From Candidatus Thorarchaeota archaeon (GTDB lineage: Archaea > Asgardarchaeota > Thorarchaeia > Thorarchaeales > Thorarchaeaceae): DNA of 64,000 nucleotides. A program made the position numbers and the translations under genes. Below are positions 1 to 64,000 of this stretch, one piece after another. Positions within the stretch are counted from its first letter, which is position 1; each line of letters opens with the position of its first letter. The stretch is taken from assembly GCA_016933575.1 (NCBI GenBank), contig JAFGAR010000146.1, forward strand, positions 50,130-114,129, in the 5' to 3' direction. The notes below the pieces were generated by a model. The model was not told the DNA's origin. It did no database searches and saw only the letters and a list, made by a program, of their open reading frames with translations.

Positions 1-157
1 ACATATCAAAGAGTCGTTCCAGTAGATTCATCTTATTCTATCCAATCAATCCTTTGGATGGATTGCAGAAAAGAATTTGGAAGTAGACATTTGATTGTCT
101 ATCAGTACCTGAACATAACACTACGGAACAGATTATAAGAAGTCTTCCCAGTGGTGA

Positions 158-484
158 TTGAAATCGATGAGTATGAAGCGTCTGTTGTGGTGGATTATTG
201 CTGGTACCCGCGGAGGAGCGAACCGGGCAAGAATCATTACTATTCTGCATGATAGGCCATCAAATGCAAATCAATTAGCAGAGATGCTCAATCTCGATTA
301 CAAGACCATACGTCATCATCTTGATGTCCTCACAAAGAATGGGATTATCGTTACTCAGGGGGATGGGTATGGTATGGTCTATTTTCTCTCTGTTGAAGTT
401 GAGGAAGAGTATGCTATTTTTCAAGACATATGGGAGAGATTTGGGAAAACACGGAAAAGCAAAACCCGCTCTGAGGAGGACTAA
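158..484 (+). CDS. ArsR-type winged-helix transcriptional regulator (archaeal family)
   Basis: LLWWIIAGTRGGANRARII...RPSNANQLAEMLNLDYKTIRHHLDVL..NGII is the typical archaeal ArsR/wHTH pattern; true start may be ATG 167 or 173. Confidence 0.85.
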   Translation: MKSMSMKRLLWWIIAGTRGGANRARIITILHDRPSNANQLAEMLNLDYKTIRHHLDVLTKNGIIVTQGDGYGMVYFLSVEVEEEYAIFQDIWERFGKTRKSKTRSEED

Positions 485-486
485 TA

Positions 487-909
487 ATGAAACACACTCG
501 ATTGTTGATTTGGATTATAGTATCAGTAGTTGCAGCCATTATCTTAGGATTTATTCTATCCCCCATCGTATTGAAACCTCCTGCTCAACCCCCGGCTCCA
601 ATCCCTCCTGAAGGTAATGACCAACTTGCGTTCCTTGTCACTCTAAAGACAATTGTTTCCTTCGTGAATATTGCTTTGATTGCCACATTGCTTGGACTCT
701 ACTATCGGATCTACTCAGAGATACGATCACGATTCACACTCGGCCTAATCCTCCTCATCCTTGTACTTTTGATGTATGCCATCACTTCAAATCCCCTTAT
801 TCACATTCTCTTTGGGTACTATCCCTTTGGCTTAGGACCCTTCACTGTTCTTCCTGACCTATTCTCATCCTTTGCTCTCATCGTTCTTCTCTATCTTAGC
901 TCAGAATAG
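487..909 (+). CDS. Small membrane protein (about 4 TM), probably co-transcribed with the ArsR regulator
   Basis: Hydrophobic helices; starts 2 nt after the ArsR stop; GAGGAGG upstream. Confidence 0.75.
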   Translation: MKHTRLLIWIIVSVVAAIILGFILSPIVLKPPAQPPAPIPPEGNDQLAFLVTLKTIVSFVNIALIATLLGLYYRIYSEIRSRFTLGLILLILVLLMYAITSNPLIHILFGYYPFGLGPFTVLPDLFSSFALIVLLYLSSE

Positions 910-960
910 GGTAAGATTTGGGAATGATTCAGGTGAGAATTCGGTTAGAGATTATATAGT
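908..960 (+). promoter_or_regulatory. Four imperfect 11-12 bp direct repeats followed by a TATA-like box
   Basis: AGGGTAAGATT / TGGGAATGATT / CAGGTGAGAATT / CGGTTAGAGATT, then TTATATA at 952-958, upstream of the 1020 gene. Confidence 0.4.
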
Positions 961-1019
961 ATTCACATCAAGCTCTTGCTCAGATGACATTCTAACCGAA
1001 ACCCGGAGAAATATCTACC

Positions 1020-2519
1020 ATGACTGAGAACACGCCTCAACAAAACCAGCCGCGCCTTTTTGATAGGAGTCATCTCCGTGACTACACACTATTCACAATT
1101 GGTCTTGGGTTCATAATCAGTCTATACTATGTCTTTTCTGGATCATTTTCAAATGGACCTGGTCGTTCACCCTCACCTCCAGGAGGCTTTAGCCCTCCTG
1201 CGGATTCTGTGGTCATGCCAAATATGCCGGGATTGATGTACAACATATGGCCTCTCTGGGGTCAGTTAGTTGTTCCATCTCTGGAAGGTGTAGCAATTGC
1301 TGTTCTAGCTATCACTCTTTTAGGCATTTCATTACTTGCTCTGAAGAAGCGCCAGTACAGGTTACCAGCTCTTCCAATTCTCCTCACGTTGGGTCTTGTC
1401 CTCATAGTCCTCACAAATCTCATACATGGATGGACTACAGGGATTGCGGATACTATTGGTGCTGCTAGTGAAATATACTCAGACATCTCTAAAGTAGTAG
1501 ATCCGATATCCTTCATCTCCAACTACAACTCACTCCAAGAAATTCTCTCTCTCCACGCGCAGACCCAACCCCCAGGAGCAGTTCTTGCAATCTATCTCCT
1601 TAACTTGATATTTCAGACCCCTGCGTTCATAGCCATCGGACTCAGTGTGATCTCTGGTATTCTCTCTGCATACTTCATCAATGGGCTCTATACCCGACTC
1701 TTTGAAAAGGAGTCAGCAAGATATGGTGTCTTTCTCTATCTTCTATTGCCTGCAGTTCAAGTCTATTATCTGGCTAATATCTATGCTATCGTAGCGACTC
1801 TTGCCGCAGGAGCGTCGTATTTCTATTTTCATCCCAATAAGATAGTCAGTCTGATTGGCATAATAGTGACTGTGTTTCTTGGAACTTTCATCTCATTCCT
1901 CTTTGTCTATATTCCAATTCTCTTTCTGACCTATGAGTTACTGAATTCTTGGTCTACATCCCGGAATCAACCTCTTTCCACGAGGGTGTTCCATTGGATG
2001 TTATCTCTCAATAAGATCATAGTGGCTGGAGTATGCATAGTCCTTGTCTATGCTGTCCTGTATTTTGGACTTGGTTTCAGCTATGTGCAAGCCTTTCTCT
2101 ATGCGAGTTCACTTGAGAATCCTAGTGGATTCATGCTCCTAGCTAGTCCTCTCGATTATGTTGTCACTAGGTTGCAGGATATACTTGACATCGTGGTCTT
2201 CTTTGGACCCGTGTTATCTGTTTTAGCGTATCGTGGCTTGAAATCAATGAAGCTCACAATGCCTCTAGAAGAGAATGCGACCAAAACATTCAATCTTGTT
2301 GCTGCTTCTCTTGTAGCCTTGCTTCTGCTCTTCGTAACAGGAGCTCCCAAAAAGGGCGAGACCGCACGCATCTGCATGTTCGTACTTCCGCTACTCTTGA
2401 TTCCCGTACTCTACTATCTCAATAATACTGCTTTTAGTCGGGCTGAGAAGATCAAACTCCTGCTACTGGTTTTCGGGCAGGCGGTACTGCTACAGTTATT
2501 TGGTCTTTACATATGGTAG
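1020..2519 (+). CDS. Polytopic membrane protein, probable GT-C-fold glycosyltransferase
   Basis: More than 10 TM helices, luminal loop with HAQTQPPG and C-terminal GETARI motif resembling GT-C mannosyltransferase-like families. Confidence 0.5.
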   Translation: MTENTPQQNQPRLFDRSHLRDYTLFTIGLGFIISLYYVFSGSFSNGPGRSPSPPGGFSPPADSVVMPNMPGLMYNIWPLWGQLVVPSLEGVAIAVLAITLLGISLLALKKRQYRLPALPILLTLGLVLIVLTNLIHGWTTGIADTIGAASEIYSDISKVVDPISFISNYNSLQEILSLHAQTQPPGAVLAIYLLNLIFQTPAFIAIGLSVISGILSAYFINGLYTRLFEKESARYGVFLYLLLPAVQVYYLANIYAIVATLAAGASYFYFHPNKIVSLIGIIVTVFLGTFISFLFVYIPILFLTYELLNSWSTSRNQPLSTRVFHWMLSLNKIIVAGVCIVLVYAVLYFGLGFSYVQAFLYASSLENPSGFMLLASPLDYVVTRLQDILDIVVFFGPVLSVLAYRGLKSMKLTMPLEENATKTFNLVAASLVALLLLFVTGAPKKGETARICMFVLPLLLIPVLYYLNNTAFSRAEKIKLLLLVFGQAVLLQLFGLYIW

Positions 2520-2568
2520 AATCGTGCGGCCTCAGCCCACCCTTTTTGGGATTTTGCAGTCGTAAGAG

Positions 2569-2605
2569 AATGGTCACTAAGCCAAAGCGCTAAATAGTGA
2601 CCATT
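2569..2605. promoter_or_regulatory. Perfect 11-bp inverted repeat around the putative ABCE1 promoter
   Basis: AATGGTCACTA (2569-2579), 15-nt spacer, TAGTGACCATT (2595-2605). Confidence 0.5.
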
Positions 2606-2644
2606 GTCTCACTTGGACAGCTCTTCTATGGGTGTGAAGTATAG

Positions 2645-4465
2645 ATGCGTATTGCCATTGTAGACCGAGCCAGATGTAGACCAAAGGACTGCTCTCACGA
2701 ATGTCAGAGGTTCTGTCCTCGCGTTCGTACTGGCGACGAGACCGTGATCTTTCCAGAGGGTCCAGACAAACCTCCTGTCATTGTCGAAGCCTTATGTAGT
2801 GGTGAGGCCATATGCGTCAAGAAATGTCCCTATCACGTCATCAAGATTGTAAATCTCCCTGAAGAGCTGGAGTCTGATACTAGCCATCGATACAGTGTGA
2901 ATGGCTTCAAGCTGTTCCGTCTCCCAACACCTAAAGTGGGCCAGGTACTTGGATTGATTGGACCAAATGGTGTCGGAAAGACAACAGCAATCCAGATACT
3001 TGCTGGTGAGCTGAGACCAAATATGGGTCGAATTGACAATCCTCCTGAATGGGATGAAATTATCCATCAATATCGCGGTTCTGAACTTCAACCCTTCTTT
3101 GAACGGATTCAGGCAGGTAACATTGTTCCTGTACACAAACCTCAGACCATCACAGATATCCCAAAAATGAAAGCTATTGCGGATCGCCCCATCAGTGACC
3201 TTCTTGAGTCTTCAGATACATCTGGCCGTCTTAAAGAACTCAAGGATGACATGAATCTTGGAGACATCTGGGACCGTCCTGTCAAGGTCCTCAGTGGCGG
3301 CGAGCTCCAACGTGTGGCTATCACTGCAGCTCTTGTCCGTGAGGGTGACATTTACTTCTTCGACGAACCCACTGCGTATCTTGACGTTCGTGAACGTCTC
3401 AGGGTAGGACGCGCAATACGTCAGCTTGCTGACCTAGGAAAGACAGTCATCGTTGTTGAACACGACCTGTCTATCTTGGACTATGTATCTGACCTCGTGT
3501 GTCTATTTTACGGCAATCCCGGAGTGTATGGTATTATCTCCAATCCTCATGGTACCAGAGTAGGAGTGAATCAGTTTCTTGATGGATTCATTCCTGATGA
3601 GAACATGCGATTCCGTGACACCTCAATCTCATTCAAGGGAATGTCTACAGAGGATATTGAGTTCACCTCTTCTGAGCCCCTCGTTGAATATGGGAACATG
3701 AAGAAGAGCTTTGAAGATTTCTCTCTAGAAGTGATGAGTGGTAGAGTCTCGAAGGGACAGGTCATTGGAATTCTTGGACCTAATGGTATTGGTAAGACAA
3801 CCTTTGTACGAATGCTTGCTGGCGAGCTTGACCCTGATGAGGGTGAGGCACCAAAGAAGACGATCTCTGGGCTTGATCTGAAGATCAGCTATAAGCCCCA
3901 GTATATTCCCAAAGACTTCGAGGGCAACTTGCGGATGTATCTCCGAGAGGCTGGTGGAAATACCATCGATAGTGCTGACTTCAAGACATCGGTCATCAAT
4001 AAGCTAGAATTGGAGCATCTATTAGACCACCAGATCCAGGACCTAAGTGGTGGAGAACTTCAACGAGCTGCAATTGCAGCCTGTCTCTCTCGAGAGGCTG
4101 ATATCTACCTGTTGGATGAACCCTCTGCCTTCTTGGACATCGAACAGCGCCTTGCTAGTTCAAGAGCTATACGAAGGCATGTTCGGATAAATCTGAAGAC
4201 TGCATTTGTCGTCGAACACTCAATTCTCATGGCTGACTATCTCAGTGACAGCTTGGTGGTGTTCAAAGGAAATCCTGGAAAGACTGGTATTGCCTCTTCT
4301 GTTCAGACTCTACGTAGTGGCATGAATTCCTTCCTCAAGGAGATGGGCGTGACTTTCCGGAGAGACCCCCAGACTGGTCGTCCCCGAGTGAACAAGGATG
4401 GATCTCAATTAGACTCTCAACAGAAGGCATCCGGTGATTATTACTACGTGGGAAAAGGCAAGTAA
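2645..4465 (+). CDS. rli: Ribosome recycling ATPase ABCE1/RLI
   Basis: N-terminal Fe-S Cys cluster (CRPKDC..C..FCP), two ABC domains GPNGVGKT and GPNGIGKT, LSGGELQR signatures, C-terminal TFRRD..TGRPRVNK. Confidence 0.97.
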   Translation: MRIAIVDRARCRPKDCSHECQRFCPRVRTGDETVIFPEGPDKPPVIVEALCSGEAICVKKCPYHVIKIVNLPEELESDTSHRYSVNGFKLFRLPTPKVGQVLGLIGPNGVGKTTAIQILAGELRPNMGRIDNPPEWDEIIHQYRGSELQPFFERIQAGNIVPVHKPQTITDIPKMKAIADRPISDLLESSDTSGRLKELKDDMNLGDIWDRPVKVLSGGELQRVAITAALVREGDIYFFDEPTAYLDVRERLRVGRAIRQLADLGKTVIVVEHDLSILDYVSDLVCLFYGNPGVYGIISNPHGTRVGVNQFLDGFIPDENMRFRDTSISFKGMSTEDIEFTSSEPLVEYGNMKKSFEDFSLEVMSGRVSKGQVIGILGPNGIGKTTFVRMLAGELDPDEGEAPKKTISGLDLKISYKPQYIPKDFEGNLRMYLREAGGNTIDSADFKTSVINKLELEHLLDHQIQDLSGGELQRAAIAACLSREADIYLLDEPSAFLDIEQRLASSRAIRRHVRINLKTAFVVEHSILMADYLSDSLVVFKGNPGKTGIASSVQTLRSGMNSFLKEMGVTFRRDPQTGRPRVNKDGSQLDSQQKASGDYYYVGKGK

Positions 4466-4474
4466 TTGTTGAAG

Positions 4475-5302
4475 TTACTTATTGAGTCGACGATGCCAGT
4501 ATCTCTTTCCATCTTTTTGTTCATCTAGCTCTGCAAGTATCTTCACAGCTTCATTACCGCATTTAATGACATCTGCCTCTCCCCTGACTGCAAACTCATC
4601 CCGTACGCGATTTGCATAGACTGCACAGGCAGCTCCGGTCCTGAATCCATAGATATTGCCGAGAGTCAATAATGTTGCAGCCTCCATCTCAAAATTCATC
4701 ACATTTGCCTTAGTTAAGTCTTGAATCAGTGTTTCACTCATAGTCTGCGTATACCCATTGAATCCCGGTCTTGATTGACCAAGATAAAATGAATCAGTTG
4801 AAGCAGAGATTCCCAAATGATAGGTCAAACCTAGCGTTTCTGCCGCCTCAACAAAGGCAAGAATGACTTCATAGCACGCTGAAGCAGGATATTCTTGCCT
4901 AACATATTGTTTACTTGTCCCTTCTAGGCGTACTGCTCCAGTGGTTATGATAATGTCACCAATATTGACATCTTCCTTCAGAGTCGCACATGATCCAATT
5001 CGGAGAAATGTGTCTGCTCCGACATTGGCGAGTTCCTCGATCACAATCGCTGTACCTGGCCCTCCGATTCCTGTGGAACATGCAGAGATGTCCTTCCCCT
5101 TGTACTTGCCTGTGTGAGTCACAAACTGACGGTGGGAAGCAGCCTCTCTATAAGAGTCCCAGTGAGCACTTATTCGCTCCACTCGTTGTGGATCTCCTGG
5201 TATCAGAACAGATCTAGCAACATCTCCTTCCTTGACCTCAAGATGGTATTGCTTCCTGTCAAGTGTAACTGGTTTTTTTGCTGAAACCTTCTTGTCTGTC
5301 AT
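4475..5302 (-). CDS. udp: Uridine/nucleoside phosphorylase (PNP/UDP family)
   Basis: YHL, PGDPQRV, STGIGGP, LRIGSC, NFEMEAA motifs; start set at ATG 5302 (MTDKK). Confidence 0.9.
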   Translation of the reverse strand: MTDKKVSAKKPVTLDRKQYHLEVKEGDVARSVLIPGDPQRVERISAHWDSYREAASHRQFVTHTGKYKGKDISACSTGIGGPGTAIVIEELANVGADTFLRIGSCATLKEDVNIGDIIITTGAVRLEGTSKQYVRQEYPASACYEVILAFVEAAETLGLTYHLGISASTDSFYLGQSRPGFNGYTQTMSETLIQDLTKANVMNFEMEAATLLTLGNIYGFRTGAACAVYANRVRDEFAVRGEADVIKCGNEAVKILAELDEQKDGKRYWHRRLNK

Positions 5303-5428
5303 TTCTCTACCTCTCGGATACCTTTTATTGTAATCAGAATTCCCTTTTGTATTCAACGCCTAGCCAGTCTCGTTAAGCATATAGGAAGAATCGGCTACAA
5401 AAAGGGCGTATCACTGAGGTAAAACGTT

Positions 5429-6316
5429 ATGACATCACTCGATGAACTGGACCATCTCAGCTTGGGAAAACGAGTACGCTTACACAGAATGATGTATGAA
5501 CACGGCCCTGGAAACGGGAAGTTAATGATACTTCCTATCGACCAAGGTCTAGAACATGGTCCGGTTGACTTCTTTACCAATCCTGCATCAGCTGATCCTG
5601 AGTATCAATTCAAGCTTGCTGTTAAGGGCGGTTATTCAGGCATTGCGTTACATCTTGGTCTAGCAGAGAAATATGGTCCAAAATATGCTGGAAAGATACC
5701 TATGGTCCTGAAGATAAATGGCAAGACACGGATTCCCCCAGCCAATGAACCAATATCTCCAATGACTGGTTCAGTAGAGGACGCGGTACGAATTGGAGCC
5801 GATGCCATTGGTTACACATTGTATGTTGGTAGTCCCAATCAGACCCTTGATTTCACGCAGTTCAGGAAGGTCAAGAAAGATGCAGAGAGATATGGAATGC
5901 CTATTATCATGTGGGCATATCCGCGAGGTGAGGCTGTCGATAAGAAGGGGGGTCGTGACTCGCTCTATGCTATTGATTATGCCGCACGTGTAGCTGATGA
6001 GCTGGGTGCTGACATTGTGAAACTCAATGTACCTGAAGATGATCCCAAGATACGTTCCCTGCAGCCCAGTCCCTATGATAAATTGGAGCTAAGCTATGAG
6101 GAACGTGTTCGAAAGGTTGTGAAGACAGCAGGCAAGTGCATGGTGTTATTCTCTGGCGGTAGTCGGGTTAGTGATGATGATGTCATCCATCGAGCCAAAG
6201 TATGCCTCGAAGAAGGTGCAACAGGTCTCATATTTGGGAGAAATCTGTGGCAGAGAGAATGGACGGATGCACTTGCAATGACCAAGCGGCTCAAAGATAT
6301 GATAAAGAACCTGTAA
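5429..6316 (+). CDS. Class I fructose-bisphosphate aldolase (DhnA/FbaB family)
   Basis: LPIDQGLEHGP, MWAYPRG, ELGADIVKL (Schiff-base Lys), FGRNLWQ. Confidence 0.9.
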   Translation: MTSLDELDHLSLGKRVRLHRMMYEHGPGNGKLMILPIDQGLEHGPVDFFTNPASADPEYQFKLAVKGGYSGIALHLGLAEKYGPKYAGKIPMVLKINGKTRIPPANEPISPMTGSVEDAVRIGADAIGYTLYVGSPNQTLDFTQFRKVKKDAERYGMPIIMWAYPRGEAVDKKGGRDSLYAIDYAARVADELGADIVKLNVPEDDPKIRSLQPSPYDKLELSYEERVRKVVKTAGKCMVLFSGGSRVSDDDVIHRAKVCLEEGATGLIFGRNLWQREWTDALAMTKRLKDMIKNL

Positions 6317-6448
6317 TCGTACAGTCATATTTGCCACTCACACTGTTGCCTTACTAAATGATAACTATTATATGGGGAAAGAATAGTCGAAGGTCTCAGC
6401 GGGGCATGATTTTTTGCAGCCTCCAAGAAAAAAGATTGAAGGAGCGAA

Positions 6449-7603
6449 ATGCAAATGGTCGAAACCACCATTAGCGTGATTAAAGCTGATATTGGATCAC
6501 TAGCTGGTCATGTTGTTGTTCCCGACTTCCTCTTTGAATTGGCAAGGAAGTCGTTGAAAGAAGCCGTGGAGAAGAAAATAATCAATGACTTCCACGTATC
6601 AAATGCTGGAGATGACCTCGAGCTTATAATGACCCATAACAAGGGTGACGGAAATGAGGAAGTCCACAAGTTAGCTTGGGACACATTCATCAAAGGCACA
6701 GAACTTGCGCGGAAGAATAAGATCTATGCAGCAGGTCAAGATATCCTTGCTGACACTTTCAGTGGTAATGTGAAGGGTATGGGTCCCGGTTCAGCAGAGA
6801 TGACTTTTGAAGAGCGAAAGTCGGAACCTATTGCAGTCTTTATGGCTGACAAGACTGAGCCTGGAGCATACAATCTACCACTATTCAAGATCTTCGCAGA
6901 CCCATTCAACACAGCGGGTCTTGTTATTGATCCCAATCTACACGATGGATTCCGTTTTGTCATTCAGGACATCATGAAGGATGTACCATGCTTCATTGAA
7001 ATGAAAGCTCCTGAAGAGATGTACGACATACTGGCGCTTCTTGGGAGCACTGGTCGTTACACTATCAAGAAGGTCTATCGCTATGATGGAATGATCACGG
7101 CATCTGTGAGCACTGACAAACTCCATGCAGTCGCTGGTAAGTATGTTGGCAAGGATGATCCTGTTGCCATCGTACGCGCACACTCTGGTCTTCCAGCTAT
7201 GGGCGAAGTTCTAGAAGCATTTACACTTCCTCACCTGGTATCTGGTTGGATGAGAGGATCACATACAGGACCTCTCTTGCCTGTTGGTCTGAAAGACTCT
7301 CGATGTACTCGTTTCGATGGACCTCCAAGAGTAATAGCACTTGGTTTCCAAGTCTCCCACGGAAAACTACTTGGTCCTGTGGATCTCTTTGATGACGTTG
7401 CCTTTGACATCAGCCGTCAGAGAGGTATGGAGATGGCCGACTACCTACGAAGACATGGACCATTCCAGCCTCACAGACTCAGCGATGATCAAATGGAGTA
7501 CACGACACTACCCAAAGTACTCACAAGATGTGAAAACCGATTCGTCACAAAAGAAATCGTACCCACTGGAAAGGCTAAGGATCACTCTAGCTCTGCAGAG
7601 TAG
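6449..7603 (+). CDS. fbp: Bifunctional fructose-1,6-bisphosphate aldolase/phosphatase (FBPase class V)
   Basis: IKADIGS..GH, GDDLELIMTH, ADKTEPGA, YVGKDDP, GWMRGSH, MEYTTLP. Confidence 0.96.
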   Translation: MQMVETTISVIKADIGSLAGHVVVPDFLFELARKSLKEAVEKKIINDFHVSNAGDDLELIMTHNKGDGNEEVHKLAWDTFIKGTELARKNKIYAAGQDILADTFSGNVKGMGPGSAEMTFEERKSEPIAVFMADKTEPGAYNLPLFKIFADPFNTAGLVIDPNLHDGFRFVIQDIMKDVPCFIEMKAPEEMYDILALLGSTGRYTIKKVYRYDGMITASVSTDKLHAVAGKYVGKDDPVAIVRAHSGLPAMGEVLEAFTLPHLVSGWMRGSHTGPLLPVGLKDSRCTRFDGPPRVIALGFQVSHGKLLGPVDLFDDVAFDISRQRGMEMADYLRRHGPFQPHRLSDDQMEYTTLPKVLTRCENRFVTKEIVPTGKAKDHSSSAE

Positions 7604-7666
7604 AAGTAAGTGCGGGATTCAATACTCCCGCCCCTTCATCCTTTCCAAATTAGAGATATTCATACA

Positions 7667-7957
7667 CTATCCAGTTCTTTTAATGATATGATATCCAAAT
7701 TTCGTCTTCACCGGATCTATTGTCATTGCTCCAATACTCAGACCAAATGCAGCTTTTTCGAACTCTGCCACCATCTGCCCTTTTGCGAACCAACCGAGGT
7801 CACCGCCCTTCTTCTTGGAAGGACATGTACTGTATTCTCTAGCAATCTTTGTGAAATCTTCTCCAGAGTTGATTCTCCCAATGAGTGCCTGAGCTTGGCT
7901 ATGCTTCTCTACAAGGATATGACTTGCGCGTACCTTTCCGCCTTTTACTTTTGACAT
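7667..7957 (-). CDS. ppiC: Parvulin-type peptidyl-prolyl cis-trans isomerase
   Basis: [12 protein letters not shown]...[28 protein letters not shown]. Confidence 0.95.
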
Positions 7958-8093
7958 ATAATCACCAAATTATGGTTAGATAGTTCTACCATTATAGAGA
8001 GTGTCTTAAAGTTGTCCACATACACTCTAGCTGAGAAAGGCAAGAATTTATGACGAAAGAAGCTGGTACTCTTACACTCCAAGGGTGTGAAAG

Positions 8094-9134
8094 ATGAAAG
8101 CAACAGTATTTCACAAACATGGTTCTCCTGAGGTTCTCTCTTACGAGGACTATGATGACCCTCAGGTCACATCAAATCAAATACTAATTCAGGTTAAAGC
8201 CGTGGCTTTGAATCATCTAGATCTCTTTGTTCGTAGTGGGATTCCCGGTCTCAATCTAGAGATGCCTCATATCCTTGGAAGTGATATCAGTGGAGTGGTT
8301 GTGGAACTTGGTAAGAATGTCCAGAACTCATTCCAAATCGGTCAGCAGGTCATTATAGATCCTGGAATATCCTGTGGTATTTGTGAGTTCTGCATCCGTG
8401 GTGAACAATCACTCTGTCCTTCATATGGAATTCTTGGCGAACACTATCGCGGCGGATATGCAGAACTTCTAGCAATAGACGCTAAGAATGTTGTACCAAT
8501 CCCTGGTGATGCGCCTCTTGATATTGTGAATGCTGCTGCCGTACCGCTTACTTTAATGACCGCGTGGAGGATGCTAATATCCAAGGCTCAGATACAACCT
8601 GGTGACGATCTATTAATCATAGGCATTGGCGGGGGTGTAGCTCTAGCAGGGCTTCAAATTGCTAAGACTGCTGGCGCAAGAGTAATTGTCACAAGCTCGT
8701 CGAATAGTAAATTGGAGCGAGCGAAAGAACTGGGAGCTGATATTGTAATCAATCACAATGAGATGCCGGATTATCATAAGGAGATAGGTCGATTAACAAA
8801 GAATCGTGGTGTTGATGTCGTTCTTGATTCTGTAGGCCAGGCTACTTGGACTAGGAGCTTGAGAAGCCTACGGAAAGGTGGTCGTCTGGTAACATGTGGG
8901 GCAACCTCTGGACCTAATGCTGAAACAAATATCAACTCTGTATTCTGGAGACAGCTTGAAATCCTTGGCTCAACGATGGGAAGCCGAGATGAACTACGCA
9001 CAGCACTGAAATTGGTCTGGAATGGCAAAATTCATCCGGTAGTTGACAGAGTCCTTCCTCTCTCAAAGGCAAGAGAGGCTCATGAGCTATTAGAACGTGG
9101 TGAGCAGTTCGGAAAACTGGTGCTTACACCTTAG
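8094..9134 (+). CDS. Zn-binding medium-chain dehydrogenase/quinone oxidoreductase-like protein
   Basis: ALNHLD, PHILGSD, CGICEFC..G...LC, GIGGGVA, GKLVL. Confidence 0.9.
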   Translation: MKATVFHKHGSPEVLSYEDYDDPQVTSNQILIQVKAVALNHLDLFVRSGIPGLNLEMPHILGSDISGVVVELGKNVQNSFQIGQQVIIDPGISCGICEFCIRGEQSLCPSYGILGEHYRGGYAELLAIDAKNVVPIPGDAPLDIVNAAAVPLTLMTAWRMLISKAQIQPGDDLLIIGIGGGVALAGLQIAKTAGARVIVTSSSNSKLERAKELGADIVINHNEMPDYHKEIGRLTKNRGVDVVLDSVGQATWTRSLRSLRKGGRLVTCGATSGPNAETNINSVFWRQLEILGSTMGSRDELRTALKLVWNGKIHPVVDRVLPLSKAREAHELLERGEQFGKLVLTP

Positions 9135-9212
9135 GAGTTAGTAATACCTAGATACGCACCAGAATCAGACACCGTTTCTTTACGGGTTTTGTAATGACTG
9201 ATATTGGTCACT

Positions 9213-9443
9213 ATGAGAGTCGTCACTATCTGCTTACCAGAATCTTATGTTGAAGGCGTTGATGAACTGATAGGCCAGAACAAGTATCCGAATCGTTCGG
9301 AAGTCATTCGAATTGCTATCAGAGATCTTCTTGTTGATGAATTATGGGGTGAGCGAAAACCATCCGGTGGCATTCCTCTTCTTGCTCAGTTAGAGAAGAT
9401 GGCACTTGTCCAACAGACTCCTGAACCAAATCCCCCTGCTTGA
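9213..9443 (+). CDS. Ribbon-helix-helix regulator, CdrS/aCcr1-like
   Basis: MRVVTICLP..YVEGVDELI...KYPNRSEVIRIAIRDLL matches the RHH/CdrS pattern. Confidence 0.8.
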   Translation: MRVVTICLPESYVEGVDELIGQNKYPNRSEVIRIAIRDLLVDELWGERKPSGGIPLLAQLEKMALVQQTPEPNPPA

Positions 9444-9527
9444 TGAGTATAACTGAGCTATCTTTTTCTATATCTATGTTGCATTTGTGACTACTAGCTC
9501 GCTAACTATAAAGGAGCGAATCTGAAT

Positions 9528-10094
9528 ATGTCACGATTCTTTAAGCGCAAGAAATCAGAAGAAGAAAAAACAGAAACAGAGAAGGTAGAGTCCACAGAGG
9601 ATGCTCCAACTGGGACTGAAACCACTGAAGAGGAAGTTCATGAAGCTGAAGGTGCAGAGGCTGAAATTGAAGCAACACCTACAGGTCGACAGGCAACTAT
9701 TCCTTATCATTCAACAATTCAAGAGCGTCTAATGTACATGTTCAATGATTCGCATATGGGCGCAGGAATTGAAGGGACCGATGAATTCTACATCGAGTTC
9801 ATGGCCATGGGTGAACGTTTCTGGATTGGAAAAGCTCCCCTTGGAGACATTGCGATGAAGACGGGTGCAATGACCGAACAAGACGCACATGTTCGAATGT
9901 CGAACGATGTTGTTGCAGACCTGCTCTCAGCTGCAACGTTCTCAGAGTTCTCAAAGATTTATCTCCAGTACTACAAAAATGCTGAGGCTGGTAAGTTCAT
10001 CAAGATTGAGGTACGAAAGCCAATAACAGATCTGAATAGACGGGGATACGCCCGAGTACCAGTCATGAAGCTTCTAATTGGTTCTGCCAGATAG
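9528..10094 (+). CDS. Hypothetical protein: basic N-terminal tip, acidic linker, possible SCP2-like domain
   Basis: AGGAG RBS; MSRFFKRKK then a Glu-rich linker; C-terminal beta-beta-beta-alpha pattern reminiscent of SCP2. Confidence 0.6.
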   Translation: MSRFFKRKKSEEEKTETEKVESTEDAPTGTETTEEEVHEAEGAEAEIEATPTGRQATIPYHSTIQERLMYMFNDSHMGAGIEGTDEFYIEFMAMGERFWIGKAPLGDIAMKTGAMTEQDAHVRMSNDVVADLLSAATFSEFSKIYLQYYKNAEAGKFIKIEVRKPITDLNRRGYARVPVMKLLIGSAR

Positions 10095-10177
10095 TATGCA
10101 GATAAAGACCCACTCTGTCCTCTAGTAATAGTTATAATCAGGACTTTGGCAGTTAGAGGCATTCAGGTGGGATATGA

Positions 10178-10861
10178 TTGGATAATATAGAAACACCAGT
10201 TGTCATTATCAATCTGAAGACGTACTCACAAGCTACCGGCGAGAAGGCAGTCCTGATGGCTCAGGCTTGCGAGAGGGTCTCAAATGAATATGATGTTCCA
10301 ATAGTTGTAGCACCACAAATGCCAGATCTATATCGTGTTGCTAAGGCTGTTGAGATACCTGTGTTTTCGCAGCATATGGACCCTGGGGAACCTGGACGTT
10401 TTACTGGGCATGTTTTGGGTGAAGCACTTGTCGAATCTGGATGTGCTGGAACCCTTCTCAATCACTCTGAGCATAGAATGCAATTAGCAGATATTGAAGA
10501 AGCGATTCAAATTGCACATAAACTCCATCTCTATTCTGTAGTGTGCACAAACAACATTCAGGTAAGTGTTGCTGCAGCATGCATGAGACCTTGGTCAGTT
10601 GCTGTGGAACCTCCAGAATTGATAGGGTCTGGAATATCTGTTTCTCAAGCTCAGCCTGAGATCATCTCTGGTACAGTGAAAAAGATACGGGCAGTTAACA
10701 AGGACGTAGTGATACTCTGTGGTGCAGGTATCAGCAATGGTGAAGACGTTACTTCAGCTATAAAACTCGGTGCACAGGGAGTCCTGCTTGCCTCTGCAGT
10801 TGCCAAATCACCAAAGCCAGAATCTGTTCTTGCTGATCTCGTAGGTCCCTTGAGCAAATAG
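10178..10861 (+). CDS. tpiA: Triosephosphate isomerase (archaeal type)
   Basis: INLKTY, LLNHSE, AVEPPELIGSG, LCGAGI, GVLLAS. Confidence 0.96.
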   Translation: MDNIETPVVIINLKTYSQATGEKAVLMAQACERVSNEYDVPIVVAPQMPDLYRVAKAVEIPVFSQHMDPGEPGRFTGHVLGEALVESGCAGTLLNHSEHRMQLADIEEAIQIAHKLHLYSVVCTNNIQVSVAAACMRPWSVAVEPPELIGSGISVSQAQPEIISGTVKKIRAVNKDVVILCGAGISNGEDVTSAIKLGAQGVLLASAVAKSPKPESVLADLVGPLSK

Positions 10862-10915
10862 CACCTTCCGGTTCATTTTTCACTGGTTCTGGAAGTGGCT
10901 CCTTAGGCGATATCA

Positions 10916-11797
10916 GTGAAAGTTTCTCTAGAATGCGCGCATTGTCTCTTGGAACGGGCGGGGAATCAGGTACGATTAGCCACTGATGATCCAGATCTTC
11001 AGATGCGAGTCATTCAAGCCATGACAAAGTTTCTGGGAGAGAACTTTGATAGTGATGCGGTACCCAGTCATATTGGAACTGATAGAGACCTCCTTGTGCA
11101 GCGTATGACTGGAAGGGACCCGTATAAGGATTTGAAGCATCAATCCAATGTAATGGCTCTTAGCATCCTTCCTGAATTGTTGCAGCTAGTTGATGAGAAA
11201 GATGGTTCTGAGTCAAGATTCAGGACCGCGACTCTAATTGCAGCAGCAGCCAATTCAATTGAGTTTGATGTATCCGGTCGAGAATTCAGTCTTAGCGAGT
11301 TAAAGACAATTATTGAGAATGTTGAAGCTGATTTGGCCTTGGACCAAGTAGACGAATTCCGAGAACTTTGTAAAACCGCTCAGAACGTTCTCTATCTCAT
11401 GGACAATGCTGGAGAGGTTGTCTTGGATATGATCTTGATCCGCGAGATCAAGAGGTTGGGTCCAAAGGTAACCGCAGTGGTGAAGGGTGGACCAATCCTC
11501 AATGATGCAACTATGATTGATGCAGATGAAGTCGGCCTTGGAGAGTATGCAGACGATGTTGTGGATACTGGAGCTCCAGCCATTGGCGTGAATCTAGAGC
11601 GAAACTCACAGGAGTTCAAAGAACTTCTCTCATCATCAGAATTGATAGTAGCAAAAGGAATGGGCAATTTTGAGTCAATGACAGAGTTTGAACCAAGTTC
11701 TCCAACGGTTCATATAATGCGAACAAAGTGTAATCCTGTTGCCAGACATGTGGGTGTTCCGAAGAACAAGAATGTGGTGTTGATCAGAAGTCCATAG
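10916..11797 (+). CDS. DUF89/ARMT1-like damage-control phosphatase
   Basis: EC.HC N-terminus, DPY..LK...N, DNAGE, P.LNDAT, AKGMGNFES, KC. Confidence 0.9.
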   Translation: MKVSLECAHCLLERAGNQVRLATDDPDLQMRVIQAMTKFLGENFDSDAVPSHIGTDRDLLVQRMTGRDPYKDLKHQSNVMALSILPELLQLVDEKDGSESRFRTATLIAAAANSIEFDVSGREFSLSELKTIIENVEADLALDQVDEFRELCKTAQNVLYLMDNAGEVVLDMILIREIKRLGPKVTAVVKGGPILNDATMIDADEVGLGEYADDVVDTGAPAIGVNLERNSQEFKELLSSSELIVAKGMGNFESMTEFEPSSPTVHIMRTKCNPVARHVGVPKNKNVVLIRSP

Positions 11798-11805
11798 TAA
11801 ACATG

Positions 11806-12636
11806 TTATGCCATATCTTCCGTGTATGGTCTCAAGCCCAGAGTGAGTGGTGAAGATGCCATGAACTCGATCTTCAACTCTGGAAAATCAAGACTGATAC
11901 TATCTCTGAGTCGTTTCATCCCAGGGTCTTCAGTCACGAAGGCACCTAGTTCTATAGTATTAATTCCCTCCTCATTCGCAAGTAATCTGATCTCAGGAGC
12001 AAGTTCGCCTGTGACGATTGTCTGGATGTCTTGTTTCTTTGCATTGATTATATCTGGCATGTCTACTACGCTACCAGCTATTAGGAGAAATTCTTCCACT
12101 TCGTCATCAAGGTCTCCGCTGAAAAAGACCGTATTGAGTCCCATCTTGGAGGCTATATAATTTGCAAAGCCAGAATGATTCTTCACACCTGGAGGATTGC
12201 AGATTCTACCGAATGGTTCTTGTTGACCAAAGTCACTCTCAACAAAGAAGTCTCCTGATTTCTCTATTCCAAGTGTGTCGACAAGAGCATCATTCATCCC
12301 ATCTCTCGCGCAGAGCCAACCACTTCCAATAGTGTAGGTAGAGATGTAATTCTTAGTCAGAAGACGTACACGAACAAGATCAAGTCCTGACAGTCTATCA
12401 ACGACGAACGGAAATAGAGGGCGATATGTGATAATGAGGTTTGATTTGTCCTGGGAGGCTTTTGTTACTGCTCTCGCAGAGAGATAGGAAACCACTAGAA
12501 TCTTGTTGACCGTCGTGTTTGCCTGTTCTGTAACAGTCTGAGGTCCCACTTCCACCCGATTCTCCATTCCGCGAAGCACTTTGTCGGAAGGCGAGAGTTC
12601 TTGAAGCCGTTTTAGAATTTGAAGTAAACTTGTCAT
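11806..12636 (-). CDS. Nif3/YbgI-like protein with degenerate metal-binding motifs
   Basis: Overall Nif3 layout, but ITYRPLF replaces HHP and ELGAFVTE replaces GHYATE. Confidence 0.75.
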   Translation of the reverse strand: MTSLLQILKRLQELSPSDKVLRGMENRVEVGPQTVTEQANTTVNKILVVSYLSARAVTKASQDKSNLIITYRPLFPFVVDRLSGLDLVRVRLLTKNYISTYTIGSGWLCARDGMNDALVDTLGIEKSGDFFVESDFGQQEPFGRICNPPGVKNHSGFANYIASKMGLNTVFFSGDLDDEVEEFLLIAGSVVDMPDIINAKKQDIQTIVTGELAPEIRLLANEEGINTIELGAFVTEDPGMKRLRDSISLDFPELKIEFMASSPLTLGLRPYTEDMA

Positions 12637-12727
12637 ACCTACTCTCCTCTTCTGCAGTGGTCAGATTGCTAATGGGTAATATCCGTCTTATTCTTTTTGA
12701 TGATTGGCGATATGAAGTTCTTCTTAA

Positions 12728-13096
12728 TTAATCGGATGCATCCTCATTTTCTTCAAAGTCTTCATCCAGATCTTCATCATCATAAGAGTAGAGCTCTTCT
12801 AGTTCGTCATCGATTTCTTCGACTTCTTCCAGAACTTCTCCGATTACTGGTTCCTCATCAATGACTTCAAGTTCTGGCTCCTTGACTTTCTTTTCCTTCT
12901 CAGGTTTTGCTTTCTTCTCAATCTTACCCTTGGTATCTGCTTTCTTCTCTGGTACTACAGCCCTCTTCTTCATCTTCCAATATTCTGTCTTTGCGGATCT
13001 CTTTCTACCCATGATTTTGTAGTCAATCTGCTCTGGATTCTGAAGATTTCTAAGTCTAGTCCGTTCACGTTTGAGGGTCTTATCTCTGTTCACCAT
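12728..13096 (-). CDS. Hypothetical highly charged protein (basic N-terminal half, acidic C-terminal tail)
   Basis: GGTGA RBS-like site upstream; K/R-rich then D/E-rich composition. Confidence 0.65.
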   Translation of the reverse strand: MVNRDKTLKRERTRLRNLQNPEQIDYKIMGRKRSAKTEYWKMKKRAVVPEKKADTKGKIEKKAKPEKEKKVKEPELEVIDEEPVIGEVLEEVEEIDDELEELYSYDDEDLDEDFEENEDASD

Positions 13097-13236
13097 CGAC
13101 TATCACCGTCGCGTTCCTGCGGAGTCCTCTGATTTGTTTTATAACTGTGTCGAAAGAGAGAGAAGACAACCCTTTTGTCCTTGGTCTACTCTCAATAATT
13201 GTCTTAAGCTTCGACTTCAGTATAGGAGAAGGAATA

Positions 13237-13758
13237 ATGCCAAAGAAAGGTGTTGATGATACAATAAGCATTCGAGTGCGTCTTGAGAAATCGCTCATAG
13301 ATCGACTTGACAAGGCGGTTGGCGAGGGAAATCGTCAACGATTCATCAGAGATGCAGTTGAATGGCGTTTGGACGAGGAACTTCCACCAATCTATTATGA
13401 ACTATCTGAGGAATTGGCACAACTCAACGTACGTGTTGCACATCTAGAAAAATCTCAATCAACTAGTGTCTTTCTTGGCGAACTCAACACTACTACTAAT
13501 GATCAGATCTGTGCTGATGACCTAGATCGTAAATTACTAGCCTTCTTTATTCGAAATGAGGGTGGAACCACTCCTGAACTGGCAGAGCATCTCCTCGGGG
13601 ACTCTGGCAAGCGACGAACAATTCTTGATAGGATCGATAGATTGAACACACGGGCTCAGGAACTAATCGGTTCTCCCGTCCTCGAATACAAGAAGGGGTT
13701 TGTTAAGGACAAACGCGGTGCTTGGTGGCTTGTCGACCCAACATCTATTATGACATAG
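13237..13758 (+). CDS. RHH + coiled-coil + wHTH putative DNA-binding protein
   Basis: ISIRVRLEKSLIDRLDKAVG..NRQRFIRDAV (RHH); C-terminal DRKLLAFFIRNEGGTTPELAEHL (HTH-like); AGGAG RBS before ATG 13237. Confidence 0.7.
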   Translation: MPKKGVDDTISIRVRLEKSLIDRLDKAVGEGNRQRFIRDAVEWRLDEELPPIYYELSEELAQLNVRVAHLEKSQSTSVFLGELNTTTNDQICADDLDRKLLAFFIRNEGGTTPELAEHLLGDSGKRRTILDRIDRLNTRAQELIGSPVLEYKKGFVKDKRGAWWLVDPTSIMT

Positions 13759-13811
13759 TATACATGTCTTCGGAGCAAATCCTTTAAGAAACTCTGTTCT
13801 CATTGGCACTT

Positions 13812-13889
13812 GGGGCCGTAGTCTAGCCTGGATAAGGCACCAGCCTCCGGAGTTGGTAATCCCCGGTTCGAATCCGGGCGGTCCCGCCA
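13812..13889 (+). tRNA. tRNA-Arg(CCG)
   Basis: Cloverleaf GGGGCCG...CGGTCCC-G-CCA; anticodon loop CT-CCG-GA (13847-13849); T-arm CCCGG-TTCGAAT-CCGGG; no intron. Confidence 0.96.
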
Positions 13890-13967
13890 CCCATTTTGAA
13901 ATTACTAAGCTCAATCTGACTTTATATACCTCCTCTCGGCAGTAACTTTTGAATTGAGGTTTCAAAA

Positions 13968-14174
13968 ATGACCACATTAAGCGAATATCGCACAGACGAA
14001 GAACGGGTTGTGGCACGCTTTACAAAATATCTCAATGGTCCTATGGGTCGCACAGTTCTTGATAATTTGGATGATGGAGAGCATTTTATCCTCCAGACCT
14101 CCCAGCATACCCTAAAGGTGACCAAACAACGTGGTCGTGCAGTGGTATCAATAATCCGGGTTCCTCTAGTCTAA
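13968..14174 (+). CDS. Small hypothetical protein (68 aa) between the two tRNA-Arg genes
   Basis: TTTATATA box at 13921 and GAGGT RBS near 13956; globular-looking composition. Confidence 0.65.
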   Translation: MTTLSEYRTDEERVVARFTKYLNGPMGRTVLDNLDDGEHFILQTSQHTLKVTKQRGRAVVSIIRVPLV

Positions 14175-14262
14175 TCTTTGAACAATTCTTGATTGTGCAT
14201 TCTTGTATGTGAAAGATTTCACAACGAAGACTTTATGAGTCAAATCTAGCCCCCCGAGTAAT

Positions 14263-14340
14263 GGGGCCGTAGTCTAGCCTGGATAAGGCACCAGCCTGCG
14301 GAGTTGGTAATCCCCGGTTCGAATCCGGGCGGTCCCGCCA
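14263..14340 (+). tRNA. tRNA-Arg(GCG)
   Basis: Identical to 13812-13889 except the first anticodon base; anticodon GCG at 14298-14300; encoded CCA. Confidence 0.96.
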
Positions 14341-14462
14341 TTTATTCTATATCATCTCTAACCAATGTACTCGACACGAAGCTTAAATGGGCTATTAAAA
14401 TCGGTAACAATGTAACTGGCTGCTGATAGCGACCAATGACCACACGGTGAGAAGATGATCAG

Positions 14463-15590
14463 ATGATATACACTCCCCAACGATTAGAACGTGTGTATCG
14501 TTCCATGAATCGCGAAGAGATTGATGTCCTCATAGTCACACGAAGGCAAGATGTTCAGTATCTCACTGGATTTCAGAGTGGTGGTCATAATCTTCCAATT
14601 GGTTGCATAATCTCAGAGGGAAATCAACCTCATTTGGTAGTTTCCAACGCGCTCGAAACAACCATAGCTAATGAAGCGATTATGGCAAAAGTACACTCTT
14701 TTAGTACTGATGCATCTGAAGACTGGTTCCGTGCCCATGGTAACGCCTTCTGGGAAGAAGTTGTTAAGATACTCACAGAAAATGGTCAGATAAAAGGAAT
14801 GATTGGTCTTCAACATGATTGGCTATCAGTCCGTGAATTTGAGAAGATCAAATCTAGTCTACCAAATGCTGGCTTTCGGGATTTCTCTTTACCACTCTGG
14901 AGAATCCGGCATATCAAGGACGCTGCGGAAATCGAGGCTATTCGTCAAGCAGTCAATGTTGCAGAGATTGGTATCAGAACCGCTCTGGAAATTGTCGCAT
15001 CTGGAAAATCTGAGGATGAGGCATCTCTTGAGATTGAGGCTGCAATGCGAAGTGCAGGCGGGCAACAACGAGGAATTCGTGCTGCTGTCCTATCCGGAAC
15101 TCATGCACGTTATCCCTCTGCACAACCTGGACCTGAGCGCATTAAGAATGAGGACTTTGTCGTTCTCGATATCACAGTGAGCCATTCAGGCTATTTTGCT
15201 GAGATCACACGTACCATACACCTTGGTTCTCCAACAGAAAAACAAAGAAAACTCTATGAGTATGTTGTCAATACGATCAACACCGCCCAGCGAGTGATGC
15301 AACCTGAAACAAGTATCAGCGATGTGGCGGCTCAGATAATCAAGAAAGTAGGAAAAGCATTTCCTCCAGAGACCCTCATACAACCAATCGGGAGTTCTAT
15401 CGGTCTTGATCTTCGAGAACCCCCCTACATATCTCCAGATAGCCAATTCTCATTACGGGCGGGTATGGTATTCACAATCCATCCAACAGGATACATTCCT
15501 GATGTAGGTTCTGCGAAGGTAGCAGATGTTCTATTGGTCACACAAGATGGTGTTGAGAATCTGGGTTCTCTTGCTCGTGAAACTATGTAA
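14463..15590 (+). CDS. M24 Xaa-Pro aminopeptidase/prolidase-fold protein lacking most metal ligands
   Basis: Creatinase_N-like YLTGF, R.IKD..EI, LDIT, YFAEITRT; His and two Glu ligands substituted. Confidence 0.8.
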   Translation: MIYTPQRLERVYRSMNREEIDVLIVTRRQDVQYLTGFQSGGHNLPIGCIISEGNQPHLVVSNALETTIANEAIMAKVHSFSTDASEDWFRAHGNAFWEEVVKILTENGQIKGMIGLQHDWLSVREFEKIKSSLPNAGFRDFSLPLWRIRHIKDAAEIEAIRQAVNVAEIGIRTALEIVASGKSEDEASLEIEAAMRSAGGQQRGIRAAVLSGTHARYPSAQPGPERIKNEDFVVLDITVSHSGYFAEITRTIHLGSPTEKQRKLYEYVVNTINTAQRVMQPETSISDVAAQIIKKVGKAFPPETLIQPIGSSIGLDLREPPYISPDSQFSLRAGMVFTIHPTGYIPDVGSAKVADVLLVTQDGVENLGSLARETM

Positions 15591-16124
15591 TCAGGTAGAT
15601 TGTTGCCAACGCTTTAATTTCTGAAATACATGTGCGATGGCCTCTACTCTGGTATTATGTTTATCAACTTCTTCACGAGAGAGTTCTCGAATTTGAGCAG
15701 CGGGAGCTCCAGAATTGAGACTACGTGGAGGGATGACAACATTTGATGGTACAATACTTCCTGGAGCGAGCATGACGCCTTCACCAAGAGTCGCTCCGTC
15801 AAAGATCACACAACCATCTCCTATATTCGCGCTATCACCAATATAGACGCCATGAATTACTGCAGCTGTACCAATGATAGTATTGTTGCCGATAATAGTC
15901 GGATTATCTTCACTATGAGCATGAATTACTGCGCTATCTTGCACACAGGTATTTTCGCCAATTCTTACAGACGCAAAGTCTCCACGTATCACAGCACCTG
16001 GCCAGATACTTGCTCGAGGACCTATATCGACATCACCAACAATTGTTGCCTGTGGACTAACGAAGGCTTTTGAGTCAATCTTGGGGCTCTTATCTCCAAA
16101 GGGTAATATTGGCACATCTTGCAC
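15591..16124 (-). CDS. Gamma-carbonic anhydrase family (YrdA/CaiE-like) hexapeptide-repeat protein
   Basis: IVGDV.IG..ASIWPGAVIRGD...VRIGENT.VQD..VIH. Confidence 0.88.
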   Translation of the reverse strand: MQDVPILPFGDKSPKIDSKAFVSPQATIVGDVDIGPRASIWPGAVIRGDFASVRIGENTCVQDSAVIHAHSEDNPTIIGNNTIIGTAAVIHGVYIGDSANIGDGCVIFDGATLGEGVMLAPGSIVPSNVVIPPRSLNSGAPAAQIRELSREEVDKHNTRVEAIAHVFQKLKRWQQST

Positions 16125-16191
16125 CTCTCAACCTATTCTGATTCACACCAGTCTCGCTGTCTAATAAAACATCATGTGCTCTATTAGAAGG

Positions 16192-16560
16192 TTAATTCAG
16201 TAGTGCTGATATGGCAAGTTCGAAATGTTCCGCAGGTCTCAGACCAATTAGTCTATCATGAACAGTCACCTGACCAGTTGATGGATTCTTGATCTCAAGT
16301 CTTGCTGGTTTCCCATCAAAGAACATGAGAACACATGGAATACCTCGAATCTCATTCATGATTGCGTATTCTCGATACTTGTCTGTATTTACTTTCAAGA
16401 ATTGGACATCTTCATTATCCTTGTATTTTATCTCAAGTTCATCGAGTATTGGACCTAGTGCTTTGCAGGGTCCACACCACTCAGCCCAGCAATCAACAAA
16501 GAGTAACCGTGTTTTTTTCTTTGCGAGTTCGACATCATCAGGGGATACATCTCTTACCAT
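16192..16560 (-). CDS. Thioredoxin (WCGPC)
   Basis: VDCWAEWCGPC, cis-Pro motif GIP. Confidence 0.92.
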   Translation of the reverse strand: MVRDVSPDDVELAKKKTRLLFVDCWAEWCGPCKALGPILDELEIKYKDNEDVQFLKVNTDKYREYAIMNEIRGIPCVLMFFDGKPARLEIKNPSTGQVTVHDRLIGLRPAEHFELAISALLN

Positions 16561-16684
16561 AGGGGGTTACACCATCTGAGTTTCTTTCTTGTGAGGCTAA
16601 GAATGTTCCCCCACTCTCATTAAGACAAATATCTTTTCTTAACAAGATGAATTTAGGAGGAGTTGAAAAGAAGAAATGACCTTA

Positions 16685-16707
16685 AGGAGAAGGATAGTCC
16701 TTCTCCT
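16685..16707 (-). terminator. Perfect 10-bp hairpin downstream of the 16723-17085 thioredoxin gene
   Basis: AGGAGAAGGA-TAG-TCCTTCTCCT, followed by a T-rich tract on the minus strand. Confidence 0.55.
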
Positions 16708-16722
16708 CATCACTGATAGATT

Positions 16723-17085
16723 TTATGCGGCTATTTGTGCAAGAAGGTCGTTTGCTATCTGTTCATAGATCTCAGCTGGCATTACACCAACAAGTTTGTC
16801 AGTCTTCTTGCCATAACCATCGTCGAAGATAACTCTCTTGCCCTCGGCATAGACCAGAACGCTTGGAACACCAGTAATCTGATTCTCCATGCTGAATTCC
16901 CTGTTATGGTCAACGTCTATCTTTACTACCTTCAGTCCTTTGTCTTGATATTTGTCGTGTACTTCTTCGAGAATTGGGCCAAGTGTTCTGCAAGGCATGC
17001 ACCAGACCGCATGACAGTCCACGAATACTACCTTGTTATCTGAGATTATTTGGTCTAGCTCCGTTGAGCTGATGTCTTCAACCAT
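16723..17085 (-). CDS. Thioredoxin paralog (WCMPC)
   Basis: VDCHAVWCMPC, GVP; start set at ATG 17085 with GGAG upstream. Confidence 0.9.
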   Translation of the reverse strand: MVEDISSTELDQIISDNKVVFVDCHAVWCMPCRTLGPILEEVHDKYQDKGLKVVKIDVDHNREFSMENQITGVPSVLVYAEGKRVIFDDGYGKKTDKLVGVMPAEIYEQIANDLLAQIAA

Positions 17086-17163
17086 TATGATCAAACTCCG
17101 CTTTGTACGGGTCGGTTGTGCAAATTTACAACACAACCGTTTTAAGTATTGCGTTATATCCAA

Positions 17164-17652
17164 TCATATTTTGATGGATTTTCCACAGTTCTGACAAATG
17201 ACCTCTTCATTGTTTATAGAGTCAAGATCGTATGCATATGATGCTCTACAATATACACATTTGATTTGAGATAGGTTCTTCCCGGTAGTAGGTGTTTCTT
17301 GTTCTTGTGCATATATGTAGGGTTTTGGCCAGATAAGCACAAGAAACTGGATACAAAATACAACTGGAAGACCCAGACCTATTCCTGTTGGTAGAAGGAT
17401 TGCCAGTAATCCTACTACCCAAAACAGACCGATAATCCGCGAATTGAATTCCCATTCTGGTCTTAGGAACCAGAACATAAGGAAGGGGATTAAATCAATG
17501 AGGAAGAGAATGAAATACAGTGAACCTAGTGACCAACCATAATACACAACATAGTCTGGATATATCATTGAACCATTCAATAGCAGCATCATTCGAGCAA
17601 AATGAGTTCCTATTGTTGCAGTCTGGATGTTCGTCTTGTAATCTTTAAACAT
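17164..17652 (-). CDS. Membrane protein with C-terminal zinc ribbon
   Basis: 3-4 hydrophobic helices, then CVYC...CQNCG. Confidence 0.7.
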   Translation of the reverse strand: MFKDYKTNIQTATIGTHFARMMLLLNGSMIYPDYVVYYGWSLGSLYFILFLIDLIPFLMFWFLRPEWEFNSRIIGLFWVVGLLAILLPTGIGLGLPVVFCIQFLVLIWPKPYIYAQEQETPTTGKNLSQIKCVYCRASYAYDLDSINNEEVICQNCGKSIKI

Positions 17653-17785
17653 ACAAATTTCCCTCTATCTCATTAAGAACTGTGAAGATATATCATGTAT
17701 TCGGGAAGTCTTCTTCCTTCCATTTTCACGGTGCCAAAGTTTGATAAGCCCAAGAACTTTCCGGTCATGGAATCTGGTGGTAATT

Positions 17786-20437
17786 GTGCCTGTCCTTCAC
17801 TGTCCAAAATGCGGGTCTCGCCTTGACTTCAAGAAAGAAGTGGGGGGTTGGTACGTCACTTGTTCATCCTGTAATATTCAAGTGATTGTGGATGGTAGTA
17901 GAAAGGACCTCTTTGATGCATATGAGGCATATTCAGAGGAAATCAAACATCAAGGTCCGCTACAGGATAGTCTAAAAGGCAAAACACGAAAGAGGAAATA
18001 TCTTGGTAGTGGGGCGGAAACATCAAGAAAGAAGGGTAAAAGAAGACTCGATCCATCCTCTCGTGTTCAATCCGAAGAAGCAATCAGTAAACTTGTAGCA
18101 GATGGTGGAGGTGATGTTGAGTCATTTCCTGATGCATTGAAGTCCCTTGTCGCCTCTGGTCGAGATTACCTAGTAAAGTATCAATATATGGCATCTACTG
18201 AGGCGGAATATGGTACTTCTGTTGACGATCTTAGCGTACCTACGCGACTGAAAGAATATTTGAAATCAAGAGGGATTTCGATACTCTACAAATTCCAGGA
18301 AGAGTCCTATAATGCAATCAACGATGGAGATGATGTAGTCATTGTTGCACCTACTGCTCAGGGTAAGACCGAAGGGTTCGTTTTGCCCATAATCCGACAA
18401 CTACTTCTGACTGTCCAAGATGCTTTTACAAATCCCGGTGTGCGAGCTCTGCTCATCTATCCTACAAAGGCTCTTGCACGAGACCAATACGATAAGATCA
18501 AACAACTTGGCAAGGCATCAGGTCTTACAGTTGCGCTCTTTGATGGAGATATCCCACAGACTGAAAGAAGTAAGCTCTATTCATCTCCTCCAGACATTCT
18601 TCTGACTAATCCTGATGTGCTTCATTATCACTTGGGTTGGATTGATTCTCGTTTGGTACCTCTTCTCCGCACTGTGAAGTTTGTTGTCTTAGATGAGATT
18701 CATCTCTACACTGGTTCCATGGGAGCGAATGTCTATTATATTCTGAAGCGCCTAGAACTCGAATCCGGTAGATTTCAGAAAATTGGAGCTTCAGCTACTG
18801 TAGCAAATCCAAAGGAATTTACAGACATTCTCTTTGATATAGAAGTAAAACTAATCGAATCGAAGGATGCAAAACGTGGTCCGATTCATTTCTTGATGTA
18901 CTATCCGGGAATGCGTAGCAAATACAGCATGATTGTTGACCTGGTCACATCAATACAGAGAGGCGATTTCAAGACCCTTGTCTTTGGAAATACCCACTCT
19001 GAGGCTGAAGTAATCAATATGTTACTTGGTGACTCTGGTGTGAAATCAATGGTCCACAGGGCTGGACTCTCAAAGAAGTATCGAAGCGATGTTGAGGATA
19101 AGTTCAGAGCTGGAGATCTACCCGTCATCGTATCGACTCCCACACTCGAACTTGGAATTGACATTGGAGACCTGAATAGTGTAGTCAGTATGATTGTCTC
19201 AATTACAAGACTGACCCAGCGCATTGGAAGAGCTGGCCGAAAGGGGCAGGAGAGTGTAGCAATTCTAGCTCTCCGTGAAAATGATCCAATCTCCTCTTTC
19301 TACAGATTTGAACCTGAGAAATATTTTACTGATATTGATGCTGCCTATACTGAGCCAGAGAATGAGGTCGTAGGCTACTACCAATTGATCGCTGCAGCCA
19401 TGAGTGGTAGATTAAAGACAACTGATTTTCCAAGACATAATCGAGTCTTAGAGAAATTAAAGGCTGATAATATACTGGATGTGTATGATAATGGAGACAT
19501 CCGTATTACTGATTTTGAGAGAGCCCAAAAAGCTTGGAGAGGGTATAGTATCCGGGGGATTGGGGATACAGTTCAGATTAGATTGGATAAACGAGGCCTA
19601 GGTGAGCGTTCCATGCCTATGGCAGCACAAGAGCTTCATCCAGGAGCCATCTATCTCCATGGAGGCAAGAACTATCTCTCTGTGGACTTCAAATACATGC
19701 CTGGTCTTGGTAGAGCTACTGTAGTACCATATACTGACCGAAGTTTCCATACGAAACCACTCTATTACACAATGCCAAAGATACTCGAGATAGTTGAACA
19801 CAGTAAGATCCTGGGCCTCAATGCGGTCTACTGTACCCTAGAAATGACACAGACTGTCTATGGTTATGTTAAAAGAGAGACCCGCAGTGGTAGAATTCTT
19901 GGTAGAACTGATTTACCAACACCATTGATCTATTCCTATCAGACAAGGGGGTTTGCATTCACTGCTCCAGAACCCGTGAAATCCGTAAACGACTATACCA
20001 CAGGAAAATATGCGGCACTTGGAGGTGGCAAGATGGGCCCCGTCGAACTCTATGGTGGGGCTTTCCATGCAGTTGAGCATGTGCTTATCGAATCGAGTAA
20101 CATGTTCACTGGTGGTGGTACTCGAGAGATTGGTGGTGTATCGATGGGTGATTCTGGCATCATCTTTGTGTATGATGGAAGCCCGGGCGGGAATGGAGCC
20201 TCTCGACTGCTCTTTGGAAAACTAGATGAGGCATTCAGAAGAACAAAGACGATACTCAAGAACTGCAACTGCAACACAATTGATGGGTGCCCACTCTGTA
20301 CGTACTCTTACTATTGTGGAAATAATAACAGCCCCCTCTTCAAGATCGGTGCACTTGAGAGTGTCGAGAAGATACTCTCATTGGATGAGACCACAGTGGA
20401 TACAGAAGGGTACGCAGGATTTGAGCCGTTAGTATAA
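17786..20437 (+). CDS. SF2 DEAH helicase of the Hrq1/YprA/SftH (DUF1998) family, with an N-terminal Zn ribbon
   Basis: APTAQGKT, YPTKALARDQ, DEIH, SAT, TLELGIDIG, QRIGRAGR, C-terminal CNC...GCPLC; start GTG 17786 after GGTGG. Confidence 0.92.
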   Translation: MPVLHCPKCGSRLDFKKEVGGWYVTCSSCNIQVIVDGSRKDLFDAYEAYSEEIKHQGPLQDSLKGKTRKRKYLGSGAETSRKKGKRRLDPSSRVQSEEAISKLVADGGGDVESFPDALKSLVASGRDYLVKYQYMASTEAEYGTSVDDLSVPTRLKEYLKSRGISILYKFQEESYNAINDGDDVVIVAPTAQGKTEGFVLPIIRQLLLTVQDAFTNPGVRALLIYPTKALARDQYDKIKQLGKASGLTVALFDGDIPQTERSKLYSSPPDILLTNPDVLHYHLGWIDSRLVPLLRTVKFVVLDEIHLYTGSMGANVYYILKRLELESGRFQKIGASATVANPKEFTDILFDIEVKLIESKDAKRGPIHFLMYYPGMRSKYSMIVDLVTSIQRGDFKTLVFGNTHSEAEVINMLLGDSGVKSMVHRAGLSKKYRSDVEDKFRAGDLPVIVSTPTLELGIDIGDLNSVVSMIVSITRLTQRIGRAGRKGQESVAILALRENDPISSFYRFEPEKYFTDIDAAYTEPENEVVGYYQLIAAAMSGRLKTTDFPRHNRVLEKLKADNILDVYDNGDIRITDFERAQKAWRGYSIRGIGDTVQIRLDKRGLGERSMPMAAQELHPGAIYLHGGKNYLSVDFKYMPGLGRATVVPYTDRSFHTKPLYYTMPKILEIVEHSKILGLNAVYCTLEMTQTVYGYVKRETRSGRILGRTDLPTPLIYSYQTRGFAFTAPEPVKSVNDYTTGKYAALGGGKMGPVELYGGAFHAVEHVLIESSNMFTGGGTREIGGVSMGDSGIIFVYDGSPGGNGASRLLFGKLDEAFRRTKTILKNCNCNTIDGCPLCTYSYYCGNNNSPLFKIGALESVEKILSLDETTVDTEGYAGFEPLV

Positions 20438-20453
20438 TGGGAGATGAAGAAGT

Positions 20454-22391
20454 TTGACAGAGTTTCGAATTGGTCGCGGACATGATGGTCCTGCAAGAAT
20501 TGGCGAGTATGTCATGGGTCCAGAAGTACTTCCAACACCAGTTCTTGCCAGTGCTTTTTCACCGCACGATAAAATGCTCTACTATTACACACTTGAAAGA
20601 ACCAGCCGAATAACATCGAAACCTAGTCTCATTTCCCTTCCCTTTGGCAAGAGCTTCGGAGAGATCAAATCAAATGAATTCACGTCAGATGATATTCTTC
20701 TTCTCCCCTCCTTGGCATCACTCTCGTACTTGGGCAGCAATTCAGGAGCTCTCTCTTTGCAATATCAACTAAGTGCACTCGATGTGATTCAGTCCTCTAT
20801 TAAGCCCTCTCAGGTCATTGTAAGAATCTTTGAGAATACAGGTCTAGAGCAGCTTCAGTCAGCCATAGACACTCTGCATTCTAGGGGGGTCCGTGGAGCC
20901 GCCTTTGCCTTTGATGGTTTATTGGGAGACTCTGATCTTGAATCTCTCTTATTGCGTAGTAAGATTCCCATGTCTTGGCTTGCTATTGCTGTTGGACGAA
21001 TTGATCCCGGAACCATACCACTCCTGTATTATCTTGGATTTGATGTAATCGATATTGGTCATGCACAGGAAGCTGCTGCAAAGCATATCCGTCTATGGCA
21101 AAATGGTTCCGAGTCTATCATTGAGGATCAGCAGCCTCGTTATTGTGCTTGTGCGAGTTGCCAAGACCTCCCTGATGCAAAATCTTCTAAGACTGTAGAA
21201 CTGCTTCAAGATCATAACATCAATGTGTATAGGTCAATCCTCTCAGAGTCTGTTGCAGCAATGAGCAACGGAAGGTTACGTTGGCTTGTTGAATCCATGA
21301 CCCATAACAGTCCTGCGCATGCCTCCATTCTCAGACGTGTTGATAGGCAGATGTATGCCTTCCTTGAGGAATTCACACCTGCTTCAGGAACTCAGATTGT
21401 CCCACTCATTGGTCCAGAATCCTACTATTCTCCAGCTGTGCAGAGGTTTAGAGAGAACGTAGTGACTCGATACATGCCTCCTGCAGAAAAACGGATTGTG
21501 CTTCTTCTTCCATGCTCAGCTAAGAAACCATATTCGGACTCAAAATCTCATAGACGGTTTCTTGAAACTCTGGAGGCTTCCTTAGGCAATGCTACTTCTC
21601 ATGTTGCTCAAGTCATTCTCACCTCACCCCTTGGTCTTGTTCCTCGAGAACTAGAGCGAATATTTCCTGCAGCGAATTATGACATTCCAGTAACAGGTGA
21701 ATGGGATACGGAAGAAACGACTATCGCGGCTGATGCACTAATCACTCATCTAAAGAAATTCTCCCAAGATGTTGTCATTGTAGCTCATGTATCTGGTGGA
21801 TATCTGGGAATTGTAAATACCGCAGAGGATAGTATCTCGCATAGTATCATCTATACGAGTCCAGACACTTCTCCCACCAGTCGTGAGTCTAGAAATGCTC
21901 TCTATGAGACACTTACAGACATGAAGACAGTCCTTGAACTTGGCAGTAAACCATCCCGAGTCCTTGAGGAGATTGTACGGGCTACAGCAGACTTTCAATT
22001 TGGTAGAGGCGCAGGAGATCTTCTTGTTCCTGAAAATGCGCGACTTAAAGGGAAAGTGTACAGACAGATATTGTGTCGTATTGGTAACGAGCAGGTCTGT
22101 TCATTTATTGCTGACTCAGGTCTATTATCGCTCACATTAGATGGAGCAAAACGACTAGCACAACTTGGACACTATTGGGTCAGACTTGATGCTCATGTTG
22201 TCAAGGGTGGCTCTGTCTTTGCTGTGGGTGTGCAGGAGGCTGATACATCGATACGACCCGGTGATGAAGTCATAATTTTCAACAATAACGATGAGGTGAT
22301 AGCTGTGGGTCGAAGTGAGATGTCAGGTCGCGAAATGTGTGAACTAGAACGAGGAAGAGCTGTAAGCATTCGCCACAAATTGGAGGGTTGA
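20454..22391 (+). CDS. arcS: Archaeosine synthase alpha subunit (ArcS/TgtA2) with PUA domain
   Basis: HDGPARIG, YLGFD, LLPCSAKKPYS.SKSH, TSPLG.VPRELE...P...YDIPVTG.W, C-terminal PUA. Confidence 0.9.
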   Translation: MTEFRIGRGHDGPARIGEYVMGPEVLPTPVLASAFSPHDKMLYYYTLERTSRITSKPSLISLPFGKSFGEIKSNEFTSDDILLLPSLASLSYLGSNSGALSLQYQLSALDVIQSSIKPSQVIVRIFENTGLEQLQSAIDTLHSRGVRGAAFAFDGLLGDSDLESLLLRSKIPMSWLAIAVGRIDPGTIPLLYYLGFDVIDIGHAQEAAAKHIRLWQNGSESIIEDQQPRYCACASCQDLPDAKSSKTVELLQDHNINVYRSILSESVAAMSNGRLRWLVESMTHNSPAHASILRRVDRQMYAFLEEFTPASGTQIVPLIGPESYYSPAVQRFRENVVTRYMPPAEKRIVLLLPCSAKKPYSDSKSHRRFLETLEASLGNATSHVAQVILTSPLGLVPRELERIFPAANYDIPVTGEWDTEETTIAADALITHLKKFSQDVVIVAHVSGGYLGIVNTAEDSISHSIIYTSPDTSPTSRESRNALYETLTDMKTVLELGSKPSRVLEEIVRATADFQFGRGAGDLLVPENARLKGKVYRQILCRIGNEQVCSFIADSGLLSLTLDGAKRLAQLGHYWVRLDAHVVKGGSVFAVGVQEADTSIRPGDEVIIFNNNDEVIAVGRSEMSGREMCELERGRAVSIRHKLEG

Positions 22392-22393
22392 GA

Positions 22394-23476
22394 ATGAATT
22401 CACCATTAGAACAGATTCATGATGCAATACGGCATGCAACTGTGCATGCACGAGGCCAATCGATTAATAGACGAAAAGCACGAGATCCTACTAGACCAGC
22501 GGCAGCATGGGTTGCACCAGGGCGAATCGGTCAAGACCAAGGAAAAGCTCTCTCAATTGTTCTCTCCACAATTGGTTGTGCTCATGCCAGAAGTGATGAG
22601 GGCGGTTGCACAATGTGTAGTTATCTCTTGGATGGTTCGAGCACTAGTCCATCCTCTGAGGACTTCTATAATCAGTTTCAGACTGCGATGGCCAAGCTTG
22701 ATGGCTTACCTGCACCTCTGTCAGTGAAGATTTACACTAGCGGGAGTTTTCTTGACGAAAGCGAAATTCCTATTGAAGCCAGAAACAAAATCCTAGGAGA
22801 TCTCTCAAGCGACACTCGAATTAGGGAGGTTGTTCTTGAGTCACGCCCTGAATACATAGAGGAGTCCACTATGATGCATATTCGAGAGACCCTAGGAGAT
22901 CGAATTGTAGAGCTCGGTATTGGTCTTGAGAGCAGTAATGACACTGTGAGGTTTCTATGCATCAACAAGAACTTCGACCTGAAGTCCTTCAAAGAGTCTG
23001 TCCAGTCTGCCAAGAACCATGATATTGGAATCCGAGCCTATGTCCTCCTAAAACCTCCATTTCTCACAGAACAATCTGCTCTCATCGATGCGCAAAACAC
23101 TGTGACAGATGCTATCTTCATGGGTGTGACCACAATATCGTTGAATCCTGTAAACGTGCAACGAAATACCCTGGTCGAGACCCTTTGGGAAAAGGGCAAA
23201 TTCAGACCCCCTTGGTTATGGAGTGTTGTTGAGGTACTGCGCCATGCACATGAGTCTGCAAAAGGAAAAGTCAATGTAGTATGTGACCCTGTAGCTGCGG
23301 GAAAGATACGTGGAACCCATAACTGTGGAAAGTGCGATTCTGCAGTGGTTGAAGCAATCAGAGCCTTTTCACTGACCCAAGATGTGCATGTATTTGATAA
23401 TCTGGACTGCGACTGCAAAACTCTCTGGAAACACACTCTTGAACACGAGGATATATCCCTTGTAATCCATAAGTGA
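22394..23476 (+). CDS. Archaeosine biosynthesis radical SAM enzyme RaSEA
   Basis: GC..A....GGCTMC, KIYTSGSFLD, ESRPE, YVLLKPPFL, RPPWLWS, RGTHNCGKC; directly follows arcS. Confidence 0.9.
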   Translation: MNSPLEQIHDAIRHATVHARGQSINRRKARDPTRPAAAWVAPGRIGQDQGKALSIVLSTIGCAHARSDEGGCTMCSYLLDGSSTSPSSEDFYNQFQTAMAKLDGLPAPLSVKIYTSGSFLDESEIPIEARNKILGDLSSDTRIREVVLESRPEYIEESTMMHIRETLGDRIVELGIGLESSNDTVRFLCINKNFDLKSFKESVQSAKNHDIGIRAYVLLKPPFLTEQSALIDAQNTVTDAIFMGVTTISLNPVNVQRNTLVETLWEKGKFRPPWLWSVVEVLRHAHESAKGKVNVVCDPVAAGKIRGTHNCGKCDSAVVEAIRAFSLTQDVHVFDNLDCDCKTLWKHTLEHEDISLVIHK

Positions 23477-23554
23477 TGCCAAATCACCACATAGTAAAAG
23501 TCATATGTCAAGTGCAGAGGGTTGCCTTTGTATACCGTAGTGAGGTTGTCATCT

Positions 23555-23908
23555 ATGTCTAGATATATCACGAGTGTTCAAGTCTGGTTTTACAGTGAAG
23601 GAGCATCACCATCACAGGTTATGAAGAAACTACTAGAATTAGGATTCCGGCCTGTAAGAGGCGCTTATGATTTCATATACGAACATAAAGACCCTAACAT
23701 GTCCAATGGTGATCTTAGTACTGCGATTGTAGAGATAGCTGATGCAATCCACAAGACTCTAACTGGTTTTCGTGTCCTATACACATTAGACACCCACGAA
23801 ATGGATGCGGATGATGAAACAGACTACATTCCGCTTGACGATATCGATGCGGAGCTCGAAGAAACAAGAAAAGAACTCGAGAGTATTGAGAAAGAAAAGC
23901 ATGAATAA
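23555..23908 (+). CDS. Hypothetical protein (probably a conserved archaeal family)
   Basis: VWFYSEGASPS.V..KL..LGF.PVRG.YDF pattern; GAGGT RBS. Confidence 0.7.
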   Translation: MSRYITSVQVWFYSEGASPSQVMKKLLELGFRPVRGAYDFIYEHKDPNMSNGDLSTAIVEIADAIHKTLTGFRVLYTLDTHEMDADDETDYIPLDDIDAELEETRKELESIEKEKHE

Positions 23909-23919
23909 TCCTGGAATAA

Positions 23920-23941
23920 GCAGCGGATTCATCTCCGCTGC
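23920..23941. terminator. Hairpin between convergent genes
   Basis: GCAGCGGA-TTCATC-TCCGCTGC. Confidence 0.5.
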
Positions 23942-23960
23942 CTCTATCCATTAGGTTAGC

Positions 23961-25748
23961 CTATAAAGAGGTCACTTCAGGTTCTCGGCGTTCGTACTCG
24001 CCCTCGCCTTGGACAGTAACTCTGATTTTCTTACTGTCTCCCGGATTCATGCGAGTCCAATTCCAGACCATGTTTGTACCACCAGAAAATTCCTTGATCT
24101 CTGGCTGGTCATCTTCAGGGTCTGTTGAAATATACTCAAAGCCTGCTGGTATCCAATCAGTCATCTGAATGTTCTCAGCAGTGACCTCACCATTGTTTGA
24201 TACAACCAGCACAATGAGATACTCGCCAGCTCCAGATCCCTTATTTATAGCCTTCTTTGTGGAGATAGCACGTTTCTTGTAGATCACCCCAAGTTTGTGA
24301 CCATCTTCAGGACTAGCAACCTCAACTGGGAGCCCTGCGGGATAGGTATTGCCATAGCAGGCGATTGGTGCTGGGTACTCTTTCTCTGGTCTGTTTCTCC
24401 AGGCCATTATTGCAAAATTGATTTTTACACTCTCACCTGGTTCAAGCTCACCTACAGAATCCTTCAAAGATTCAAGTTTGAAAGTCAGATTATGTTTCTT
24501 CTCAGGATTCTGATCATCTGGGTCTATTACAAATTCATAGGGCCCGGTGTATTTCTCTCCACGGACCCATATTGAGATGTGTTCACTGGTTGGTGGCATT
24601 ACATCATCAGGAATGACATCATGAATCTCAATCTCATTGAGGCGCGCGGTGCCATTATTCTTCACTTCGATGGTCACCTCGACAGGTGTCTTATCAAAAC
24701 TATTTACAGAAGGCGGGTCAAATGTCTTCACATAGTCAATACTGTAACAGGGGACTTCTTGAGGAGTCTTTTCAATTGTGCCTAAGACTCGCTTGATGAC
24801 TGCATTTACTGGTGTGTAAAGAAGTTCCTGTGTACACTTGGGAGTTTCCTTACTAGAGACAGAGAAAGAGGCTGACCATTCTTGATCTGGTCCCAGTTCG
24901 ATGCTTGGTGCTGCATCAATCATTTTCTTTTTCTCACCACCACTTTCTGGTGTTAGGAAGACCTCTGCCTTGTCAAGTCGTACGATTAGATCACTCTCAT
25001 TACTGCATTCAAGGGTGCAATCCCATTGATTTGGTTCAGTTTCAGCAGTTTCAATTCCAGTGAGAAATTCAGTCAGTGCAGTAAGATCTGGATCCAAAAC
25101 TGATCTCTGTTGTCCTTCACCTTTGTAGCTCAGGACTATTTCACCTGCACTCTTTGGTTGCGTATCGTCTATTTGACCAGTGGCTCCGATGACAAGGGTG
25201 CTCTCTTCTCGTGGGTACACAACAAAATCCTTCCAGACCAATTGTTTGGTTCCTTCATCATACTCTGCCTTCCCAGATTTGGCAGATAGAATTTCAATAT
25301 TGGAAAGTTCTGCTGGAATGGTCTTGTTGAGAATGATGCTATCTATTTCTCCATCCGTTTCGTTTTTGATAGTGAGTGTAATTTTTACAGGGTTTTCTTT
25401 TCCAATTACATAAGCCCAGTGTGGAGCATCAGTTTCAATCTTACCACATGTATCGAAGACTTCTGTAAGTGTAACAATTGGAGCATCAACAGTTACCTTG
25501 TATCCGCTCTCCCATTTACCACCTACATCAATCTCTCCAGCTGAGAGCGTATCTTCGCTAATATCTGTCGTACCTCGTGAATCACCAAGATGTACTCTGA
25601 CATTCCAGATGCGGCTCTTCTCAGACACATTGATGACACTCAGGACACCTGATACATCAACGCTCTCGAGCTCGCTCGAACCTCTAAGAGTGGTCTTTTC
25701 AGATTCTTCGAGGTCGATTATTACTTTCTTCTTCATATTCTCACTCAT
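23961..25748 (-). CDS. Acidic all-beta multidomain protein with repeated Ig/DUF11-like sandwiches; N-terminus resembles a mu-homology domain
   Basis: Repeated V.I.V.N.G......I...D.IP....W....PG-type motifs; no signal peptide or TM helix. Confidence 0.65.
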   Translation of the reverse strand: MSENMKKKVIIDLEESEKTTLRGSSELESVDVSGVLSVINVSEKSRIWNVRVHLGDSRGTTDISEDTLSAGEIDVGGKWESGYKVTVDAPIVTLTEVFDTCGKIETDAPHWAYVIGKENPVKITLTIKNETDGEIDSIILNKTIPAELSNIEILSAKSGKAEYDEGTKQLVWKDFVVYPREESTLVIGATGQIDDTQPKSAGEIVLSYKGEGQQRSVLDPDLTALTEFLTGIETAETEPNQWDCTLECSNESDLIVRLDKAEVFLTPESGGEKKKMIDAAPSIELGPDQEWSASFSVSSKETPKCTQELLYTPVNAVIKRVLGTIEKTPQEVPCYSIDYVKTFDPPSVNSFDKTPVEVTIEVKNNGTARLNEIEIHDVIPDDVMPPTSEHISIWVRGEKYTGPYEFVIDPDDQNPEKKHNLTFKLESLKDSVGELEPGESVKINFAIMAWRNRPEKEYPAPIACYGNTYPAGLPVEVASPEDGHKLGVIYKKRAISTKKAINKGSGAGEYLIVLVVSNNGEVTAENIQMTDWIPAGFEYISTDPEDDQPEIKEFSGGTNMVWNWTRMNPGDSKKIRVTVQGEGEYERREPEVTSL

Positions 25749-25823
25749 CAATTATACACCCTTTGTCAATTATTTCCTAGTTAGGGAATTTACTGGCTTC
25801 CGTATAAGCTCAAACGGAGAATA

Positions 25824-26537
25824 TCAGTTTAGCTCGTATCGAAACTCATTACCCGCGGCCCATTGCACTGTAAGAACTTGATTCGGTTCCATCACAACTG
25901 GTTTGGTTCCCTGTCCAAATTGCTCTACATATTTTGAGAACTTTATTGGTTGATCGTCGGCAGTCCATCGCATTGGTATCCCAATACGCGGTTTCGCATC
26001 AATACATAGGCTTACAGCGTCTTTTACTGGGAAAGTCACTTTGCCTCCAATTGGAGCAATGAGAATATCCATCTCTAGTTGTTCAAATGGCCCACGAATG
26101 GTAGTATCGCCAAGATACCCTACCTTCATTCCTCCCATCTCAATAATGAGACCGAGGTTTTCCATCCGTGCTCCTGTATCCTCATTGATTCTTGCTAGAG
26201 CATATGGAGTAATCCGTACATCGGGAATCTCATAGGGCACTTCTGCCTCCAGAACATGGAGAAGCCAAGGCTTTACGCCCTGTTCAGTAGCCTTCTCAGC
26301 TGCTTCTTTATTTCCGAGGAACCACGCCTTTGAGTTGACTGCAATTGTAGCGGCATTACCAATAGCATCATCTGCGCTATTTGTAGCTATCACTACTCTT
26401 GGAATGAAATCATCTGGAACAACTGGTGTGTCATTCCATATTCCTGGATTCAATAGAATCTTTATTTCTTTAGACTCCAATACAAATGTTGTATATCCAA
26501 AGTAGGTGATACTTAGCAAACGATCACTTCCCGTCAA
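25824..26537 (-). CDS. MBL-fold (UPF0173-like) protein lacking the His metal ligands
   Basis: YFGYTTF, ATNSADDA (for THxHxDH), YLGDT, PIGG, IPMRW. Confidence 0.75.
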   Translation of the reverse strand: MTGSDRLLSITYFGYTTFVLESKEIKILLNPGIWNDTPVVPDDFIPRVVIATNSADDAIGNAATIAVNSKAWFLGNKEAAEKATEQGVKPWLLHVLEAEVPYEIPDVRITPYALARINEDTGARMENLGLIIEMGGMKVGYLGDTTIRGPFEQLEMDILIAPIGGKVTFPVKDAVSLCIDAKPRIGIPMRWTADDQPIKFSKYVEQFGQGTKPVVMEPNQVLTVQWAAGNEFRYELN

Positions 26538-26753
26538 AGCTCACTAGCACGGTCTAGCCAGAGTCACTGTTGCTATGAAATCGATGTGCTAGTTACTTAA
26601 AAGGAAATTGCGAATCTATGCTGTTTTTGGCTCTCGCGAGGCGCTATTACAAGCAACTCATATTGGTCGAGTGCTACCTTTTTATGATTCCGCTTGCACA
26701 CAGATATGTTGGTGTGAGTGCCTTTCCTATCTTAGTGGAGTGATTTAGATTCT

Positions 26754-28046
26754 ATGCTTGAGAAGATTCTCACTGAAAAGTTCAGAAATACACTGAGACT
26801 GGTCTTTTCAGATATTAATAATCAACAAGATAGAAGAGACGAAGAAGAGTTTGCCAAAGACGAAGTCCGGATTAAGGAGAAATTACTAGATACAATCGAC
26901 CCATATCGCTCTGATATCATATTGGATGAAGACTTCTTAGTTGCAGCCATAGACGGATCTGGAACTGACAGTCTTGTAGTTCTTGATGATATCCGTGTTC
27001 ATTTATTGAGTACATCCACTGTTGTTTTGAGTACAAATACTGCTAGTGAGCAGTTTTTCTCTCCAATCGATAGAACCAGGCTTGAAGAAGAGCTCGGAGA
27101 ACAGCCCCATATCGATGCACATTGGCACTCTGGTGTCCGAGGTGATGCCAGAAACAAGATGGCTGAGTCTTTGAGTTCTATCTACCCTCTGAAAGACCCT
27201 ATTGATCTTGTTCTTCCTTTCTTTCGCGATTATACAGGGAATAAAATCCGATCTTTTACTGATTTTGCTGAATCTGAATATATGCAATATGCAGAGAAGT
27301 TACGTGGTATGGAATCGCTCATCACACGAGAACAGGTACTGACAAACGTGTTAGTTCATGATGAGTTGAGAAAATGCAGTGAATATGCGGCAACACGACG
27401 ACTTTTGAACAGTGATATCCAAACAAAATACATTCTGCTGGACGGAGCAATGTCTGTATTCATGCACTTTGTAAGACACTATCCATCAATGCCTACTGGT
27501 TTCATGCTCAGAGACCTCTGTGCATTAGCACGTCAAAAAGGCGTGATTCTCTGCGCGGTCAGTAAGAATCATACAATTCCATTTGCACATCGAATTGCTA
27601 AGATGGCAAAGGATGTGCTGGGCGATGGAGCCAAGTGGTTCTGCCATCTTCCATGCAAAGATGACCCTGGCGGTGGGCTCCATATCATTGAGGAAAGAAC
27701 GTATATTCCACCAATGCTTGCGGTTCCCTATCTCTTTAGTTTTTCACGTGACAACAGACCATCTAGAATTGATTTTGACAGAATCTGGTGGTTGAAGAAC
27801 ATCTTTGTTGATGGTGACCCACAAGCAACTCGCGAGAACGAAAAGGCTCTCTTCAGAGAGATCGAATTCATGTCCAGAGACGCTCGCTGGTACGGTTATC
27901 CAGTCCCATTAGCCTTGGCGCATGAAAGCTGCAAATTGAGTTATGAAGACCTTCGACTAGCAAAAGAGATTGTGCGAGATGTACGTCAGGAATTGGGATT
28001 AGATGATAGGAAGACAGACTCTTACCGAGCTGATTACAATTTATGA
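26754..28046 (+). CDS. nurA: NurA-family 5'-3' nuclease
   Basis: AAIDGS, ILLDGA, VSK, YGYPVPLALAHE; first gene of the HerA-Mre11-Rad50 operon. Confidence 0.85.
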   Translation: MLEKILTEKFRNTLRLVFSDINNQQDRRDEEEFAKDEVRIKEKLLDTIDPYRSDIILDEDFLVAAIDGSGTDSLVVLDDIRVHLLSTSTVVLSTNTASEQFFSPIDRTRLEEELGEQPHIDAHWHSGVRGDARNKMAESLSSIYPLKDPIDLVLPFFRDYTGNKIRSFTDFAESEYMQYAEKLRGMESLITREQVLTNVLVHDELRKCSEYAATRRLLNSDIQTKYILLDGAMSVFMHFVRHYPSMPTGFMLRDLCALARQKGVILCAVSKNHTIPFAHRIAKMAKDVLGDGAKWFCHLPCKDDPGGGLHIIEERTYIPPMLAVPYLFSFSRDNRPSRIDFDRIWWLKNIFVDGDPQATRENEKALFREIEFMSRDARWYGYPVPLALAHESCKLSYEDLRLAKEIVRDVRQELGLDDRKTDSYRADYNL

Positions 28047-28064
28047 TGATTTGAGGAGATACAA

Positions 28065-29825
28065 ATGGAAATAGATCGAGATAGACTCGGCGAACTCTAC
28101 GGAAAAGTAGGAGTTGGAAATCAGACCTCCCTAGGAATTATGGGAAGTAATCGTGACATCAGTGTGGGTGAGATCTTTATGATCTATTCTCACCGTGATA
28201 ACCATGAACGTATCTTCTTTTTCAGAGTGTTAGGTCTTGAGAATTATCTTCGCCAAGTTGATGATATGGCAAGAGTCGCTGGTACACTTATGGTGGAAGG
28301 CGATGCATATCTATCAGGAATCGAACGGAATATGCTTCTCTCAGTCAACGGACGAATGCTTGGGTATGCTGAGAAGGAAAAAGGTGTATGGACCTTCAAA
28401 TCTCCCCGAAGACTCCCCGATCACTTGGCTTCAGTGTATCGACCTGTTCCAGGAACCTCTGATGAATCTGTTCGTGAGATGTTAGCCTCCCAAACTGATG
28501 GCGATGTATATATCGGAGACCTTCAGGTCGGCGAGAAAACGCTTGATGTTCCTGTCATGATTCCCGCCAAGTTCTTGCCAATGCATGTTGGTATCTTCGG
28601 CTCAACAGGTGCTGGTAAGAGTAATCTCATGATGGTCCTCATCAAATCGTTGATTGATACGAATCTTGACACGATTCGAAACCTCAACGAAGACCGGACT
28701 AGAGTGTCAGCATTTTGTATAGATCCTCATGACGAATTTGCAAAGGGTGTTGACAAGTATGGAATTCAGAGCATTGTCGAAGACATGAGCCCTTCAACTC
28801 GTACAGAAGTCATTGGTGATTATTATTATCTAACAACCCATAAACGTGCCACAACACGTGAGATTCGCAAGTATGCTCAGGAGATTCGTATACTCTGGTC
28901 TGAAATACAACCTCGTGATCTCTATTCGATTCGAGAATTCACTCCTGAGATGGCTTCATTTATTGACTCGCAATATGCTTCTGCTCAAGAGGACTGGATC
29001 AGCTCTATTCTAAGCATGGATGATGATGTCCCAGAAGTGCAAAAGGGAACAGTTCGAGCAGTGAAACGTAGGCTCGGATTCTTGCAGAGGTCTCCAATCT
29101 TCATTGAAAATGGCACCTCAATACTCGATGAGATATACATAGCAATGGAAACCGGTAGGATCCTTGTCGTCAATACAAGTCTAATGAGTGATACGGAGCA
29201 GTTCTTACTGACAACTATCGTTACCCGAACACTCTCTGATATGAGACGAGCCTTGAAGAGCAGTGGAAATCTGGCTGACTTTGAGAATCAGGGACAGATG
29301 CGTCTTCCCAGGGGTTTCTTCTCTCGAGTGCGAAAACAGGCTCGTGCATTCTATGGTAAAGGTGGAGTTGATGATACATCAGAGGTCATCGATCCTCGAA
29401 AACTTCCGGTTATTCAGGTCACCGTGGAGGAAGCTCCATCGATTCTCAATCCAGAGCTCATGCGAGGACAATCTGTCTTCAAGGACATATCTAGGCAAGG
29501 GCGGAAGTTCAATATTGGATTGCTTGTTGTCAGTCAACAAGTCAGTGTGCTTGATAATGTCATACTAAGTCAAATGAACACCGAGATTAATCTCAGGTTA
29601 GGAAATGAACGTGAAATACGGTCATGCATTGAGAATGCAAGCGTGAATATCTCTGGTTTTGAGAATGAATTCAGGGTCATGTCTCGTGGGGAAGGTATAT
29701 TGACAGCTTCTTACCGAGAATTACCACTCCCAGTGCGAATTCCACTCTTTGATGACATATATGAGAAGGATAAGCATAGGTACAAAGATACAAAGTCAAA
29801 GAAGACTGAAGAACATATACTATGA
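28065..29825 (+). CDS. herA: HerA helicase/translocase
   Basis: HVGIFGSTGAGKS, IDPHDE, VEEAP, RQGRKF.IGL..VSQ. Confidence 0.9.
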   Translation: MEIDRDRLGELYGKVGVGNQTSLGIMGSNRDISVGEIFMIYSHRDNHERIFFFRVLGLENYLRQVDDMARVAGTLMVEGDAYLSGIERNMLLSVNGRMLGYAEKEKGVWTFKSPRRLPDHLASVYRPVPGTSDESVREMLASQTDGDVYIGDLQVGEKTLDVPVMIPAKFLPMHVGIFGSTGAGKSNLMMVLIKSLIDTNLDTIRNLNEDRTRVSAFCIDPHDEFAKGVDKYGIQSIVEDMSPSTRTEVIGDYYYLTTHKRATTREIRKYAQEIRILWSEIQPRDLYSIREFTPEMASFIDSQYASAQEDWISSILSMDDDVPEVQKGTVRAVKRRLGFLQRSPIFIENGTSILDEIYIAMETGRILVVNTSLMSDTEQFLLTTIVTRTLSDMRRALKSSGNLADFENQGQMRLPRGFFSRVRKQARAFYGKGGVDDTSEVIDPRKLPVIQVTVEEAPSILNPELMRGQSVFKDISRQGRKFNIGLLVVSQQVSVLDNVILSQMNTEINLRLGNEREIRSCIENASVNISGFENEFRVMSRGEGILTASYRELPLPVRIPLFDDIYEKDKHRYKDTKSKKTEEHIL

Positions 29826-31147
29826 GGTCATCACCTATGACTGTTCGAATTGCCCACATCTCTGATACGCATCTCGGGTCTCGCCCAAGAGATGGTGTGA
29901 GGCATAACATCTGGGGGCAGGAGATGAAAGCTCAGCTCTTAGAGAATGATTTCTATGAGCGATTCACGGAGGTATTCGAGCGTATTGCAGCTCTTGACCC
30001 ACCTGTCGATCTTGTCGTTCACTCAGGTGACCTCTATAATTCTCCTTGGGAGGGCAATCCATCGCAACCACCTGTAGTCGCTCAGATAACTGCAATTGAA
30101 GTCCTTCAGCAGTTCATTCAGAATACAGGAATTCCAGTTGTGGTCATTGAAGGAAATCATGGTCTCTTTCGATTGTACGAGGTCTCACTGCTCGATAGCC
30201 TGAGACTTTCAGTACCCGGTTTGAAAGTTGCAACACAACAAGACTTGAAAGAAGCAATCCGTGAAGGCAAACCATTGGAATTCTCGTTTGAGAAAGTGGA
30301 TGTTTTCTGTTTTCCATTCATAGACCCAGCAGTTCTCCGGTCATCAGAACTTATGAGTACCTTTGATGACTGGATCACAACACATCAAGGTCGTGATAGA
30401 CTACGACCTGCTATTGCTATTGCTCATGGTATGGACCTTGATCATACACTATACAAATCCATCTTTTCAATGAATTATGATTATATTGCTCTCGGACATG
30501 ACCATCGACAGATCCGGCATTCGCCCAAAGCCTGGTACGCAGGTTCCCCTGAGCGCTGGAGATTTGATGAAGCTCGCCATGAAAAGGGGTTCCTTGTAGT
30601 CGATATCAAGACTGGTGAAGATCCTATTGTCTCTCCTCAGAAGTTTGAATTCATTCGTCCAGTTCTAAATGATAAGATAGCAATCAGTGAGGATGATACT
30701 GCTGATTCCATTGTTGAGAAGATGGAGTCTTGGTTCGCTGAGAAAGGTCTTTCAGTGGCATGGGACCCGAAGACTGCAGCTCGAATAAGACTGGTTTTAG
30801 AAGGTCACTCAAAACGAGCAAGTTCTTTTGATGTTGGTGTTGCTCTTGAAACTCTTCGTCTGAGAGTTCTCTCTCAGGACTCGCCTTACAACATTGCACA
30901 ATTAATTTGGATTCTTCGAGAGACCGGGGATGCTGAATTTACATCTGCATCATATCCTGAGATCGAGTCTGAGTATCTCATTGAAGACCCGGAGGAGGAT
31001 TTCAAGAACTACCTTGCAACCCTCGAGATTGATAAGAGCTTTGACACTGAAATCCTCACAAAGATTGCAGTAGCTTCCCTTGAGTATGCTGTAGGAAAAC
31101 GAAGTGGAAAGATGACTGCTCAGTCACTCACGGAGGCAGAAGAATGA
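29822..31147 (+). CDS. mre11: Mre11/SbcD nuclease
   Basis: HISDTHLG, HSGDLY, EGNHG, AHG, ALGHDH, YAGSPE. Confidence 0.9.
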   Translation: MRSSPMTVRIAHISDTHLGSRPRDGVRHNIWGQEMKAQLLENDFYERFTEVFERIAALDPPVDLVVHSGDLYNSPWEGNPSQPPVVAQITAIEVLQQFIQNTGIPVVVIEGNHGLFRLYEVSLLDSLRLSVPGLKVATQQDLKEAIREGKPLEFSFEKVDVFCFPFIDPAVLRSSELMSTFDDWITTHQGRDRLRPAIAIAHGMDLDHTLYKSIFSMNYDYIALGHDHRQIRHSPKAWYAGSPERWRFDEARHEKGFLVVDIKTGEDPIVSPQKFEFIRPVLNDKIAISEDDTADSIVEKMESWFAEKGLSVAWDPKTAARIRLVLEGHSKRASSFDVGVALETLRLRVLSQDSPYNIAQLIWILRETGDAEFTSASYPEIESEYLIEDPEEDFKNYLATLEIDKSFDTEILTKIAVASLEYAVGKRSGKMTAQSLTEAEE

Positions 31148-33219
31148 AACTACTGAATCTGGAGGTTCGCAACTTCAAGCCTTTCCGAGAATTGATTCTA
31201 CCGGAGGATGAAGACGAGCTTCCTGGTGGTCTCATTCTTGTTCGAGGTCCCAACTCAACTGGAAAGTCATCACTCTTTGAAGCAATTCTTTGGGGGCTTT
31301 GGGGTGCAGATGCAGTAGGCTTGACGAATGACGAACTCATAAGTTTCAGTTCCACCTATTGTAAAGTCATTGTCACCTTCGATGTAGCAGGTGATAGATA
31401 CAAGATTGACCGCTCATACAACCCTGCTGATGGTATGTCTGTAGTATTGTTCCTAAAGAAGGGGAACGCCTGGAAACGGATTGCAGACAAGAGTAAATCT
31501 GTTTCAACCAAACTCGATGAGATATTCAGCCTCGAACTTCGTCAAGCACTGAATACCATATTAGTCAGACAAGGTGAAGTTGCAGCAATAGCTAACTCCA
31601 CACCATCCGTCCTCAGAAATCTGTTGATCGATGTCTATGATATAGAGATCTTGAATCGCATGTCGAAACATCTGGAGGACCTTGAATCAAATCTTGATTC
31701 TGAGATTGATTCTCGTGCTCGTAGCTATCGGTCACCCGAGGACATTCAAGAGGAGATTCAACGCTGTCATTCTCGTATAAACAGATACAATGAATCGATC
31801 AAACAGCGGAAAGATGAGATAACTTCCACAGAGAAACTGCTTGCAGACATCCCTGATATTCCGTCACTTCGAAAGGTGAGTGAAATCAATTCCAAAATGG
31901 AGCGCCAACAACAGGAGCTGACCCTTGTGATGAAAGAGCTCCAACGTTATCTTAGTCAGGCTGGGCTCTTGGAGGCTGATGACACACTTATTCATGCTCG
32001 TCTGGAATCGCTGGATCGGGAACGGGAGCGTGTAGAGTCTGAACGTAGCCTGATTGAAACGACAATTCAGAAGATTGACCAAGAGATAGGAATAAGCAAG
32101 GGGCGACGTACTGACTTCTCTGACAAAATCAACACATTGACTGGAAGGGAAAAGACTGAAGCAGTCTGTCCTACTTGTTCGAAACCACTCTCCGCTTCCG
32201 AACGTGATAGTCTTGTTTCTGAGTACAAGAAGGCGATAACGGATGGTGATATCCAGATCAGGGAGCTGGAAAAACAACGTGATCACCATTCAGAATCAAT
32301 AAAGAAGATAGACGGACGTCTAACAGTAATATCAAAGTCATCTGACGCAGCTGATAATGTAAAAGACACTCACACGAATGTTAGAGAGATCCAACAGAAG
32401 ATATCAACATCCGAACATGAACTTCAACAGATACTTGATTCCATGGGTGTGAAGGACTTTGATGTTTTTCTGAAGAAATTCAATGTGGATAGTATTGCTA
32501 GCCTTCAGAGTAAAGTTGAGAGTCTGACTAGCATGCTCAAAGAGGCTAAGAAAGGGACATCTGAAATCGAAGAAAACATCCTTCAAGAACAAGAACAGAT
32601 AGCTGATTTGGAGAGCAAGGAAGTACTCATGAAACAGCTAGGTGCTGAGATTGAGGAGATGAAGCAACTCAATGAACACGCAAAATATGTGCGTAGGAAA
32701 CTCGTTAGTGGGTTTGTTGCAGACTATGTATTTCAGAAGAGACTCCTTGGGATCATTAGGAGTGCCACCAATCAATATGTGCGCTTCTTCACTAATGGAC
32801 AGTATACAAGTGTGGACCTTGAACCCACGGCACCGACAAAACGGTCTGGTCCCGGCCTTCTCTTAAAGATCTGGGATGAACGCGATCAAGCCTGGAAGAA
32901 GACCTCACAGTTAAGCTATGGTGATAGGACCGCAATCAGTCTTGCACTACGACTCGGTATTAGCCGAACCATGAGTAGTATCAGACCGCTCCGAGATAGT
33001 CCAATAATGATACCACGAATGAGGAGTGTCCTACTTGATGAACCTCTTGGAGGGCTTGACAAGAGCCGTCGTGAGTCTGTCGTGACCAATCTCGTCAATG
33101 ATAAGAACTTCGAGCAAATACTACTCATCACACATACTGATGTTCAAGGTTGGGAAGATGTTCCAATCATTGAGGTCTCTAAATCAGGTGCTGGTAGCAG
33201 AGCGGTCCTTATAATGTAA
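31144..33219 (+). CDS. rad50: Rad50/SbcC ATPase
   Basis: GPNSTGKSS, RQGE, coiled coil with CPTC zinc hook, LLDEP, ITH. Confidence 0.92.
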   Translation: MKLLNLEVRNFKPFRELILPEDEDELPGGLILVRGPNSTGKSSLFEAILWGLWGADAVGLTNDELISFSSTYCKVIVTFDVAGDRYKIDRSYNPADGMSVVLFLKKGNAWKRIADKSKSVSTKLDEIFSLELRQALNTILVRQGEVAAIANSTPSVLRNLLIDVYDIEILNRMSKHLEDLESNLDSEIDSRARSYRSPEDIQEEIQRCHSRINRYNESIKQRKDEITSTEKLLADIPDIPSLRKVSEINSKMERQQQELTLVMKELQRYLSQAGLLEADDTLIHARLESLDRERERVESERSLIETTIQKIDQEIGISKGRRTDFSDKINTLTGREKTEAVCPTCSKPLSASERDSLVSEYKKAITDGDIQIRELEKQRDHHSESIKKIDGRLTVISKSSDAADNVKDTHTNVREIQQKISTSEHELQQILDSMGVKDFDVFLKKFNVDSIASLQSKVESLTSMLKEAKKGTSEIEENILQEQEQIADLESKEVLMKQLGAEIEEMKQLNEHAKYVRRKLVSGFVADYVFQKRLLGIIRSATNQYVRFFTNGQYTSVDLEPTAPTKRSGPGLLLKIWDERDQAWKKTSQLSYGDRTAISLALRLGISRTMSSIRPLRDSPIMIPRMRSVLLDEPLGGLDKSRRESVVTNLVNDKNFEQILLITHTDVQGWEDVPIIEVSKSGAGSRAVLIM

Positions 33220-33257
33220 GATACCCTCTCGTGGCAATAGCGTAAGGCTAAATATTA

Positions 33258-35624
33258 ATGAGTGGGGTTTCCTCTCGAAGACCCATGGACGTTCTTGAGG
33301 GAAGGATGCATCGCATAAGAACAAGTAGAAACCTACTTGATAGATGGTTCCTTCGGAACGGCCATCGACTTGCTGAGACTCTGAATGAGTACCGCTATCT
33401 TATTGCAGTATTGCTTATTGGATTTGTAGTCTGGGCTGTTGTCTTCAATATAGCTCTAGTCGATTATCTCAATTCAACACGATGGACATCGCGGACAGCG
33501 TGGCTTGGTCCTCTTCCTGACCCTGCATATTTTGATTTTCTTGGTTTCACAATAGAGTACCAATTCGAAGGATATAGTGATTATTCATTCTACTATGTTC
33601 ACTGGGGGTATAATCTACTTAATGGCGTAATGCCATACTCCGGGGAATTTGGTTATCTAGAAATGGATGGGTTGATTAATGAAAATGGAGCCTACATGTT
33701 TCCTCCGCTCACAGCGTATCTCTATGCATTCGGCATAGCTCTTGGAAACATCATCGGTCCCGGAAATTGGGGCATAGGTCTCTTATTCGCCATCTTCGGG
33801 TATCTAACGACTTTACCTGTCTATGGGATTGCAAAGGAGTTCTCTGGAAATCCAAGAGTTGGAGAGATTGCTGCACTGACATATGTCATAAATCCCCTAG
33901 TGCTCTACCATATCGATTACATTTGGCTTAATCCTGCGCCATTCTATTTCTTCTTCTTTGCTGGGTTTTATGCACTTCTCAAGAAGAGAAGAAATACTGC
34001 AATCATTCTGATTGTGACTGCGGCATTATTCAAGCAGACTGCTTGGTTCTTGGGAATTCCTCTTGTGGTTCATCTTATCATGCGTGCTCGTGAGAGAAAA
34101 GAGAGACCCTCCACAGAATACGAATCTGTTGTGCCTCTCGATGGCAATGATGCCAAGATGTCTTCACGAACGCTTAGTCTATCCTTCATAAAATCTCGCT
34201 TTAGACGGGTACTGAAAGATAGGGTGCCTAAGGCTAAAAAGGATGAACCAAAATTGAGTACAATTGCGTTCATCAAGGAGTTCTTTGACCTTCGAGTGTT
34301 TCTTGAGAGTGTTATTGTTGCTGTCCTCTATGTGGGAGCAATTATGCTACCGTATATCCTTGCTCAACCACATTTCTTGAGTTATTGGCAACTTGCCACG
34401 GGATACTTCAACTTTGAGAACTTTGTAGATCCAATTGCTTACAATGTTCCAGAACGGCTACCAATATTATTGATTCTTAACAACATGCCGGAATTAGCTG
34501 AATTATTGGATTTGCTCTTACTCTCCTCTGGTCCATTTTTCTTTGGAATTATTGTCTTTACAGGACTGATGATTCTCCTCGATAAATACAAAGGCGAGGA
34601 AACCCGTTATCTTCGCAGACTCCTCTTCTTCACATTTCTCCTCATGCTCTGGACGAATCTGACTGGTCCTCGTGGTGTCTTCAAGTATTATTTCACGATG
34701 TTTGCTCCATTCTTCTCGATTTTCTCTTCGTATTCTATGACACGTTATGACAGCGATCATGTACCAGTTTCAGCCTCGATGATTTGGATGCCTATTTCCT
34801 TCACTCTTCTAATTCTACTTCCAGATCGTGATTTCTATCTAGCCTATGTCATCGGTATCTTTCTATGGTACATACTTGCCCCACTATTCGCAAGACTCTA
34901 TGGCATCATTAAGAAACCATTCGGATATCTCAAAACCAGAGTTGGAACGCGAATAGATCTTGCAATGGCAACTATCACTGTGCAGGGTTTCTCTCACCCC
35001 TCGAAGATCCATCGATCTCTTGGGATTGCTATAGTCGTAGTTTCTGGAATTGCTGGCTCCTCTCTAGTTATACTGGGTGTCTTAGCAACATTCACAGTAC
35101 TAGAATTATCAATCCAAATCATTATGCAGTATCTTCTCCTGACCGGTGCAATTATTTTCATCGGTATGCAATTTCTCTCAATCGCACTAACCTATCTGCA
35201 ACCTTCAATTGACAAAATTACTGATCTGAACTATACTCTCAAAACACTGTCCTACACGCTAGCTGGACTTATCCTCATCTTTGGGGGGAGTACGTACATT
35301 CTAAGTTGGAACATTGATAGCTTCCTATCACGACAACTGATGGTCATATCAGGGGTTATCTGCATGATCTGGACATTTGCCTTAGTATTGAAGACTGAAA
35401 ATCGGACTAGGCTGTTAATCGACATCTTCCTCCTTATTGGAACTGGCACAGCCACTTGGGTGTGGTTCAATCTTGTAGATACTCTCTACTTCCCTCTTGG
35501 CATAGCCTGTATGGTTGGCATAGTCATCCATCTGATGACAGTCCTGCTTAAGGAATTCAGGCATGACGAAGAGTCTGTTCAGGATAAAAATGGAGAACTA
35601 ACAATCGAAGCTGCACTTTACTGA
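33258..35624 (+). CDS. GT-C (GT87/PIG-M-like) membrane glycosyltransferase with extra C-terminal TM domain
   Basis: EGYSDY, PY, Y.FPPL, NP, KQ, KYY motifs; many TM helices; true start may be downstream. Confidence 0.65.
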   Translation: MSGVSSRRPMDVLEGRMHRIRTSRNLLDRWFLRNGHRLAETLNEYRYLIAVLLIGFVVWAVVFNIALVDYLNSTRWTSRTAWLGPLPDPAYFDFLGFTIEYQFEGYSDYSFYYVHWGYNLLNGVMPYSGEFGYLEMDGLINENGAYMFPPLTAYLYAFGIALGNIIGPGNWGIGLLFAIFGYLTTLPVYGIAKEFSGNPRVGEIAALTYVINPLVLYHIDYIWLNPAPFYFFFFAGFYALLKKRRNTAIILIVTAALFKQTAWFLGIPLVVHLIMRARERKERPSTEYESVVPLDGNDAKMSSRTLSLSFIKSRFRRVLKDRVPKAKKDEPKLSTIAFIKEFFDLRVFLESVIVAVLYVGAIMLPYILAQPHFLSYWQLATGYFNFENFVDPIAYNVPERLPILLILNNMPELAELLDLLLLSSGPFFFGIIVFTGLMILLDKYKGEETRYLRRLLFFTFLLMLWTNLTGPRGVFKYYFTMFAPFFSIFSSYSMTRYDSDHVPVSASMIWMPISFTLLILLPDRDFYLAYVIGIFLWYILAPLFARLYGIIKKPFGYLKTRVGTRIDLAMATITVQGFSHPSKIHRSLGIAIVVVSGIAGSSLVILGVLATFTVLELSIQIIMQYLLLTGAIIFIGMQFLSIALTYLQPSIDKITDLNYTLKTLSYTLAGLILIFGGSTYILSWNIDSFLSRQLMVISGVICMIWTFALVLKTENRTRLLIDIFLLIGTGTATWVWFNLVDTLYFPLGIACMVGIVIHLMTVLLKEFRHDEESVQDKNGELTIEAALY

Positions 35625-35635
35625 GGGTCAAAACT

Positions 35636-37153
35636 ATGATTTCACATAAGAAATCGCAGGTATCTAGAATCTCAGCGGCATTACATACGAATCTCATATT
35701 GATTATCATTCTTTGTACAGCTGTTATTCTATGGGCATGGATATTCACACTGGCTTCTTCTGAGTTTCTTGAGGGTTCAACTCGGCCTCTCAGGGCTGTC
35801 TGGAGTGGTACTGGCCATTTCGAGCTCTTTGGTATGACTATCTATTATGACTTTGAAGGGTATGCTGATTATGATTATTACTACTACTCGTGGGGTGAGC
35901 AGTTCGTAAATGGTATACCACCTTATACTGACCTCTTCAATACGATAGAATTCAATACAGCCCAATACCAGACTCCATACTTCTTTCCCCCTCTCTTCGT
36001 CTACATGTGTGCCCTGGGGATGCTTCTCCCAATCAATCCATTTGGAATTGCTTTTCTACTAGCCATGTTTGGATTTCTCACTGCTTTCCCTATTTATGGA
36101 ATTAGTAGGTACTTGTCTCAAAATCCTCATGTTGCAGAGATCTCCGTTGCTACCTATCTCTTCAATCCAATCATCCTCTATCATACTGTTTACTCATGGT
36201 TGAATCCCTCACCATTTGTGTTCTTCATGATTCTCTCTTTCTATCTCCTAATGAGAGGAAATCGATTGACAGGTGTATTAGCAATGACCACTGCAGCACT
36301 ATTGAAACAGACTGCATTCTTCATGGCTCTCCCCCTGGTTGCCTTCTTACTGGTCAAACGAGTTCCTTCTGATCATAGCTCAACGCCTGATGAAGAACCA
36401 CGTCGGAAACTTGAGTTCGACCTAAGAGGATTTGCAAGATATTCTGTTTATACTGCTGTCTATGTACTAGCTATCTCCTTTCCCTATGTTCTAAATCTAG
36501 GTAATTATCTATACTATATCTTCCAACGTCCCGGTGCCTTTCTGATAGAGGACATTACCACATTGCCAGATGTTTCCCAACCCATCACTATTACAGTACT
36601 TCTGATATTACTTGGTGCTCCTGCTGTTCTTACTGAGCTTGTTAATCAAGCAACATATCTTGGAGTCTTTCTTACGATATCGATGTGCGCCATCTTTCTT
36701 CTCATGTTTTTACTGAAGCGAGAACATGACGATGTGCGCATATATTGGCGCAAGATGTTCCTTCTCTCTCTTCTCTTGATGTTTTGTGTGCATCTATTCT
36801 CTCCGCGAGGGATCTACAAATACTACTGTGTTGCTCTCATACCCTTTATCTCAGTCCTCTCTGTGTCGCGTATGTTCTCAGCAGCAGAAGAACCAGTAAG
36901 GCCAACTCTCTTCATGGTTCTTAATCCCATGGTCTTTAGTGTGTTAATCCTCTTTCCAACACGCTATGTCTACCTATTCTTTCTCATTCTCTTATTTGTA
37001 GGATATGTTCTGCATAAACAGTTTAGCCTCTTCATAGAGATGGCTAATCAATCCCTGAAACGAGTTTTCTCCTACCTACGACTAAGATCAAAGGGAATAC
37101 CTGGAACTGAATTTCATGAAGATACTGAAGAGATTCCTAATCCTCACTCTTAA
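35636..37153 (+). CDS. GT-C membrane glycosyltransferase, tandem paralog of 33258-35624
   Basis: Shares EGYADY, FPPL, WLNP, KQTA, PRG.YKYY motifs with the upstream gene. Confidence 0.65.
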   Translation: MISHKKSQVSRISAALHTNLILIIILCTAVILWAWIFTLASSEFLEGSTRPLRAVWSGTGHFELFGMTIYYDFEGYADYDYYYYSWGEQFVNGIPPYTDLFNTIEFNTAQYQTPYFFPPLFVYMCALGMLLPINPFGIAFLLAMFGFLTAFPIYGISRYLSQNPHVAEISVATYLFNPIILYHTVYSWLNPSPFVFFMILSFYLLMRGNRLTGVLAMTTAALLKQTAFFMALPLVAFLLVKRVPSDHSSTPDEEPRRKLEFDLRGFARYSVYTAVYVLAISFPYVLNLGNYLYYIFQRPGAFLIEDITTLPDVSQPITITVLLILLGAPAVLTELVNQATYLGVFLTISMCAIFLLMFLLKREHDDVRIYWRKMFLLSLLLMFCVHLFSPRGIYKYYCVALIPFISVLSVSRMFSAAEEPVRPTLFMVLNPMVFSVLILFPTRYVYLFFLILLFVGYVLHKQFSLFIEMANQSLKRVFSYLRLRSKGIPGTEFHEDTEEIPNPHS

Positions 37154-38324
37154 GAAACTCTAATTCCTTTTCCTTTTTCTCTATCTTTTTCTGAATACTC
37201 TTTATCCTTGCATCAAGCTTCTCGATCTGCTCAGTATAGGTCTCTTTTGGCATTGTTCCAGAGGAATGCCTCTGTTCAACGTGGTCTTTGAGTTGTTCAA
37301 CAGATTTGATCTCTTTCTTCAGTGACTTGACATCCGCCTCAATATCTGCGGTCTTGTTCTCATCTGCAGTCTTGAACTGCTTCGCAGGAATCATGACACC
37401 AAGCTGTTCCTGTGTTTTTTCAGCAAAGTCTTGAAACTGATCACGTAGAAGTTCAATATTGCCTTCTACATTCTCCACCTTCGTGCTTATTTTTGAGATA
37501 TCTTTCTGAAGGTCAAAGACTGCATTAACAAGCCTTCTAAGTGTCTGTTCAAACTCTGCTGATAGAGCTGCTTCCGCATGAGTCTGTGCGGCTTTCTCAG
37601 CTGCTTCTTCTTTGGCTTGTTCCTTCACTACGGAGCTTGGTTTGGTCAATTGAAACTCACCACTCAGCCATTGAAATGCATTCTGGGCGAAAGTCTTGTT
37701 GCCTTTGTGTTTTAGTCCGCCCCCTCTTCTGAAAATCTCATAACTACCTACACACATCACACGACCTTTCCCAGACTCTGCAATGGCAACAATCGGAGCT
37801 TTTGCTGGTTCTGCCATCTCAGATGTTCGTGCAAGTGTCTGTGCTTTTCCAGTGACGACAAGGCTACATGATGAAGGAATGAGAAGGTCGTTTACATCCT
37901 CTGTGATGGGATGCGCTACTAGATCCGAAATAATAGGCATCGTTGGTAGACCTGCATTATTTCTCTCATCCTTTACAGCTGTATTATCGAATGTGATTCC
38001 AAATTCCTCTGACAGCTGGGATAGGTTATTCATAAGACCTCGATCTCCTCCTGAGAGTGATAATAGGAGGAGACTACCTCCATTATTCACGTATTTCTTA
38101 AGGACATCTATCTCTGGAGGTCGAATCTTTGAACTATTAGGACAGGCTAACACAAGTACATCTGTATCCTTGAGGTTCTTGGCAAGGATCATGAATTCGG
38201 TATATGGTTCAACATCATAGTCATTATCACGCAAGATCTTTCCAAGCTCTGAATATGTGCTATCCAGCCTTCCTCGTTCATTTTGTGTTTGATCGAAGTG
38301 TATTTTCTTTCTTCGTCCGCTCAA
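37137..38324 (-). CDS. GIFT (GldG/IFT52-like) domain protein with C-terminal coiled coil
   Basis: IHFDQ..NE, DVLVL.CP, EIDVLKKYV.NGGSLLLL...GG....NNL..L.EEFGI, GKGRV..VGS; TTG start. Confidence 0.7.
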   Translation of the reverse strand: MSGRRKKIHFDQTQNERGRLDSTYSELGKILRDNDYDVEPYTEFMILAKNLKDTDVLVLACPNSSKIRPPEIDVLKKYVNNGGSLLLLSLSGGDRGLMNNLSQLSEEFGITFDNTAVKDERNNAGLPTMPIISDLVAHPITEDVNDLLIPSSCSLVVTGKAQTLARTSEMAEPAKAPIVAIAESGKGRVMCVGSYEIFRRGGGLKHKGNKTFAQNAFQWLSGEFQLTKPSSVVKEQAKEEAAEKAAQTHAEAALSAEFEQTLRRLVNAVFDLQKDISKISTKVENVEGNIELLRDQFQDFAEKTQEQLGVMIPAKQFKTADENKTADIEADVKSLKKEIKSVEQLKDHVEQRHSSGTMPKETYTEQIEKLDARIKSIQKKIEKKEKELEFLKSED

Positions 38325-38444
38325 AGGAATGCACCTACAGTAACCAGGTATTATCTCATCATGAAAGATGCGCTAATGAGACTTGTGTAGATATCACTCC
38401 CTACCTTCGAATGCTTTATCATGCACAAATACCAGTATTTCTCC

Positions 38445-38873
38445 ATGAATGATGAGAATTGTATCTTCTGTAAAATAGTAAAAGGTGAGATACCTTCCTC
38501 AGTCATCTTCAAAGATGATATCTGCATGGCCTTTATGGATGTCTATCCAATTACACCTGGGCACTGTCTGTTGATACCCAAACGCCATTTTGTGAATCTA
38601 TTCGATGTTGACCCCGAAGTATTGGCTCACATGGCAAAACGGCTTATTGATCTCACAAGAGGTGTGTCTGAGGCAACGGGAGCTGATGGAGTCCTTACAG
38701 TCAATGCAAACGGCGAAGGTGCTGGTCAAGAAGTTCCTCATCTGCATTTCCATGCAATTCCTCGAAATAAGGGTGATCCCTTTGGTTTCAAGTTTCCCCC
38801 GGGTTATCGAGAGTCCATGGCTACACGTGATGAATTGGATAAGATAGCTAAGAGGATCCATGAATCGATCTAA
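38445..38873 (+). CDS. HIT family hydrolase
   Basis: CIFCKIV.GEIP, GH.L.IPK, GQEVPHLHFH. Confidence 0.95.
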   Translation: MNDENCIFCKIVKGEIPSSVIFKDDICMAFMDVYPITPGHCLLIPKRHFVNLFDVDPEVLAHMAKRLIDLTRGVSEATGADGVLTVNANGEGAGQEVPHLHFHAIPRNKGDPFGFKFPPGYRESMATRDELDKIAKRIHESI

Positions 38874-39301
38874 ACATTCAACAGATTCAGTCCAGTCAGC
38901 TCATCGCGTTCTCGCTCTATTACCGGGAATTCAGTGATAATTGCCTCGATTGTGACCGAAACCTCACATCCTTCTAAAAGGTGTCCACCATAACATTTTC
39001 CTTTCTCATCTGATGCTACGACATGTGCATGAACTACATACCCATCCTTGTGTTTCGAAATGTTGCCCATGCATGAAACGATCTCAAGATCCTCTAGCAT
39101 AGTATAGTCCTTGTAGGTCTTTGATTCTCTATCGAAGTAACCAAGATGAACCCGTGATACTGCTCCTATCAATCTCAATTCGCCTGATAGTATTTCATTA
39201 TCTCGGGATATTGTTTCGATGGAGCGAAGTATGTCTTCTCCGGGCTCGAGACGAGCGATTACGACTCTCCCAGTTGTTTTAGTTACAAGAGTACGAACCA
39301 T
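38870..39301 (-). CDS. PPC/DUF296 domain protein
   Basis: RLEPGED, IGAV, EIVS..GNI, VHAH, GGHL. Confidence 0.92.
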   Translation of the reverse strand: MVRTLVTKTTGRVVIARLEPGEDILRSIETISRDNEILSGELRLIGAVSRVHLGYFDRESKTYKDYTMLEDLEIVSCMGNISKHKDGYVVHAHVVASDEKGKCYGGHLLEGCEVSVTIEAIITEFPVIERERDELTGLNLLNV

Positions 39302-39395
39302 AACAATGAAGACATCACGGTAACTAATGAATGACTCGGAGCTATTTGTGTAATGGGAAGTGCTTATCTATGGTATTCAATCATTAAAAGTGTGG

Positions 39396-42230
39396 ATGGC
39401 CTTGGTGAAGGACGAAAACCCCCTTGATGAAAATCAGTCTTCATTGGAGGATTATCTCAGATTTGAAGAAGAAGGTCCCTCTTCCTCAGAATCTACTACA
39501 CAAGTAGATGAAGAGATATCTAAACCGATACCGGAGGTAGAAGACACTCCGAATCCTACTTCTTCTAATGCATTAGTTGAAGAGGGCTCTGAAAATGAGG
39601 ATGAAGAGATTCTTGATGATAATGAGGAAGAGGTCATAAGTGACATTTCTATTGGAGCCCAAGATACTCCTCAAAATCTCCCACCATCTTTTCTGCTCTC
39701 CATAGACTATTCCGGGCCTCTGAACAAGGCAATTGCTCGTCTCTATGAACCAAAATCAAAGAGAATCTATTTCTGGGAGGATAATACTGGCCACAAACCC
39801 TACCTGTATACCGATTGGCCTGCTCAAATGGTCGAATCCAAGACGCGGAGAAATCCCGGATTTATTAAGACCGAAACTGTGGATCTTCACGATCTTCTGC
39901 ATGACAAACCTGTAACGATGACCAAGCTCATTGGAGATAATCCCCTCGCTATTGGTGGTGGGAATGACTCCATGAGAAATGTCCTCAAAGACAATAGTGG
40001 AGTTAGTCATGCATGGGAAGCAAATATTCGGTACCATCTCTGTTACACTTATGATACAGAATTAGTCCCAGGACTGATGTATAAGATCGAGAATGGTGAC
40101 CTCATTCCTTGTCCTCCCGATGTTGATAGAAAGACCCTCGAAGAATTCAAGGATACTATCGCCAAAGAGAAGGGACTCGAATCAATCATATCCACCTACT
40201 CACCTATGTTCTTCACAACAGTACCTGACATTAAAAGACTCGCAGTGGATATTGAAGTCTATACGCCTGTGGTAAACAGAATTCCAGATACCCGTGCTGC
40301 TCAACAACCTGTCACTGCAATAGGTCTCTCAGACAATGAGGGCTACAACAAGTGCTTCGTATTACGTCGGAAAGGTATGGACTCCGGTGAGAAGGGAAAG
40401 GACTTCCCGAAGGAACTTGAAATCGTCTATTATGATGATGAATCTGAGATGTTAGTCGAGGCTTTCAAGATTATTGACAGTTATCCAATTGTTCTGACAT
40501 TTGTTGGCGATTCATTTGACCTCAAATATCTGTACAACCGTGCTAAGGCACTACGGATAGACTTGGACCGTTATTGCCCAATTGTAATCCGTGGCAATCA
40601 AGACCCAAGAAGAGAACAAGCCAATCTGAAACGCGGAATCCATGTTGACATGTACAAATTCTTTGGCAATCCCTCCATCAAGATCTACGCATTATCTGGT
40701 GCATATCAACGCGAGAATCTCGATACAATTGCAGCGGGTATTCTTGGTGTTGGAAAACTTGCCCTCAGCGACAATATCTCCAATCTGTCTTACTATGAAC
40801 TTGCCCATTATTGCTGGTTAGATGCTAATCTTGTTCTCCGTTTTACCGAATATGAACACAATCTTCTCCTACGTCTTATGGTGCTTCTCATGCGTATCTC
40901 GCGTATGTCGTTGGGTGAAGTAACACGATTCTACATTTCCTCTTGGATTCAGTCGCTCTTTCGTCAGGAGCATAGGTCAAAGAAGTATCTTCTCCCCCGT
41001 CGTGTTGATATTGACACAATGAAACAGCCAGATGCCCAGACTGAGGCAATGATTGGCGGCAAGGCATTCAAAGGAGCAATCGTCATTGAACCAGTTGCTG
41101 GAGTACACTTTGATGCAACAGTTCTGGACTTTGCCAGTCTATATCCAACTATTATGAAAGCCCACAACATCAGCTATGAAACAATCGACTGCCCCCATGA
41201 GGAATGCAGAACAGCTGGCGATAACAGAGTTCCTGAGACCGATCATTGGATATGTAAGAAGAATCGCGGAATGATTAGTCAAACGATTGGATTCTTCAGA
41301 GATACTCGAGTTAATTGGTTCAAACCGAAGAGTAAAGACAAGAAACTGGATGAGGCTACTCGTAACTGGTATTCTGTAGTAGAGAAGGCTCTCAAGGTGT
41401 TCGTCAATGCATCCTATGGGGTAACCGGAGCGCAGCACTTTGAGCTTTTCTGTATGCCTGCAGCAGAGAGTGTGACTGCCTTCGGCCGTGATGCAATTAT
41501 TCGTACAAAAGCAAAGTCCGAAGCCATGGGAATTAGAGTTCTCTATGGCGATACAGACTCAGTCTTCCTAGATAATCCAACCCCTGAACAACAGAAGGAA
41601 CTTGTAAAATGGTCCCGAGAGGTATTAGGAATTGACCTTGAAGTTGAGAAGACATACAAGTATGTAGCGCTCTCTGACCGGAAAAAGAACTACATTGGAG
41701 TGTACAAAGACGGTCGCGTTGAGGTCAAGGGTCTCAGTGGCAAGAAACGCAACACACCAGATTTTGCACAAGAAGCATTTCGAAAGATGCTGGAAGTACT
41801 TAGTCGTGTTGATGATGCAGAAGGTTTTGAAGCTGCTAAGGATGAAATCCGTGAGATTGTCAATTGTGTGATTGATAGGCTCGAAGGAAAAACGGAGGAG
41901 TACTCTCCCTCAGAACTTGCATACCGAATTCAGCTAACTAAACGACTATCTGACTATCCCACTGATACTCCTCATGTACGTGCTGCTAAGATGTTAGTTG
42001 AGAAGACAAATGACCCAAACAAAGTTCAACCTGGAACAATTATTGAATTCATTCGTGTAAAAGGTCAAGGCGGAGTCATTCCAGTAGAGATCGCAAAAGA
42101 TGTGTCCTACTATATCGATAAGGACACCTACATTGATATTCTCAAGAGTGTTTTCGAACAAGTTCTTGATTCTGTAGGTCTCGATTTTAATGAATTTCTT
42201 GGTTTTACCACACTGGATAAGTTCTTCTAG
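39396..42230 (+). CDS. polB: Family B DNA polymerase (PolB1-like) with acidic disordered N-terminal extension
   Basis: DNTGHKPY, DIEV (ExoI), FD (ExoII), DFASLYP, K.FVNASYG, YGDTDS, KKNY. Confidence 0.95.
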   Translation: MALVKDENPLDENQSSLEDYLRFEEEGPSSSESTTQVDEEISKPIPEVEDTPNPTSSNALVEEGSENEDEEILDDNEEEVISDISIGAQDTPQNLPPSFLLSIDYSGPLNKAIARLYEPKSKRIYFWEDNTGHKPYLYTDWPAQMVESKTRRNPGFIKTETVDLHDLLHDKPVTMTKLIGDNPLAIGGGNDSMRNVLKDNSGVSHAWEANIRYHLCYTYDTELVPGLMYKIENGDLIPCPPDVDRKTLEEFKDTIAKEKGLESIISTYSPMFFTTVPDIKRLAVDIEVYTPVVNRIPDTRAAQQPVTAIGLSDNEGYNKCFVLRRKGMDSGEKGKDFPKELEIVYYDDESEMLVEAFKIIDSYPIVLTFVGDSFDLKYLYNRAKALRIDLDRYCPIVIRGNQDPRREQANLKRGIHVDMYKFFGNPSIKIYALSGAYQRENLDTIAAGILGVGKLALSDNISNLSYYELAHYCWLDANLVLRFTEYEHNLLLRLMVLLMRISRMSLGEVTRFYISSWIQSLFRQEHRSKKYLLPRRVDIDTMKQPDAQTEAMIGGKAFKGAIVIEPVAGVHFDATVLDFASLYPTIMKAHNISYETIDCPHEECRTAGDNRVPETDHWICKKNRGMISQTIGFFRDTRVNWFKPKSKDKKLDEATRNWYSVVEKALKVFVNASYGVTGAQHFELFCMPAAESVTAFGRDAIIRTKAKSEAMGIRVLYGDTDSVFLDNPTPEQQKELVKWSREVLGIDLEVEKTYKYVALSDRKKNYIGVYKDGRVEVKGLSGKKRNTPDFAQEAFRKMLEVLSRVDDAEGFEAAKDEIREIVNCVIDRLEGKTEEYSPSELAYRIQLTKRLSDYPTDTPHVRAAKMLVEKTNDPNKVQPGTIIEFIRVKGQGGVIPVEIAKDVSYYIDKDTYIDILKSVFEQVLDSVGLDFNEFLGFTTLDKFF

Positions 42231-42338
42231 ACAAATAATTGTTAAAGGGTTCGAATAAGAAATTCTTATAGCCGTGACGAGCTACACCCAAGGGGACCAA
42301 GAGCCTGACCTCATGCACTATAGACGGGGTAAAAGATA

Positions 42339-43373
42339 ATGAAATTGAACTACCGCGAATTTTTCATGCAAAAGATGTTAATTATGTTCAAACCCGAAGA
42401 CATCGACATGTCTGCGAAGGACTTCATCTCAACCTATGCATCGTATATGGAGGATGTTGGCATCGTTGGAAAAGGTCCTGATGGTTATGCATTCTACCCC
42501 AGCAAAACGGCTCCAGTGAGAAAAGAACATACTGCCTTTTTCGAGGAATGGGTTCGTCTCACTGATGCTCTGGAGATTCATGGTGTGGTTGGACTTGATA
42601 TGTATACAGATGGTTGGTTCGCACGAGATCCCAAATATCAGACCATGAACGACAAGGGCGTCAAGATGGAACATCAAATCTGCCCCAATCGCAGCGAGTT
42701 CTGGCAATATGGTGCTGAGATTGTAAAGGAGATCGGGTCTTACCCAATTGATGAAATCCTTCTCTTCGGTTCCGGATTTATTCGCGATCAGTTCTGTTTC
42801 TGTGAACGATGCAGAAAGGAGTTTGCGCCTCTTGTTGATCAAGAACCAAACAGATTGACCTACCAATACATAACTGAAAATCCTGAATACCATGAGAAGT
42901 GGCATCAATTTCGGAGCGATAAGGTCCACGAGGGATTGACCTATCTTCAAGAAGCAGCTGTGGAGTCTGATGATGCAACTGGGCGAGAGCAGCCATTGAA
43001 GATTTCGGTTGAGGTCCTGATGGATCCTGAAACTGGTCTCTCTGAAGGTGCAAAGAACGAGTACGGATATGATTATGTCCGAATTGGAGAAATCACCAAG
43101 AATGTGCTAATCAATCTCTTCCCATGGTCTCCAGTACTACCATCAAAAGGTTCGTCAGAATACAGTGAGCTCGTAGAATCTCTCTATTTTGTCAACGAGT
43201 TTACAAGACGCGGTGGAAGAGCCTCATTATTCAGATGGGGTGTGACTACAATTGAGCAGCTCCAAGAACTCAAGGCACTTGGTAAAGAAGTCGGCATAGA
43301 TCGTGTGGTTTCAACTTTCCATTATCCATCAGACTACTCACGCCGTCGAGAGAGTGCAATTGGTAACTACTAA
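42339..43373 (+). CDS. Hypothetical TIM-barrel protein, distantly glycoside-hydrolase-like, with a CxCxxC motif
   Basis: ICPN and FCFCERCRKEF motifs as seen in GHL/GH42-like barrels. Confidence 0.5.
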   Translation: MKLNYREFFMQKMLIMFKPEDIDMSAKDFISTYASYMEDVGIVGKGPDGYAFYPSKTAPVRKEHTAFFEEWVRLTDALEIHGVVGLDMYTDGWFARDPKYQTMNDKGVKMEHQICPNRSEFWQYGAEIVKEIGSYPIDEILLFGSGFIRDQFCFCERCRKEFAPLVDQEPNRLTYQYITENPEYHEKWHQFRSDKVHEGLTYLQEAAVESDDATGREQPLKISVEVLMDPETGLSEGAKNEYGYDYVRIGEITKNVLINLFPWSPVLPSKGSSEYSELVESLYFVNEFTRRGGRASLFRWGVTTIEQLQELKALGKEVGIDRVVSTFHYPSDYSRRRESAIGNY

Positions 43374-43382
43374 GTGCAGTAA

Positions 43383-44246
43383 TTACTGTCGTGCTCCGCA
43401 ATAGGGGCATACTCTATTGCTCTTCCTGATATTTCGACCACATGAAAAACAGAACATCTGTTCCTGATTATCCTCTCTTGCATCATCAAGGAAGGGGCTT
43501 AGCTCTCCTTGGGCGAATAGAGCTCCAATTCCATCGACAGACTCATCCCGTTGAATGTTACAAACACTACAACTAAGGTCGTCCTTTGTTGGAACTGCAC
43601 CTTGTAAATCTGCATAGATATCCCTGCTCTCTCGATCTTCTCTCTCCTGGTTCTGAGGTGGATATCTATCATCACGACTCTGAGGCCAATTAGTGAGTCT
43701 CCCATCAAATGGTTCCTCTCTTTTATCCATACTTCTACCTAACGATTCAAAGTCACGCCGGTAATCATCGGAACCATACCCATAATCTACAGCTGGTCTA
43801 TTGGCTATTCGTTCACGTGAAGTCTGAGTGTCCCACTGGGAGTCCTCTGTACCAATCCCACGAGCAGTTTCAACAAATCTGAAATGGGCATCTCTCTTCA
43901 GACTCTCGTATTCCTCTGGTGTAAGACCCAGAACCTCAAGAGCACGGTCTCTCTCGGCACACCTTTTTGATAGTGGGCAGCAATAGGATAAGCTTCCGTG
44001 GCAGAGGGAAGCCATCGCTCGATCTTGACGTGACTTGAAGATAGGTGTAATTCGTTTACTACCCAATACAATCGAGTCTCCCACAGATCGGAGTTCAGCA
44101 TACCCACTCTGAGCAAGAGCTTCGATTAGTTCTCTTGCAGGATATGCTCTACCTTCAATTACGATATGTCCTTCTGTCTTATCGAGTCTAACAGGTCTCT
44201 CCGTAGCCTTATCCCCTTCGTAGGAAGAATATCTCGTCTTTGCCAC
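43383..44246 (-). CDS. Protein with a methanogenesis-marker-9-like Cys motif and C-terminal zinc ribbon
   Basis: CHGSLSYCC..SK.C..RD.AL..LGLTPEEY..LK; C-terminal CFSCG......CPYCG. Confidence 0.65.
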   Translation of the reverse strand: MAKTRYSSYEGDKATERPVRLDKTEGHIVIEGRAYPARELIEALAQSGYAELRSVGDSIVLGSKRITPIFKSRQDRAMASLCHGSLSYCCPLSKRCAERDRALEVLGLTPEEYESLKRDAHFRFVETARGIGTEDSQWDTQTSRERIANRPAVDYGYGSDDYRRDFESLGRSMDKREEPFDGRLTNWPQSRDDRYPPQNQEREDRESRDIYADLQGAVPTKDDLSCSVCNIQRDESVDGIGALFAQGELSPFLDDAREDNQEQMFCFSCGRNIRKSNRVCPYCGARQ

Positions 44247-44399
44247 CTCTGTGTAGAATTGCTGTCATATGTGCATGACCTCCAAACAATACAATGGTAT
44301 GTATTACCTCGGGAAGTATGGATTCGGGATACTTTAATACTCATTAGCATTCTACTCAAGACAGAATTGGGACAGTGGTTCCAAGGAGGACAAATAACA

Positions 44400-44771
44400 A
44401 TGGGTTGTAAAGCTGAAGGCGCTGCTCAAGGTTACACTATCCTTGGTGGTATCGTACTCATACTCTCTGCACTGCAAAGAATTATCAACAACATGAATTC
44501 ACCTGGACCTGGCACTGTTGAAGGTATCATGCAAATTGTCCTAGGTATTGTTCTACTGGTCGTAGTCTTATTGGCATTTGATGCATGTGGTTTTGTCTAT
44601 TGGAAACTGCGACGTTCTGGTGCTCTACTTGCGTTATTTGGATTCATAGCTATCTTGATAGTTTCATGGCCTGGTATCACATTAGACATTCTTGGATGGT
44701 TACAGAGTCTTGATACACTGGCAGGATTCATGATACTAATCGCTGGTTTACTGCTTCTAGTAAGCAAATAG
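44400..44771 (+). CDS. Small 4-TM membrane protein
   Basis: GGAGG RBS before ATG 44400; hydrophobic helices. Confidence 0.75.
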   Translation: MGCKAEGAAQGYTILGGIVLILSALQRIINNMNSPGPGTVEGIMQIVLGIVLLVVVLLAFDACGFVYWKLRRSGALLALFGFIAILIVSWPGITLDILGWLQSLDTLAGFMILIAGLLLLVSK

Positions 44772-44809
44772 ATTGTTCCAAAATCAACGCTCACATAGGA
44801 AATTAAATA

Positions 44810-44829
44810 ATGGAGCAAGTATGCTCCAT
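44810..44829. promoter_or_regulatory. Palindrome immediately downstream of a TATA-like box upstream of the aminotransferase
   Basis: ATTAAATA at 44802-44809, then ATGGAGCA-AGTA-TGCTCCAT. Confidence 0.45.
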
Positions 44830-44857
44830 GACCTGTCAATCACTGGACCGTATCAAT

Positions 44858-46204
44858 ATGGATGAAAAACATATCAAGATCCTTAAGGATCTCGGATTTG
44901 ATATCAGTCAAAAAGATCTGACTAATGATTATTGGAAGAAGCGTGCAGCTGAGGCTTTAGCGCTTACTACTCAAGATAGAGACGTGTATGGTTGTCTTGA
45001 TCACACTGTTGGAGAAGGCGTCCGTATCTTTGATATAGAAGGTACGGAATACCTTGATGTCACTGGTGGTGTGGCTGTTCGAGCTCTGGGACTACGATAC
45101 AAGCCGTATCATGATTTTGAAGCAAGTATCAATGATGTAGTCCACGAACTTCCTGGAATGGACTTTGATGCCATTCCTCAGACTCTTCTTGCTGAACGTG
45201 TTGCTGGAATTACCCCGGGAAATCACAAGAAACGAGTTATATTCACAACATCAGGTGGTCGTGCAGTCGAGGGATGCATGAAGTCTGCAATGGATCTTAC
45301 TGGTCGACGACGATTTGTCGCATTTCGACCAGCTTTCCATGGTAGAACTGGCTATGCATTGGCTCTCACATCATCCAACTCAAAGCACAAGTCTGGCTTT
45401 CCACAAGGTGTGGACGTCATTCGTGTCTTCTATCCCTATTGCTATAGATGCCCCTATGGCACGACTGAGGAAGATTGTAGCTTGGAGTGTGTTGAGGCAC
45501 TAAGATATGCCCTTGAGGTTGAGGGGAATGATATCGCTGCAACTGTCATGGAACCACTCTGTGGTGAGGGTGGTCTCATCGTACCTCCCGCAAAAGCAGT
45601 GAAGGGTATCTATGACCTCACGAAGGAAATCGGTGCTTACTTTATGTCTGATGAGGTACAGGCTGGCATGGGTAGGACTGGTAAGTGGTGTGCAATTGAG
45701 AACCATGGTGTTGTTCCAGATTATATCTCAATGGGCAAAGCGATTGGTGGTGGCTATCCAATGGGTGCCTCAATTGGTCCTGCTCCTATGTTCACAGGTG
45801 GTGCTCGCCATTCAGAGACTTTCTCTGCTGAGCCAAAGATGTCTCTGCTCTCCCTTTGGATATTCAAACATCTAGAGGATGGTGAATATCTGAAGAAGAA
45901 TGTGGAGAATGGTGAGTATCTCAAGAAGCGTTTCAACGAATTGAAGGACAAGTATGAGGTCATTGGAGATGTTCGTGGGTTAGGTCTCATGATCGGTATG
46001 GAGATTGTCAAAGACAAGAAGACTAAGGAAAAGGCAAGAAAGCTCAGGGATAGTATTGTGAAGAATGCTGTGCAGAAACAGAAGCTCTGGGTCTTAGGAG
46101 CCGGTCAGAATGTCATCAGATTTACTCCCAGCTATATCATTACAAGAGAGAACATCGATGATGTGACCGATCGTCTTGACAAGGCTATAAGAGAAGAAAT
46201 GTGA
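44858..46204 (+). CDS. Class III PLP-dependent aminotransferase (GABA/ornithine-type)
   Basis: YLD..GG, AFHGRT, EP..GEGG, DEVQAGMGRTG, MGKAIGGG, VRGLGLMIG. Confidence 0.92.
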   Translation: MDEKHIKILKDLGFDISQKDLTNDYWKKRAAEALALTTQDRDVYGCLDHTVGEGVRIFDIEGTEYLDVTGGVAVRALGLRYKPYHDFEASINDVVHELPGMDFDAIPQTLLAERVAGITPGNHKKRVIFTTSGGRAVEGCMKSAMDLTGRRRFVAFRPAFHGRTGYALALTSSNSKHKSGFPQGVDVIRVFYPYCYRCPYGTTEEDCSLECVEALRYALEVEGNDIAATVMEPLCGEGGLIVPPAKAVKGIYDLTKEIGAYFMSDEVQAGMGRTGKWCAIENHGVVPDYISMGKAIGGGYPMGASIGPAPMFTGGARHSETFSAEPKMSLLSLWIFKHLEDGEYLKKNVENGEYLKKRFNELKDKYEVIGDVRGLGLMIGMEIVKDKKTKEKARKLRDSIVKNAVQKQKLWVLGAGQNVIRFTPSYIITRENIDDVTDRLDKAIREEM

Positions 46205-46209
46205 TTTTT

Positions 46210-46260
46210 AAAAAAAGAGAAGATGCTCAACACTTTGCAAGTGCTGAGCACTTATTCTCT
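46210..46260 (-). terminator. Imperfect hairpin plus U-tract between convergent genes
   Basis: TGCTCAACACTT-TGC-AAGTGCTGAGCA stem; the A-run at 46210-46216 gives poly-U on the minus strand. Confidence 0.5.
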
Positions 46261-46588
46261 ATTTGAATAGCAGTAAAATCGCGCCAATGATGACTAGTGC
46301 GCCGCCAAGCCCGCTAGCAAAGAGGTACATGAGAATACCCATAATGAGTATAATCAACCATTTGTTGCTAAACTCCAAGGCTTTGATCTTGATAGTACCA
46401 CTGTTCACTAGTGCAATTAGTGAAAATAGAATTCCAAGAATTCCTGTTATTAGACCACCCAATCCGAAACTCACATAGGGTAGGAAGGCAAGATAAGGTA
46501 ATCCCAATATAGTCAGGATACCTTCAATCAAACCAACAATACCACCGATGAGAATCAATAGGTCTCCAATTTTATTCAGATCTGACAT
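46259..46588 (-). CDS. Small Gly-rich 4-TM membrane protein
   Basis: AGGAG RBS; MSDLNKIGDLLILIGGIV...GALVIIGAILLLFK. Confidence 0.75.
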   Translation of the reverse strand: MSDLNKIGDLLILIGGIVGLIEGILTILGLPYLAFLPYVSFGLGGLITGILGILFSLIALVNSGTIKIKALEFSNKWLIILIMGILMYLFASGLGGALVIIGAILLLFK

Positions 46589-46918
46589 TATTTCAATACT
46601 CTCCTTTTTCTTGAGAAATTGATTCCTAATCAAACCATATATTGGTGCCTTAGAGATGTACGCAATAATTAGATTGTTATCAAGTAATTGCTTCGTGCAT
46701 ATCGCAGGCGTTGTTTATTGGTGGTTGATAAGAATCGTAGAAGACCAACGTTGCGCTTCTATATACATATATCGCAAAAAATGGTTTTCCAACGACGTTT
46801 GCCGTTTTTTATGATTTTAACGTTCTATCCTTTAAACTCAAACTCATGCAGTGGAAACGGCGAGCTTATAATCTCCATTCTTCATTGGTTGGTCAAATAG
46901 TTTGGAGTCTTCTGAATC

Positions 46919-48268
46919 ATGGTGCGTCCGATATCGAATGATACTAGTTCTGATATCCACCAAGAGAATGATGCTCCTCTGGAATTCATTGGTGATATTG
47001 ATTCATCACTTGAGATACCTGATGGTGCTGATATCCTCATTGTCAGTAAGGATCAATCCTATCTGACTCATGGTATTCACAAATTTCCAGCGAAGTTCTT
47101 CCCAGAATTGCCGCGTTATCTAATACAAAGATATTCTGAAGTCAATGATACAATCTTAGACCCTATGTGTGGAAGTGGCACTACTATTCTTGAAGCTGCA
47201 TTGTGTAGAAGGAAAAGTATCGGTATTGATATCGATTCTATTGCTCGTCTTATTACTCACGTTAAGACAACACCTATTGACCCAGCAATCCTTGAGAATA
47301 TAATTACCTCCTTGACCCAACAAATCCAGAAATATTCATTGAGTAGTGAGTATCATCCAGAAATTCCTGTTTTTAATTATCGAGATAATTGGTTCAGGCC
47401 TCATGTTCTGAGCGAACTCTGTATAATCCGGGACTGTATAGAATCACTTCCCGAGGTTCATGATGTCTATTCGGTCCATGAGTGGTCAGACATTCGTGAT
47501 TTTTTTCGGATTGCCATGTCCTCTATAATCCGTGATGTCTCCAATGCTGATCCTCATTGCACAAGAACCGTGCTCCGAAAGAAGGTAATCAAGAAGATAG
47601 ATCCTGGTGATACAATCTCTAAGTTCCTAGTTGCTCTATTCGAACAAGCTAAAGCAATGAAGGATCTATGGTCCGTATACTCCTCGATGAAGAACTGGGA
47701 GGTTTCAATACCTGAAGGAACTGCTACAAACACTGGACTTACTGATGCATCTGTTGATCTTGTTGTTACCTCACCCCCTTACATAAACGCAGTCGACTAT
47801 CCCCGGACACATCAATTAGAGATGTATTGGTTGGGTTTTCTTGGCGATGAATCTCTCTCTACAGTCAAGAGAAAGTACATTGGCACTGAGACCGTCTACA
47901 AGCGGGAATACAGCGAGCTTAGTGTATCCGGTCTAGATTCTCTTGATCCTGTTCTTAAAGAGATCTTTAAACAAGATCCGCGTCGATCATTTATCACGTA
48001 CATGTTCTTCAGAGATATGGAAACCCAGCTTCGAGAAACAATGAGAGTCTTAAAGCCTGGCGGAAGGTATTGTATTGCGATTGGAAGTAATCTCATCAGA
48101 GGAGTTCAAGTCAAGAGCCATGAGATACTCTCCGAGATATCCACAGTAAATGTTGGCTTTGAATTGGAACGAACCTTCTTCTCAAAACTGATTCGTCACT
48201 TTATTCGAATCCCTCGTAAAGAGCGAATGCTTGGTGAATGGATACTGATTCTGAAAAAACCATCTTAA
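46919..48268 (+). CDS. Solitary DNA amino-methyltransferase (N4-cytosine-type motif)
   Basis: HKFPAKF, DPMCGSGTT (SAM binding) before TSPPY (catalytic), RVLKPGG. Confidence 0.85.
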   Translation: MVRPISNDTSSDIHQENDAPLEFIGDIDSSLEIPDGADILIVSKDQSYLTHGIHKFPAKFFPELPRYLIQRYSEVNDTILDPMCGSGTTILEAALCRRKSIGIDIDSIARLITHVKTTPIDPAILENIITSLTQQIQKYSLSSEYHPEIPVFNYRDNWFRPHVLSELCIIRDCIESLPEVHDVYSVHEWSDIRDFFRIAMSSIIRDVSNADPHCTRTVLRKKVIKKIDPGDTISKFLVALFEQAKAMKDLWSVYSSMKNWEVSIPEGTATNTGLTDASVDLVVTSPPYINAVDYPRTHQLEMYWLGFLGDESLSTVKRKYIGTETVYKREYSELSVSGLDSLDPVLKEIFKQDPRRSFITYMFFRDMETQLRETMRVLKPGGRYCIAIGSNLIRGVQVKSHEILSEISTVNVGFELERTFFSKLIRHFIRIPRKERMLGEWILILKKPS

Positions 48269-48338
48269 GCACTGCAATGCCAAGGCTTATCAGTGGATAC
48301 GCTCCACCAACGCAAAAACAAATGGAGGTAAAAAACAC

Positions 48339-48597
48339 ATGGCAATAATCTATAGGTGGGATCACGTTTGCCAGACGCTCGTTTCTATCACTACCTCCTT
48401 CTGCGAAATTCCTCTACGTGCTTCTTAAGAGTAGGCGCCGGATGACCAGGCAAGACTTGATAAGCACAACATATCTGCCTCCCAGAACAGTCAATTATGG
48501 CCTTAGTCGGCTTAAGGCATTAGGACTTATCAGAGAAGCAGAGCATCACGAGGATGCGCGGGAGCGGGTCTACGAGCTAGTTCAGGCGCCAATGTGA
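48339..48597 (+). pseudogene. Frameshifted winged-helix (MarR-like, LPPSAK-type) regulator, not in the ORF track
   Basis: GGAGGT RBS and ATG at 48339 in one frame; the +1 frame (48349-48597) reads SIGGITFARRSFLSLPPSAKFLYVLLKSRRRMTRQDLISTTYLPPRTVNYGLSRLKALGLIREAEHHEDARERVYELVQAPM*. Confidence 0.75.
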
Positions 48598-48754
48598 TTT
48601 CAAGGACTCAAACAACCTTCAGACACAAGTGAATGCATATACCAAGATTTGAATCTGGTCACTATCAAGGTAAAGAGTTATATCAATTCCAGCATGATGT
48701 CCTTTGTCTTCACCATAGAGTGAAGATAATCGTGAAAAATATTGGAGGAATTGA

Positions 48755-49183
48755 ATGACGTACCAGATTCCACTAGAGCTTATCGTAGATGATATTCCGA
48801 TAAACTCTGTTGTGGGCAGAAATAAAAAGGAAAACCGGACAGCTGCAGCCGCAGCACCGCTTTTGCTTCTAATGCTACCATTTGCAGTTGGATTCCTTTG
48901 GTATGGTATAGGTGTTATGGGACCGACTATGTCCGTAATGCCATCAACAGGAATTGCGCCAAGTAGTGGTGAGTTCATAGTATTTGTCGCTGTATATGGT
49001 CGCTTACCTAACATTCAGGATTGGATAGCAATACTGGTAGCTGCTGGAATAGCGCCGTTCATTGCAATAGGAATGGCCTGGGCCTTGGTCAAACTAGGTA
49101 TCATAGGCATGGCTGTGCTTGAAGGATTCCTTAGTGCAACAGGTATAGGCATAGCTGTAGCGGCAGCAATTGTAGCCGCGTAA
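48755..49183 (+). CDS. Putative circular-bacteriocin-like precursor peptide
   Basis: GGAGG RBS; leader with a basic patch and hydrophobic helix; about 69-aa Ala/Gly/Ile-rich C-terminal part ending IVAA; followed by M48 and SpoIIM genes. Confidence 0.6.
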   Translation: MTYQIPLELIVDDIPINSVVGRNKKENRTAAAAAPLLLLMLPFAVGFLWYGIGVMGPTMSVMPSTGIAPSSGEFIVFVAVYGRLPNIQDWIAILVAAGIAPFIAIGMAWALVKLGIIGMAVLEGFLSATGIGIAVAAAIVAA

Positions 49184-49201
49184 GAACAGTTCAATTTCGA
49201 C

Positions 49202-49220
49202 GGGGCGTTTTTTAAGCCCC
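49202..49220 (+). terminator. Short hairpin between precursor and processing genes
   Basis: GGGGC-GTTTTTTAA-GCCCC, 18 nt after the precursor stop. Confidence 0.4.
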
Positions 49221-49261
49221 TCCCTCCAAAGTACAAGATATGTGAGAATGGATGAAAAAAA

Positions 49262-50326
49262 ATGTCAAATTTTGAACTTGTAAAAAATGGGCTCAGTATT
49301 ACTAGTCGTCGTCAACGCTTTTTCCTATCAGTGGTTTCTATTGGTGCAGGAGCTATCCTAATTCCTCTCTCTTACATATGGATTATCCAGCCGCTTGAAA
49401 TAGGACTAATAGCGCCGCTATTTACTTTCAGTATTTTGGTGTTGATTCAACTTAGTGTCATAAAAGCAAATCATACACTTGAAATTGAAACAAGGGCTGT
49501 TGACGCGAGTTTTGGTGAGTTTCTTCGTTTTTCATTTCCTAATGTAATCTTCTACAATCTATTGTTTCTTTCAGTATCTATCGTGGTTGTATTAATTGAC
49601 AACATAAGCGAAAATATACTATTACTCGGAATTGGAGGCAATGCCCTCATTATCTCTTTACTTGCTCTAATGATCAACTGGCCTGGAGGCACTCTTTTAC
49701 CAATCCAAGGGTTTCGAGAATTGGATCCAGAGAAATATCCTAAAATTATGAGTGTCCTTGAACGATCAAATCTTGAGATTCATTTGATTGGATTTCTTCC
49801 ACTCAGAAAAATAAAAGTCATCAATGCATATCAATGGGGATCTAAGAAGAATGCTGTGATAGCTATTTCGGACTACCTTGAACAGATTTTGACTGAGGAA
49901 GAAATTGCTGCAGTGGTTGCCCATGAACTAGGACATATCAAGAATCACCATTTTTCCAAGATGATTATTACTCTCTCAATCTCGCCATTGATTCTAATCA
50001 ATTTCTATTGCTTGTATTCTATTTTTGACATCTATCAGTACTTGAATGAAGTACAGATGTTGTTACTCTTAGCAATTCTTGGATTTCTTGCATTAGGTGT
50101 TCCACTAACAGTAATACCATGGATATCTAGGCGGCGGGAAGTGCAAGCAGACGAATACGCTGCTTGTCTGGTGGGCAGAGAGATTATTGCATCAGCACTC
50201 AGAAAACTAGTAGATAATGAGGTAGTGTTTTGGGATGTTGACAAACGAATTGAATTTCTTCTTAGTCATCCTAGTATTAGCAAACGTGTAACCACAATAG
50301 AATATTCTGATTCTGGGGAAAAGTAG
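49262..50326 (+). CDS. M48 (HtpX/Ste24-like) membrane zinc metalloprotease with extra N-terminal TM helices
   Basis: INAY, EEIAAVVAHELGH, REVQADEYA, SHPS...RV. Confidence 0.9.
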   Translation: MSNFELVKNGLSITSRRQRFFLSVVSIGAGAILIPLSYIWIIQPLEIGLIAPLFTFSILVLIQLSVIKANHTLEIETRAVDASFGEFLRFSFPNVIFYNLLFLSVSIVVVLIDNISENILLLGIGGNALIISLLALMINWPGGTLLPIQGFRELDPEKYPKIMSVLERSNLEIHLIGFLPLRKIKVINAYQWGSKKNAVIAISDYLEQILTEEEIAAVVAHELGHIKNHHFSKMIITLSISPLILINFYCLYSIFDIYQYLNEVQMLLLLAILGFLALGVPLTVIPWISRRREVQADEYAACLVGREIIASALRKLVDNEVVFWDVDKRIEFLLSHPSISKRVTTIEYSDSGEK

Positions 50327-50328
50327 AG

Positions 50329-51456
50329 ATGACTCGGAAAAAACCACAAAAAACTCCAAGGCATACAAGTATCGTTGAAACATCCGATTCAACTGAACTC
50401 TCAGTTGAAGCAGCATCTCCCGGAACAAGATTTGTAGCTGGAATGATCGATTTCTTGATAGTGGTGTGCTGCTCTACCCTAATTGCAGCATTACTGAGTA
50501 TAAACCCAATTTTCTTTCAAATTGCCATATTCTATTTTCTTGATGTCGGTGGGATTCTGACACTTCTACTAAGCGCTACAGGTCTTCTAGGTATGCTTTT
50601 TCTATTCTTTTTCTCCTTTGTTTATTTCACTCTAGAGGGTATTTTTGGTCTATCTGTTGGCAAGTATTTCTTCAGTCTCAGGATTGCAGGCGAACGGAAA
50701 TGGGAAAATATACTACTCAGATCATTTATCAAATCAATACCGCCTGTTAGTCTAATTGACTTTCTCTTTGTATTCAAGAAATTGAAGTACACTCAGCGAT
50801 ATTCCGATTCTTTTCTCGCGCTCGGTATTGCCAAACTAAAATTCGAATCTAAAAAATCGAAGCTTTTTCTAAATGCGGAAGATACACCATATATTGTATC
50901 TGGGTTTATCATGTTCTTTCTACCACTGATTGTTTACGTTTTATACAACACATTATTTTCACAATTACCTCCCGCAATCTTACCTCCAGATCCTGAATCT
51001 GCCTTTCCATATTCTCCCAGTATCTCTTTCTTACTACAGATTTTCATTAATAATTTCTATCTTGCTTATACTTACTATGTATTTGGAGGATTGCTTCTTA
51101 GTTTTCCAATGACCATGCAAGTTTTCTTTCAGGGCTTTACAAGCGGCATGATGATATCAGGTATTCTCATGTCATATCCCTCTTTCCTATTGTTTGGCAT
51201 CATTCCTCACCTTCTCTTTGAGGGTCTTGGATTTGCATTTCTTATCGCTACTGGTTTGATTCTGACAGAGACTCTGATGGATTTGTTCTCTCGATACAGA
51301 AAAGGCAAGAGTCTTAGCTCAAACAGATCATTCTTAGGAACCCAACTGATTCGAGTTATCAAGCTCTTCTTAGTAGGTGTGTTGATACTTTTCATAGGTT
51401 CTTTAATTGAGGTCTACATTACTCCCTACATTTTACTCAATTTCTATTTCTATTGA
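50329..51456 (+). CDS. RDD domain fused to a SpoIIM/DUF95 membrane domain
   Basis: RDD: RFVAGMID, G.SVGKYFF.LRI, LLRS, QR..D. SpoIIM: IFINN, GIIPHLLFE, SLIEVYITP. Confidence 0.85.
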   Translation: MTRKKPQKTPRHTSIVETSDSTELSVEAASPGTRFVAGMIDFLIVVCCSTLIAALLSINPIFFQIAIFYFLDVGGILTLLLSATGLLGMLFLFFFSFVYFTLEGIFGLSVGKYFFSLRIAGERKWENILLRSFIKSIPPVSLIDFLFVFKKLKYTQRYSDSFLALGIAKLKFESKKSKLFLNAEDTPYIVSGFIMFFLPLIVYVLYNTLFSQLPPAILPPDPESAFPYSPSISFLLQIFINNFYLAYTYYVFGGLLLSFPMTMQVFFQGFTSGMMISGILMSYPSFLLFGIIPHLLFEGLGFAFLIATGLILTETLMDLFSRYRKGKSLSSNRSFLGTQLIRVIKLFLVGVLILFIGSLIEVYITPYILLNFYFY

Positions 51457-51527
51457 AATTTATGATTTCCAAAAGCCTCATAATGGACACGCCCCCGAAT
51501 CAATTCAATCTAATTGAGGAATTTGAG

Positions 51528-52886
51528 ATGGACTATTACAAATCCGCTGGCGTTGAACCAATTGGAAATGATCAACGTACACATTACAGTAACCAAGTGA
51601 CCAAAGATATCATTGGAAAAGACATCGTACTTATCGGTTGGACACACATATTACGAGATAAGGGTAAAATAAAATTCCTAATTCTCAGGGATGAACATGG
51701 TACAGTCCAGATTGCAATCCCTCAAGCTAAAGTGCCAGAGGATGTTTTTGAAACATCAGCACAGCTAAAACCTGAAACAGCAATTGCTGTGCATGGGAAA
51801 GTTGTAGCAACAAATCAACTTCCTTCTGGAGCTGAAGTTCTTCCAACTAAGATTCGTATTCTAAATACTGCAGAACGGCTCCCAATCGATATTGTGGAGG
51901 GGAAGGTAGACATTGAACTTGACACCCGCCTCAATTATAGAGTTCTCGACCTTCGAAAACCGTCAATTAATGCCATCTTCAGGATTCAACACAATCTTGT
52001 CAGATTTGCCAGAGAATATCTTGAGAAGAATGACTTTGTCGAGATACACACTCCAAAGATAGTAGCCGCTGCAACAGAGGGCGGCGCAAACCTGTTTGAA
52101 GTTCAGTACTTTGAGAAGAAGGCATACCTTGCACAGAGTCCTCAATTCTACAAGCAACTTATGCTCTTGGCTGGATTTGGCCGTGTCTTCGAGATTGCTC
52201 CTGTATTTCGAGCAGAGAAACACAATACTAGGCGCCACGTCAATGAGTACACCTCTTTTGATTTTGAGATGGCTTGGATCAGTGGTGTCGAGGATGTTAT
52301 GAGGATGGAAGAGCGTATGTTGAACCACTCGTTCAAGAAGACAAAGGAAGTGGCTGCATCAGAGCTAGAACTTCTTGGCATAGACCTCGTGGTTCCTAAG
52401 GTCCCATTCAAGAGAATCAAGTATGTAGAAGCCATTGATCTCTTGAACAATGCTGGTAAAGACTTGAAAATCAATGATGACCTTGACCCCGAAAGTGAAC
52501 AGATTCTAGGTCAAATCTTTCCCGAGAAGTTTGGAACTGATATGGTCTTTATTACTCACTATCCCCTAGAACTTAGACCCGCTTATACCATGCCCAGCAT
52601 GACCGATGAAGGAATGACTGAGAGTTTCGATCTCACCTATAAAGGAATGGAGATTACAACTGGCAGTCAACGAATTCACCTCTACGATTTACTTGTTGAG
52701 CGATTCAAAGCAAAAGGCTTCAACCCTGAGGACTTCACGTTCTATCTTGATCCTTTCAAGTATGGTGCGCCTCCTCATGGTGGACTTGGTCTTGGTGTTG
52801 AACGACTGACAATGCAGATTCTTGGCATAGACAATATCCGTGAGGCAACATTGCTACCACGAGATAGAGACCGCTTAACACCCTAG
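51528..52886 (+). CDS. aspS: Aspartyl-tRNA synthetase (archaeal type)
   Basis: OB domain GW...RD.G...F..LRD, TRLNYRVLDLR, LAQSPQFYKQ, FRAE, GAPPHGG.GLG.ER, PRD..RL.P; start at ATG 51528. Confidence 0.95.
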   Translation: MDYYKSAGVEPIGNDQRTHYSNQVTKDIIGKDIVLIGWTHILRDKGKIKFLILRDEHGTVQIAIPQAKVPEDVFETSAQLKPETAIAVHGKVVATNQLPSGAEVLPTKIRILNTAERLPIDIVEGKVDIELDTRLNYRVLDLRKPSINAIFRIQHNLVRFAREYLEKNDFVEIHTPKIVAAATEGGANLFEVQYFEKKAYLAQSPQFYKQLMLLAGFGRVFEIAPVFRAEKHNTRRHVNEYTSFDFEMAWISGVEDVMRMEERMLNHSFKKTKEVAASELELLGIDLVVPKVPFKRIKYVEAIDLLNNAGKDLKINDDLDPESEQILGQIFPEKFGTDMVFITHYPLELRPAYTMPSMTDEGMTESFDLTYKGMEITTGSQRIHLYDLLVERFKAKGFNPEDFTFYLDPFKYGAPPHGGLGLGVERLTMQILGIDNIREATLLPRDRDRLTP

Positions 52887-52982
52887 TCTTGACTGGATAA
52901 TACTCTCTCTTAAAGCACCAATAGTAGAGGTTGTTTTGTCAGCTTAGTGCAGACTATCAGTATATAGAAGGAACTATCCATC

Positions 52983-53741
52983 ATGCAGGAGCGACTTGAA
53001 ACAGAACTCTATGCATCTATTGCAACCCTTGATCAATTGAAAAAGATGTTTGACCTTGGTGCTATTGACAATAGGTCATTCCAGAGAGAATCTCAGGCAC
53101 TTCTCCAAGAAGTACATCATCATATTGATAGTCTAAAACGTGTGGGTCTGGATATTAGCAAATTCATTACTGGTGAACAGATTACCGAAGCTTTTCCCGA
53201 TGCCGCTGACTTGCTTAGACTACGAGAATACCCTTCTGTACGATCGCTTCATGGAATGTCTTCAGATCAATATTATGACTATATTGGACTAGCTATTCTA
53301 GATGTTGCCACAGAACATGCATCTAAGGGTCTCATGGGTCTTGCTGAGTTAATTGTTGAAGTTGTAAGGTGTTTACCTGAATTAAAGACAGTAACTTACA
53401 ACGATGTTATTGAGGCGGTGAACCGAGTTGCTGAACATGGTCTTCTTCCAGGCATTCGAACACTTCGTGGCGGGGTGAAGGTTGTTGAGCTAAGGCCTCT
53501 GGAGCTACGTCGTGATCAAGCAGATGTTGTAAATCTTGCCGCCTCACGTGGGCATATCTCTGTTGAAGAAGTAATGATGCAACTGAAATGGTCCGAGGAC
53601 CACGCAAGACAGGTCTTAGCAAGCCTTGTTGAAACTGGCATGGCTGTTGCAGACATTCGTTTCTCAACTGGTGGAAGGTACTACTTCCCTGGTCTTCGTT
53701 CAAGAGATACCGCTGAGCCTCATGGTACTGGTCCATACTAA
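52983..53741 (+). CDS. ESCRT-II Vps22/Vps36-like (EAP30) tandem winged-helix protein with N-terminal Vps28-like helical hairpin
   Basis: YY..IG..I, GL..L.EL, D...A, P.EL..D...V..LA...G..S......L.W...A...L..L...G....D, YYFP match EAP30. Confidence 0.85.
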   Translation: MQERLETELYASIATLDQLKKMFDLGAIDNRSFQRESQALLQEVHHHIDSLKRVGLDISKFITGEQITEAFPDAADLLRLREYPSVRSLHGMSSDQYYDYIGLAILDVATEHASKGLMGLAELIVEVVRCLPELKTVTYNDVIEAVNRVAEHGLLPGIRTLRGGVKVVELRPLELRRDQADVVNLAASRGHISVEEVMMQLKWSEDHARQVLASLVETGMAVADIRFSTGGRYYFPGLRSRDTAEPHGTGPY

Positions 53742-54466
53742 GTAACTACGATAATTGCACCCCTCTTCTTATCAACCCACTCGGCAAATCCCTTCTCTAC
53801 CATGAGTGCCAAGACAATATAGAGGTCCTTTTCTGGTAATTTAGCAAAACTCTCCTCTGATTCTTGGATCACTATTGATTTCACATCAAGTCTTAGTTTG
53901 CCATGCTTCAATGCCCACTCATACAAGTAATCTGCCCAATCCTCTAGAGGTCTCCAGTAGACTCTTAGTTGCCTCTTTCGTTTGTCCATCCATTCGGCTA
54001 CTTCTTTGTCGATAAGAATCTGTACTATTATCTTAAAGGAATCTACCTTGTTTCTAAGATCCTTGAATGGTGGCTCACTGATGAATACAGACAATGAGAG
54101 AATATGGACATCATTATGTTCTGCCCATTGAAGTATGAAGTCCGCCCACTCTTCTGCCCAGAGGATCTTATCCTCCTCCCTTGAGGGTATGCCATACATC
54201 CACTCGCTCTCGATTGGTCCTCCCCAGGAGGGCATCAAAATCTCAAATTCCGTTGTCACTTCTTGAAGAGTTTCCTCAACTACTTGAGGTTCGGAGCTTT
54301 GGATATCTCTTGTTTCAGTAGTTTCTTTTTTTTCTACAATGACTTCTGGAGAGTGGGTCTGTTCCATAGTAGTTACCTTCTCAGGTACATCCACAGACTC
54401 TGTTTCTAGTGGTTCCTGAGAGACCTCTTTTTTTGACTTCTCTCTCCTCTTCTCTTTCATTCCCAC
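53738..54466 (-). CDS. ESCRT-II Vps25-like protein with acidic N-terminal extension
   Basis: W...IL.W, AEW.DK.K....V.WR..E.WA..LY.W match Vps25. Confidence 0.85.
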   Translation of the reverse strand: MGMKEKRREKSKKEVSQEPLETESVDVPEKVTTMEQTHSPEVIVEKKETTETRDIQSSEPQVVEETLQEVTTEFEILMPSWGGPIESEWMYGIPSREEDKILWAEEWADFILQWAEHNDVHILSLSVFISEPPFKDLRNKVDSFKIIVQILIDKEVAEWMDKRKRQLRVYWRPLEDWADYLYEWALKHGKLRLDVKSIVIQESEESFAKLPEKDLYIVLALMVEKGFAEWVDKKRGAIIVVT

Positions 54467-54469
54467 TCT

Positions 54470-55699
54470 TTAGGAACCCTCCGCCCAGTCAATGTATCTT
54501 CTGACATCCTCTGGGGGAGTAGCAGGTCTGATATTCTCAATAGCACTCAAGAAGTCATCCCTTGACACAGGTCGGATGTCTAAAATCTCTCTCTCATCAT
54601 CCATTCTTCCAGAACGCTGCAGGTCTCTTATTGGTTCCATAGATGCCTCTCTACAGACGATACTGATATCTCTCCCACTGTACCCCTCTGTGAGATCTGC
54701 AAGTTCTTCATAATCGACAGCTGGCGAGACCTCAATCTCTTCCATATGTATTTCCAGTATTGCCGCTCGTGCGGCTTTATCTGGTAACGGTACATGTAAT
54801 TTCTTCTCGAATCTAGACCTGAGTGCAAAGTCAATCTCCCATGGAAGATTCGTTGCTCCAATCACTGTCACTCTCTCATTCTGATTACTAGCAAGTCCTT
54901 GAAGTTCAGTGAGCAACTGTGTCTTCATTCGTCTCTCCCCGCCAACATCATCCCCAGAACGTGATACACCTATAGAGTCTAGTTCGTCGATGAATATGAT
55001 TGCTGGCTGATTCTTTCGTGCAAGTTCAAAGAGATGCATGACGAGACGCTCAGACTCACCAAGCCATTTACTTACAATATTAGCTGCTGACACATTGAAA
55101 AATGTGGCATTCACTTCGGATGCAACAGCTTTGGCGATAAGGGTCTTTCCACAACCAGCTGGACCATAAAACAGGATTCCTCTCCATGGCTGTCTTGCTT
55201 TTCCTTTGAATAACTCTGGATGTTTCATTGGTGTAATAATAGCATCACTGATTGCCTGTTTTGCATCCTGTAGACCAGCAACTTCTGACATCTTGATATT
55301 TGGCCGTTCAGAGATGATAGTATCTGATATCATTTCTCGGAGACGTTTTGTATCTTCATCAACATCTTGGTCCACAGATGTTTTTTGTCCAACTGAAACT
55401 GATTCTGCAGGACCAAAATCCGCCTTGGGTGGTTCTGTAAGACCATCTATTGGTCCTGCAGTCTTCTTTTTAATTCCTGAGAGAAATCTCACTCGATCTA
55501 CGCATTCCTGTGCTCGGTCGAAGTAATGTTTTCTGATTGATGGCAGCGATGCCGAATTTGACAATTTGATCAGAATCTTACTTGCCTTAAGGTAGAGCTG
55601 ACAAGCCTCGTTCTTAATCCCTCTCTGATCAAGTTCAATTGCTCTATCAAGTAGGCTCTTGAGGCCTCTATCCAACCGGTCATTATCTGATCCAGCCAT
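54470..55699 (-). CDS. vps4: Vps4 AAA+ ATPase (MIT + AAA)
   Basis: MIT: RAIELD..G...EA..LY..A; ERPN.K...VAGL..AK, PWRGIL.YGP.GCGKT, SKWLGESE, FIDE, GATN.PW. Confidence 0.95.
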   Translation of the reverse strand: MAGSDNDRLDRGLKSLLDRAIELDQRGIKNEACQLYLKASKILIKLSNSASLPSIRKHYFDRAQECVDRVRFLSGIKKKTAGPIDGLTEPPKADFGPAESVSVGQKTSVDQDVDEDTKRLREMISDTIISERPNIKMSEVAGLQDAKQAISDAIITPMKHPELFKGKARQPWRGILFYGPAGCGKTLIAKAVASEVNATFFNVSAANIVSKWLGESERLVMHLFELARKNQPAIIFIDELDSIGVSRSGDDVGGERRMKTQLLTELQGLASNQNERVTVIGATNLPWEIDFALRSRFEKKLHVPLPDKAARAAILEIHMEEIEVSPAVDYEELADLTEGYSGRDISIVCREASMEPIRDLQRSGRMDDEREILDIRPVSRDDFLSAIENIRPATPPEDVRRYIDWAEGS

Positions 55700-55942
55700 G
55701 CGAGTTCATGTCTACACAACCCGTAGGATGTTAAGACTTTCTGTGCTGATTATCGCATGATACATTTAGCGCCTTCTTGAGAGAATATTTGTGAAGGAAT
55801 TGGTAGATACAAAATAAACTGTCAAATTTGGATATAAATCAGATAACAATTGATACTACCTATGCTGACCAATACTAGTTGTGGACCTCTCTGCCTTCAT
55901 AACAGAAGGAAGCACATCACCAGAATCTGGTCCAGAAAAAGG

Positions 55943-56098
55943 TCATTCTTTCCCGCCGTCTTCAATTGTCCACCCATATGTATCAATAATATGCTGTCTT
56001 GCATCAGCAGCAGCGCCTGCGCTGTATTTTGAACCTCCCCCATGAAAAGCAACACCATGCTGCAAGATCAACTGCGACCATCCAATCAACAGGCTGTC
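55943..56098 (-). pseudogene. Remnant of a DUF285/BspA-like surface protein C-terminal cap
   Basis: Minus frame reads DSLLIGWSQLILQHGVAFHGGGSKYSAGAAADARQHIIDTYGWTIEDGGKE*; upstream in-frame stop at 56158 and no ATG. Confidence 0.6.
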
Positions 56099-56204
56099 CC
56101 CATATTGACCTATGCTAGACTGGATGTTTAAACGGAATCCTGAACTGCGAAGGTTTTAAACGCTTACTTCTCTATCAACTGCTTGAAATAGTGCTCAACA
56201 CAGG

Positions 56205-56822
56205 GTGAACATCGTGCCATCAATTAGAAAGGCGTTTGCTTGGGGAAAGAAGAAACCTGACATCGGTGAAGTTTCGAGCCGTCTGAGAATCCTCAGTAAA
56301 CAACTTGCTCGACAACGAAACAAACTCGAAAAGGAAGAACGTGACACACGGGCTCGAGCAGTGCGAGCACGAAAGGGTGGGCAAACGGATGCATATCGAA
56401 CCTATGCGATGGAGATGGTCCGATTTCGACGATATGCACTCTCTGTGGACAAATCACGCCTTCAGATCCTGAAGATTTTGGCACACCTTAATCGAGCACA
56501 GACATCAGCTAAGACGTCCCTTGCCTTACAAGAAGTAGCCAAAATATTAGGAATGCTAGGTGACTCGACTGATGCATCAAAAGTAGTAGCGAACGTTGAT
56601 GAAATTGCACGTCGTCTTGAAGAGTTTGAGATTGAATCTAGTATTTCCGACGAGGCTCTCGATTCCACCATGGAGATATCATCTGATGATCTTGATGATG
56701 CCCTAGCTGAAATAGATGCTGAAGCTGGTCTAGGCGAGGCTGCTCCAGTACGGAGACCAAAGAGTGAGATAGAGTCCTTAGAAGATGATATCAAATCTCT
56801 TGAACGCGAACTTGGGATGTAG
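56205..56822 (+). CDS. ESCRT-III (Snf7 family, Vps2/24/46-like class)
   Basis: Amphipathic N-terminus (IRKAFAWGKKK), basic helix 1, AYRTYAMEMVRFRR, acidic C-terminal half; start may be GTG 56214. Confidence 0.9.
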   Translation: MNIVPSIRKAFAWGKKKPDIGEVSSRLRILSKQLARQRNKLEKEERDTRARAVRARKGGQTDAYRTYAMEMVRFRRYALSVDKSRLQILKILAHLNRAQTSAKTSLALQEVAKILGMLGDSTDASKVVANVDEIARRLEEFEIESSISDEALDSTMEISSDDLDDALAEIDAEAGLGEAAPVRRPKSEIESLEDDIKSLERELGM

Positions 56823-56830
56823 ACCCAGAT

Positions 56831-58408
56831 TTACCTGAGTCGATCACGGGTATCTCTTGATTGACGTTCTAACTCTCTCCTATTATGGTAGGAGTCTCTC
56901 ATGAGATCTTTGTATCTTCGAATGAAGTCTTCAGTGACCAAACGTCCATCTCGTAAGAGGTGCACGGTCTCTCGAAGGGCCTGACGAATTGATTCTGCAT
57001 CCCTCTGTAGAGCATCAATAGACACTTGTGGTCGATATTGCGGATTATAGTCCCTATTCGGTTCACTTTGCCTTCCGAGAGTTCTTTCTAGTTCATCTCT
57101 GAAGCTATCTGGCGTGGCGTATCCCGCACCAAATGGAACATTACCCGTCTGATATCTTGGATGTGGCCATTGTTGTGGAGGACGTTCAAAACGTGTGTCT
57201 ACGGGTCGAGGTTCATCATGTTTTGAATTGGGCGAAAGTAGTGAATAGACCATCCCTTCAATCTTCAATCGCACATCGCTAATACTCATCTCTTCTTGCT
57301 CTAGCTTCCGAACTCGCTTCATATCCGTCTGAATATATCTCTCAAACTTGCGCGCAATCTCAATGTAGTCTGGTAATACCTTCTTCGTTTGGTCGCTGCA
57401 TGAGATCCTGACATCTCCCTGTTTGAGTTTGAGAACCAACCTCTTCCTCAAACGACCATCTTCCTCTAGTGACTTGAGATATATTAATGGAAAATCAAAG
57501 ATAACTTCCATTTTCCGTCTGACTCTTCCTGTTTCCGCGATTAGTAGAAGTCTCTTATTTGTGACATACAGAGTCCCAATCGCCTTGTCATTCTTCAAAA
57601 AGTCACTACCATTCACTTTCACATCTGGCAGAGCACAGACAGGCAATTCTCCTACTGCGAGCTGAGCATTATCATAGAAGTCTGTAAATTGATTCTTATA
57701 ATATTCAAGACCATCCAGTTGTCTTTTGACTTCCTTGAGTGTAATTCGAAGCGGTTCGAGCGCCTCGTCAACGTTTTGTTTGTAGTATATTCCCAATTCA
57801 GTTATACGATTAGTGATACCTTCAATGAACGGAAACTGCGATGGATTCCATCTAGTATAGTCAACAAAGTTCTTAGTTTCTGCAGCCATTCTGCGAGCTA
57901 CTATCTCAGCCTGATTTCCAATCCGATTCTTCAGAGCAGGCAATTCCTCTTGGATCGCCTCAATTTTTTCTTCCAACCATCGATAGTGGAGGAAGTTCGC
58001 CATTCTCAGAGAAACCAACAGCCTCTTTGTTACTGTCAGTTTATTATTGAACTCCCGGAGTTTTGTATGACCATATTGAATGTTCATTATAGAGTGACGC
58101 ATCTCAAGGGCTAGTTTTCTTCTTTTATCCTCCAGTATCTCAACACGAGACGAATGACATGTAGGACAAATATCCACAGTACGTCTTCCTTTGGTGAGAT
58201 TCTCTGACTCACACTCCGGACAACGTTCGAATTTCTCCCCTGGAATCGGTTCTCCTAAAGAATGGTGGCAGTTTCCACAGACGATGTACTCATTTGACCT
58301 ATTATCAAGGCAGTCTGAACAGAGTACCATTCCACAGTCTTCACAGATGTGCGTAGCTCTATTGTTCTGACAGGACTTGCATCTCTCAAGTGTAGAATCT
58401 TCTGTCAT
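56831..58408 (-). CDS. Zn-finger (B-box-like) / coiled-coil / PH(GRAM-GLUE-like) / steadiness-box-like multidomain protein
   Basis: Multiple CxxC pairs; GTLYVTNKRLLL PH strands; C-terminal LRDGRL..EDFIRRYKDL...YH.RR. Confidence 0.7.
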   Translation of the reverse strand: MTEDSTLERCKSCQNNRATHICEDCGMVLCSDCLDNRSNEYIVCGNCHHSLGEPIPGEKFERCPECESENLTKGRRTVDICPTCHSSRVEILEDKRRKLALEMRHSIMNIQYGHTKLREFNNKLTVTKRLLVSLRMANFLHYRWLEEKIEAIQEELPALKNRIGNQAEIVARRMAAETKNFVDYTRWNPSQFPFIEGITNRITELGIYYKQNVDEALEPLRITLKEVKRQLDGLEYYKNQFTDFYDNAQLAVGELPVCALPDVKVNGSDFLKNDKAIGTLYVTNKRLLLIAETGRVRRKMEVIFDFPLIYLKSLEEDGRLRKRLVLKLKQGDVRISCSDQTKKVLPDYIEIARKFERYIQTDMKRVRKLEQEEMSISDVRLKIEGMVYSLLSPNSKHDEPRPVDTRFERPPQQWPHPRYQTGNVPFGAGYATPDSFRDELERTLGRQSEPNRDYNPQYRPQVSIDALQRDAESIRQALRETVHLLRDGRLVTEDFIRRYKDLMRDSYHNRRELERQSRDTRDRLR

Positions 58409-58567
58409 ATGAGTACCTCCGGTAGTCTAATTCCATTGGGAAGATTATCCAAGAATAACCCGTGTATTACTCCTGAAACATTGTAGCTGATGATTGAATG
58501 TCACAATGTCCAAGCCACATTAGTTAAAACCAGTAGTTCTTTGCGACACCTTAGAAAGGAGATTGAT

Positions 58568-59953
58568 ATGGAAGACCTCGCACAAGCAGCAATTGATGCT
58601 GCTTTGAAGACTGGTGTAAGTTTCGCTGATGTGCGAATCGAGAACACTAAGACTACAATCATCGAGATCAGTGATGGTGTTTCGAAACAATCACTAAGCT
58701 CCCGCTTACGAGGCGCCGGAATTCGTGCATTCATTGATGGTGCCTGGGCTTTCGCGCAGACAACAGACCTAACGAACTCAGGAATGCAGGCAACTGGCGA
58801 ATCGGTAGCAAAGATGGCGATTGCTACAAAGGAGCGTGTTGCTGAAAAGTTTACTATCGACGGCCCCTCCTTTCAAGGTCACTTTGAGTATAAAGTATCG
58901 AAACCTTTCGATAGTATTTCTATTGATGAGAAAATGGCTCTTGTAAAAATGATTGACGACCAGGCAAGAGACTTTGATAAACGGATAGCCTCAACCCGGT
59001 CTGTATATGGCGACCTATGGACTGAATTATACATTGCTAACTCACTTGGAACGAATATCTACACTCAGAACTCAATTCCGCGACTAATATCCGCGCCTAC
59101 AGCCAAAGATGGTCCAAATAGACAACGCACATTCAAATCAATAGGGGTTCGGGGTGGATATGAAATCATGAGTACTGATGATGCCCAAAACATTGGTACT
59201 GAAGCTGCGAAGCTTGTCATTGATCTCCTTTCCTCTGTATCCGCCAAAGGAGGAACATATGATGTTGTCATGGATCCAATCTTGAATGGTGTTATGATTC
59301 ATGAAGCATTTGGCCATGCAGCTGAAGCTGATAATTGGCCAGCTCATTCCACGGTTCTTGAAGACAAGATAGGAAAGTCTGTTGGTCCTGACTATCTCAA
59401 TATTACTGATGATCCCACACTCAAAGACCAACGGGGTTCCTTCGAGTATGATTGGGAAGGTACCCGGACTAAGAAACGTGGTCTGGTCAAAGATGGTATA
59501 CTGACAGAAGTCCTACACAGTCTTGAGACTGCTAGTAGAATGGCGCTTGAACCTAATGGAGCAGCCAGAAGTCAATCCTTCATGTACGAACCACTTCCGC
59601 GAATGAGTAACACCTTCATGGAGCCAGGTGATTGGAATGTGGTAGAACTCATCGAAGATACAAAGACTGGAATTCTCCTCTGCAATTTCAACTATGGTTA
59701 TACCCAACCTGCAAAAGGGCAATTCATGTTCCAAGCTAGCCATGGATATCTGATTGAAAATGGAGAGATTGGACTGATGGTACGTGATGTATCGCTTGCA
59801 GGTAACATCCTTGAGGTCCTCGCAAAGGTGGATGCGATTGGAGATGACTTTATGCTGGATGCAGGAAGCTGTGGGAAAGGCGGGCAAGCCATTCCGACAA
59901 CTACAGGAGGTCCTCATGCGAGAATTAGACAGGTTCCCGTAGGAGGTATGTAG
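58568..59953 (+). CDS. tldD: TldD metalloprotease subunit
   Basis: G.GIRA..DGAW.FA, HEAFGH..E, PRMSNTF..PG, CGKGGQ. Confidence 0.93.
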   Translation: MEDLAQAAIDAALKTGVSFADVRIENTKTTIIEISDGVSKQSLSSRLRGAGIRAFIDGAWAFAQTTDLTNSGMQATGESVAKMAIATKERVAEKFTIDGPSFQGHFEYKVSKPFDSISIDEKMALVKMIDDQARDFDKRIASTRSVYGDLWTELYIANSLGTNIYTQNSIPRLISAPTAKDGPNRQRTFKSIGVRGGYEIMSTDDAQNIGTEAAKLVIDLLSSVSAKGGTYDVVMDPILNGVMIHEAFGHAAEADNWPAHSTVLEDKIGKSVGPDYLNITDDPTLKDQRGSFEYDWEGTRTKKRGLVKDGILTEVLHSLETASRMALEPNGAARSQSFMYEPLPRMSNTFMEPGDWNVVELIEDTKTGILLCNFNYGYTQPAKGQFMFQASHGYLIENGEIGLMVRDVSLAGNILEVLAKVDAIGDDFMLDAGSCGKGGQAIPTTTGGPHARIRQVPVGGM

Positions 59954-59954
59954 A

Positions 59955-61304
59955 ATGGATACCAATCTTCTCGATATTGCTGAGAAAGCTGTAAATCTTG
60001 CAGAAAGACAAGGTGCTGATCAAGCTGAGGTATACATCGGACGAATTCAATCCTTTGAGATAGAAGCAGAGAACAATGCAATAAAATATGCCAGTGAACG
60101 AATTGATGCAGGAATAGGAATTCGCACCATCGTTGGTAAGAAAATTGGTTTTGCCTATGTGACTACATTGGATGATACTGATATTCAAGAAGCTGTGTCA
60201 AATTCATTAAGCCTTGCTAGGGCATCTATCCCCGATCCTGATTTTGTTTCCTTACCAGACTATTCTAGTGACTATCATCAGACAAGAGGTCTCTTTGATA
60301 AACGGATTCAAGACCTTACTTCTGAAGAAGCCGCAGAAATCATAATTCGAATCATCGATACATCAAAGCAATTACTGGTAGATCGCGATTACGCAATTGA
60401 AGCTGCTGTGTATACATCATCCAGCTCCAGTGCTATCGTAAATTCTTTGGGTATTTCAAAGTCTGAGTCTAAGACCTTTATCTCCGTCAATGGAACCTCC
60501 ATCATCAAGGAAGATGGCGATCAGACTCTCAGTTATGATTATCAACTATCTCGCAATTTTGATGATATTGACCCAGAGTGGGTCGGGGAGAGCTCAGCTT
60601 CTCTCGCCATAAAAGCGCTCCATCCAAAGACCATTGAGGGAGGAGAGATGCCAGTGATTTTTGCTCCTCTTGGAGCCAGTGCCATTCTCGGGCGAGGATT
60701 TGCAGGCGCTATCAATGCAGAAGAAGTCCAGATGGGTCGTTCTTACATTGCTGATGCATTCGGTGAAAAGATAGCTTCAGACAAGCTTGAAATTATTGAT
60801 GACGGAGTCTTGCCTAGTGGTATTGGATCTAGAACATATGATGCTGAGGGATACAGGTCACAACGGACTGTGATCATTGAGGGTGGTGTTTTGAAGAGTC
60901 TTCTTCATAATTCCTATACTGCAAACAAAGATGATGTTGAGAATACTGGAAATGCAAGTCGTCCATCATATTCTGGTCTACCTAGTATCTCAACTAGCAA
61001 TTTCATGGTGAAACCTGGTAAAGGCGACCTTGAAGAATTCATCTCAGAAACCAAGAGAGGTGTGGTCTGTAGGAATACCGGGGACCTTCCCAATATGACA
61101 ACAGGCGACCTTAGTGCCATGATTATGGAGGGTTACTATATTGAGGATGGCGAGATTCAACATGCTCTCAAGAACACACTCATTGGAATAAACATGAAAC
61201 AATTGCTTCAACGTATCGCACATGTCGGTAACGATATTCGCACAGCTTCTGCGATGATCACACCCTCACTTGTAATCGAGAGAGCAAATATCACATCAGG
61301 ATAG
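59955..61304 (+). CDS. tldE: TldE/PmbA subunit
   Basis: GIGIR......GFA, YDAEG, STSN....PG, no HExxxH; directly follows tldD. Confidence 0.92.
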   Translation: MDTNLLDIAEKAVNLAERQGADQAEVYIGRIQSFEIEAENNAIKYASERIDAGIGIRTIVGKKIGFAYVTTLDDTDIQEAVSNSLSLARASIPDPDFVSLPDYSSDYHQTRGLFDKRIQDLTSEEAAEIIIRIIDTSKQLLVDRDYAIEAAVYTSSSSSAIVNSLGISKSESKTFISVNGTSIIKEDGDQTLSYDYQLSRNFDDIDPEWVGESSASLAIKALHPKTIEGGEMPVIFAPLGASAILGRGFAGAINAEEVQMGRSYIADAFGEKIASDKLEIIDDGVLPSGIGSRTYDAEGYRSQRTVIIEGGVLKSLLHNSYTANKDDVENTGNASRPSYSGLPSISTSNFMVKPGKGDLEEFISETKRGVVCRNTGDLPNMTTGDLSAMIMEGYYIEDGEIQHALKNTLIGINMKQLLQRIAHVGNDIRTASAMITPSLVIERANITSG

Positions 61305-61305
61305 A

Positions 61306-63261
61306 TTACATTCGCTCTACAACTGGAATTCCTAGTAATTTCAGGCAGTTAGTCATTGTGATCCTGTAGGCCTCTACAAGGGTCAATCTTGCATCCTTCA
61401 CTTCTTGGTCTGCCTTTAGAACAGGACAAGAGTCGTAGAATTTACTGAATAATGTCGCCAAACCATAGCCATAAGCTGTGAGTCTATTTGCATTGAAACT
61501 CGTACCCCAGAGTTCCTTCTTCATTGACCGTACTACTTCGAGTATCTCCTCTGGGAATCTCGATAATGCCTTTATTAGGTCATACTCCGCATCCGAAACA
61601 AGCAGTCCTAGGTCAGCTTTTCCTTCTGATGCTCTATCAACCTTTTCTAGAATTCTATGTGCACGTGCAAGGGAATATTGAAGATATGGCGATGCATCAC
61701 CTTGGAAGTCCAACGCCTCCTCCCAACGGAAGGTGATCTTTCTATCTGGTGACGCATTCAGCATGAAATATCGAACTGCACCGACAGCAACTTGATTTGC
61801 TATTTGTTTCTTTAGTTCATCTTTCTCATCGGGATTTCTTTTTTCAACCTCAATCAATGCAAGTTCAGTAGCTTTATCCAAGACATCATCAGTCGAATAT
61901 CCAATCCATGTCCCTTGTCTTCCTGAGAAGTCTTGTCCCTCAAGGCCTACGAACTCGTAGCCTATATGGTGTGACGCCTCACTCTCTTTATGATACCCCA
62001 TGAGATCAAGGATGGTGTAGACCATTCTCTGCGGGTGCGCCTGTCGTGATGCAATTACATTGAGCACAAGGTCGAACTTACCTAGATTCAAATCATCTCC
62101 ATCAACAGCAGTTCTTCTGATCTCTTTTCCATTAGGTTGTTTTTCAAAGACCTTGTACTTGAATGGGTCTTTGACCACACCAAATTTCCATAGCTGAAGG
62201 GCTACATCTGCCCCTGTGTATGTTCTTGTACCATCTGATCTGAATAGAATCTTGTAAGGATCCTTCATGTCCTTGAACTCGTCGATTACCGAGAGGTCTG
62301 CTACTATGCATCCTGCCTTCTCCCCTTCCTCAAGTTTGGTGATGTTCTTGTTTTTCATGATCATCTTTCTTACTTTCTCTAGAAGGCCGCTATGCGCGAT
62401 AGCACTCTCCCATACCTGATAGTCGTGAAATATTCCAAGCCGGTATGCTGTTTGATACTGTGCCTTCACGCACCTATCAACCATCCTCTCGCTCAGCTTA
62501 GCCTCTTCACTATCTAATTCCTCAATCTTTCTAGAGACCTCTCTTACTTCTCTTTTGATATTCTCATCAGTGTCAAAAGCCTCTTGAACGGCGACATATA
62601 GATGTCCTAGATAATGGTCATATTTTATATCGGGCTTTTGTTCTCCGACCTGTTTCAATTTCCATATTAATTCAGCAATCTGCAAACCTAGATCATTAAT
62701 GTAATCAAGACGGACTATCTCATATCCTACTTGTTGTAATATATTCGATAATGTATCACCAAGAACTGCATTTCTTGTGTGTCCGATATGCCATGGTTTG
62801 GAAGGATTTACAGCTGGCGACTCAATAAGTGCGCGTAGTCCTCTATATTCTGTACTCTTTCCATACCTGTCTGCAGTCTTAATTATGGATTTAATGGTTA
62901 TCTCAGCAAGTACTGCTCGATTGAGAAAGATATTGATATATGGTCCTTTAACCTGCACCTCTTGAATGAGTGGTTCCTTCTCCACAAGATCGGTTAGCTT
63001 CGGAAGCATATCTGCTGCTATGGCTGCAGGATTCTTCTTGAATGTCTTTGCGAGAGAAAAGGCAATTGTTGTTGCTAGGTCTCCAAGTGTAGAGTCGGGC
63101 GGTATCTCAATTGTTTCTTCCACTCTTTCAACAGGGAGCGAAGTCGCTTGAGCTAGCATCTCCACTACAACATCTCTTATCTTATGCCATGGATTGTCTG
63201 CAATTGCCTTAGACACGAGACCATACTCCTCTTCTGATGTATAGAAGTTGAATTGCTTCAT
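61306..63261 (-). CDS. argS: Arginyl-tRNA synthetase
   Basis: GPYINI, NP.KPWHIGH.RN..LGD, RSDGT, PYLQY..AR, FY..CPVL, C-terminal ERM. Confidence 0.95.
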   Translation of the reverse strand: MKQFNFYTSEEEYGLVSKAIADNPWHKIRDVVVEMLAQATSLPVERVEETIEIPPDSTLGDLATTIAFSLAKTFKKNPAAIAADMLPKLTDLVEKEPLIQEVQVKGPYINIFLNRAVLAEITIKSIIKTADRYGKSTEYRGLRALIESPAVNPSKPWHIGHTRNAVLGDTLSNILQQVGYEIVRLDYINDLGLQIAELIWKLKQVGEQKPDIKYDHYLGHLYVAVQEAFDTDENIKREVREVSRKIEELDSEEAKLSERMVDRCVKAQYQTAYRLGIFHDYQVWESAIAHSGLLEKVRKMIMKNKNITKLEEGEKAGCIVADLSVIDEFKDMKDPYKILFRSDGTRTYTGADVALQLWKFGVVKDPFKYKVFEKQPNGKEIRRTAVDGDDLNLGKFDLVLNVIASRQAHPQRMVYTILDLMGYHKESEASHHIGYEFVGLEGQDFSGRQGTWIGYSTDDVLDKATELALIEVEKRNPDEKDELKKQIANQVAVGAVRYFMLNASPDRKITFRWEEALDFQGDASPYLQYSLARAHRILEKVDRASEGKADLGLLVSDAEYDLIKALSRFPEEILEVVRSMKKELWGTSFNANRLTAYGYGLATLFSKFYDSCPVLKADQEVKDARLTLVEAYRITMTNCLKLLGIPVVERM

Positions 63262-63599
63262 AAACTAAGCGCATGCACTAAATTAGAAAAGAAAACGAAC
63301 GATATTGGACATAATATTTCAATTTACGCACGGAATAGGTCAAAAAGAAGGTTTTCGTATTCACGAAACATCTGATTATAGACGAAGCACCCATCGAATA
63401 GATAATATGTTTAATAGTTCTTTTAGCAAAAGTACGACAACCTTATAATCTTTTGTTATCTGCGCAAAGATAATTGTCCTCTCGAAGGATAATTACCCGC
63501 CGTGCCAATGATGGTCTCTCATGCGCCTGAGAGATCAACAGCATTCGAAGCACCGACAGCTCGAACCGCAGCTCTGCCACATGGTGGAAATGCAGGGAG

Positions 63600-64000
63600 A
63601 TGATTGGACTGGCCAGCAAACACTCTAAGACGAAACAACTGAAAGAGCGTATGGATGCAATCGGTTACCGCTGTTCTGCTTGTTCTTGTATAGAAGTATA
63701 TATTGACCATACTCGTGGCGAAGTCATCTGTTCTAATTGTGGACTCGTTCTCTCCGACCGCTCTATCGATATGGGCCCAGAGTGGCGTGCTTTTACCTCT
63801 GATGAGCAAAATGCTCGACAGCGTGTAGGAGGCCCCGCCGACTGGAGTAAATTCGATCAGGGACTTACAACTATAATCGGTCGACAGAATGTTGATGCAT
63901 CAGGCAGAAAATTGACGTCAACACGAAGGGCTCAGATTCATAGACTTCGGAAATGGCAGATACGCACAAAAGTACACTCTTCGGACAAACGCAACCTTGC
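63600..64000 (+). CDS. tfb: Transcription initiation factor IIB (5' part; runs off the window)
   Basis: From ATG 63600 or 63651: CSAC....IDHTRGEVICSNCGLVLSDRSIDMGPEWRAF...RLRKWQ. Confidence 0.92.
   Translation, partial: MIGLASKHSKTKQLKERMDAIGYRCSACSCIEVYIDHTRGEVICSNCGLVLSDRSIDMGPEWRAFTSDEQNARQRVGGPADWSKFDQGLTTIIGRQNVDASGRKLTSTRRAQIHRLRKWQIRTKVHSSDKRNL

Follow-up and report, generated by a model that had tools for sequence, protein, structure and literature searches.

A horizontally acquired Asgard gene cassette pairing a new small-protein family with an RDD-SpoIIM fusion

The window analysed here, a 64,000-nucleotide stretch of a Candidatus Thorarchaeota contig (JAFGAR010000146.1), holds at about 48611-51460 a horizontally acquired accessory module of three genes, which encode a small protein (p142), an M48 protease and an RDD-SpoIIM fusion. 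The cassette is a real, co-inherited accessory membrane module, and its core is the obligate pair of p142 and RDD-SpoIIM, with the Ste24-like M48 protease as a frequent third member. Maturation of p142 into a peptide, possibly a cyclised one, is the leading reading of what the pair does, although we hold it tentatively.

The cassette as an insertion beside aspS

DNA homology with genomes of the same genus stops at 48596-48610 and restarts at 51460-51468. The strain-specific insertion between these points (48611..51460, + strand, 2.85 kb, borders good to ~10 bp) contains three genes and was absent in all 27 same-genus genomes searched. No terminal direct or inverted repeats above chance were detected at its ends. 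Positions 47800-52300 were identical, with zero differences, in a second assembly of the same sample, and in a related genome whose flanking proteins are 75-84% identical the cassette was found at a different site, where synteny ends. Small membrane gene cassettes are thereby seen to move between Asgard genomes. Two metatranscriptome runs of the same study yielded no contigs on this stretch, which weighs neither for nor against expression.

The flanking genes were those given by the first-pass annotation, namely an N6/N4 DNA methylase (46919-48268) on one side and, after the fusion gene, aspS (from 51453) on the other; the Asgard-like host that it proposed is supported by ESCRT-II and Vps4-like genes downstream. 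It had also described a block of four co-oriented ORFs headed by a wHTH regulator. All four ORFs exist; however, the wHTH gene (48349..48597, + strand; domain ORF 48418-48597, frame open from 48349) adjoins aspS in 27 of 27 genus relatives without p142, M48 and the fusion, and it is therefore a neighbour outside the unit, which also rules it out as a cluster regulator. Its matches to MarR_2 and HTH_24 were weak (E 2e-4 to 4e-3, under Pfam cut-offs), and comparison with the HTH_5 gene that lies upstream in another cassette locus (L029) revealed no similarity. The ATG at 48339, from which the block had been taken to start, sits in another frame than the wHTH domain. Since the same layout was observed in the four same-genus relatives translated, this is no lesion of the present strain, and a recent strain-specific frameshift was ruled out. 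The gap between wHTH and aspS is 53-72 bp in the four cassette-free relatives measured, and holds a different hairpin.

The hairpin that had been placed within the block is indeed present 19 nt past the p142 stop codon (49202..49220, + strand), where GGGGC and GCCCC enclose a 9-nt loop with a T6 run, and stem-loops were found 13-20 nt past the stop codon of the homologous small genes in 3 of 3 other loci folded. The stem-loop itself is weak, with a 5-bp G/C stem, an MFE of -15.7 kcal/mol and a fold z-score of -1.0, and it was not picked up by the terminator scan. L013 (12 bp), L017 (7 bp) and L028 (6 bp) have stronger stems in the corresponding place.

Co-inheritance of p142, RDD-SpoIIM and M48

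p142 (48755..49183, + strand) is a hydrophobic protein of 142 aa that matched no Pfam or NCBIfam family and founds a new small-protein family, of which an exhaustive phmmer search of 1.84 billion proteins recovered 8 representatives. Stop-free homologues of 141-172 aa occur in 7 other contexts, so the small ORF is beyond chance. In pattern scans for relatives, GTDB species genomes yielded none, whether the p142 or the fusion alignment was used, and neither did viral contigs. The small ORF beside the short SpoIIM gene of another genome (G348) was unrelated to the p142 family by hhalign.

A neighbourhood survey for a co-conserved small ORF, which the first-pass annotation had set as its own refuting test, did not refute it and found a p142 homologue adjoining a full-length RDD-SpoIIM homologue in 7 of 7 distinct contexts (this window, L013, L017, L028, L030, L032 and L034), five of which also have M48 adjacent; in L030, for example, the pair occurs without it. 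Gene layout follows three different orders and orientations, with unrelated flanks. Between G000, the locus studied here, and L013 the three genes are 55, 48 and 50% identical, and across contexts their pairwise identities track one another (r = 0.77 for p142 vs the fusion, over 21 non-independent pairs). Fortuitous adjacency, or a small ORF that is no gene, is effectively refuted by eight stop-free homologues of conserved length that always lie beside the same fusion gene while flanks and gene orders differ, and we regard it as having next to no chance of being correct.

The fusion gene (50329..51456, + strand) encodes a membrane protein with RDD at residues 29-149 and SpoIIM/DUF95 at residues 229-366. 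In an HMM check of the domain assignments proposed earlier, PF01435 in the M48 protein (90.9 bits vs cut-off 20.3; 1.1e-25) and PF01944 in the fusion (46.2 bits vs 26.9) scored above their cut-offs and PF06271 (RDD) scored exactly at its own (24.1 bits). The homologues have RDD hits, which are unmarked for L032/L033 and weak for L013, L017 and L028; R34 and D41 are invariant, and a P-H-x-x-x-E motif (residues 293-298), predicted to lie near the outer face, is conserved. Full-length homologues of 345-375 aa stand beside every p142 homologue, and the present gene is the sole full-length copy among 400 Asgard reference genomes. The fusion profile matched nothing in PDB at E 1. As an archaeal family, SpoIIM (arCOG01994) is ancient and found nearly everywhere; membrane-remodelling roles were proposed for it, without a link to peptides (PMC5898192), so the presence of SpoIIM alone is not diagnostic. 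A housekeeping SpoIIM domain, within a protein of ~900-950 aa, is encoded in nearly every genome of the host family.

The third gene (49262..50326, + strand) encodes a Ste24/HtpX-like zinc metalloprotease (PF01435) for which six membrane helices are predicted. HELGH occupies residues 221-225, and E293 of an E-x-Q-A-D motif further downstream aligns to Ste24p. Its best solved relative is yeast Ste24p (4il3, 1.1e-7, residues 185-350 aligned). With at best 60.4 bits against a cut-off of 341 it fell under every HtpX cut-off of the NCBIfam equivalogs, and judged by sequence it is a member of family M48 and no HtpX orthologue. A gap in E values, from <= 1e-53 to 1e-13, sets it in a distinct subfamily that has so far appeared on archaeal contigs only, mostly Asgard-like ones. 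Members without p142 and the fusion were found in L016, L019, L021 and L024, and the L022 contig stops 0.4 kb past M48.

The absence of an ABC ATPase and of a small immunity gene, remarked on in the first-pass annotation, was confirmed at the locus and extends to the other contexts. No ABC_tran-type gene lies in 45000-55000 of the window, and in none of the 7 contexts was an ATP-binding or ABC gene found within ~6 kb or, where the contig was shorter, up to its end. The three genes of the insertion include no immunity gene, and no extra small gene is common to the 7 contexts.

The p142 family and possible roles of the cassette

p142 falls into two parts. Residues 1-73 are predicted to form a cytoplasmic head with an NKxxNRxA motif, one membrane helix and a Pro/Ser/Gly loop, and residues 74-142 a 69-aa module of five short helices. 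Within the family the N-terminal part varies (72-103 aa, one membrane helix) and takes up all indels, and the length of the C-terminal module is fixed at 69 aa in 7 of 8 members; the module reaches the stop codon and ends in an uncharged hydrophobic helix, a kind of tail that 3% of the ORFs of this genome have, or 9% of those that are membrane-like. The junction between the parts (48953..48979, + strand; residues 67-75, A-P-S-S-G-E↓F-I) is conserved: all full-length members have (S/T/G)(G/S)(Q/E/N/M)↓(F/L/Y), followed by 69 residues in 7 of 8. We infer a processing site between E73 and F74 from this pattern, and the family alignment adds support to the split into a 73-aa leader and a 69-aa core. 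P2 of the putative junction is G or S, and the penultimate residue of the protein is A or G in 8 of 8 members.

Structure prediction with AF2 gave five short helices for residues 74-142 (pLDDT 74.8, pTM 0.60), and a model of the whole protein too poor for use (pLDDT 52.4). The family profile matched nothing among PDB sequences at E 10. The 69-aa model matched nothing in PDB at E <= 0.001 by Foldseek, its best Z in a wide VIA-align search (5.8) was within helical-bundle noise, with no bacteriocin listed, and an atlas shape search returned generic small helical bundles only. By language-model features, the three nearest named neighbours of the 69-aa part were circular-bacteriocin clusters (PF09221 twice, PF16942; 0.80-0.81), and a hydrophobic 69-aa control from a neighbouring gene had no such neighbours; these scores are below 0.9, the level for more than a lead, and we take the likeness as a weak lead. 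A complex prediction of the fusion with p142 scored 0.07 against a mark of 0.32 and speaks neither for nor against binding.

In the leading reading, peptide maturation, p142 would be a precursor whose cytoplasmic head and membrane helix anchor it N-in and present the 69-aa module at the outer membrane face. The SpoIIM domain would separate the module at the (G/S)(Q/E)↓(F/L/Y) junction and probably close it between residues 74 and 142, the role put forward for DUF95 proteins in bacterial circular bacteriocins. The product may be a helical peptide of 69 residues, highly hydrophobic and almost without charge, that acts in membranes, be it as a weapon of competition or as a component resident there. 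The missing ABC exporter could be because the leader is membrane-anchored. M48, which the earlier annotation had remove the leader, is a doubtful candidate for that step, because its catalytic domain is predicted to be cytoplasmic and the proposed p142 site extracytoplasmic, both calls being made from hydropathy and the positive-inside rule only. A cytoplasm-facing M48 might instead trim or clear the leftover membrane-anchored leader, the primary cut being made by another protein. The fullest form of this proposal, a minimal self-exporting Asgard circular-peptide system in which RDD-SpoIIM alone cuts and ligates and M48 recycles the leader, seems to us somewhat unlikely.

The composition of p142 also suits a different role. 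The putative core has a GRAVY of 1.0-1.75 and a net charge near 0, values that equally fit ordinary membrane helices, and a freely secreted toxin is unlikely. It is quite possible, if short of probable, that p142 is an unprocessed four-helix membrane protein in a stable complex with RDD-SpoIIM, working as a remodelling, transport or envelope module from which no peptide is released or cyclised; with the same degree of belief for the two together, M48 would be a Ste24/HtpX-type quality-control protease of that complex. This would agree with the extreme hydrophobicity of p142 and its uncharged stretches of 23-30 residues, with M48 homologues found alone, with the archaeal SpoIIM background and its housekeeping copies described above, and with the lack of an exporter, an immunity gene and any similarity to known bacteriocins. 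An uncharged hydrophobic tail likewise ends about 9% of the membrane-like ORFs of this genome. However, the cassette is rare and patchy, as the single copy in 400 Asgard reference genomes indicates, and it lies at different sites, as an insertion or within an island, something uncommon for a complex of the housekeeping type. Residues 89-142 (54 aa) have no polar turn in several family members, and the invariant residues of the module include Gly and Pro at predicted helix breaks, which also argues against this reading; a length-invariant 69-aa module that reaches the stop codon, with the motif exactly at its start, would be left unexplained.

Thirdly, the cassette may serve conflict at the membrane, for instance through abortive infection, defence or toxin-antitoxin action. 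In that case p142 would be a pore-forming effector, inactive as long as it is a pro-protein, and on a trigger M48 and/or SpoIIM would activate or neutralise it, without cyclisation. An archaeal precedent for such a single pro-protein is the precursor of halocin C8, from which toxin and immunity protein both derive. The cassette is an accessory, mobile module of variable regions, some M48 relatives lie near TnpB and ParE/antitoxin genes, and Makarova et al. suggested a role in membrane-associated defence for the archaeal DUF95 (arCOG01996) loci of dark-matter islands (PMC4158269). Against this, none of the 7 contexts has a sensor, nuclease, ATPase or other recognised defence component next to the cassette, and the strict 69-aa module and fixed C-terminus find no explanation. 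We consider a conflict system improbable.

DUF95/SpoIIM is the prime suspect for leader removal and ring closure in circular bacteriocins, steps to which the literature had yet to assign an enzyme (PMC8659200, PMC13463998), and the p142 family, new and precursor-like, pairs one-to-one with a SpoIIM fusion, without a transporter and with a single protease at most. The cassette therefore offers a compact two- or three-gene test bed. If the minimal circular-peptide reading is true, it would be the simplest system for testing DUF95 as leader peptidase and cyclase, and would widen the known range of ring-closed ribosomal peptides to include the closest archaeal relatives of eukaryotes. Should the peptide reading be wrong, a new and strictly co-inherited membrane protein pair remains. 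The cassette is also a first functional handle on the accessory archaeal SpoIIM paralogues and on the Ste24-like subfamily.

Comparison with known systems

The cassette protease resembles Ste24p/ZMPSTE24 (M48A) and HtpX (M48B) in its HExxH motif, its downstream Glu ligand and its several membrane helices. Only its catalytic half (residues 185-350) aligns with Ste24p. The yeast a-factor, a secreted peptide, is matured by Ste24; a CAAX motif is absent from the p142 family.

The archaeal arCOG01994 and arCOG01996 loci, for which a membrane-associated conflict or remodelling role was proposed (PMC5898192, PMC4158269), are similar in having a PF01944 protein among variable membrane proteins in variable regions. 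They differ in that they involve arCOG02177, SalXY-like ABC transporters or restriction-modification genes, and none was described with an RDD fusion, M48 or a p142-type partner.

Among circular bacteriocins, the nearest are the hydrophobic, low-charge subgroup ii (gassericin A, acidocin B and plantacyclin type) and those with long leaders (AS-48, pumicyclin A). The putative core of the cassette is more hydrophobic than is usual for the known examples. The first-pass annotation had named a circular-bacteriocin-type cluster with DUF95/SpoIIM as its hallmark; the literature agrees on the hallmark, PF01944 being class-defining (PMC13289728, PMC5695211), but the assignment to the type is weakened by the missing ATP-binding or transporter gene, present in all known clusters (PMC8534725, PMC8659200), and by a precursor that matches no known core family. 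In searches at E <= 10, none of 9 p142 family members matched PF09221, PF12173 or PF16942 / TIGR03651, and the HMMs of PF09221, PF12173 and PF16942, run against the genome, did not match the locus. Cores of the known kind are compact saposin-like bundles of 4-5 helices; the searches described above gave the putative core no match in sequence or fold to any known core family, and the cassette further lacks a large CirB/As-48B-type membrane protein and an immunity gene. Its inferred leader of 72-103 aa contains a membrane helix, whereas known leaders are 2-48 aa (PMC8534725), its SpoIIM domain is fused to RDD, and its host is an Asgard archaeon.

The likenesses include a small precursor-like gene directly beside a PF01944 membrane protein, in an accessory, mobile locus, and a putative core of 69 aa, within the known range of 58-70 aa, with five short helices predicted. 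M48 genes, which had been said to occur in some predicted clusters, are reported in two bacterial ones (PMC8659200). Both ends of the putative core are hydrophobic and helical, and there is no C-terminal extension, as in circular bacteriocin precursors (PMC13289728, PMC13463998). Long-leader precursors of circular bacteriocins mirror a small P2 residue at the penultimate core position (PMC13463998), and the p142 family likewise has small residues at both positions.

Insertion of a three-gene cassette upstream of aspS

The interval from a DNA methylase gene (46919-48268) to aspS holds four ORFs, all on the plus strand. The first is a short wHTH gene (48418-48597, its frame open from 48349), whose matches to MarR_2/HTH_24 were weak (E 2e-4 to 4e-3) and under the Pfam cut-offs. 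It is followed by the ORF for p142, a 142-aa hydrophobic product without a Pfam or NCBIfam match (48755-49183), by an M48 peptidase gene (49262-50326; PF01435, 1.1e-25), and by the gene for a 375-aa RDD-SpoIIM fusion (50329-51456), which matched PF01944 at 6e-12 and PF06271 exactly at the cut-off. ESCRT-II and Vps4-like genes downstream of the cassette are consistent with an Asgard archaeon, and MAGs labelled Candidatus Thorarchaeota by their sources supplied the nearest relatives of the cassette genes.

When positions 44800-55700 were compared with 27 same-genus genomes, all 27 matched the aminotransferase, the methylase, the wHTH region (48277-48595), and the sequence from aspS onward (from ~51468), and none matched between wHTH and aspS. 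At the protein level, p142 and the fusion likewise drew no match in 40 relatives. Measured in four relatives, the distance from the wHTH stop codon to a conserved aspS upstream element is 53-72 bp, and this spacer carries a different hairpin. This gap in all relatives indicates that ~48611-51460 (2.85 kb), with the genes for p142, M48 and the fusion, is an insertion that G000, the genome of the window, does not share with them; no terminal repeats were found at its ends. Another assembly of the same sample covers 47800-52300 with zero differences, which rules out a single assembler's error at the junctions, although the underlying data are identical.

The wHTH gene had been counted as a member of the cluster, whose start was put at 48339. 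Its presence in 27/27 same-genus genomes without p142, M48 or the fusion does not fit that membership; judged by gene content, it is a bystander of the cassette. ATG 48339 is well placed, with GGAGG upstream, yet it is in another frame than the wHTH domain, whose own frame has a stop at 48346-48348 and no ATG, GTG or TTG 5′ of GTG 48418. The same layout was seen in 4/4 same-genus relatives translated (L004, L005, L007, L009), with an in-frame ATG in L005 and L009 where G000 has ACG (48364-48366). This layout points to a short protein or a non-canonical start more than to a recent frameshift. At the other end, the stop codon of the fusion gene overlaps TTG 51453, the listed aspS start. A short element at ~51466-51485 is conserved in DNA sequence among relatives and promoter-like (BRE/TATA-like), and a GAGG 5′ of ATG 51528 makes the latter the probable aspS start, in which case the cassette would have inserted just 5′ of an intact aspS promoter.

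The module also occupies different sites in related genomes, as indicated by L017, a p141-bearing contig whose left flank is syntenic with another G000 contig (proteins 75-84% identical) until the synteny ends before the cassette. The same contig has ~400 bp of sequence separating S8e from AIRS (L017:2750-3200) that matches four places on G000:C64 with 74-78% identity and must be either a small mobile element or a dispersed repeat.

The p142 family and its partners

A word-indexed search found no p142 relative; exhaustive phmmer against 1.84 billion representatives found eight, of 141-172 aa and 30-55% identity, plus one fragment. Pattern scans with the p142 and the fusion alignments gave no further relatives in 185,579 species genomes, and there were none in viral contigs. 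Gene context was readable for seven distinct loci. The order p142, M48, fusion in G000 is repeated in a Thorarchaeota MAG (L013-15; 55, 48 and 50% identity to G000, with unrelated flanks) and, with p141, in L017/18/26/27. In L028/29 the order is HTH_5, p172, fusion and M48 on L029, and on L028 the 1.4 kb 5′ of p172 is without a called gene. p147 is divergent from M48 and the fusion, which lie on the opposite strand (L032/33), p155 is followed by the fusion with no M48 within ~3 kb (L030/31), and p150 is followed by the fusion and then the contig end (L034).

The p142 homologue therefore adjoins a full-length RDD-SpoIIM gene in 7/7 contexts, while M48 is adjacent in only five. By the first-pass annotation's own terms, homologous SpoIIM/M48 pairs without an adjacent precursor-like ORF would have refuted its proposal; the proposal withstood this check. 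Pairwise identities of p142, M48 and the fusion co-vary, and the full-length fusion occurs in 1 of 400 Asgard reference genomes, namely G000. Beside these counts a chance association is barely credible, and comparative sequence evidence marks the small ORF as a genuine gene, strictly partnered by the fusion.

The M48 subfamily is sharply set apart, its members matching at E <= 1e-53 and the next proteins, Ste24-like ones, at 1e-13; the best solved relative is yeast Ste24p. In the M48 tree, copies linked to the triad are basal (L028, L033) and also nested among lone copies (L016, with 64% identity, L019, L021, L022 and L024), some of which have TnpB or ParE genes nearby and none of which has a p142-like ORF in its context. 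The tie of M48 to the cassette is looser than that of the p142-fusion pair. In L020:74-4009, the contig ends at the gene of a near M48 relative (60% identity), which stands directly 3′ of genes for an ABC ATPase, a permease of the ABC-2 type and a membrane-anchored protein of 166 aa. In no other context does a subfamily member follow ABC transporter genes immediately and in the same orientation.

Architecture and predicted processing of p142

All indels in the p142 family fall in an N-terminal part of 72-103 aa, in which a variable polar head is followed by the conserved motif NKxxNRxA, a single hydrophobic helix of 27 residues, and a Pro/Ser/Gly loop terminating in a conserved (S/T/G)(G/S)(Q/E/N/M), then F/L/Y. 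Counted from this F/L/Y, the sequence up to the stop codon is exactly 69 residues long in 7/8 members and 72 in one. The C-terminal module has a net charge of -4 to +4 and a GRAVY of 1.0-1.75, the Gly/Pro at its predicted helix breaks are among its invariant residues, and its C-terminus is a hydrophobic helix without charge, an ending found in 3% of all G000 ORFs of at least 120 aa and 9% of membrane-like ones. AF2 modelled the module alone as five short helices (pLDDT 74.8, pTM 0.60) and whole p142 as a poor fold (52.4). A stem-loop lies 3′ of the small gene's stop codon in 4/4 loci with an intergenic spacer, the copy at 49202-49220 in the window being the weakest.

According to hydropathy and the positive-inside rule, p142 would insert N-in, with the junction motif (putative processing site E73|F74) and the 69-aa module facing outward. 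The SpoIIM motif P-H-x-x-x-E (fusion residues 293-298, conserved in 6/7 fusions) would lie near the outer face, and the M48 catalytic domain, with HExxH at residues 221-225, in the cytoplasm. This predicted topology favours SpoIIM as the enzyme acting at the junction, and possibly as the ligase that joins residues 74 and 142; the leftover anchor would be attacked by M48 from its cytoplasmic side, and with a leader anchored in the membrane an ABC exporter could be dispensable. We regard processing of p142, possibly with cyclisation, as the leading reading, held tentatively and at somewhat below even odds. A membrane complex in which p142 stays unprocessed comes close behind in plausibility.

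Comparison with circular bacteriocins

Read as a processed precursor, p142 resembles circular bacteriocins in several respects. PF01944 is the class-defining accessory gene of their clusters (PMC13289728, PMC5695211), as the first-pass annotation had held, and its mention of M48 peptidases is borne out by two predicted clusters (PMC8659200). Precursors of this class have no C-terminal extension, and their ligation site lies inside a hydrophobic helix. In long-leader precursors a small P2 residue is mirrored at the penultimate core residue, and DUF95 has been proposed for both leader cleavage and ligation (PMC13463998). The p142 family obeys these soft rules, with G/S at P2 and A/G at the penultimate residue in all members. 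By language-model features, the three named clusters nearest to residues 74-142 were circular-bacteriocin families (0.80-0.81; leads only), and for the control, 69 hydrophobic residues taken from the product of a neighbouring gene, the nearest clusters were those of that protein's own family. A small Gly/Ile/Leu-rich membrane protein encoded upstream of the methylase (46259-46633, minus strand), which served as control, resembled archaeal DUF6114 clusters by the same features (0.77-0.80).

Known leaders, however, have 2-48 aa, against 72-103 aa for the N-terminal part of the p142 family. Every known cluster has an ATP-binding/transporter gene (PMC8534725, PMC8659200); the lack of an ABC ATPase and of a small immunity gene had already been remarked on at this locus. 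No immunity gene was found, and the transporter is absent from all seven contexts within ~6 kb, or as far as the contig end where contigs are shorter. PF09221, PF12173 and PF16942 did not match the p142 family even at E 10. Fold searches with the 69-aa AF2 model gave nothing above noise, which counts neither for nor against the comparison.

SpoIIM is ancient and near-universal in archaea (PMC5898192), and its presence there is thus not diagnostic. PF01944 was found in 66/86 genomes of the same archaeal family, including 23/23 high-quality ones, nearly all matches sitting in an open frame of ~900-950 aa. The end of this large multidomain frame is presumably the housekeeping SpoIIM domain (G000:C38:19615-19932, L035, with homologues in 65 other family genomes). 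What is distinctive at this locus is an extra, rare, fused SpoIIM paralogue. Archaeal DUF95 loci have been flagged earlier as possible defence or secretory systems (PMC4158269), and to call the cassette the first archaeal case would overstate it. A membrane conflict system of another kind seems an unlikely account of the cassette.

A second accessory SpoIIM module occurs in the same archaeal family (L038:984-2636 in G350, L039:1021-2663 in G348, also L046 and L047), in the order small hydrophobic ORF, short SpoIIM (180-201 aa) and Yip1-domain membrane protein (PF04893, 8e-10); G347 and G366 have SpoIIM and Yip1 only. Its small ORF (117-127 aa, no Pfam match, hydrophobic C-terminus) was unrelated to p142 by hhalign. 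The bacterial cerecyclin cluster includes a YIP1 protein (PMC8534725).

The logic of a precursor with DUF95 is already known. New are the precursor family with its obligate RDD-SpoIIM fusion, an arrangement with no transporter, a Ste24-like subfamily known to date from archaeal contigs alone (most of them Asgard-like), a host among the Asgard archaea, and the demonstrable mobility of the cassette.

Follow-up and report, generated by a model that had tools for sequence, protein, structure and literature searches.

The question raised by this locus is whether a short open reading frame (ORF) in a Candidatus Thorarchaeota archaeon encodes the precursor of a processed, perhaps circular, hydrophobic peptide, or a small membrane protein that acts whole. 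The window, a stretch of 64,000 nucleotides of contig JAFGAR010000146.1, carries this ORF together with genes for a membrane metalloprotease of the M48 family and for a protein that ends in a SpoIIM (DUF95) domain; genes in such a partnership serve bacteria in the production of ring-shaped antimicrobial peptides. SpoIIM/DUF95 is treated as the class-defining gene of circular bacteriocin clusters (PMC13289728), and the only known peptide-related role of DUF95 is in the maturation of circular bacteriocins (PMC13289728, PMC13463998). DUF95/SpoIIM is the main suspect for the long-sought activity by which these peptides lose their leader and are closed into a ring, and mutants of circularin A and pumicyclin A point to a single enzyme for both cleavage and ligation, a part for which DUF95 has been proposed (PMC13463998). 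In archaea, homologues of SpoIIM are widespread and have been tied to membrane remodelling and lipoprotein biogenesis rather than to peptide maturation (PMC5898192, PMC12462473).

The small gene and the parts of its product

The ORF lies on the plus strand at 48755-49183 and encodes 142 amino acids (aa), with an ATG at 48755 and a stop codon at 49181-49183. Its parts, and the features around it, are as follows.

About 48598 to 51465: three-gene insertion of 2.9 kb, relative to same-genus genomes in which the winged helix-turn-helix (wHTH) and aspartyl-tRNA synthetase (AspRS) genes adjoin
48744 to 48748, plus strand: Shine-Dalgarno-like GGAGG, 6 nt 5' of the ATG, from reading of the sequence
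48755 to 48973, plus strand: putative leader, residues 1-73, from the sequence and a nine-sequence alignment
48974 to 49180, plus strand: putative 69-aa core, residues 74-142, from the alignment and composition
49202 to 49220, plus strand: GC stem-loop (GGGGC / GCCCC), its loop containing a T6 run, in the spacer that separates the small gene from M48
49262 to 50326, plus strand: M48 (HtpX-like) membrane metalloprotease, 354 aa (Pfam PF01435, E = 1e-25)
50329 to 51456, plus strand: RDD and SpoIIM (DUF95) fusion membrane protein, 375 aa (Pfam PF06271 and PF01944)
52983 to 53741: ESCRT-II EAP30/Vps22-like gene (Pfam)
53738 to 54466: ESCRT-II Vps25-like gene (Pfam)

The ORF can be taken as a real gene rather than a chance reading frame, since eight relatives at 30-55% identity, with conserved neighbours, are present in other metagenomes and metagenome-assembled genomes (MAGs). 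A 49-kb Logan contig, assembled independently from what is probably the source run and possibly of the same sample, agrees with the window from 47800 to 52200 without differences.

An earlier note on this DNA had divided the product into a leader, made up of a basic RNKKENR patch, a hydrophobic helix and a Pro/Ser/Gly linker running to SSGE, and a 69-aa segment, and every one of these parts is present in the sequence. The leader begins with a conserved I-x-LE-L segment, followed by the basic patch (residues 22-28), a membrane helix at about residues 29-56 and a linker rich in Pro, Ser, Thr and Gly, with SSGE ending at residue 73. The core is rich in Ala and Gly and has a net charge of 0, a pI of 6.1 and a GRAVY of 1.75; its charged residues are exactly R83, D89, K113 and E123, in agreement with the four counted earlier, and residues 87-142 form a single unbroken hydrophobic stretch. 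With the basic patch preceding the helix, the positive-inside rule predicts an N-in, C-out orientation for the small protein.

A three-gene insertion among conserved genes

In three genomes of the same genus (G001, G024 and G020) the wHTH and AspRS genes that flank the three genes adjoin directly, with gene order conserved over the whole of the region compared, which runs from a gene of 956 aa at 39360 up to and including Vps4 (54470-55699), and the same junction is found in G002. The three genes are therefore a 2.9-kb insertion, which stands in place of a hairpin-containing spacer of 60-70 nt in the relatives. By Pfam it contains these three genes only, with no ABC and no Yip1 gene. The RDD-SpoIIM fusion was matched in none of 40 relatives, and a profile of the small-protein family found no match among 399 other genomes of the phylum. 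The small gene, the M48 gene and the RDD-SpoIIM gene are a rare, mobile cassette.

Several features of the flanks can be recorded beside the insertion itself. A contig of G020 (L007, G020:C68:1-1887) opens with an M48 fragment of 50% identity, followed by a 182-aa multi-pass membrane protein and no SpoIIM gene; the fragment may be a copy of the cassette cut by the end of the contig. The wHTH gene is ruled out as a regulator of the cassette, because a gene 86-90% identical to it is found in relatives that have no cassette, and the 59-aa wHTH is accordingly part of the core genome. This gene (48339-48597) has an unusual layout, with a ribosome-binding site and ATG in one frame (M-A-I-I...) and the wHTH domain in the +1 frame, where it lies behind a TAA and has no canonical start before a GTG at 48418. 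An identical two-frame layout occurs in the cassette-less G001 and G024 (L049, about 9985-10321; L051, about 9971-10313), so that a recent indel is not the explanation; the gene could contain a conserved frameshift or use a non-canonical start at ATA or ATC. On the other flank, the ORF listed for AspRS begins at a TTG at 51453 (window 51453-51530) and overlaps the SpoIIM stop. The AspRS of relatives aligns only from about residue 6-17, and a conserved box, TTTCCAAAAGCCTCA, lies upstream at 51466-51480, for which reasons the true start is probably the ATG of M-D-Y-Y-K near 51528. Further upstream of the cassette, two small multi-pass membrane proteins of no known family, of 124 aa (46259-46633, minus strand) and 201 aa (44166-44771, plus strand), are kept in same-genus relatives and hence belong to the core genome and not to the cassette.

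A new protein family and a conserved motif

The small protein has no family in Pfam, NCBIfam, PHROGs (E <= 1) or PADLOC, and a word-index homologue search with the single sequence returned only the query itself. An exhaustive phmmer search of 1.8 billion representatives yielded seven true relatives, and two further ones came from a profile search and from a look-up of neighbouring genes, respectively. With a 78-aa fragment (one of the phmmer seven) left out, the final alignment has nine sequences including the query, and the eight relatives in it come from Asgard archaea, one Cuniculiplasma MAG (Thermoplasmatota) and metagenome contigs. A profile search of PDB sequences with the family gave chance-level rows only.

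The alignment bears directly on where a leader might end and a core begin, and on whether the C-terminus is a true one. All nine members share the same C-terminal end column, and none extends beyond the -AA terminus of the query, an extension that the earlier note had named as contrary to its reading. The cut proposed there, near E73/F74, coincides with a conserved motif of small residues followed by G or S at P2, E, Q, N, M or H at P1 and F, L or Y at P1', and this linker motif (residues 70-74) is common to the Asgard and Thermoplasmatota members. Measured from that point, the part after the cut is 69 aa long in eight of the nine and 72 aa in the other, against 72-127 aa for the part before it. 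The core has A or G as its penultimate residue and A, I, G, Y or F as its last; in general terms P1 is polar or charged, P1' aromatic or hydrophobic, and the final residue hydrophobic. The C-terminus falls within a hydrophobic stretch and has no polar flank. Across the family the net charge of the core varies from -4 to +4 and its GRAVY from 1.0 to 1.75. Invariant positions are found on both sides of the proposed cut: N23 (in the basic patch) and A33 precede it, and P85, W90, G98, L111 and G115 follow it in the core. In mean pairwise identity the core (0.37) comes first, then the helix (0.34), the linker (0.29) and residues 1-28 (0.26), and the "leader" is conserved about as much as the core.

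The partner genes

The M48 gene begins 78 nt 3' of the small gene, and the RDD-SpoIIM gene starts 2 nt past the M48 stop. The M48 protein also has HtpX matches in NCBIfam, and in its alignment H221-E222-x-x-H225 and the third-ligand residue E293 are invariant; by the positive-inside rule its catalytic loop and C-terminal domain are predicted to be cytoplasmic. In the SpoIIM half of the fusion protein, two residues, E298 and E361, are identical in all members and a third, H294, is shared by six of the seven; the same rule predicts that these three residues lie towards the outer face of the membrane. The closest relative of the fusion protein is annotated as a Thorarchaeota MAG protein, which together with the ESCRT-II genes of the window marks the host as an Asgard archaeon; the metagenome is one of sediment.

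Linkage of the small gene to these partners is not equally strict for both. An orthologous RDD-SpoIIM gene, at 26-50% identity over its full length, adjoins the small gene in all eight homologue lineages. An intact M48 gene is adjacent in five (the window, L053, L028, L033 and L038/L039); in L026 the downstream ORF is cut by the end of the contig. The M48 lineages number five or six. Gene order varies, with the SpoIIM and M48 genes swapped in L032-L035 and the pair divergent in L038-L040, and in the two most divergent lineages, L036 and L041, the cassette consists of the small gene and SpoIIM alone, with 12 nt between them. On the contigs of the other lineages, some of them short, there is no other conserved neighbour and no recurring ABC ATPase or small extra membrane gene, and the loci examined hold no conserved fourth gene that might serve as a separate small immunity gene. 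It is a matter of speculation whether the leader or the RDD domain might act as an immunity factor.

In five of seven lineages a hairpin or T-run lies just after the small gene; in L053, L028, L026 and L033 it occupies the corresponding place and differs in sequence from that in the window. Such a stem-loop or T-run is consistent with, and hints at, a transcript for the precursor that is more abundant than that for the enzymes. Two metatranscriptomes of the same study hold next to none of the sampled words and are uninformative on expression. A complex prediction for RDD-SpoIIM with the small protein gave a score of 0.01, which in a run without controls speaks neither for nor against binding.

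Structure predictions

The AF2 model of the full 142-aa protein is poor (pLDDT 53) and was excluded from the structure searches. Residues 73-142 alone, modelled with the family alignment, are predicted as five short helices (pLDDT 76.9) at model positions 2-9, 15-25, 28-42, 45-55 and 59-69. The two-helix fold of a pilin or capsid protein, which the earlier note had named as an outcome contrary to its reading, is therefore not what the prediction gives. The likeness to known bacteriocin structures that it had looked for did not emerge either: Foldseek against the PDB returned no match for the core model, and VIA-align wide returned generic helical bundles and designed binders (best Z 4.9) and no bacteriocin structure. 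A search of viral structures (BFVD) gave nothing below E = 3.8, and a shape search of the ESM Atlas gave TM values of at most 0.44. Ranked by language-model similarity, the named Atlas clusters that come closest are the subgroup I circular-bacteriocin families PF09221 and PF16942; their scores of 0.76-0.81 fall within the chance range, and this similarity is a lead only.

Comparison with circular bacteriocins

With the circular bacteriocins as a class, the cassette has in common a small precursor of leader and core (the putative core being 69 aa, and 72 aa in one member) and a SpoIIM/DUF95 gene in the cluster. It has neither an ABC or ATP-binding gene nor a separate immunity gene; an ATP-binding protein or ABC transporter is present in all reported circular bacteriocin clusters, and an ABC transporter in each of those confirmed by experiment (PMC8534725, PMC7132975). 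In precursors with long leaders, a small residue at -2 mirrors the penultimate residue of the core, the residue at -1 is often charged, and the junction lies inside a hydrophobic helix (PMC13463998). The small-protein family fits these rules for long-leader precursors (PMC13463998).

The earlier note had placed the small protein near subgroup II, the group of gassericin A, butyrivibriocin AR10 and acidocin B (PF12173), and some likeness is evident in the weakly charged, Ala/Gly-rich hydrophobic core, the hydrophobic first residue, the small or hydrophobic last residue and the DUF95 partner. The subgroup II core, however, is about 58 aa and its leader 22-35 aa, whereas in the family described here the core measures 69 aa and the leader, which contains a membrane helix, 72-127 aa, and the cassette is without ABC or immunity genes and resides in an archaeal host. 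PF12173, PF09221 and PF16942 do not match the ORF at E <= 0.1, a six-frame search of the whole genome with PF12173 found nothing at E <= 10, and PF09221 and PF16942 likewise miss the ORF at that threshold. Membership in subgroup II is excluded, because there is no match to a circular-bacteriocin HMM, no ABC ATPase, and a leader about as conserved as the core. Of the broader circular-bacteriocin-like reading, the anatomy, the DUF95 and M48 partners and the motif at the cut have stood; subgroup II, an ABC ATPase and a match in sequence or structure have fallen away.

A closer parallel is offered by altitudin S, the ring of which has been proven by mass spectrometry and which is made from a 132-aa precursor with a 56-aa leader (bioRxiv 10.1101/2025.10.31.685828). 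Its cluster, of a type found in Bacillales and proposed as subgroup III, has an M48 gene adjoining the structural gene, and a SpoIIM gene (bioRxiv 10.1101/2025.10.31.685828). The precursors are similarly long (132 and 142 aa), as are the leaders (56 and 73 aa), both systems have M48 and SpoIIM, and both cores are predicted to form five helices. The cores differ, on a comparison by description only, in that those of the altitudin S type are of 75-82 aa, with a pI of 10.3-11, a charge of +7 to +13 and near-neutral hydropathy, and that of the cassette is 69 aa, with the pI, net charge and GRAVY given above (6.1, 0 and 1.75). Altitudin S clusters also carry Yip1 and ABC genes, which the cassette is without, and only in the cassette is the SpoIIM domain fused to RDD. 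Altitudin S is the nearest precedent for the combination of a long leader, M48 and SpoIIM, but has a strongly cationic core.

Other SpoIIM genes in the genus and the archaeal family

The genome that carries the cassette (G000) has two SpoIIM domains, one in the cassette and the other forming the last part of an ORF of some 900-950 aa. This second domain lies at G000:C38:19615-19932 (L058), and the large fusion ORF is conserved in 11 of the 12 same-genus genomes searched. The archaeal SpoIIM homologues of arCOG01994 have the Pfam domain PF01944 in common with the cassette protein; they are mostly stand-alone and widely conserved, whereas that of the cassette is an accessory second copy of rare occurrence, which is fused to RDD and linked with a small protein.

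Searches with a profile built from the cassette protein also brought up stand-alone SpoIIM genes in three genomes from the archaeal family to which the host belongs; on a small test set the profile scores stand-alone SpoIIMs at 37-60 bits and leaves the housekeeping copies of about 900 aa unscored. At three loci (L062:972-3433, L061:1021-3444 and L066:2-2058) the SpoIIM gene is followed by a Yip1 gene and then by a gene for a large membrane protein or an ABC ATPase, a layout that is of the canonical circular-bacteriocin type. A hydrophobic small protein of 117-127 aa with no Pfam match is encoded upstream of the SpoIIM gene at L061 and L062, and no small ORF was found 5' of that gene at L066. 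The SpoIIMs of these loci are the closest relatives found for the cassette SpoIIM domain (58-60 bits), and the L061 and L062 small proteins resemble that of the cassette in having an N-terminal basic patch and hydrophobic helix and an Ala/Gly-rich, hydrophobic C-terminal part. They differ from the cassette in their stand-alone SpoIIM, their Yip1 and ABC ATPase genes, and their want of M48 and RDD, and an hhalign comparison of the cassette family with the L061/L062-type small proteins found no homology (E = 0.36, over 12 leader columns).

A proposed maturation pathway and its competitors

The explanation preferred here, tentatively and with somewhat less than even confidence, is that the ORF specifies a precursor, anchored in the membrane, from which a hydrophobic peptide of a new family is processed, and that the cassette is a minimal archaeal maturation system of the circular-bacteriocin type that depends on DUF95 and is possibly cyclising. 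A relation of precursor and enzyme is favoured by the linkage of the genes, the behaviour of the cassette, the fixed termini and the cut-site pattern. In its favour can be counted an adjacent RDD-SpoIIM gene in all lineages, three genes that are present or absent as a unit, a second and dedicated SpoIIM copy distinct from the genus-wide housekeeping one, the constant length and common end of the core, the pattern of P2 and penultimate residue, the five-helix core and the altitudin S precedent. To be set against them are the lack of sequence similarity to circular-bacteriocin families or to the canonical-type Asgard precursors, the lack of a linked ABC ATPase or immunity gene, an evenly conserved leader with a full membrane helix, a core hydrophobic enough for two ordinary membrane helices, the lack of a structural match, and the published association of archaeal SpoIIMs with membrane remodelling and lipoprotein biogenesis (PMC5898192, PMC12462473).

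One plausible course of maturation can be drawn from the predicted topologies and the conserved residues. The basic patch and helix (residues 22-56) would act as an N-in signal-anchor, and the linker and 69-aa core would be exported by the general Sec/YidC route in place of the dedicated ABC exporter of bacteria; if the signal-anchor did engage the general pathway in this manner, an ABC pump would be unneeded. RDD-SpoIIM would then recognise the site of small, small and G/S residues followed by a polar-aromatic pair, and cut at or beside E73/F74, and it might go on to join F74 to A142 head to tail, for which the expected cyclic mass is 6963.4 Da. Closure of the ring, as a part of the DUF95-matured-precursor reading, is considered unlikely, if far from negligible. 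M48, with its active site facing the cytoplasm, could trim or clear the leader stub left in the membrane, a role that would be dispensable in the two lineages without M48. The released peptide would act on membranes, either as an antagonistic peptide or as some other membrane-active factor.

The most serious rival holds that no peptide is released at all, and that the product stays unprocessed, as a small integral protein that has three or four membrane segments and serves as a stoichiometric subunit, a regulator or a quality-control client of an RDD-SpoIIM/M48 complex, with a role for example in membrane remodelling or transport. It is given a minor but considerable probability, and is a serious rival because of the even conservation, the leader helix, the hydrophobicity, the absence of ABC and immunity genes and the absence of any match in sequence or fold. 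Conservation extends evenly along the whole protein, the first helix included, residues 87-142 are long enough for a hydrophobic helical hairpin, and no exporter or immunity gene is linked, all of which a resident membrane protein would explain. Archaeal SpoIIMs have generally been proposed to take part in membrane remodelling (PMC5898192), and M48/HtpX enzymes are quality-control proteases for membrane proteins. Harder to reconcile with an unprocessed subunit are the ends of all nine members, which lie at the same position inside a hydrophobic stretch without a polar flank, and the motif at residues 70-74, conserved from Asgard to Thermoplasmatota. The core alone is moreover predicted as five short helices, not two long ones, in most lineages a hairpin or T-run stands between the small gene and the genes for the enzymes, and a cassette that is rare and mobile would more typically serve an accessory or antagonistic function than encode a core membrane complex.

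Processing without any ligation is a third and rather improbable explanation, in which signal peptidase removes a Sec signal-anchor of 72-73 residues at S-S-G | E to leave a linear hydrophobic peptide, secreted or inserted in the membrane, with RDD-SpoIIM and M48 providing immunity or clearance of the leader. Small residues at -3 and -1 (S/x/G or S/x/S) in most members agree with such a site, the most divergent, P0008 and P0010, having Ile at -3, as do the basic n-region and hydrophobic h-region before it; Gln follows the G or S in four of the nine members and could form pyroglutamate, and the missing ABC exporter is accounted for. The hydrophobic helix, however, ends at least 16 residues before the site, a long distance for the c-region of a signal-peptidase substrate, and neither the strictly co-terminal hydrophobic C-end nor the obligate DUF95 partner (PMC13289728, PMC13463998) is explained by a linear product.

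The earlier note had also listed a pilin-like or viral-coat-like subunit among its alternatives. In its proposed sizes, with about 140 aa for the precursor and about 70 aa for a hydrophobic product, the small protein resembles the VP1 protein of fuselloviruses. A processed capsid protein of the spindle-virus type, which these sizes bring to mind, or a type IV pilin-like surface-filament subunit is nevertheless very improbable: a virus capsid is disfavoured by sequence and context, there being no PHROG match (E <= 1), no structural match in BFVD, no member of the family seen in virus-like contigs or virion proteomes, and a three-gene cassette flanked by conserved cellular genes here and at other loci with no integrase, capsid or ATPase gene nearby, and a type IV pilin with a class III signal peptide is ruled out by a cut site that has no basic residue at -2 and is followed by nine hydrophobic residues and then R-L-P-N, and by the absence of a prepilin peptidase gene nearby.

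Significance

Should the preferred reading hold in full, ring closure included, the cassette would be the first archaeal system for a head-to-tail cyclised peptide and the smallest known, comprising an anchored precursor, RDD-SpoIIM and an optional M48 with no ABC transporter; that this is so is, on balance, doubtful. Even if the small protein proves to be unprocessed, the locus still adds a mobile membrane module of three genes that had not been described before, and with it a new family of proteins. As a natural cassette of precursor and DUF95, with or without M48, it would make the question of the enzyme directly testable by reconstitution. If the reading is true, DUF95/SpoIIM would be isolated as the long-sought leader-cleaving and ring-closing enzyme in a system of two or three genes that is easily reconstituted, one of the unexplained archaeal SpoIIM paralogues and the RDD domain would each gain a first concrete role, and the circular peptide class would extend to the Archaea, in both Asgard and Thermoplasmatota.

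Follow-up and report, generated by a model that had tools for sequence, protein, structure and literature searches.

A Vps28-type N-terminal domain joined to Vps22 in the ESCRT locus of a Thorarchaeota archaeon

The ESCRT locus

The window, that is, the whole stretch of 64,000 nucleotides analysed here from a Candidatus Thorarchaeota genome (contig JAFGAR010000146.1), contains a compact ESCRT locus which begins with the ORF at 52983-53741 (Table 1). The residues quoted in an earlier description made from the letters of the sequence alone (the sequence-only reading) are present in this ORF. The 3'-end of vps25, which lies on the opposite strand, overlaps the stop of the fusion gene by 4 nt, and Vps25 would be expected to pair with the winged helices of the fusion protein. 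The Vps25 homologue carries an acidic, low-complexity N-terminal extension of around 100 residues ahead of its winged helices, and the Pfam ESCRT-II match covers only residues 105-191.

Table 1. Features of the ESCRT locus and of the fusion protein, with positions in the window
Feature	Position	Strand	Remarks
Vps28-N::Vps22 fusion gene	52983..53741	+	252 aa ORF; Asgard-type 'Vps22 fused to SB'
Vps28-type N-terminal domain, residues 1-80	52983..53222	+	hhalign, phmmer, AF2 and PDB fold matches
Linker at the fusion joint, residues 81-93	53223..53261	+	Variable, probably disordered; poorly conserved columns
Vps22/EAP30 tandem winged helices, residues 94-239	53262..53699	+	WH1 94-170, WH2 177-234; Pfam EAP30
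Vps25 (ESCRT-II)	53738..54466	-	Pfam ESCRT-II PF05871 1.8e-15
Vps4 AAA ATPase (MIT + AAA + Vps4_C)	54470..55699	-	Pfam
ESCRT-III subunit, Snf7 family	56205..56822	+	Pfam Snf7 2.4e-12
525-aa Zn-ribbons/coiled coil/PH/steadiness-box protein (Znr_PH_CC_SB of Makarova 2024)	56831..58408	-	
C-terminal steadiness-box hairpin, residues 446-525 of the 525-aa protein	56834..57073	-	

The winged-helix body

Residues 95-239 of the fusion protein are collinear with residues 95-239 of human SNF8/Vps22 (3cuq_A and 2zme_A, E ~1e-15). Furthermore, Pfam EAP30 (PF04157) was matched with 48.5 bits (1.2e-12), exceeding its cut-off of 26.8. The sequence-only reading had called residues 95-240 EAP30/Vps22-like, and both matches bear this out. 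The AlphaFold2 model, for which 22 homologues were used (pLDDT 81), contains the two winged helices, and the best PDB structures for the whole model were 2zme_A (Foldseek 8.4e-10), 3cuq_A and 1u5t_A (6e-7). Residues 82-89 of the linker have a pLDDT below 50, and winged helix 1 follows directly after the 13 linker residues.

Regarding the region ahead of the winged helices, the EAP30 profile was matched from position 57-61 in the fusion, as against position 1-2 in the canonical Asgard Vps22, and a comparison by hhalign with 16 canonical Vps22 N-termini (1.2%) did not find their helical domain in the fusion.

The N-terminal domain

Residues 1-80 are a Vps28-type N-terminal (headpiece/steadiness-box) domain. 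When residues 1-94 are modelled by themselves with AF2 (pLDDT 87 overall and 92-98 in residues 1-80), a helical hairpin (2-24 and 30-54) is followed by short helices at 58-64, 67-70 and 72-78. The motif of helix 1, ELYASIATLDQLKK, is nearly invariant in the 19 Thorarchaeota homologues compared. Matched directly with Pfam VPS28 (PF03997), residues 8-63 aligned to positions 3-60 of the 188 of the profile with 13.7 bits (E 0.054), a score that does not reach the whole-protein cut-off of 24.5 bits.

The phmmer search of 1.84e9 representative proteins found, apart from relatives of Vps22, five proteins of 202-252 aa whose match was confined to residues 4-104 of the query (E 4e-6 to 9e-5). Four of these five passed Pfam VPS28 over the full profile (40-55 bits) and the fifth was slightly under it with 22.5 bits; the named members of their clusters come from Odin- and Heimdallarchaeota. 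One cluster member (MBR51737.1, in the P0269 cluster) is labelled Gammaproteobacteria bacterium in NCBI, the others being archaeal/Heimdallarchaeota, and this is probably a mis-binned contig.

Three profiles were compared by hhalign: the N-domain (A2, ten sequences), the Asgard Vps28 proteins (A3, five sequences) and the canonical Vps22 N-termini of Asgard archaea and eukaryotes (A4, 16 sequences). The N-domain matched the Vps28 proteins with 99.4% (E 1.5e-21) over 82 columns, query residues 5-86, at 33% identity, whereas its match to the canonical Vps22 N-termini was the 1.2% given above. The 16 canonical N-termini are clearly collinear among themselves, and they matched Vps28 with 0.2%. When the A2 profile was searched against the PDB sequences, the top ranks went to four chains of yeast Vps28 (E 0.006-0.007).

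Whole-protein Foldseek could not separate the N-domain, as the N-terminal helices were laid onto those of Vps22 with an rmsd of 8-10 A, and hence residues 1-94 were searched alone. The top 12 matches of this PDB fold search were chains of 6vme and the Vps28-N chains 2f6m_B/D, 2caz_B/E, 2p22_B and 2f66_B, with TM 0.45-0.72 and an rmsd of 2.3-2.4 A over 83 columns; the Vps23-C hairpins rank next. The Foldseek E values were weak (0.09-1), which is expected for a helical domain of 80 residues, and therefore the fold match is corroboration and the main evidence lies elsewhere. The chains of 2f6m, 2caz, 2p22 and 2f66 are named Vps28 in the PDB sequence search, and the matching chains of 6vme, the human ESCRT-I headpiece, are judged by their length to be Vps28 as well. 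The proposal of the sequence-only reading that residues 1-85 follow the Vps28 core thus agrees with the hhalign result, with the Vps28 proteins found by phmmer and with the yeast Vps28 chains, and the domain has a match to Vps28 both in profile (99.4%) and in structure (TM up to 0.72).

That reading was also right in taking the C-terminal domain of Vps28 to be absent. The Vps28 alignment stops at query residue 86, residues 94-239 form the winged helices, and the linker of 13 residues keeps no remnant of Vps28-C or of the Vps22 N-helix. As this short disordered linker runs directly to winged helix 1, the C-terminal four-helix bundle is absent. Therefore, with Vps28-C missing and winged helices at 94-239, the fusion protein as a whole is not an orthologue of Vps28.

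Distribution among Asgard archaea

We found 136 homologues at E<=0.001. Among the matches listed (the best 120), most have 245-275 aa and some are shorter or longer, and the named homologues among them all come from Thorarchaeota/Promethearchaeota MAGs. Full-length profile matches were found in 84 of the 85 genomes of the same family, and, within the same order, also in a sister family. The fusion architecture is fixed in this Thorarchaeota family.

Beyond Thorarchaeia, the same type of fusion was found in only a few clusters at 50% identity, namely P0123 (no lineage), P0129 (Ranarchaeia) and P0132 (Odinarchaeia). Most Asgard Vps22 proteins have the canonical N-terminus, collinear with eukaryotic Vps22. 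From the phylum set of 400 genomes, ten genomes of ten other Asgard families were taken as a sample, and each of them gave one match of the Vps28-N type, none of which lies inside a Vps22. Eight of these matches are in open frames of 211-232 aa and two in longer ones (314 and 489 aa). The frame of 489 aa (L061, match at G015:C1:1595508-1595756) may be a UEV-Vps23-Vps28 fusion like that of Heimdallarchaeota.

A second paralogue of EAP30 type was observed in other Thorarchaeota genomes, at the C-terminus of proteins of ~780-860 aa (G353:C45, G313:C1 and G348:C337), and many representatives of ~760-790 aa were also among the phmmer matches to the fusion. This paralogue, which is a possible stand-in for Vps36, was not found in the genome of the window, which is 85.5% complete.

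Searches for a separate Vps28 or Vps23

Over its cut-off, PF03997 was matched in none of the 41 family genomes with a completeness of at least 90%, nor in the genome of the window. Several weak PF03997 matches in the family genomes were actually the N-terminus of Vps22 itself. Regarding the Vps23 core (PF09454), the genome of the window gave only matches at noise level, as the bacterial controls did. Given the completeness of this genome, a missing separate Vps28 or Vps23 says little there by itself.

The only other PF03997 match of this genome (12.8 bits, profile positions 54-143) falls in a helical ORF of 280 aa (L002, G000:C160:1679-4942). At that locus, a C-terminal fragment of an AAA ATPase is followed downstream by two helical or coiled-coil ORFs, one of 219 and one of 280 aa. 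The match is probably noise, although the 280-aa ORF could be a Vps28-C-like module. The weak PF03997 matches in ORFs of ~415 aa of the relatives, which resemble long coiled coils, are probably noise too. A PDB chain that we take to be Vps28-C, 2J9U_A, is matched by the Vps28-like region of a BAR-domain protein that Makarova et al. list for Thorarchaeota (PMC10936438), and the ORFs of 280 and ~415 aa could instead be related to that protein.

A candidate partner in the same locus

The 525-aa protein at the end of the locus gave weak Pfam matches to B-box/zinc-ribbon and Mod_r families and is conserved in Thorarchaeota. In three other named assemblies, its gene is four genes from the Vps22 gene according to the locus tags. 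The tail of the protein is steadiness-box-like: among 16 homologues, seven matched Vps23_core (best 3e-4) and seven matched Mod_r, and the hairpin at residues 446-525 is the sole match in the genome to its hairpin profile.

The complex model of residues 1-94 of the fusion with this hairpin, a check that the sequence-only reading had proposed, gave a score of 0.86 against 0.01 for the best control, although likeness to the solved Vps23-C:Vps28-N structures may contribute to it and the pass may reflect that likeness and not binding of the modelled pair. Of 80 solved complexes, 58 reach this mark, as do 2 of 110 mismatched pairs, although these counts apply only roughly here, since the pair was modelled with alignments of our own. 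Contact agreement among the runs was 100% and the partner had a pLDDT of at least 77. The modelled interface sets residues 3-40 of the fusion, that is, the invariant helix 1 together with the beginning of helix 2, against residues 482-511 of the partner.

On this model, the 525-aa protein is a candidate ESCRT-I-like partner, and the fusion would provide a covalent link from ESCRT-I to ESCRT-II. Other authors have described the Znr_PH_CC_SB family as a likely ESCRT-I component (PMC10936438), and in Lokiarchaeota steadiness-box proteins contact Vps22 in Y2H (PMC9192718).

Comparison with known systems

In eukaryotes, the C-terminal domain of Vps28 joins ESCRT-I to ESCRT-II non-covalently, through Vps36, and its four-helix bundle contacts ESCRT-II/Vps20. 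Compared with the eukaryotic Vps28 (yeast 2F6M, 2CAZ, 2P22 and 2F66; human 6VME), the N-domain of the fusion has the same fold and a detectable sequence similarity. However, the fusion lacks the four-helix bundle, has the winged helices of Vps22 instead and stays below the Pfam VPS28 cut-off. In the model, helix 1 of the fusion would face a hairpin of Vps23/Vps37 type, as happens in the ESCRT-I headpiece. With the canonical Vps22/SNF8 (3CUQ, 2ZME, 1U5T) the fusion has the tandem winged helices in common, and its gene is near vps25, vps4 and an ESCRT-III gene. What differs is the N-terminal helical domain, which in eukaryotic Vps22 packs on Vps36 and includes a basic helix for membrane binding, and which has been replaced in the fusion (hhalign 1.2%).

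The UEV-Vps23-Vps28 fusion of Heimdallarchaeota (Hatano et al. 2022, PMC9192718) likewise unites in one polypeptide ESCRT-I modules which eukaryotes have as separate proteins, but it does not extend beyond ESCRT-I and retains the Vps28 core, whereas the fusion of Thorarchaeota spans from ESCRT-I to ESCRT-II and has lost Vps28-C. The ESCRT proteins of Thorarchaeota were examined by Y2H in the same study.

The Vps28-N::Vps22 fusion is correct but was already published in 2024. Makarova et al. (2024, mBio, PMC10936438) wrote that Asgard 'Vps22 family proteins ... are fused to an SB' (asCOG cog.002769), and their Table S3 gives residues 1-70 of the Thorarchaeota Vps22 KXH75178.1 as 'VPS28 protein (N-terminal domain - SB)', with an HHpred match to PF03997 of 99%. 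That protein belongs to the same lineage and has the same architecture, and the present gene is another member of the group, with nothing essential different. Their wording ascribes the fusion to the Asgard Vps22 proteins as a family and the evidence they list is a Thorarchaeota protein, whereas we found that most other Asgard Vps22 proteins are canonical, with a separate full Vps28 adjacent. That paper gives no model of the hairpin pairing, and it apparently mentions neither an origin by deletion, nor a confinement of the fusion to a small number of lineages (Thorarchaeia, Ranarchaeia and some Odinarchaeia), nor a specific partner.

Our additions to the published description are the contrast between the fusion and the canonical Asgard Vps22, the adjacency of vps28 and vps22, and the modelled partner. 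The value of the gene at 52983-53741 is thus confirmation together with a sharper hypothesis for the origin and the partner of the fusion.

Alternative explanations

Residues 1-90 might be just the ordinary N-terminal helices of Vps22/Vps36, in which case there would be no fusion and the likeness to Vps28 would be that of a generic helical hairpin. The layout and length of the protein are indeed those of a normal Vps22, as the collinearity of residues 95-239 with the same residues of human Vps22 indicates, and when the whole model was aligned by Foldseek to 2zme_A and 1u5t_A, 241-248 columns were covered, N-terminal helices included. Hatano et al. also superposed the N-terminus of a Heimdallarchaeota Vps22 on Vps22/Vps36 of 3CUQ (PMC9192718). 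However, an ordinary N-terminus was rejected on the profile comparison (1.2% between A2 and A4, as against 99.4% to Vps28, and 0.2% between A4 and Vps28). The late start of the EAP30 match, at 57-61 and not at 1-2, and the rmsd of 8-10 A for the whole model versus 2.3-2.4 A for the N-domain on Vps28-N point the same way, and we consider this explanation very improbable. The least probable explanation of all is an artefact, in which a frameshift, a mis-assembly or a chimeric contig joined vps28 and vps22. In other Asgard lineages these genes are neighbours that run in the same direction, which is the arrangement that a mis-join would mimic. Nevertheless, over 100 protein clusters, drawn from independent assemblies and in some cases from contigs as long as 3 Mb, share the architecture of 245-275 aa, and so do 84 of the 85 family genomes; the linker of 13 residues has no remnant of Vps28-C or of the Vps22 N-helix, and purifying selection on the N-domain is strong. 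An artefact is effectively ruled out because the fusion recurs across assemblies.

The role of the domain could also be self-association, with the Vps28-like domain as the stalk of a Vps22 dimer in an ESCRT-II that lacks Vps36, and not ESCRT-I-like docking. The Vps22 of Thorarchaeota interacts with itself in Y2H and Vps36 is reported to be absent from Asgard archaea (Hatano et al. 2022, PMC9192718). Furthermore, the steadiness-box hairpins are paralogous and able to form homotypic assemblies, and the ESCRT-I of Odinarchaeota has two Vps23 per Vps28 (PMC9192718). We regard self-association as the sole role as improbable, given that the heterotypic model with the steadiness-box tail was confident and specific against the controls (0.86 versus 0.01), that the canonical Vps22 of Heimdall- and Lokiarchaeota interacts with itself too and self-association thus needs no Vps28-N (PMC9192718), and that the ~780-aa EAP30 paralogue of other Thorarchaeota could act as Vps36. 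Self-association and docking of a partner could actually be compatible roles of the same domain.

Proposed mechanism

With good confidence, then, we read the gene as a Thorarchaeota Vps22 that has a Vps28 headpiece in place of its own N-terminal helices and lacks the Vps28 bundle; for it we infer an origin by deletion and fusion and a mechanism based on docking of the hairpin. The winged-helix body would form ESCRT-II together with Vps25, and the ESCRT-II so assembled would recruit ESCRT-III and Vps4. On the other side of the protein, the Vps28-type hairpin is predicted to pack on the steadiness-box hairpin of the Zn-ribbon/PH neighbour, in the way that Vps28-N packs on Vps23-C in the eukaryotic ESCRT-I headpiece. 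In this manner, an ESCRT-I-like adaptor that binds membrane or cargo would be tied to ESCRT-II by one polypeptide, which would replace the non-covalent contact made by Vps28-C.

The handover from ESCRT-I to ESCRT-II bears on how the eukaryotic sorting machinery was assembled out of archaeal parts, and a natural join of a Vps28 headpiece with Vps22 suggests that both complexes were coupled already in Asgard archaea. The fusion and the Zn-ribbon/PH steadiness-box protein would also make a simple two-protein system for reconstitution.

Origin of the fusion

In four other Asgard families, a full-length vps28 lies directly upstream of vps22, co-directed and either abutting or a few hundred nt apart. 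Three of them (G007, G308 and G002) show the order UEV-Vps23, full Vps28 and canonical Vps22 according to Pfam, with a gap between vps28 and vps22 of 0 to ~300 nt. In the remaining one (G100), Vps28 is directly upstream of an ORF of 244 aa that matches the Vps22 profile, an assignment that comes from the profile match alone. In addition, the first ~90 residues of Vps28 and the last ~160 residues of Vps22 add up to the observed 250 aa.

A fusion was also found in order with other ESCRT genes in an Odinarchaeia MAG (GCA_054383955.1, JBQSCW010000006.1; L068). Ubiquitin, a RING finger protein, a coiled-coil protein of 145 aa and UEV-Vps23 open this locus, and the fusion P0132, a protein of 266 aa, Vps25, Vps4 and two Snf7 genes follow.

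The adjacency of vps28 and vps22 in the other families and the gene order of the Odinarchaeia locus therefore make an in-frame deletion across the junction of the two co-directed genes the simplest origin, one that would have taken out Vps28-C and the N-helices of Vps22. We can go one step further and propose that one single deletion removed exactly these two parts, and hence that in Asgard archaea they were the ancestral non-covalent contact of ESCRT-I with ESCRT-II, with the Vps28 hairpin docking the Zn-ribbon/PH adaptor in Thorarchaeota, which are without ubiquitin and UEV-Vps23. This wider proposal is tentative, and we judge it plausible but slightly on the improbable side. If true, the gene would be a 'Rosetta stone' fusion, and Thorarchaeota would have a ubiquitin-independent route of two proteins from the membrane to ESCRT-II.

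Regarding the details of the Odinarchaeia locus, the 266-aa protein that follows the fusion matched no Pfam family and had no similarity to Vps28. The Odinarchaeia fusion has 299 aa and its linker is ~60 aa longer. Contrary to Thorarchaeota, there the fusion coexists with ubiquitin and UEV-Vps23, and the Odinarchaeia locus has two adjacent ESCRT-III genes, whereas the Thorarchaeota locus has a single one.

Follow-up and report, generated by a model that had tools for sequence, protein, structure and literature searches.

A Thorarchaeal Znr_CC_PH_SB protein encoded beside ESCRT-III is a probable ESCRT-I-like adaptor

What protein is encoded tail to tail with ESCRT-III in a Thorarchaeal ESCRT locus, and what might it contribute to that machinery? 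The window analyzed here is a stretch of 64,000 nucleotides from contig JAFGAR010000146.1 of a Candidatus Thorarchaeota assembly (GCA_016933575.1). The gene in question occupies positions 56831..58408 on the reverse strand, and the open reading frame list and translation give it an ATG start and 525 amino acids plus a stop codon. An initial annotation, made from the sequence alone, had described it as convergent with ESCRT-III, and this is correct: the last base of an ESCRT-IIIA gene of the Snf7 family (56205..56822, forward strand; Pfam Snf7, E = 2.4e-12) lies 8 nt from the stop codon at 56831-56833. The same locus encodes Vps4 (54470..55699, reverse strand; Pfam matches to MIT, AAA, and Vps4_C), the ESCRT-II subunit Vps25 (53738..54466, reverse strand; Pfam ESCRT-II, E = 1.8e-15), and Vps22 with an N-terminal Vps28-like hairpin (52983..53741, forward strand; Pfam EAP30, E = 1.2e-12).

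The protein almost certainly belongs to the Asgard family Znr_CC_PH_SB (asCOG cog.011556). Makarova et al. (2024, mBio 15:e00335-24; PMC10936438) defined this family, considered it a likely ESCRT-I component that is ancestral in Asgard archaea, and expected its PH domain to bind membrane. The published family has the same zinc units, helical or coiled-coil region, PH domain, and C-terminal steadiness box (SB), the same Asgard-restricted range, the same ESCRT neighborhood, and the same proposed role; our protein differs from it in nothing substantive. A search for homologues returned 165 at E ≤ 1e-3, the closest with 79 per cent identity, and their source names point to Thorarchaeota. An orthologue, ThorAB25_08990, was used as ‘SB’ in yeast two-hybrid assays by Hatano et al. 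(2022, Nat Commun 13:3398; PMC9192718), who wrote of the free-standing SB protein that it ‘may interact with Vps28’. The database protein P0050, which matches both termini of ThorAB25_08990, is 68 per cent identical to the protein studied here over 96 per cent of its length, and the ThorAB25_08990 locus has the same gene order as the window (SB, ESCRT-IIIA, Vps4, Vps25, Vps22). The published ThorAB25_08990 gene model begins at an internal methionine (MCEDCG...) and is about twenty-one N-terminal residues shorter; the missing stretch includes the first CxxC pair, invariant across the family. Our literature search found no work on Znr_CC_PH_SB later than these 2022–2024 papers; a 2025 preprint about the redeployment of Asgard ESCRT systems does not mention steadiness, PH domain, zinc, Znr, Vps28, or Vps23.

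We examined the protein domain by domain, using an AF2 model of all 525 residues (mean pLDDT 88.6, pTM 0.70). The N-terminal zinc module spans residues 8-91 (58136..58387, reverse strand). Six CxxC pairs had been noted in the initial annotation, and they are indeed present, at residues 10, 22, 30, 44, 63, and 81; all twelve cysteines are invariant in a 69-sequence alignment. By their number, these pairs would be enough for three putative zinc sites. The module is beta-rich in the model (about residues 10-91). Its supposed likeness to a B-box is reflected in Pfam matches that are all below cut-off, with zf-B_box in 31 of 66 family members and DZR, the double zinc ribbon, in 18 of 66; sub-threshold zinc-ribbon matches also occur across the family. 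On the Thorarchaeal protein itself, zf-B_box reaches 19.7 bits and so falls short of its cut-off of 24.1. When residues 1-95 were folded alone (pLDDT 80.4), the top structural match had Z 5.2, and RING, B-box, and ZZ folds (Z 4-5) were tied with plain zinc ribbons such as those of MCM and ribosomal proteins (all Z ≤ 5.2). The module is followed by the long helical region that had been read from the sequence (residues 92-247; 57668..58135, reverse strand), which is the ‘CC’ of the published name. The model resolves it into three long helices between the zinc module and the PH domain (92-136, 144-177, and 189-241; pLDDT above 95), with a conserved LR...H.P.LE motif around residues 134-146.

The next domain (residues 248-359; 57332..57667, reverse strand) is PH-like, of the GRAM/GLUE/bacterial-PH type according to VIA-align and Pfam. 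Seven strands and a C-terminal helix form a PH-type fold over residues 256-353 of the AF2 model. With residues 243-359 as query, the best VIA-align comparison was with the PH-GRAM domain of MTMR2 (Z 12.7, rmsd 2.6 Å, 107 aligned residues), followed by Lam6 (Z 11.9) and the GLUE domain of EAP45 (2hth_B; Z 11.4, rmsd 3.6 Å, 107 residues). These scores agree with the earlier description of a PH/GRAM-like domain that resembles GLUE, and the GTLYVTNKRLLL motif on which it drew is present, with a core of G.L..TNKRL.F kept across the family. A basic TNKR...KK patch is also conserved. Among the 66 members, Pfam identified bPH_3 in 35, GRAM in 13, and the GLUE domain of Vps36 (Vps36_ESCRT-II; best E = 4.3e-5) in six, and the Thorarchaeal protein is not one of these six. 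Many PH subtypes are structural neighbors at nearly equal scores, tied to about 1-2 Z units, so GLUE-like binding of lipid or ubiquitin cannot be deduced from the fold alone. Membrane binding by this domain is a prediction to which we give about even odds. Foldseek's best matches to the whole model were the DH-PH RhoGEFs Vav1, Dbs, and ECT2. We rejected homology to these proteins because they superpose with an rmsd of 17-25 Å, and the matches are explained by helices followed by a PH domain in both; long VIA-align alignments had an rmsd of 7-19 Å.

Two short helices come next (residues 360-391; 57236..57331, reverse strand), modeled by AF2 at 363-371 and 377-391 with pLDDT of about 90-97 and carrying a conserved IE..I..LL motif. 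They lead into a linker of sixty-nine residues (392-460; 57029..57235, reverse strand) that is probably disordered, judging from pLDDT, composition, and alignment. It had been described as rich in proline, arginine, and glutamine, which its composition confirms (twelve Pro, nine Arg, five Gln); its pLDDT is 41-64, and it shows little conservation even in close homologues. A short helix at 433-445 of the linker was considered as a possible binding motif and dropped because it too is poorly conserved among close homologues. In other lineages these proteins span 480-910 amino acids, a spread that is due to variation in linker length.

The C-terminal helical hairpin (residues 461-525; 56834..57028, reverse strand) is a steadiness box of the Vps23 type. 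AF2 places its helices at 464-486 and 492-524 with a pLDDT of about 97. A family profile searched against the PDB (177,635 distinct sequences) had chains of the Vps23 ESCRT-I core as its two best matches: yeast Vps23 (2p22_A; E = 4.7e-5, profile 462-518 to chain 115-171) and 2f66_A (E = 1.3e-4). Human TSG101 followed (6vme_B; E = 1.6e-3), and Vps37B was weaker (6vme_C; E = 0.07). The Pfam family Vps23_core was matched in 15 of the 66 members (best 7.2e-6), and an HMM built from Thorarchaeal C-termini placed a hairpin at the far C-terminal end in most of the distant homologues. For the Thorarchaeal protein alone, the one SB-related Pfam match was to Mod_r at a sub-threshold E of 0.088 (13.2 bits, cut-off 30.1; residues 457-512, profile positions 90-144), a family matched by 3 of 66 members. 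When the single sequence was compared with the PDB by phmmer, nothing significant was returned (best E = 0.28), and Vps23 and TSG101 were reached by the family profile only. Significance is gained at the level of the family profile, and there the proposed resemblance to the Vps23 steadiness box stands. The hairpin probably docks the protein to the ESCRT machinery through SB-type contacts.

The genomic context points the same way. Across thirty Thorarchaeal loci, ESCRT-IIIA was adjacent and convergent in every case; the two genes are 11-28 nt apart, except at one locus where the distance is about 170 nt. In twenty-nine of the loci Vps4 comes next after ESCRT-IIIA, and the thirtieth ends too early to show it. 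We also looked at five genomes from five other Asgard families, and in all five an Snf7 gene lies 0.1-8.5 kb from the family gene, with Vps25 located elsewhere. This linkage to ESCRT-III and not to Vps25 means that a direct role with ESCRT-III fits at least as well as bridging between ESCRT-I and ESCRT-II. The family profile matched 283 of 301 sampled Asgard genomes (E ≤ 1e-5); the weakest matches (E from 1e-6 to 1e-11) may be accounted for by the zinc module alone.

We then considered what the hairpin might bind. The initial annotation had named a Vps28-like hairpin in 52983-53741, and such a hairpin does exist: the N-terminus of Vps22 has a weak Pfam VPS28 match (residues 8-63, profile positions 3-60), human SNF8 (3cuq_A) matches this protein over residues 95-239 only (E = 1.1e-15), and Makarova et al. 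(2024; PMC10936438) describe Asgard Vps22 as carrying a fused SB. The Vps22 N-terminus is also the best VPS28 match in the genome. A second VPS28 candidate, a 280-aa open reading frame on another contig (C160; E = 0.015), gained no support from a PDB search and was set aside. No VPS28, Vps23_core, UEV, or ubiquitin domain scored above Pfam cut-offs in the source genome, which is 85.5 per cent complete, so genes for Vps28, UEV, or ubiquitin may be present and missed. Within the protein itself, Pfam found neither a UEV nor a UBC domain and the N-terminus is the zinc module, as had been claimed for UEV. As a UEV-type Vps23, a free Vps28, and ubiquitin were not detected, the Vps28-like hairpin fused to Vps22 is the most likely partner. 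Whether it is the specific partner of the SB hairpin is a point on which we would place even weight for and against.

Taken together, the explanation we favor, and regard as probable, is that this protein is a Thorarchaeal member of Znr_CC_PH_SB that acts as an ESCRT-I-like adaptor. Its SB hairpin would assemble into an ESCRT-I-style headpiece with the Vps28-like hairpin on the N-terminus of Vps22. Through this pairing the adaptor would engage ESCRT-II (Vps22 and Vps25) directly and, by way of it, ESCRT-III and Vps4. Membrane placement of the complex would fall to the PH domain, and the binding of cargo or a partner, independently of ubiquitin, to the zinc module. Joined by a long flexible linker, the membrane- and cargo-facing head and the ESCRT-docking hairpin could work at a distance from each other. 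A more ambitious version is that, in Thorarchaeia, the adaptor and the hairpin-bearing Vps22 make up a complete, ubiquitin-independent ESCRT-I/II supercomplex in which the adaptor is a dedicated membrane-bound nucleator of ESCRT-IIIA, a part for which it would be marked out by the gene pairing with ESCRT-IIIA that is conserved across Asgard families. We offer this version tentatively, as possible and on balance doubtful.

The same gene pairing also suits a protein that mainly recruits or nucleates ESCRT-IIIA directly from the membrane, in the manner of CdvA and bypassing ESCRT-II. This reading overlaps with the adaptor we prefer and does not exclude it. The ESCRT-III gene is the sole neighbor conserved in all sampled Asgard families, CdvA-like coiled-coil Pfam matches occur in 3 of 66 members, and homology between SB and CdvA hairpins has been reported. 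We nevertheless think it unlikely as the main role, given that no ESCRT-III-binding motif, such as the E3B peptide of CdvA, was identified in the protein, and that ESCRT-IIIA of the window lacks a winged-helix extension to bind (Pfam: Snf7 only). The SB, moreover, is a module for hairpin–hairpin assembly, and the neighboring Vps22 has a matching hairpin. In crenarchaea, CdvA is a membrane-proximal adaptor, as is predicted for our protein, with an SB-related helical hairpin, encoded beside ESCRT-III and Vps4 genes; however, it has a PRC-barrel N-terminus and the E3B peptide, neither of which is seen here, and it lacks a PH domain and a zinc module.

Other readings concern the two ends of the protein. 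A zinc module of RING or B-box type could be an E3 ligase domain that couples ubiquitin-like modification to ESCRT, which would fit the sub-threshold Pfam matches to B-box and ANCHR-like B-box families, a family profile match to the RING of RNF4 (E = 1.4e-4), and the low-scoring structural resemblance to RING, B-box, and ZZ domains. The legend to Supplementary Fig. 8 of Hatano et al. (PMC9192718) also names RING, CC, and PH for selected Asgard ESCRT-I-like proteins; that these labels may refer to the present family is our own reading of the legend. We consider such an activity very improbable: the structural matches stop at Z 5.2, level with MCM- and ribosomal-type zinc ribbons, Makarova et al. 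(2024; PMC10936438) describe the module as three zinc ribbons, neither ubiquitin nor UEV genes were detected in the 85.5 per cent complete genome, and Thorarchaeota are reported to lack ubiquitin. At the other end, the hairpin might be a generic charged one (SHOCT-like or coiled-coil) in a protein unrelated to ESCRT. Helical hairpins are common, and the single-sequence evidence is limited to the sub-threshold Mod_r match. This reading is effectively refuted, and we give it almost no weight, in view of the Vps23 and TSG101 profile matches, the Vps23_core matches, the absence of SHOCT from the twenty-five commonest Pfam families among the 66 members, and ESCRT synteny in 30/30 Thorarchaeal loci and 5/5 other families.

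For the adaptor we prefer, the closest eukaryotic counterparts are Vps23/TSG101 and Vps36/EAP45. The SB hairpin of Vps23/TSG101 is also C-terminal and is homologous to the Thorarchaeal one at profile level, and both proteins combine a Pro-rich flexible region with long helices. In Vps23/TSG101, however, the N-terminus is a UEV domain, in place of which the Thorarchaeal protein, from a genome with no ubiquitin system detected, has its zinc module; the coiled-coil stalk enters the SB directly, whereas here the helices precede the PH domain and the sixty-nine-residue linker separates that part from the hairpin. Vps23 has neither zinc module nor PH domain. With Vps36/EAP45 the protein shares a PH fold, superposable on the GLUE domain of EAP45, zinc fingers in the same polypeptide (compare the NZF of yeast Vps36), and a proposed role in linking the membrane to ESCRT-I/II. 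The GRAM-type PH domains of MTMR2 and Lam6 score at least as well as GLUE, so this superposition establishes no specific relationship to it. Vps36/EAP45 also has a tandem winged-helix (EAP30) core, of which Pfam and the AF2 model find none here, and the Thorarchaeal zinc module, rather than interrupting the PH domain, stands at the N-terminus.

Earlier papers (Hatano 2022; Makarova 2024) had already given the architecture of this protein, its name, its distribution, and the role proposed for it, and the analysis is a correct rediscovery and no new kind of system. What it adds is the profile-level homology to Vps23 and TSG101, a PH fold at Z of about 12, the invariance of the twelve cysteines, a quantified linkage to ESCRT-IIIA, and the variation in linker length behind proteins of 480-910 aa. 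It also brings a caution: in the published Thorarchaeota construct, as in many database gene models, the first invariant pair of zinc ligands is missing. The family is near-universal in Asgard archaea and unites modules that eukaryotes divide between Vps23 (steadiness box) and Vps36 (PH/GLUE and zinc fingers), and it thus bears on the origin of the eukaryotic ESCRT-I/II machinery.

The adaptor gene (56831-58408, minus strand) is a single open reading frame with an ATG start that encodes 525 amino acids. The source names attached to its nearest homologues point to Thorarchaeota. It belongs to a compact ESCRT locus with Vps22/EAP30 (52983-53741, plus strand), Vps25 (53738-54466, minus strand), Vps4 (54470-55699, minus strand), and the ESCRT-III/Snf7 gene ESCRT-IIIA (56205-56822, plus strand). 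The last of these is convergent with the adaptor gene, and 8 nt lie between its last base and the adaptor's stop codon. Vps4 and ESCRT-IIIA are divergently transcribed; the gap of about 500 nt between them (55700-56204) contains no convincing open reading frames and presumably holds both promoters. Immediately downstream, and transcribed away from the adaptor gene, is a tandem pair of ordinary-looking TldD/PmbA metallopeptidase genes (58490-61304, plus strand).

The ESCRT linkage is conserved well outside the window, contrary to one of the two outcomes that the initial annotation had named as refuting it. The adaptor gene is convergent with ESCRT-IIIA in all thirty Thorarchaeal loci (including the window's own); the two genes are 11-28 nt apart, except in one locus, where the distance is about 170 nt. 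Vps4 comes next in twenty-nine, and the thirtieth locus stops short of where Vps4 would be. All five genomes representing other Asgard families (one each) have a Snf7 gene 0.1-8.5 kb from the adaptor homologue, and in two of the five the pair are immediate neighbours in convergent orientation; Vps25 is located elsewhere in each. In a sample of 301 Asgard genomes, the family profile matched 283 at E ≤ 1e-5, and many families gave strong matches over the full length. Across Thorarchaeal loci L009-L037, divergence is faster in the adaptor gene than in the genes beside it: in local alignments the adaptor is 55-80 per cent identical to the window copy, versus 64-90 per cent for ESCRT-IIIA. One genome of the large Asgard family f9 (G207) has the adaptor gene near one ESCRT-III paralogue and Vps25 beside the other, on a different contig.

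Each element listed in the initial annotation was recovered in the protein. Its six CxxC pairs begin at residues 10, 22, 30, 44, 63, and 81, and all twelve cysteines are invariant across a 69-sequence alignment with identities down to about 20 per cent. The AlphaFold2 model, built from a 66-sequence alignment, was confident (mean pLDDT 88.6, pTM 0.70). It places a beta-rich zinc module (residues ~10-91) before three long helices (92-136, 144-177, 189-241), a domain of seven strands and a helix (256-353), two short helices (363-391), a low-confidence linker (392-460), and a terminal helical hairpin (464-486 and 492-524). The linker is rich in Pro, Arg, and Gln and poorly conserved even between close relatives. 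Published names for the zinc module appear to differ: the legend of Supplementary Fig. 8 of Hatano et al. (2022, PMC9192718) lists 'RING', and Makarova et al. (2024, PMC10936438) describe three zinc ribbons. We folded residues 1-95 alone (pLDDT 80.4) and used this model for a structure search, in which zinc ribbons (MCM, ribosomal proteins) tied with RING, B-box, and ZZ domains (maximum Z 5.2); the search gave no positive support for E3 ligase activity.

Residues 243-359 of the model aligned (VIA-align) with the PH-GRAM domain of MTMR2 (Z 12.7, rmsd 2.6 Å, 107 residues, 21% identity), the PH-like domain of Lam6 (Z 11.9), and the GLUE domain of human EAP45 (Z 11.4, rmsd 3.6 Å). Among sixty-six family members, Pfam matches were to bPH_3 (35), GRAM (13), and the Vps36 GLUE model (6). 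The predicted fold is firmly PH-type, of the GRAM/GLUE/bacterial-PH kind; as the subtypes are tied, we do not assign the domain to GLUE in particular.

Searched as a single sequence, the protein gave one steadiness box (SB)-related match, a sub-threshold hit to Mod(r) (E 0.088, residues 457-512). We then searched the family profile against all PDB sequences. The best match was the Vps23 chain of the yeast ESCRT-I core (2p22_A, E 4.7e-5, with profile positions 462-518 aligned to residues 115-171 of the chain), with further matches to 2f66_A (E 1.3e-4), 2caz_A (E 6.1e-4), human TSG101 (6vme_B, E 1.6e-3), and Vps37B (6vme_C, E 0.07). Pfam Vps23_core was found in fifteen of sixty-six family members (best 7.2e-6). 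The hairpin is therefore homologous to the Vps23 SB at profile level and is not a generic SHOCT-like motif, the other outcome that the initial annotation had named as refuting it. An HMM made solely from Thorarchaeal C-termini recovered the hairpin in most of the distant homologues (480-910 aa), in each case at the very C-terminal end, so the whole architecture is conserved and linker length alone varies. Homologues in the large Asgard family f9 (e.g. G065:C3:70640-72661 and G207:C7:819755-821689) are 620-780 aa, and their extra length likely lies in the linker, as in the longer distant homologues.

The window's own assembly is 85.5% complete; it carries two Snf7 genes and has no match reaching the cut-off for VPS28, Vps23_core, UEV, or ubiquitin. 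VPS28 was matched best by residues 8-63 at the N-terminus of the window Vps22. The match of this Vps22 to human SNF8, through its winged-helix body, begins only at residue 95, in agreement with the statement by Makarova et al. (2024, PMC10936438) that Asgard Vps22 is fused to an SB. Just one further ORF in this genome gave a VPS28-like signal, a 280-aa frame on contig C160 (L002:1288-2130, minus strand; Pfam VPS28 E 0.015, positions 54-143 of the profile). It found no support among PDB sequences, and it is therefore probably not a Vps28.

We suggest that the adaptor hairpin joins an ESCRT-I-type headpiece; its most plausible partner in this organism is the Vps28-like hairpin carried by Vps22, as originally proposed. 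The PH domain would bind membrane via the basic residues of its conserved TNKR...KK patch, and the zinc module may recognise cargo or a partner without ubiquitin. The disordered linker could let the two ends act at a distance from each other. The chief alternative, partly compatible with this headpiece, is that the adaptor nucleates ESCRT-IIIA directly in a CdvA-like manner; in its favour, the neighbour conserved across Asgard families is ESCRT-III and not ESCRT-II.

Profile homology, the PH fold, ESCRT linkage, and the published family all support the earlier reading of an ESCRT-I-like adaptor. The family is already known, having been published in 2022-2024. Makarova et al. (2024, PMC10936438) define Znr_CC_PH_SB (asCOG cog.011556) by its three zinc ribbons, coiled coil, PH domain, and SB; they regard it as probably part of ESCRT-I and expect the PH domain to associate with membrane. 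The literature we compared treats cog.011556 as a steadiness/Vps23-box group. The Thorarchaeota 'SB' protein ThorAB25_08990 lies in the order SB, ESCRT-IIIA, Vps4, Vps25, Vps22 and was assayed by yeast two-hybrid by Hatano et al. (2022, PMC9192718), who suggest a possible interaction between the free-standing SB protein and Vps28. The window has the same gene order, and a database protein whose two termini agree with those of ThorAB25_08990 is 68% identical to the window adaptor. Given these descriptions, the initial interpretation was a correct and independent rediscovery of what had been published.

Many database gene models of the family begin at an internal Met, giving 503-505, 471, and 416 aa forms that lose at least one invariant CxxC pair (window 58322-58408, minus strand, residues 1-29; compare proteins P0020-P0119). 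The published ThorAB25_08990 two-hybrid construct starts at MCEDCG and is thus missing C10/C13, the first pair. In constructs designed from such truncated models, a zinc site may be incomplete. Beyond confirmation and numbers, the main residual value of this analysis is practical: many gene models omit the first invariant CxxC pair of the family.
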